From a bacterium (lineage in GTDB: Bacteria; Zhuqueibacterota; Zhuqueibacteria; Oceanimicrobiales; Oceanimicrobiaceae), in assembly GCA_046757165.1 (NCBI GenBank), contig JBHHXT010000112.1, positions 1 through 14,728 of the forward strand: a stretch of DNA of 14,728 nucleotides, given 5' to 3'. The notes under the pieces are model-generated. The model had not been told where the DNA came from. It ran no database searches and saw nothing but the letters and a program-made list of their open reading frames with translations. The number at the start of each line of letters is the position of its first letter. Position 1 is the stretch's first letter. Made by a program: the position numbers and the translations under genes. Of this stretch, positions 1 to 14,728 are shown one piece after another.

Positions 1-596
1 CGCCACCGCCAGGTGGGGGAGACGTGACGGTATCGATGAAGGACAACTTTTTTTCTCCGCGATCTGTTGGGGTGCAGCCCGGGGCAACCATCACCTGGGA
101 GAATGCCGGCAAGAAAAAACATACTTCTACTAGCGATAGTGGCATCTGGGACTCCGGGGATGTCAACGCCGGGCAGTCCTATAGCTGGACGGTTCCCACG
201 AACGCAGCGGACGGTAGCAGCTTTCCTTACTATTGCGTGTTCCACGGCGACCGGGGGGGCCAAGGTATGGCCGGCGTGATCAACGTGGGCGCGAATCCTC
301 CCCCTCCGAGCGCTGGTGATACGGTTATCGTGACGACACCCGGCTCGACTTTCAGTCCGGAACGCGTTGAGATCAAGCCGGGGGACACGGTGGTGTGGGA
401 ATTTTCTGGTACCACGCATAATGTCACCTTCAAAGATGAAGATGAGACGCCACCAGATGGGGACATCCCCGACTCGCCCCCGGGCGCCAGCGTGTCCCGG
501 ACGTTCCCGGATGAAGGCGACTACGACTACGAATGCACCTTGCACGACGGCCAGAAGGGACGAATCCGGGTGCGGGCTGATTTAGGACGTCCTTGA
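1..596 (+). CDS. Multi-domain cupredoxin (plastocyanin/azurin family) with at least 2 type-1 copper domains; 5'-partial
   Basis: The frame of ORF 24..596 stays open to the window edge (3-23 reads PPPGGGD, a linker), so GTG24 is probably not the start. Domain 1: HTSTS...YYCVFHGDRGGQGM. Pro-rich linker NPPPPS. Domain 2: FSPERVEIKPGDTVVW...HNVTF...YECTLHDGQKG. Confidence 0.9.
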   Translation, partial: PPPGGGDVTVSMKDNFFSPRSVGVQPGATITWENAGKKKHTSTSDSGIWDSGDVNAGQSYSWTVPTNAADGSSFPYYCVFHGDRGGQGMAGVINVGANPPPPSAGDTVIVTTPGSTFSPERVEIKPGDTVVWEFSGTTHNVTFKDEDETPPDGDIPDSPPGASVSRTFPDEGDYDYECTLHDGQKGRIRVRADLGRP

Positions 597-646
597 GGAA
601 ACGCGAAGAATAAATTTCTAATTTATCGAAATTGGCAGGAGGGATT

Positions 647-1597
647 ATGAGGTGTCAAAGAATCCATTTTTCTGGCTGGGGAGCGAGTATTGTGATACTC
701 CTCTTCCAGATGCTGCCTGCGACTCTTCACAGTCAGGCAGCCGACGGGAAGACACTTGCAAGCGTGGAACGGGCATTCGCTGCCTCCCGCGGTGAGCGGA
801 TTTACACGCGAGCATGCGTTCCCTGTCACGGCGTCAAGGGGGATGGCAAGGGACCGTTTTCCACGCCCCTATCTCCTAAACCCCGTGATTTCACCTCCGG
901 AAAGTTCAAGTTTCGCACGACCCTGGCCCGGTCGCTGCCCAGTGACCAGGATGTCTTCAAAACCATCTCGGAAGGCGTTCCCGGCACGTTTATGCCCGCC
1001 TGGGAGGATCTTCTTTCAGAAAGAGACAGGATGGACCTGGTGCAGTACATCAAAACCTTCTCAAAGAGATTCAGTGACCCCCGGCTTTCTGTTGAACCCA
1101 TAAATGTGTCGAATGCTGTCCCGCCCTCGGAGGTGAGCATTGCCCGGGGCCGGGAAGTGTATGAAAAGATCGAATGCATAAAATGTCACGGCAATCAGGG
1201 CCGGGGGAATGGCCCGTCTGCAAAGGACTTGGAGGATGACTGGGGCTATGCTTTGCGGCCTCCTGATCTGACCAGGAGCTGGACATTCAAAGGGGGCACC
1301 GCGAGAGAAGACATTTACTGCCGATTCATGAGCGGCCTGTCCGGCACGCCCATGCCCTCTGTCGCCGAGAGTTTCGTGCTTGATGAGGAAGTCGAAGAAA
1401 TACAAATCAAGATCGAGGATGGCGAGGAGGTCACCCCTGAGGAGCGGCAGAAGTATGATGAGGCGATGGAAGAGATACGGCAGAGCATTTGGCATCTTAC
1501 CAATTATGTCAAATCTCTTTCAAGAAAGCCAGGACTATTCTACCAGTTGTTTGTTGAAGATACCGAAGTAACAAAGGCAAGGAGTGTGAAAAAATGA
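647..1597 (+). CDS. Exported diheme cytochrome c
   Basis: AGGAGG at 637-642 precedes ATG647, favoured over TTG632. Hydrophobic N-terminal leader. CVPCH and CIKCH, each followed by GxGxGP and a GTxMP distal-Met motif. Confidence 0.9.
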   Translation: MRCQRIHFSGWGASIVILLFQMLPATLHSQAADGKTLASVERAFAASRGERIYTRACVPCHGVKGDGKGPFSTPLSPKPRDFTSGKFKFRTTLARSLPSDQDVFKTISEGVPGTFMPAWEDLLSERDRMDLVQYIKTFSKRFSDPRLSVEPINVSNAVPPSEVSIARGREVYEKIECIKCHGNQGRGNGPSAKDLEDDWGYALRPPDLTRSWTFKGGTAREDIYCRFMSGLSGTPMPSVAESFVLDEEVEEIQIKIEDGEEVTPEERQKYDEAMEEIRQSIWHLTNYVKSLSRKPGLFYQLFVEDTEVTKARSVKK

Positions 1598-2073
1598 AGG
1601 TAAAGAAACTTCAAAACCTATTGCTGGTTGCGGGGCTCGGTATCGTCTGTATCAGCACCTGGACGTCCTGCCGGGGAGATGGCACCGGGTTGACCGCAAG
1701 CGGCGAGCTGGAGGGGGTGTCCGGTTTTGCAGCTCAAATTCAACCTATCTTTGACACCAACTGCATTCGGTGTCATGCTCCGGGAGGATTTGGGTTCTTA
1801 CAAACAGGTGGCAGCGAAAACAACGGTTTGGATTTGACGCGTGGCACCTCTCATTCAAGTTTGGTGAACCAACCAACTTTTGAAGCACCGGATGTGGAGC
1901 CCAAAATGAGAGTTGAGCCCGGCGATGCAGAGGGCAGTTATGTTTATCAAAAAATTGTGTCCGCCACGCCGAAATTCGGCCGGCGCATGCCTTTTGATGG
2001 CCCGCCATTTCTGTCAGCAAGCGAAACTGAATTGATTCGGGCCTGGATTGAGCAGGGCGCACCCAATAACTAG
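1594..2073 (+). CDS. Monoheme cytochrome c, probable lipoprotein
   Basis: ATGA overlap with the upstream stop (1594-1597). Basic-hydrophobic leader ending WTS-C (possible lipobox). IQPIFDTNCIRCH, RMP distal Met, C-terminal IRAWIEQGA. Confidence 0.82.
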   Translation: MKVKKLQNLLLVAGLGIVCISTWTSCRGDGTGLTASGELEGVSGFAAQIQPIFDTNCIRCHAPGGFGFLQTGGSENNGLDLTRGTSHSSLVNQPTFEAPDVEPKMRVEPGDAEGSYVYQKIVSATPKFGRRMPFDGPPFLSASETELIRAWIEQGAPNN

Positions 2074-2084
2074 GAGGAATGGAC

Positions 2085-3167
2085 ATGTTGAATAAAAGAT
2101 CAGCCTGGCTCTTGAGTCTCCTGTTTGTGATTGGGGAGTTTTTCGCGTTCAATAGCTCGCCGGCTCATGCCGAACCGTATCTCGCCATGCGTACGGGATT
2201 CAAGTGCTCGCAATGCCATGTCAACCGCACTGGTGGTGGCAAACGAACCGACTTTGGGGTCATCTATTCACAAACCAATCTCTATATGAAATTCCTTCGG
2301 CCTGCAGGCGGCTCCGGCTTTTTTTCCGGCAAATTGAATGAGGTCATCTCTGTGGGCGCCAACTTTCGCGCCGATGACGTTTCCCGTTTCGGATACAAGA
2401 GCGCTCTCGGCGAGAAGGCAGATTTTACGAATAACTCCAGAGTACCGGAAGCCAACATCTATTTTCTCTTCGAGGTTGTTCCGGAGGTCCTGAGTATTTA
2501 CGCGGACCAAACGTTAGCGCCGGGCAGCGGCAACCGCGAATTCTTTGGCGTGATTCAGAATCTGCCGGCGAATTCCTACCTCAAAATAGGGCGGATGCTC
2601 GCCCCCTACGGCTTGCGATTGCGCGATGACGATGCATTCATCCGAAATGGAACAGGCTTTACGTACAACAGCCACGATGTCGCTCTCGAGGTGGGCGTGG
2701 AACCCGGACCCTTGTCTTTGATTGCGAACGTGACTGAAAATGATCTCGCGCTGGTCGGAGCAACGGTGTTTCGCAGGTTTCGTGTCGGGGGGTCTTTTTC
2801 ACAGAATATCAGAAACAGCGATGACTATGTGTACGGTGTTTTCGGCGGCGCCAACTTTGGGCGATTCACCCTGCTCGGTGAAGGTGACTTTATCCAAAAA
2901 CCGGACGTGGACCAGTTCGCCTTCCTGGCTGAGCTGAATTTCTTGCTTCGAAAAGGGCTGAATCTGAAGGCAACTTATGAGTTTTTTGATCGAAATCGCG
3001 ACGTCTCGAACGACCGCGACGGCCAGGAGCGCATTACGTTTGGCGTGGAACCGTTTATCACACAATTCATGCAACTGGGCATATTTTACCGCATCAATCG
3101 CTTTATTCCACAAAACGTGCCCCTGAATCAGGACCAGTTGACCGTGCAGTTCCATGTGTTCCTCTGA
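2085..3167 (+). CDS. Cytochrome c / outer-membrane beta-barrel fusion (Cyc2-like architecture)
   Basis: AGGAGG at 2072-2077 fits ATG2085 better than ATG2079. Signal peptide ending AHA|E. AEPYLAMRTGFKCSQCH lies right after the cleavage site. The remainder shows amphipathic beta-strand patterns (ALEVGVE, FRVGGSF, LNLKATYEFFD) and ends QLTVQFHVFL. Confidence 0.75.
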   Translation: MLNKRSAWLLSLLFVIGEFFAFNSSPAHAEPYLAMRTGFKCSQCHVNRTGGGKRTDFGVIYSQTNLYMKFLRPAGGSGFFSGKLNEVISVGANFRADDVSRFGYKSALGEKADFTNNSRVPEANIYFLFEVVPEVLSIYADQTLAPGSGNREFFGVIQNLPANSYLKIGRMLAPYGLRLRDDDAFIRNGTGFTYNSHDVALEVGVEPGPLSLIANVTENDLALVGATVFRRFRVGGSFSQNIRNSDDYVYGVFGGANFGRFTLLGEGDFIQKPDVDQFAFLAELNFLLRKGLNLKATYEFFDRNRDVSNDRDGQERITFGVEPFITQFMQLGIFYRINRFIPQNVPLNQDQLTVQFHVFL

Positions 3168-3232
3168 GATGACAACGGAGGTGTAGATTCAGGAGGACCG
3201 GAATAAGTAGCGTTTACTGCGAAGGATAAGAA

Positions 3233-5008
3233 ATGAAACCAGGAAATCGTTCCCGTTTGTTCGGAAGAACCTTCTCTGAAAGTCGGAGGCGAGCCTCCTC
3301 GAGCCGTTGGCTCAGGAGTGTGGGAGTGCTCGCATTTCTTTTGTTTGTGTTCATTCTGGCGGGCGCCCTTTTTGCTCAGCAGCAGCAGGTCGAAACACCC
3401 CAGTACCGCGAGTTTCCGCTCGTAGGCAGCCGGACGGCGATGTGGGTGGTCGGGCAGCTCCATCTGATGTTCGCGGCCTTTATTCTCGGCGTGCCGATCT
3501 TTGCGGTCATCATCGAATTCGTGGGCGTGCGGTCGAAGGACCCGCGCTACGACCGCATGGCAAAGGAGTTCATCAAGCTTTGCCTGGTCGCTTTTTCCAC
3601 CACGGCCCTGCTCGGCGTCGCCCTGCTGTTCATGCTGGTCACCCTCTATCCCAAGTTTTTCACCTATATGACCAACATCTTCTCTCCGACTTATCTGGTC
3701 TACGTCCTGCTGTTCTTCGGGGAGACCTTCACGTTGTATCTCTATTGGTATACCTGGGACAGGTTGATGAACCACAAATGGGTGCACCTGACCCTGGGGG
3801 TTCTGCTCAATCTCTTCGGCACCGCGATCATGTTCGTGGCCAACGCCTGGCTGACGTTTATGACCAGTCCCGCCGGCGTTGACGAAAGCGGCGCTCTGCT
3901 GAGCGTCTGGGATGCGGTGACCAATTTCACCTGGATGCCCATCAACATTCACCGCCTGATTGCGAATGTGGCCTTTGGCGGCTCTATCGTGGCGGCGTAT
4001 TCGGCGGTGCGTTTTATTACGGCCAAGACACACGAGGACAAGGCGCACTACGACTGGATGGGGTATACCGGAAATTTTATCGCCATCAGTGCGCTGATTC
4101 CTTTGCCGTTTGCCGGCTATTGGTTGGGAAAGGAAATCTATGAGTTCAACCAGACCATGGGCATCAACATGATGGGCAGCCTCTTCTCCTGGCTTTTCAT
4201 TATTCAGGCGGCGATGATCGGCGTGCTTTTTCTGGGCATGAATTTCTATCTCTGGTCCGGAATGAACCGAATCAAGGGCGCAGAAAGATATGCCAAATAC
4301 CGGCCACTGATGTTCGCCATCCTGATCGCTTGTATCGCGGTGTGGGCGACGCCCCGGACCCTGGTGCTCAGCCAGGCGGAGAAAGCGGCCATCGGGGGCG
4401 AACACCATCCGCTGGTTGGCGTCTTTGGCGTGATGTCGGCCAAGAACACGGCGGTCAACCTGATTATTTTGACCACATTTCTTGCTTTTCTTTTTTACCG
4501 CCGTTCCGGCAAAAGCCCGGTCACCAGATGGGCCAGGAGCGCGAACATCGCGATAGGTGGCATTTTCGGCGCCGCGACGATTGCCGTCATCGCCATTGGC
4601 GTGCTGGGATATTACGTGCCCAGCCTGACCCGGGTCAACGTTCTGACCCCGGGGCAGGTGATCATTGTTCTGACGGTTTTGCTCGCGGTCACCATTATCG
4701 ATGTCATTCTATACCGCCGGGCCTCGGTGTTGGGAGAAGTGCAATGGGGTAAAATGACCAATCGGTCCCAGTATGCCCTCATTCTTTTGGCCGTGACCTT
4801 TACCTCTCTGATGGGGCTCATGGGTTACGCGCGTTCAGGGCTGCGCGAAGACTGGCACGTTTTTGGAGTCATGCGGGACACTTCTCCGGGTGCGTTTACC
4901 CCCACGCTCGGAGACGCCTCAAATATCATTGCGGCGATTGTGTTTGTCTTCTTTGCCATGATCCTGTTCATCTTTTGGCTGGGATCCGTTGGGGACAAGA
5001 AAGATTAG
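3233..5008 (+). CDS. Cytochrome bd subunit I (CydA)-like polytopic membrane protein, non-canonical (Nitrospira-type bd-like oxidase)
   Basis: Many TM segments. CydA-like landmarks: QLHLMFAAFILGVP (His19-like), FFGETF...WD (Glu107-like), ANAWLTFMTSP, NIHRLIAN (His186-like). GYARSG stands in place of EYGRQPW. No QPxKxAAxE quinol motif is visible and no cydB follows. Confidence 0.85.
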   Translation: MKPGNRSRLFGRTFSESRRRASSSRWLRSVGVLAFLLFVFILAGALFAQQQQVETPQYREFPLVGSRTAMWVVGQLHLMFAAFILGVPIFAVIIEFVGVRSKDPRYDRMAKEFIKLCLVAFSTTALLGVALLFMLVTLYPKFFTYMTNIFSPTYLVYVLLFFGETFTLYLYWYTWDRLMNHKWVHLTLGVLLNLFGTAIMFVANAWLTFMTSPAGVDESGALLSVWDAVTNFTWMPINIHRLIANVAFGGSIVAAYSAVRFITAKTHEDKAHYDWMGYTGNFIAISALIPLPFAGYWLGKEIYEFNQTMGINMMGSLFSWLFIIQAAMIGVLFLGMNFYLWSGMNRIKGAERYAKYRPLMFAILIACIAVWATPRTLVLSQAEKAAIGGEHHPLVGVFGVMSAKNTAVNLIILTTFLAFLFYRRSGKSPVTRWARSANIAIGGIFGAATIAVIAIGVLGYYVPSLTRVNVLTPGQVIIVLTVLLAVTIIDVILYRRASVLGEVQWGKMTNRSQYALILLAVTFTSLMGLMGYARSGLREDWHVFGVMRDTSPGAFTPTLGDASNIIAAIVFVFFAMILFIFWLGSVGDKKD

Positions 5009-5011
5009 CTC

Positions 5012-5109
5012 CATTGTTGTATTGCTCTATTGTTTTGTTGTTCTGCTGCTTCATCACGATCCAGCAATAAAACAATAAAACAATGAAACAATGAAACAAT
5101 GAAACAAAA
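5012..5109. repeat. Inverted array of 8-bp tandem units (YATTGTTT-like x5, then AAACAATR x5-6)
   Basis: Left arm: CATTGTTG TATTGCTC TATTGTTT TGTTGTTC TGCTGCTT (5012-5051). Right arm: CAGCAATA AAACAATA AAACAATG AAACAATG AAACAATG AAACAAAA (5062-5109). The unit consensus of one arm is the reverse complement of the other. Confidence 0.9.
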
Positions 5110-5121
5110 CCAAGAGAATCC

Positions 5122-6423
5122 ATGCAAAGAATCAGTCTAAAAATACTCGCGTTTGTTTTTTTGTTCCTCAGTCTCACTGCGTACGTGATGAGCGCCGAGC
5201 CTTTTCTGCTCTCGTGGACGGTCTGGGTTTTTCTGTTGATCTGCATCAATCTGGCGGTCTGGCAGAAGTTGATGCGATTGGCGACCTTTACCATGCTGGT
5301 CATTTGGTCGTATGCGGTGCTCGGAAATCTCATTCCCCAGTCCACCTCCGGGCCGTCAGTGGCGTTGGGGGATATTGAGCGGACGCCGGATGAATTTATT
5401 GCTGCCGGCGACGCTATTTTTCATGGCAAGGGCAAGTGTGCCACCTGCCATACCATCGGCGGTGGCGCCACGGAGTCACGGTGTCCAGACCTGGCGAATG
5501 TCGGGAGCGATGCTGCAAGCCGCAAGCCTGGGATGTCGGCGAAAGAGTATTTCGTGGAATCGCTCTACCTGCCGTCGGTCTATCTCGTCTCAGGCTACGG
5601 TAAGATCATGCCGGAGATCTGGAAACCCCCCATCGCGCTCACGCCGCTCGAAATCGAAACCGTCGTCGCCTTCTTGCAAAGCCAGGGCGGCGAGCCGGAT
5701 TTAACGCCCATTAAGCCGCCGGTGGATATCAGTGCGTTTGAAGAAACCCCGCAGCGCGAGCTAAAAGGCGACCCTGAGGCCGGAAGGTACGTGTTTGTTC
5801 AGCATCTCGAATGTATCAAATGCCACCAGGTTGGTGAGGAAGGCGGGCAAGGTGGGGTCGGCCCGGATCTGACAGAGATCGGTGCGCTCAACACGGTGGA
5901 CTACATCGAGGAGTCGATCCTGGAGCCCAACGCCAACATTGTTTCCGGATATGGTTGGACCATGGTGAGCCTCGCCGATGGCAGGAAATTCAGCGGTACC
6001 GTCGTCAAGGAGGACGAGGAGAAAATCACCTTGCTCCTGGACGGCGTCATGGGGGGAAGCGCCGGGGCGGAGCAAGTCGTCGCCAAAGAGGACATCCTGG
6101 TCCGCCGCATCCGGAGAATGGAAAATATACTCGGGCAGGGCTACTTCTGGGTTCAGGGCGGTCTGAAAGATGGCACCGCAGTCAGCGGCACAATCATCGA
6201 GGAAGACGAAGCCACTCTGACCATCAAAGCCAGCGAGGACCACGTCAAGGTCGCAAAACCAGACATCGACTGGCTCGAGGGAAGAAAGATGCAGGTCACC
6301 TCCAAAATGCCCAAGTACGACGAGGTGATCACCATCAAGCAGTTCGAAGATTTGCTGGCCTATTTGGCGAGTTTGAACGGCTCGGCGGCGAACGGGATCG
6401 CGGCCGACAACACAACGAATTAG
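5122..6423 (+). CDS. Membrane-anchored diheme cytochrome c with duplicated beta-rich insert
   Basis: About 3 N-terminal hydrophobic helices. GKCATCH...CPDL...IMP. CIKCH...GPDLTEIG...YIEESILEPNANIVSGY...SKMP, a pattern resembling the Planctomycete/Verrucomicrobia-type putative heme-binding domain. Confidence 0.88.
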   Translation: MQRISLKILAFVFLFLSLTAYVMSAEPFLLSWTVWVFLLICINLAVWQKLMRLATFTMLVIWSYAVLGNLIPQSTSGPSVALGDIERTPDEFIAAGDAIFHGKGKCATCHTIGGGATESRCPDLANVGSDAASRKPGMSAKEYFVESLYLPSVYLVSGYGKIMPEIWKPPIALTPLEIETVVAFLQSQGGEPDLTPIKPPVDISAFEETPQRELKGDPEAGRYVFVQHLECIKCHQVGEEGGQGGVGPDLTEIGALNTVDYIEESILEPNANIVSGYGWTMVSLADGRKFSGTVVKEDEEKITLLLDGVMGGSAGAEQVVAKEDILVRRIRRMENILGQGYFWVQGGLKDGTAVSGTIIEEDEATLTIKASEDHVKVAKPDIDWLEGRKMQVTSKMPKYDEVITIKQFEDLLAYLASLNGSAANGIAADNTTN

Positions 6424-6475
6424 GCGCTGATAAGTTTTTTTCTGTCATTTTTTGGCAAGAAATGAGATTTAAATC

Positions 6476-6615
6476 CCAAGAAATAAAGATTTCACGCAAA
6501 GACGCTAAGGCGCAAAGAGCATCGCAAAGAAAAACCTTTGCGTATTCTTTGCCTCTCTGCGACTTTGCGTGCGCTCTTAATTTTCTTTTCTTGGTTCCGG
6601 CTTGTCCGGGTTAAG
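6476..6615. repeat. Long imperfect palindrome of 8-bp units (RCGCAAAG / CTTTGCGT), MITE-like
   Basis: ACGCAAAG ACGCTAAG GCGCAAAG...TCGCAAAG (6494-6529) faces CTTTGCGT...CTTTGCCT CTCTGCGA CTTTGCGT (6536-6570). Outer pair: CCAAGAAA (6476-6483) / TTTCTTGG (6587-6594). Followed by TTCCGGCTTGTCCGGGTT. Confidence 0.85.
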
Positions 6616-6635
6616 AAAACTAGTGAGGAAGATCG

Positions 6636-7376
6636 ATGAAAAAACTCTCCAGCTTCACTAAAGGCGTTATTCTGCTCGTGACATGTTTCATTGTTTTCAA
6701 ATATGTTGTGACGCCGCCGCTGCCGGCGAGTCTGGTCTATCTGTATATGGGGATGGTGCTCATTGCCATCCTGGCCCAGGTTTCGATCGAAGACGAAAAG
6801 CTGGAAGAATTTGTGCGACCGCTAAGAGAGGTGCTGGTCAGAGAGGAGAAGGCCAAAGCTCGCACGGTTTTGTTTTCAACTTTCCCGCTGGCAGTAGCTG
6901 CTCTGGTGTTTTCACAATATACGGTGAGCACGGCGCCTCCGGCGGAGCTGCGTACGGTTCATCCTGCGCCACCGGCCGAGATCGAGTTTCGTGGCGAGAA
7001 AATCAAACTGGTGGGATTGGAAAATCCTTACCGTCACGACGCGCAGAATTACGAGAAATATGTTGAAGAAGGCCGGACGGTCTACTATCAAAACTGCCAT
7101 TTTTGTCATGGCGACAATTTGGACGGAAATGGCATGTTTGCCGACGGGTTCAACCCCCGGCCGGCAAACTTCCGGGACGCTGGCACTATTGCCATGCTGC
7201 AGGAGTCCTTTGTTTTTTGGCGGGTAAGCAAGGGCGGGCCCGGCTTGCCCCGGGTGTCGACGCCATGGTCCTCCGCCATGCCGGCATGGGAGACGATGTT
7301 GACAAAAGATGAAATCTGGCAAGTGATCTTATTCATCTATGACGCCACCGGGCAAACGCCCCGGACGTGGGAGTGA
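6636..7376 (+). CDS. Membrane-anchored monoheme cytochrome c
   Basis: GAGGA RBS at 6625-6629. About 3 N-terminal TM segments. RTVHPAPP, NCHFCHGDNLDGNG, PRPANF, PWSSAMPAWE. Confidence 0.9.
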   Translation: MKKLSSFTKGVILLVTCFIVFKYVVTPPLPASLVYLYMGMVLIAILAQVSIEDEKLEEFVRPLREVLVREEKAKARTVLFSTFPLAVAALVFSQYTVSTAPPAELRTVHPAPPAEIEFRGEKIKLVGLENPYRHDAQNYEKYVEEGRTVYYQNCHFCHGDNLDGNGMFADGFNPRPANFRDAGTIAMLQESFVFWRVSKGGPGLPRVSTPWSSAMPAWETMLTKDEIWQVILFIYDATGQTPRTWE

Positions 7377-7422
7377 GGCGTCCCCCGAACGCATTGAACG
7401 GTTACAGGAGATTTGAAATCAG

Positions 7423-9135
7423 GTGCGAACCATGTTCAAACTAATCCAACTTTTCACCTTTATCGGCTTTGCACTCGCTGCCAACGTTGTGGTGGCGCAG
7501 AGTGGTGCAGAAAAGATCTCTGATGTCTCTGCAGATGAGACTGTCGTTCAGGGTAAATTGATTTATGAAGAGAAGTGCGTGCAGTGTCATGGCGCCGACG
7601 GCATGGGCGATGGGCCGGCTGCGGAACGACTCAATCCACGGCCGAGAGATTTTACGCGCGCCAAGTATAAGATTCGCTCTACCGACTCGCGGGAGCTGCC
7701 CACGGATGAGGATCTGTTCAACGTCATCACCAATGGCATGCCCGGTACTTCGATGCCTGCCTGGGACGACCTGAGTGCAGATGATCGCAGGAACGTGGTG
7801 GCCTATATCAAGACTTTCTCGAAGCGATTCGACCAGGCCGGCGCGCCGCCGAAAAAACTGAACCTGGGCGACAAGGTTTCTTCTTCGGACGAGAGTGTGG
7901 CTCAGGGCCGGCAGGTTTACGAAGAGATCGAGTGTTCAAAGTGCCACGGTCAGGAAGGACGCGGAGATGGTCCGTCAGCGTTGAGTCTCGTCGATGAGTG
8001 GGAGTACCCGATTCGACCCGCTGACTTGACAGAAAGCTGGACCTTTCGTGGCGGCAGCTCGGCCGAAGACATCTACAAGCGCTTTATTGCCGGGCTTGAC
8101 GGCACACCGATGCCTTCGATTATCGGCAGTTTCGTCATGGACGAGGACATTGAAGAGATTCAGATAAAAATCGAGGATGAAGAGGAGTTGACGGACGAGG
8201 AGCGCGAGAAATTCGAAAAGGCGATGGCAGAGGTTCGTGTCAAGAGCTGGCACCTGGCGAATTATGTGCGCTCCCTGGCTCCTGAAGATGCGCCTGAAGT
8301 CGAAGTCGTGCTCGAGTCGAAGCTGGTTGAGGGAGAGCTGCCGCAGGAGATCGATGACCCGCGCTGGCATGAATTAGAAAGAAATTTCTATCCTCTGGTC
8401 GGCCAGGTCATCCTGGAGCCGCGGAACTTTACGCCTTCTGTCGATGCGGTGTTTGTCAAATCCATGTACAACGAGGAGGAGATCGCCTTTTTGTTGACCT
8501 GGGATGATCCATCTGTGAGCGTCGCATCCAGGCCGGAAGATACCTCGGCCTCCGAGACAGTGGAGGAGGCTGCGATGTCAGCCATATCGGAGCAGGAAAC
8601 GCCGACCATCTACGATGACGCCATCGCCATGCAGTTTCCGGTAAAGCTTTCGGATAAGCCGGACCGCCCGTACTTTCTTATGGGCGACTCCCGAAAGGGT
8701 GTCTATCTCTGGCGCTGGCAGGCGTCTGATTCTTTCGATACAGAAGGCCAACCAAACGCGATTTCACATGTGACAGAAGAGAACGCGAAAGGGATGACTG
8801 AGGTTTCGGAACAACCGGGCGAAAGCCAGACCGTTGATGCCAAAGTCGTGTACAGCAACGGCCGCTACCAGCTTTTGGCCAGGCGGAAAAGGAACACTGA
8901 TGACAAGAATGATTTGCAGTTCGAAGCGGGCAGATTCATCCCCATCGCTTTTTTCGCCTGGGATGGCTCCAGTAACGAGAGCGGAAGTCGATGCTCGGTT
9001 TCCACATGGTATTATTTGCTGCTCGAGGAGCCCGCATCCCAAAAGAGGTTTCTCTATGCGCCGATTGCGGCGGTCCTGGCAATTGCGTTCCAGGTCCTCT
9101 TGATGAAGAATGTTCGCAAGCGCGCAAAAGCATAA
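7423..9135 (+). CDS. Diheme cytochrome c fused to an ethylbenzene-dehydrogenase-gamma (EbdC/NxrC-like) heme b domain, with C-terminal membrane anchor
   Basis: Signal peptide; the start is GTG7423 or ATG7432. CVQCH and CSKCH. EB_dh-type motifs LLTWDDP, DAIAMQFP, PYFLMGD, LWRWQA, IPIAFFAWDG...STW. C-terminal TM helix followed by a basic tail. Confidence 0.88.
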   Translation: MRTMFKLIQLFTFIGFALAANVVVAQSGAEKISDVSADETVVQGKLIYEEKCVQCHGADGMGDGPAAERLNPRPRDFTRAKYKIRSTDSRELPTDEDLFNVITNGMPGTSMPAWDDLSADDRRNVVAYIKTFSKRFDQAGAPPKKLNLGDKVSSSDESVAQGRQVYEEIECSKCHGQEGRGDGPSALSLVDEWEYPIRPADLTESWTFRGGSSAEDIYKRFIAGLDGTPMPSIIGSFVMDEDIEEIQIKIEDEEELTDEEREKFEKAMAEVRVKSWHLANYVRSLAPEDAPEVEVVLESKLVEGELPQEIDDPRWHELERNFYPLVGQVILEPRNFTPSVDAVFVKSMYNEEEIAFLLTWDDPSVSVASRPEDTSASETVEEAAMSAISEQETPTIYDDAIAMQFPVKLSDKPDRPYFLMGDSRKGVYLWRWQASDSFDTEGQPNAISHVTEENAKGMTEVSEQPGESQTVDAKVVYSNGRYQLLARRKRNTDDKNDLQFEAGRFIPIAFFAWDGSSNESGSRCSVSTWYYLLLEEPASQKRFLYAPIAAVLAIAFQVLLMKNVRKRAKA

Positions 9136-9214
9136 CATAATCGAACCTTGCCCTTGTGGTGGTCATGAGAGCAAGATCCTAAACACTTTAAACTAATAGT
9201 AGGAGGACGTAGAG

Positions 9215-9943
9215 ATGAAGTTAACAACCTGTCTACTTGTTGGCGTTTGGATGAGTTGGGCTTTTACCGGACCGACCAGGGCCACCGAGCCTACCGATGC
9301 CGGTTCCATCAGTGGCACCGTAACGTTTCAGGGTAAGGTACCGGAGCCCCAGAAGCTAAAGGTTGACAAGGATCTAGAAATCTGTGGCCAGCATGAAAAA
9401 TACTCAGAAGAGCTGCTGGTCTCGGAGACAGGCGGCCTCGAGAATGTCGTCATACAACTTGTCGGCGCAAAAGGGGTAGTAACCATACCAAAAGGTAAGG
9501 ACAGACCCTCGATTACACAAAAGGAATGCCAGTTCAGTCCGCACGTTCAGGTGGTCCCTGCCGGGACGAGAATGAGTATTTTCAATGAAGACGGCATTGC
9601 CCACAACATCCATACACTTGGTGTGGAGAATCCTTCCTTCAATCAACAGCAGCCCGGCATCAAGAAAAGGATGGTGACCAAAAAGAATGATTTCGCCGTC
9701 CCGGAGATGATCCCGATAAAGTGTGATATTCATCAGTGGATGAAGGCCTGGATTGTAGTGGCAGATCACCCGTTTCATGCGGTTAGCGATGACGGTGGCG
9801 CCTTCAAAATTTCCGGCGTGCCGGCAGGAACCTACACGGTCGAATTCTGGCATGAAACGCTCGGGAAACAGACTCAGGAAGTAACGGTCAAGCCCGGCGC
9901 TGATGTTGAGGTTCAAGCGGTGTTCAAAGCCAAGAAGTCCTGA
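9215..9943 (+). CDS. Exported cupredoxin-like protein with carboxypeptidase-regulatory-like beta-sandwich
   Basis: AGGAGG RBS and signal peptide. GSISGTVTF, QKECQFSPHV, HNIH, KCDIHQWM (His...Cys-x2-His-x2-Met type-1 Cu pattern), GAFKISGVPAGTYTVEFWHE. Confidence 0.8.
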   Translation: MKLTTCLLVGVWMSWAFTGPTRATEPTDAGSISGTVTFQGKVPEPQKLKVDKDLEICGQHEKYSEELLVSETGGLENVVIQLVGAKGVVTIPKGKDRPSITQKECQFSPHVQVVPAGTRMSIFNEDGIAHNIHTLGVENPSFNQQQPGIKKRMVTKKNDFAVPEMIPIKCDIHQWMKAWIVVADHPFHAVSDDGGAFKISGVPAGTYTVEFWHETLGKQTQEVTVKPGADVEVQAVFKAKKS

Positions 9944-9950
9944 CGCGGTC

Positions 9951-10029
9951 AACCGCGAATGAACGCTGATGCCCGAGAATGAAAAAATAGGGAAACACAA
10001 TCAGCGTGCATTCGCGTGAATTAGCGGTT
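9951..10029. repeat. Inverted array of 10-bp tandem units
   Basis: AACCGCGAAT GAACGCTGAT GCCCGAGAAT (9951-9980) faces ATCAGCGTGC ATTCGCGTGA ATTAGCGGTT (10000-10029). Confidence 0.8.
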
Positions 10030-10060
10030 TCGAGGGGACGGAGGTCAAGGAGAAACAGGC

Positions 10061-10162
10061 GTAGAGGCTGAGGCGCAGAGAACCTGCATGTTGTATTAAG
10101 ATGACTATCCGAGCAGCATGATTCCAGGGGCAACTGGTGCGGGTTCAGGTCTCAGCCTCTGC
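10061..10162. repeat. Long inverted repeat / REP-like hairpin
   Basis: GTAGAGGCTGAGGC (10061-10074) pairs with GTCTCAGCCTCTGC (10149-10162). GAACCTGCA (10080-10088) pairs with TGCGGGTTC (10138-10146). The only deviations in these stems are G:U-type. Confidence 0.8.
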
Positions 10163-10186
10163 CCGATTAAGTGTCGGAGGACGTTT

Positions 10187-10888
10187 ATGAAAGTTGACAA
10201 GAATGATGTGTCCATCGAAGTGGCATCGCCAAACGGCAATGGCGTGTGCACGTATCCTGTGCACGATTTTACGCCGGAATTTTTGCGATGGCAACTCGAA
10301 GACCGCAGGGCCATTTTTCAGGATATTGCGGCAAAAGACATCGTGCCGAGCTTCGCCTCACATCTGCCGGTTGTGACAACCGTAAACCCGAATGGGGCAC
10401 TGTTTCCGTTTCATACCTCGACAAAAGGAGTGGGCCTGCTGCCCAGGGACGAATATCTGCAACACTATTGTGACTACTTCAGGAGACTCATCGACCTCAG
10501 CAACGGCGCTGATCGGAAACAAAGTAAATGCCAGAGAGTGGAGGCAATACTGAAATTCTACAACAGCGATCACATTGCCACCAACAAGCTTGGACTTCTG
10601 GAGATTTTTCGCGGAAATTCTTTTCGCAACATTGAAGCCAATCCCCTCGTCAGCTTGCAGTTCACCAGCGCCGGTCCACACTATAAGAGTTTTCAAATCA
10701 ACGGCATCGCGGAAATCGTGGATGGTTCTGATTTGAATTTTCAGTTCATCTGGCTGGCGCGCAGGCTTTTCGAGTATGAAAGCTTCCATATCCAACATCC
10801 GGAATACACGACCGGCTATGTGGTGTGGGTGAGCGAGGTTTACGACAAAGCGCCCATCCGGGGCAAGGCGGGGAAACGGTTGCGGTGA
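10187..10888 (+). CDS. Cytoplasmic protein, possible pyridoxamine-5'-phosphate-oxidase-like split barrel
   Basis: GGAGGA at 10176-10181 precedes ATG10187; the extension from 10118 lies inside a hairpin. NSFRNIEANPLVSLQF...SFQINGIAEIV resembles the PNPOx-like 'NixxNPxvsl...qikGxAei' signature. No signal peptide. Confidence 0.62.
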   Translation: MKVDKNDVSIEVASPNGNGVCTYPVHDFTPEFLRWQLEDRRAIFQDIAAKDIVPSFASHLPVVTTVNPNGALFPFHTSTKGVGLLPRDEYLQHYCDYFRRLIDLSNGADRKQSKCQRVEAILKFYNSDHIATNKLGLLEIFRGNSFRNIEANPLVSLQFTSAGPHYKSFQINGIAEIVDGSDLNFQFIWLARRLFEYESFHIQHPEYTTGYVVWVSEVYDKAPIRGKAGKRLR

Positions 10889-10930
10889 CTCAAATCTGTC
10901 GGGTTGTTTCTATCCGTTGGAGTAAAGACC

Positions 10931-12535
10931 ATGTACAAAAAAATCTACGTTCCTCTTGACAATTCAGCGCATGCGAATTCGTGCATGGATTTTTCCATTG
11001 CGCTTGCAAAAGCCACGGGTGCAGCGCTGGTTGGCAGTCACGTGTATGCGGCAAAAATGCACGACATGCGTTTCAAGCAGATGGAGTTCACGCTGCCGGA
11101 GCAGTATCGTGCTGAAGCCGAGCTTGAAAAGCAGCGCCGCACGCACGACAGCCTGATCGCCGAGGGACTGCGGCTCATCAGCCATTCCTATCTCGACGTC
11201 ATGGAAAAACGCTGCGCGGAGCACGAGCTGCCATTCGAAAAGAAAACCTTCGACGGAAGAAATTATCAGGAGCTGGTCAAGGATATCCGAGCGAGCGACT
11301 ACGATCTCGTCGTCATGGGGGCGCATGGCCAGGGCGCGGTAAAAGGAAGCCTGCTCGGAAGCGTCACAGAGCGTGTGGTGCGTCGCATTCAGGTGGATAC
11401 ATTGATCGTTAAGGATGTGCAACCCTGGGAGACTCAGGTCAACGGCCATTCCTCGAATGGACCGATTGTGGTGGCATTGGACGGCAGTCCGCACGCCTTC
11501 CACGGCCTGAAAATCGGGATGCTGCTGGCCAGGAAATTCAACAAGCCGTTGCACGGCGTAGCTGTGTACGATCCTTATTTGCATTATGGCATTTTCCACA
11601 GCATCGCGGATGTTCTTTCGGACGAGGCGGCCAGGGTGTTCAAGTTCAAGGAGCAGGAGCAACTGCATGAAGAGGTGATCGACTCCGGGCTGGCGAGAAT
11701 CTACCAGTCGCACCTGGAGGTCGGCAAGCGGCTGGTCGAGGCGGAAGGTCTCGAGATGGAGGTCACGCTCTTGCCGGGCAAACCGTATGAGAAGATTCTG
11801 CACTACGTTGACAAGCAAAATGCGTGGCTGCTGATTTGCGGCCGCATCGGCATCCACAGCGAGCCAGACATGGACATCGGCAGCAATTCTGAAAACCTGC
11901 TGCGGCGGGTTCCCTGCCATATGCTGCTGGCCAGCGGCCAGCTCGTGCCCCCCATCGAGCTCAATGCCGACGCATCGATCGAGTGGACGAAGGAGGCGCT
12001 GAGTCGCATGGATAACGTTCCCGACTTTGTGCGCGGCGTGGCACGTCAGGCTATTTTGCGCTGGGCCGTGGAGCGGGGCCATTCTGTAATTACCTCTGGC
12101 GTTATCGATGAGGCCATGCGCGACGTGCTGCCCCCGTGCGCTGCGTCCGCGATGGGCGTGGAGCGGGCGGCTGCGAGAGCGCGGAATGCGGAGGAGGCCG
12201 TTTATGTTTGCAATACCTGCGGCCACACGGTGCCGCGAAAGCCACCGGTCAAGTGCAGAGTTTGTGAGGCCGCGGGAAAGAATTTCACAAAAGTGGATAA
12301 GGCAGCAATCGAATCGAAAGCTCAGCATGAGGGCGACCTCGAAGCGCAAACGACTTTTGATGGCGTGCGTTTATTCTGGACCGAGGAGGCGAAACAGGCG
12401 CTGCAGGCCGCACGTTCTGGCCCGGCAAGGCGTTGCGCCAGAGCGCGCATTGAAAAGCAGGCACGGGTGCAAAAGCTCTCGAAAATTACCCGGGAGCTGG
12501 TGCTGTCGGTCGTGAAAGAGGAGGCTGGCCACTGA
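10931..12535 (+). CDS. Tandem universal stress protein domains fused to PCP_red-like helical domains and a rubredoxin-like CxxC..CxxC domain
   Basis: GGAG precedes ATG10931 (MYKKIYVPLDNS). USP1: DLVVMGAHGQG...LGSVTERVVR. USP2: IVVALDGS...GRIG...IGSNSENLLR. WTKEALSRMDNVPDFVRGVAR; CNTCGH...KCRVC; WTEEAK...RIEKQAR...IT. Confidence 0.88.
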   Translation: MYKKIYVPLDNSAHANSCMDFSIALAKATGAALVGSHVYAAKMHDMRFKQMEFTLPEQYRAEAELEKQRRTHDSLIAEGLRLISHSYLDVMEKRCAEHELPFEKKTFDGRNYQELVKDIRASDYDLVVMGAHGQGAVKGSLLGSVTERVVRRIQVDTLIVKDVQPWETQVNGHSSNGPIVVALDGSPHAFHGLKIGMLLARKFNKPLHGVAVYDPYLHYGIFHSIADVLSDEAARVFKFKEQEQLHEEVIDSGLARIYQSHLEVGKRLVEAEGLEMEVTLLPGKPYEKILHYVDKQNAWLLICGRIGIHSEPDMDIGSNSENLLRRVPCHMLLASGQLVPPIELNADASIEWTKEALSRMDNVPDFVRGVARQAILRWAVERGHSVITSGVIDEAMRDVLPPCAASAMGVERAAARARNAEEAVYVCNTCGHTVPRKPPVKCRVCEAAGKNFTKVDKAAIESKAQHEGDLEAQTTFDGVRLFWTEEAKQALQAARSGPARRCARARIEKQARVQKLSKITRELVLSVVKEEAGH

Positions 12536-12710
12536 CGCAAAACCCGCTGAGATTGCAGAGTTCGTTTTTTTTGTCCTTCATTTCTCCGCGTGTGCTGCGG
12601 TCTCTGCGTGAGGCAATATGGTATCGAATGGATAGAACTTGGCCTGAATAATTCATTCACCGCAAAGGCGCGAAGAACGCGAAGAATTTCCGGTTTGTCC
12701 GGGTTTAGGA
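12535..12710. repeat. Inverted 9-bp unit array plus a partial second element ending in TTCCGGTTTGTCCGGGTT
   Basis: ACGCAAAAC CCGCTGAGA TTGCAGAG (12535-12560) faces TCTCCGCGT GTGCTGCGG TCTCTGCGT (12583-12609). CGCAAAGG CGCGAAGAA CGCGAAGAA (12661-12686). The 18-mer at 12688-12705 matches 6595-6612 at 17/18 positions. Confidence 0.75.
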
Positions 12711-12739
12711 GCCAAGCTTAGTCCAGGAGGGAGCGACCC

Positions 12740-13183
12740 ATGACCATTAGAGTTTTCGTTTTTGATGATGATGAATCCGTTAGAACGACCTTCGCGAGAA
12801 TGCTTTCGAGGTTGGGATACGAGGTGATAACCTTTTCTCGCGCTGCTCTTTGTGATAGCTGCAAATGCCTCGACGGGCAGGTGTGCGCCGATATCATCAT
12901 TTCTGATGTGGACATGCCAGGCGTGACCGGTCTGGAGTTCATTGCGGGTCAAAGAATGAACGGGTGCAAAGCCAGCAGCGTGGCGCTCATGTCCGGCAAG
13001 TGGACGGAATCTGGTTTGCAGCGAGCCAGAGAGCTTGGGTGTCATATTTTTCAAAAACCTTTGAACATACAAGAAATGAAGGAGTGGCTCGAGCACTGTC
13101 AGAGAAACATCCTGCCCGGCAGAACTCTGGCTCCCTGGTTTCAGCAAGATGCGGATCCACAAGGTCCGGGAGACGACGCCTGA
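12740..13183 (+). CDS. Single-domain response regulator (receiver) with Cys-rich insertion
   Basis: AGGAGG RBS. VFDDDE acidic pocket, IISDVDMPG phosphoacceptor Asp, LMSG, FQKP Lys. No output domain. Confidence 0.9.
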   Translation: MTIRVFVFDDDESVRTTFARMLSRLGYEVITFSRAALCDSCKCLDGQVCADIIISDVDMPGVTGLEFIAGQRMNGCKASSVALMSGKWTESGLQRARELGCHIFQKPLNIQEMKEWLEHCQRNILPGRTLAPWFQQDADPQGPGDDA

Positions 13184-13424
13184 CGAGGGGTTCAACTTGA
13201 CGCCCGGAAAGCGAACTCGAATCATGTTCATGGTAGTGTCAAAAGTCGTTTCCATGAAAAGATGGAGGTTCTTGCTGAAAAAATGCAGATTTGACCGCGT
13301 TGCGGTCTATTGGTTGAAAGGGGATGATGTGGGTGAGCTGCATAAGTATCTTAGATACAGCACTTAGACAGTACAATGCCGACAAACTTCTGACAATACG
13401 ATATTCATTGATAGGAGATCAGAA

Positions 13425-14309
13425 ATGAAAACCTACAAGGACCTGAAGGAGGACGGAGGGTCGAAGATCATCGAGCAAGTGCAGGCACAGGCAGAGCGCG
13501 TCGCTCACCGACTCGCCTCAGTCGGTCGCAAAGTTGCGGTGATGTCAGGCAAAGGGGGCGTGGGCAAGAGCTCGGTGACCGTCAATCTGGCCGCAGCATT
13601 GGCCTTGCAAAACGTTCGCGTTGGCATTCTGGACGCCGACCTCAACGGACCATCCATCGCCAGGATGACTGGCGTGCGCAGCCACGATGTCACGAGCGGC
13701 AAGGCGGTCATGTGCCCGGGGGAATCGAGCCTCGGCATCAAGGTCATGTCGATGGATTTTTTCCTGGCCCGTGACGACACCCCGGTGACGTGGGATTCGC
13801 CGTTGCCGCAGCAGGATGCTTTCACCTACCAGGGATTCATCGAGACCAGTACGCTGCGCGACCTGGTTTCCGAAACCGAGTGGGGCGAGCTCGACTTTCT
13901 GTTCTTTGATCTTCCCCCCGGCGCCGAGCGTCTCCCCAACATCGAGGGGGCCCTGTCGGGTTTGGACGGCACCATTGTGGTCACCATCCCGTCCGAAATT
14001 TCCCAACTTTCGGTCAAGAAATCAATCGCTGTAGTGCAGAAGTACCTGCGTACGCCCATCATCGGGTTGGTTGAGAATATGTGCGGCTACGTGTGTCCGG
14101 ATTGTGGCACGACCCAGCCCCTGTTTCCCCCGGGCAACGGCGAACAGTTGGCTGCCTCCTATGGCATCCCGTACCTCGGTGGCATCCCCTTTGATCCGAG
14201 ATGGGCAGAATGTGCGGACGCGGGGGTGTGTTATGTGCATCAATACGGAGATTCGCCAGCGGGCCAGGCAGTCAAGAATATCGCTAATAGATTAATCAAC
14301 GGTTTGTAA
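13425..14309 (+). CDS. mrp: Mrp/NBP35 (ApbC) family P-loop ATPase, Fe-S cluster carrier
   Basis: AGGAG RBS. MSGKGGVGKS, GILDADLNGPSI, WGELDFLFFDLPPG, GLVENM...CPDCG, LGGIPFDP. Confidence 0.93.
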   Translation: MKTYKDLKEDGGSKIIEQVQAQAERVAHRLASVGRKVAVMSGKGGVGKSSVTVNLAAALALQNVRVGILDADLNGPSIARMTGVRSHDVTSGKAVMCPGESSLGIKVMSMDFFLARDDTPVTWDSPLPQQDAFTYQGFIETSTLRDLVSETEWGELDFLFFDLPPGAERLPNIEGALSGLDGTIVVTIPSEISQLSVKKSIAVVQKYLRTPIIGLVENMCGYVCPDCGTTQPLFPPGNGEQLAASYGIPYLGGIPFDPRWAECADAGVCYVHQYGDSPAGQAVKNIANRLINGL

Positions 14310-14332
14310 CGGTTTGTAAGGAGGGGTGTCGC

Positions 14333-14728
14333 ATGAAGTTTCTCTGTGTAAGCTGTGACGAACAAATGAAAATCAAAGAGACCCGTGGCCCGGATGAAGG
14401 GTCGGTGACCCTGATTTTCCAGTGTCCGGGCTGTGGCTGGGAAGTCGGCATGCTGACCAATGCGTATGAGACGCAAATTGTGCAGTCCCTGAACGTGAGG
14501 ATCGGCCCGCAAGCAAACGAGTCGACCACGTCTCGCTGTCCGGTCGGCCAGGCCAGGTCTTCATCTTCCATCCACTGGACGCCTGAGGCGACAGAACGGT
14601 TGCATCGCGTTCCCACGTTTGTGCGAGAGATGGCCCGAATGGGCGTCGAAGAATTTGCCAGTGCGCATGGCTACGACGTAATCACGGAGGAAGTGATGAC
14701 GGCCGCGCGGGCGGAGCGTGGCATGTGA
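14333..14728 (+). CDS. Small Zn-ribbon-like (CxxC...CxxC) protein with C-terminal PCP_red-like domain
   Basis: AAGGAGG RBS. MKFLCVSCD...FQCPGCG. WTPEATERLHRVPTFVREMARMGVEEFA...GYDVITEEVM resembles the BchB/ChlB C-terminal domain. The stop is at the last base of the window. Confidence 0.85.
   Translation: MKFLCVSCDEQMKIKETRGPDEGSVTLIFQCPGCGWEVGMLTNAYETQIVQSLNVRIGPQANESTTSRCPVGQARSSSSIHWTPEATERLHRVPTFVREMARMGVEEFASAHGYDVITEEVMTAARAERGM

Follow-up and report, generated by a model that had tools for sequence, protein, structure and literature searches.

The 14,728-nucleotide contig analyzed here in its entirety (the window) carries a row of genes in which two modules are joined, an outer-membrane cassette (a probable multi-cupredoxin lipoprotein, a diheme cytochrome c, a monoheme lipoprotein, and a predicted 360-amino-acid cytochrome-porin) and a bd-like module containing a CydA-like membrane subunit. 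We read the row as a modular route by which electrons of a reduced extracellular compound are taken up and passed to the CydA-like complex, which is predicted to reduce oxygen, and we give this reading a probability slightly below one half (about 0.45). The inner half of the row belongs to a known candidate module (TO_1, OR-N type) that also occurs in Nitrospira, Nitrospina, Manganitrophus, and anammox bacteria.

Up to position 9943, nine co-oriented open reading frames on the plus strand, the strand of every gene described below, encode 0, 2, 1, 1, 0, 2, 1, 2, and 0 CxxCH motifs in order, nine in all, and three type 1 copper motifs. This recount agrees with an earlier note on the same DNA, and 2000 residue shuffles of the nine proteins gave a mean of 0.007 CxxCH motifs and a maximum of 1. 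The row does not end at 9943, as that note had it: genes for PNPOx-like, Usp-PCP_red, Mrp, and PCP_red proteins continue to position 14728 and recur with the bd-like module elsewhere. Since the window is the entire contig, its first reading frame (ORF1; 3..596) is cut. The porin-to-CydA junction was crossed by single unitigs in 4/4 runs of one study, and the window DNA was present in hydrothermal-vent metagenomes of one study. An intergenic palindromic repeat (6424..6635, no strand assigned) has 63 blastn matches and a read depth raised about ten-fold in the bin that covers it; it has many copies in the genome and lies outside the electron-transfer system. The host genome is 99.98% complete by markers, in 531 contigs. 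Localizations of the window proteins were taken from sequence reading and structure models.

The porin (2085..3167) is a compact fused protein with a signal peptide, a AEPYLAMRTGFK-CxxCH heme cap, and a modeled 16-strand barrel (pLDDT 91.4). It could start at 2079 or 2085, the ATG at 2085 being better spaced from a GGAGGA site; the only CxxCH lies at residue 43 of the long reading frame, and the signal peptide was recognized by eye and from helix 2-22 of the model. The best structural match, OprP (2o4v; Foldseek E 3e-11; Z 23.8, rmsd 3.0, 278 aligned), is the template reported for Cyc2 (10.1101/228056), and the model thus favors the earlier assignment of an outer-membrane heme protein. With Cyc2 the porin shares a signal peptide, one N-terminal CxxCH in equal register, the OprP-like 16-strand barrel, and the lack of an evident distal heme ligand. 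It is unlike Cyc2 in its length of about 360 residues, in its near-constant lipoprotein cytochrome partner, and in its motifs. A single CxxCH was found in 117 of the 120 best porin matches, the query's own record included; none of 117 had the AXPXFAR[Q/K][T/Y] motif upstream of CXXCH, where this porin has AEPYLAMRT (EPYxAxRT against the PXFAR[QK][TY] of Cyc2), and none had PXL four residues after CXXCH, with NxTGGGxR present instead in 95. At 360 residues the porin falls below the FeGenie filter of 365, as do 91 of the 120 best matches, and its profile match to seven canonical Cyc2-like sequences is weak (probability 84, E 7e-6, 58 columns). The porin is therefore Cyc2-like yet outside the published Cyc2 motif and length rules.

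Immediately upstream lies a monoheme c lipoprotein (1594..2073) with one CxxCH, a lipobox-like Cys27, and a distal Met132; C57, C60, H61, and M132 are invariant among 66 aligned sequences. This cytochrome is the near-constant upstream partner of the porin, preceding it in 76 of the 83 deduplicated porin loci having at least 700 bp upstream. A diheme cytochrome c (632..1597; two CxxCH), predicted to be periplasmic and a paralogue (57%) of the diheme part of the 7423-9135 product, occurs in 30 of 58 porin loci having at least 1.5 kb upstream. ORF1 encodes the two C-terminal cupredoxin domains (Pfam Copper-bind/Cupredoxin_1) of what is likely a lipoprotein, a long chain of repeated cupredoxin domains, and its sequence matches the end of a 1223-residue relative at 74% identity. 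Its copper motifs are of the Met type (H40/C78/H81 with a Met shortly after) and the Gln type (H139/C178/H181/Gln184). Full-length relatives are repeated cupredoxin proteins of 819-1223 residues with, by eye, a lipoprotein-like N-terminal Cys, and the probable N-terminal part of the present protein stands at the end of contig C45, at equal read depth and beside a collapsed repeat. ORF1, formerly placed among the periplasmic carriers at 1-1597, is the end of a long protein and not a small soluble carrier. A further predicted periplasmic cupredoxin (9215..9943), inserted in a carboxypeptidase-regulatory-like fold, is found with both modules in related loci and has a copper motif (H130/C170/H173/M176) that is invariant in 36-37 aligned relatives.

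The CydA-like subunit (3233..5008) is, from its residues and fold model, a candidate OR-N1/N2 type. It keeps His77, Glu164, His185, His240, and Arg538, the equivalents of His19, E107, His126, His186, and Arg448, and replaces E99 by Tyr157 and E445 by Ser535. These states are common among aligned relatives (His77 in 90/93, Tyr in 94/97, Ser in 84/96). Similarity to bd oxidase stops before the Q-loop and the quinol-site region is replaced, in agreement with the previous description of a subunit without a quinol site; by extending the alignment, the K252/E257 positions read as Gly310/Gly315. The subunit has no CxxCH, hence no heme c array. A model of residues 49-591 has 13 long helices, to which an N-terminal hydrophobic stretch, perhaps a signal peptide, is added; its best fold matches are ten bd oxidase chains (Z 32.5-35.9), followed by ACIII ActF/ActC and PsrC (Z 15.8-23.3). 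A canonical bd oxidase (qOR) was rejected: of E99, E107, E445, and K252/E257 only E107 is kept, and none of the 14 window proteins matched CydB. The OR-N N1/N2 enzymes (10.1101/2021.01.16.426971) are alike in the CydA fold, the retained His19, the missing quinol site, and operons that often, as here, lack a second CydA-like gene; their about 14 membrane helices compare with the 13 long helices and one possible further helix of the present subunit, and the Tyr at E99 is unlike the OR-N comparison residues. No activity is known for any OR-N member, O2 reduction included, and O2 reduction by the present subunit is uncertain because E99 and E445 are replaced.

Three membrane-anchored cytochromes complete the core of the module: a diheme protein with a TIGR02603-type domain (5122..6423; two CxxCH), which follows the CydA-like gene in related loci, a monoheme protein (6636..7376; one CxxCH), and a diheme protein with an EB_dh (NxrC-like) domain and a C-terminal anchor (“alt_NxrC”; 7423..9135; two CxxCH). 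The accessory genes encode a PNPOx-like split-barrel protein (10118..10888; weak Pfam match and recurrence), which Fibrobacterota have as a fusion with the Usp protein; a Usp-Usp-PCP_red-rubredoxin-like protein (10904..12535; domains and recurrence); an Mrp/ApbC-type Fe-S carrier ATPase (13425..14309), which accompanies the bd-like module in Gemmatimonadota; and, by domain match, a small PCP_red protein (14333..14728), whose gene is the last on the contig. In relatives the set includes a radical SAM/SPASM-PCP_red gene, whose orthologue here is on contig C439.

TO_1 of “Ca. Manganitrophaceae” (10.1101/2021.11.15.468770) is the bd-like_3/alt_NxrC_2 cluster of Nitrospira moscoviensis (PMC6606698), and a cluster of this type is conserved in Nitrospina and Kuenenia (PMC3578206). 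TO_1 is reported to be the most expressed oxidase candidate of an Mn(II) oxidizer. It likewise combines in one cluster a bd-like gene, two membrane c-type cytochromes, a diheme/EB_dh protein, and a cupredoxin; the previously noted resemblance to Nitrospira, Nitrospina, and anammox loci thus extends to an already described module. Among the matches to the CydA-like subunit, Nitrospinae-named relatives were 51% and Nitrospira/Manganitrophaceae-named relatives 40% identical, and the residue pattern of the Nitrospira/Manganitrophaceae ones matches that seen here. The locus differs from TO_1 in three respects. Here the module follows directly on an outer-membrane cytochrome-porin cassette, an arrangement that the TO_1 descriptions are not known to mention. 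The Lys heme ligand of NxrC is absent from 21/21 domains related to the 7423-9135 product (Met in 6/21), and an NxrC/EbdC heme b subunit was rejected for this protein, in which Met155 is kept as Met420 but Lys305 aligns with Cys524. Finally, a molybdoenzyme partner (NxrAB/NarGH-like), which the earlier note had suggested seeking, did not emerge: no type II DMSO-reductase catalytic subunit (NXR/pNar-type) was found in the cluster or the host genome (top scores 112-159 bits, cut-off 985), nor in 201 Gemmatimonadota genomes searched, with up to four candidates scored per genome among the matches listed.

The pairing of the two modules recurs. Porin and CydA-like genes lie within 12 kb of each other in 8 of the 22 genomes holding both, across three phyla (G000, G013, G061, G426, G446, G104, G125, and G192), and also in metagenome loci L046 and L048, in at least four gene orders and four CydA clades of a quick tree. 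The CydA clade was found in 16/22 porin-positive against 55/229 porin-negative Gemmatimonadota genomes and in 4/11 against 0/140 Fibrobacterota genomes, counts in which kin are not independent. The modules are also separable: in 14 of the 22 genomes with both genes, some of them with the genes on short contigs, no pairing was seen within 12 kb, 55 of 71 CydA-positive Gemmatimonadota genomes have no porin match, a CydA-like gene is present in just 3 of the 19 long porin loci from an unselected set, and a second bd-like cluster of the host (contig C75) has no porin. The condition under which the earlier note would have given up its reading, that the genes never co-occur elsewhere, thus fails, although its single layout is weakened. 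Most porin loci lack a bd-like gene and are docked instead with heme-copper oxidases (L042, L043), bc (cytochrome b/Rieske, L031) or ACIII-like genes; other partners are a pentaheme protein with a molybdopterin subunit (L099) and canonical Cyc2-like genes (L025, L066, L074, L091). In many loci a PAS sensor kinase or aldehyde dehydrogenase follows the porin in place of a redox chain, and genes of these types lie between the two modules in G104 and G192. The rus operon of Acidithiobacillus ferrooxidans (cyc2, cyc1, cup, coxBACD, rus; PMC13741234), formerly proposed as the layout of this locus, is similar in row logic (cytochrome-porin, diheme c, blue copper protein, membrane oxidase) and holds as an analogy; unlike it, the window has no match to rusticyanin or a heme-copper oxidase such as aa3, its parts are analogues, and its row combines two separable modules that recur together.

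In the route that we favor, the substrate outside the cell would probably be dissolved Fe(II) or another metal, which, by analogy with Cyc2, would reduce the porin heme. Gene linkage suggests the lipoprotein cytochrome as first acceptor from the porin; the diheme c and the cupredoxins may carry electrons across the periplasm, and the three membrane-anchored cytochromes would supply the CydA-like hemes in place of quinol. O2 is the predicted final acceptor, the least certain step in view of the two replaced glutamates of the canonical active site, and O2 reduction is less secure than the earlier note implied. The host genome has four further cytochrome-porins. The radical SAM, Mrp, Usp, and PNPOx-like genes may build or load an altered cofactor. 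Coupling would be modular, the same cassette being able to feed other respiratory complexes. No RuBisCO was found in the host genome, and autotrophic Fe oxidation is therefore not indicated.

The modules might instead be no more than neighbors, the cassette loading a shared periplasmic cytochrome/cupredoxin pool, the bd-like module serving as an independent low-oxygen oxidase, and the clustering reflecting co-regulated respiratory islands. Each module is often found alone, partner complexes vary, and the host genome also encodes three heme-copper oxidases, NapA, and AioA; contig C45, which probably lies upstream, forms an extensive redox island that includes a bc-like set and another two Cyc2-like genes, and comparison with G013 (CydA 94-95% identical, porin 69%) hints at separate histories. 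We nevertheless regard this explanation as somewhat unlikely, given gaps of 65 bp here, linkage that recurs in several orders and clades, and, in Fibrobacterota, a cassette inserted uninterrupted between the bd-like module and its accessory genes.

A real chain with an end other than O2 appears distinctly improbable. The CydA-like complex would then use a new site to exchange electrons between quinone and cytochrome c, as a complex III substitute (for example, in uphill flow), or reduce NO or another N-oxide, as has been proposed for the Nitrospina and anammox homologues. The replaced glutamates and the second-ranked ACIII and PsrC folds fit such a role, as does a coxB/coxA oxidase directly after the bd-like module in 4/5 Gemmatimonadota loci scanned; however, an NrfD/ActC-family gene lies elsewhere in 5/5 of those genomes, the five retained bd residues and the first-ranked bd oxidase folds point to an oxidase, and the genomes searched above yielded no NXR/pNar-type enzyme. 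It is very improbable that electrons leave the cell through the cassette, toward Fe(III) or humic acceptors, or that the cassette serves as a redox sensor, its bd-like link being secondary in either case. A PAS kinase gene comes after the porin in L062, L066, L070, L085, and L127, very large multiheme cytochromes (17, 32, and 8 hemes) precede it in L043, and many hosts, KSB1 among them, come from groups that are described as heterotrophic. Against an outward direction, the single-heme porin resembles the oxidizing Cyc2 type, the identified cassette partners are mostly oxidases, and type 1 copper with His/Met hemes suggests high potentials.

The module is a candidate terminal oxidase of Nitrospira, Nitrospina, and the manganese oxidizer Manganitrophus, and this locus and its relatives place it beside a candidate electron inlet of the outer membrane in genomes in which NXR was not found. 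They also indicate which of its residues are conserved and which genes are accessory to it, and so offer a defined set of genes for expression. The porin family may be undercounted in surveys of metal-oxidation potential, because it lies outside published Cyc2 filters yet occurs in 22/251 Gemmatimonadota and 11/151 Fibrobacterota genomes searched. A bolder reading, which we consider unlikely, is that the compact porins and their dedicated lipoprotein cytochrome form an unrecognized plug-in uptake cassette wired to the OR-N complex in KSB1, Fibrobacterota, and Gemmatimonadota, with the complex a cytochrome c-fed oxidase having a rebuilt active site and a radical-SAM-made cofactor. If so, many supposed heterotrophs would be harvesting metal electrons in a manner missed by current marker screens.

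The locus is a variant that joins known kinds of module: an outer cassette built around a cytochrome-porin and an inner bd-like module. Nine ORFs were called on the forward strand between positions 3 and 9943. Their proteins carry 9 CxxCH motifs in total (mean after residue shuffling, 0.007) and three type-1 copper motifs, one with Gln as the axial residue, bearing out the co-oriented row of heme and copper genes described in the earlier note. The sequence is the whole of contig C112 of an assembly of 6.09 Mb in 531 contigs, and its DNA was present in four hydrothermal-vent metagenome runs, all from one study, with no RNA run among the matches listed. A chimeric join between the porin and CydA-like genes is unlikely, given that single unitigs covered this junction in 4/4 runs. 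A promoter scan of the window gave 9 sites against 7.4 expected, which is chance level; terminator-like sites numbered 29 against 15.4 expected, above chance, and one of them, near 6523, falls within a repeat. Palindromic repeat elements occupy intergenic positions 6424 to 6635 (63 blastn matches in the genome) and 12536 to 12739 (66 matches), the latter followed directly by a lone response regulator (12740 to 13183).

The predicted 360-aa porin (2085 to 3167, forward strand) had zero matches in Pfam, NCBIfam, and PDB sequences. Sequence searches returned 765 relatives, and an ESM Atlas search returned unnamed clusters and one Porin_O_P cluster. The model (pLDDT 91.4) predicts a signal helix, a small helical heme cap, and 16 strands, and its closest fold is OprP, the template reported for Cyc2 (10.1101/228056), with the heme motif in the same register as in Cyc2. 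Of the Cyc2 rules in that source, PXFAR[QK][TY] was found in 0/117 heme-bearing sequences among the 120 best matches and PXL likewise in 0/117, and 91/120 matches were shorter than the 365 aa of the length rule. Because the porin breaks these rules, and because its profile matched that of seven Cyc2-like proteins (leaving out L073, a spurious ORF) over 58 columns only, in the barrel, we name it Cyc2-like rather than Cyc2; the outer half of the locus represents a sister type of Cyc2 that has no name as yet.

A lipoprotein cytochrome (here 1594 to 2073) lies upstream of the porin in 76 of the 83 loci with enough sequence, from 103 deduplicated loci. The diheme cytochrome (632 to 1597) was present in 30/58 porin loci and a cupredoxin in 22/58, counted over the first 95 loci. 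Over 79 loci the heme motif of the lipoprotein was CxxCH in 38, CxxxxCH in 34, and CxxxCH in 2, and plain CxxCH counting would overlook nearly half of these cytochromes. ORF1 (3 to 596) is truncated; its relatives are repeated cupredoxin proteins of 819 to 1223 aa with a lipoprotein-like start. Its missing beginning is probably the end of contig C45, which shares gene neighbors with the relatives' loci around the ORF1-type gene. The two contigs have equal read depth, and a collapsed repeat is covered about sixfold more deeply. As a search for an end-to-end overlap found none, their adjacency is drawn from the relatives' gene order and depth. Besides this start of the multi-cupredoxin gene, C45 (L110, L111) carries two Cyc2-like genes of the canonical type, sensor pairs, a Rieske/cytochrome b/octaheme set, two further cupredoxin lipoproteins, and a gene for a barrel-like protein of 341 aa that has a His-rich loop.

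The inner half is an already known module of predicted function. Positions 3233 to 9135 correspond to the TO_1 set as described in three sources (10.1101/2021.11.15.468770, PMC6606698, PMC3578206): a bd-like subunit (3233 to 5008), two cytochromes c (5122 to 6423 and 6636 to 7376), and an EB_dh-type protein (7423 to 9135). The CydA-like model (pLDDT 92.7) has 13 long predicted helices and aligned to bd oxidases at Z 32.5 to 35.9, compared with Z 15.8 to 23.3 for ACIII/Psr membrane subunits. Equivalents of His19, E107, His126, His186, and Arg448 are retained and the quinol-site region is replaced; the E99 position is Tyr in 94/97 aligned relatives and the E445 position is Ser in 84/96, the C-terminal alignment being low-scoring but consistent. 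The pattern fits the OR-N family as outlined in one source (10.1101/2021.01.16.426971), a family whose activity is given as unconfirmed in two others (PMC10839748, PMC12342949). Compared with the NxrC ligands listed in PMC8387239, the EB_dh domain retains the Met ligand and lacks the Lys ligand. Since this Lys is missing in 21/21 related domains, a heme b here is doubtful. The diheme part of the same protein matches PDB 6h5l_B (E 5e-53), a Kuenenia HAO partner.

Genes for PNPOx-like, Usp, Mrp, PCP_red, and radical SAM/SPASM proteins travel with the bd-like module; the first four kinds lie at 10118 to 14728, and the radical SAM orthologue of this genome is on contig C439. In Gemmatimonadota loci L128, L143, L144, and L145, Mrp, Usp, and radical SAM genes precede the module, which leads directly into coxB/coxA. 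A second module of our genome (C75, 332 to 10442; L112) encodes a CydA-like protein 49% identical to the first, with a cupredoxin, PNPOx-like, and Usp. A role as a complex III substitute drew no support from gene distribution.

The earlier note likened the row to the rus operon. The working logic is indeed similar to that of the operon (PMC13741234), but rusticyanin and the aa3 oxidase are not shared. An NxrAB/NarGH-like molybdoenzyme, which the same note suggested seeking in the flanks, did not emerge: a search of the whole genome found no NXR/pNar-type subunit, nor did one appear among the few candidates scored per genome in 201 Gemmatimonadota genomes. The genome encodes NapA, AioA, and three heme-copper oxidases, and a RuBisCO search gave zero matches. 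Contigs C9, C34, C156, C162, C329, C97, and C137 hold several bc-like sets with octaheme cytochromes, NapA, and AioA, as well as another AioA-like gene and a further two Cyc2-like porins.

The co-occurrence of porin and CydA-like clade, which the earlier note suggested looking for, was found elsewhere. Of 61 relatives, 6 carry the porin and 4 have a close CydA-like gene, with both in G000 (the genome under study) and G013; the corresponding counts are 22, 71, and 16 in Gemmatimonadota (n=251) and 11, 4, and 4 in Fibrobacterota (n=151). In 8 of the 22 genomes holding both, the genes lie ≤12 kb apart, far above random placement in 3 to 6 Mb, albeit among kin that are not independent and with three seed genomes included. 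The cassette precedes the module in the window, G013, and G125; the order is module, cassette, cupredoxin, and accessory genes in G061, G426, G446, L046, and L048; L045/L057 are shuffled; and in G104 and G192 the linkage is loose, the modules being separated by accessory genes plus either a kinase or an aldehyde dehydrogenase. Locus L020 (G013:C126), from another genus, has the window's gene order, with CydA 94 to 95% identical and porin 69%. L017, titled Bifidobacteriales, has an outer-membrane cytochrome-porin cluster, and its label or bin is probably wrong.

That the modules are co-located but independent is a weaker reading, though the strongest of the alternatives. Against a fixed system, a CydA-like gene occurs in only 3/19 long porin loci of an unselected set (L127 to L131, chosen for their adjacency, were excluded), and the C75 paralogue has no porin; against independence stands the recurrent close linkage. 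A quick tree with long-branch rows divides the linked CydA-like proteins among four clades, most with unlinked neighbors. Among the neighbors scanned (80 + 39, selected from about 200), the cassette also adjoins heme-copper oxidases, one cytochrome b/Rieske and one ACIII-like set, and genes for canonical Cyc2-like proteins, for kinases, and for aldehyde dehydrogenases. In L043 (1 to 15678) it lies between 17-, 32-, and 8-heme cytochromes and a heme-copper oxidase, and in many loci, among them L062, L070, L085, and L127, a PAS hybrid kinase and/or an aldehyde dehydrogenase comes next after the lipoprotein-porin pair. Termination of the chain on quinone or an N-oxide is improbable; use of the cassette for outward transfer or sensing is the least probable of all.

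KSB1 genomes with iron-oxidase genes are on record (PMC10732223). Among the titles and abstract openings of the literature searched, there was no description of the porin family or its bd-like link, and the recurrent join of cassette and module across three phyla was not found in literature covered mostly at that level. Gene content and the recurrence of the pairing are observed, and both the porin and CydA-like folds are modeled; we infer the partners, substrate, direction, and acceptor of an uptake chain, to which we assign a probability of about 0.45. In this tentative model, a small reduced solute would give an electron to the porin heme, which would pass it to the lipoprotein cytochrome and on through the diheme cytochrome c and cupredoxins (including 9215 to 9943) to membrane-anchored cytochromes. 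These, replacing quinol, would supply the CydA-like hemes, with O2 as the final acceptor.
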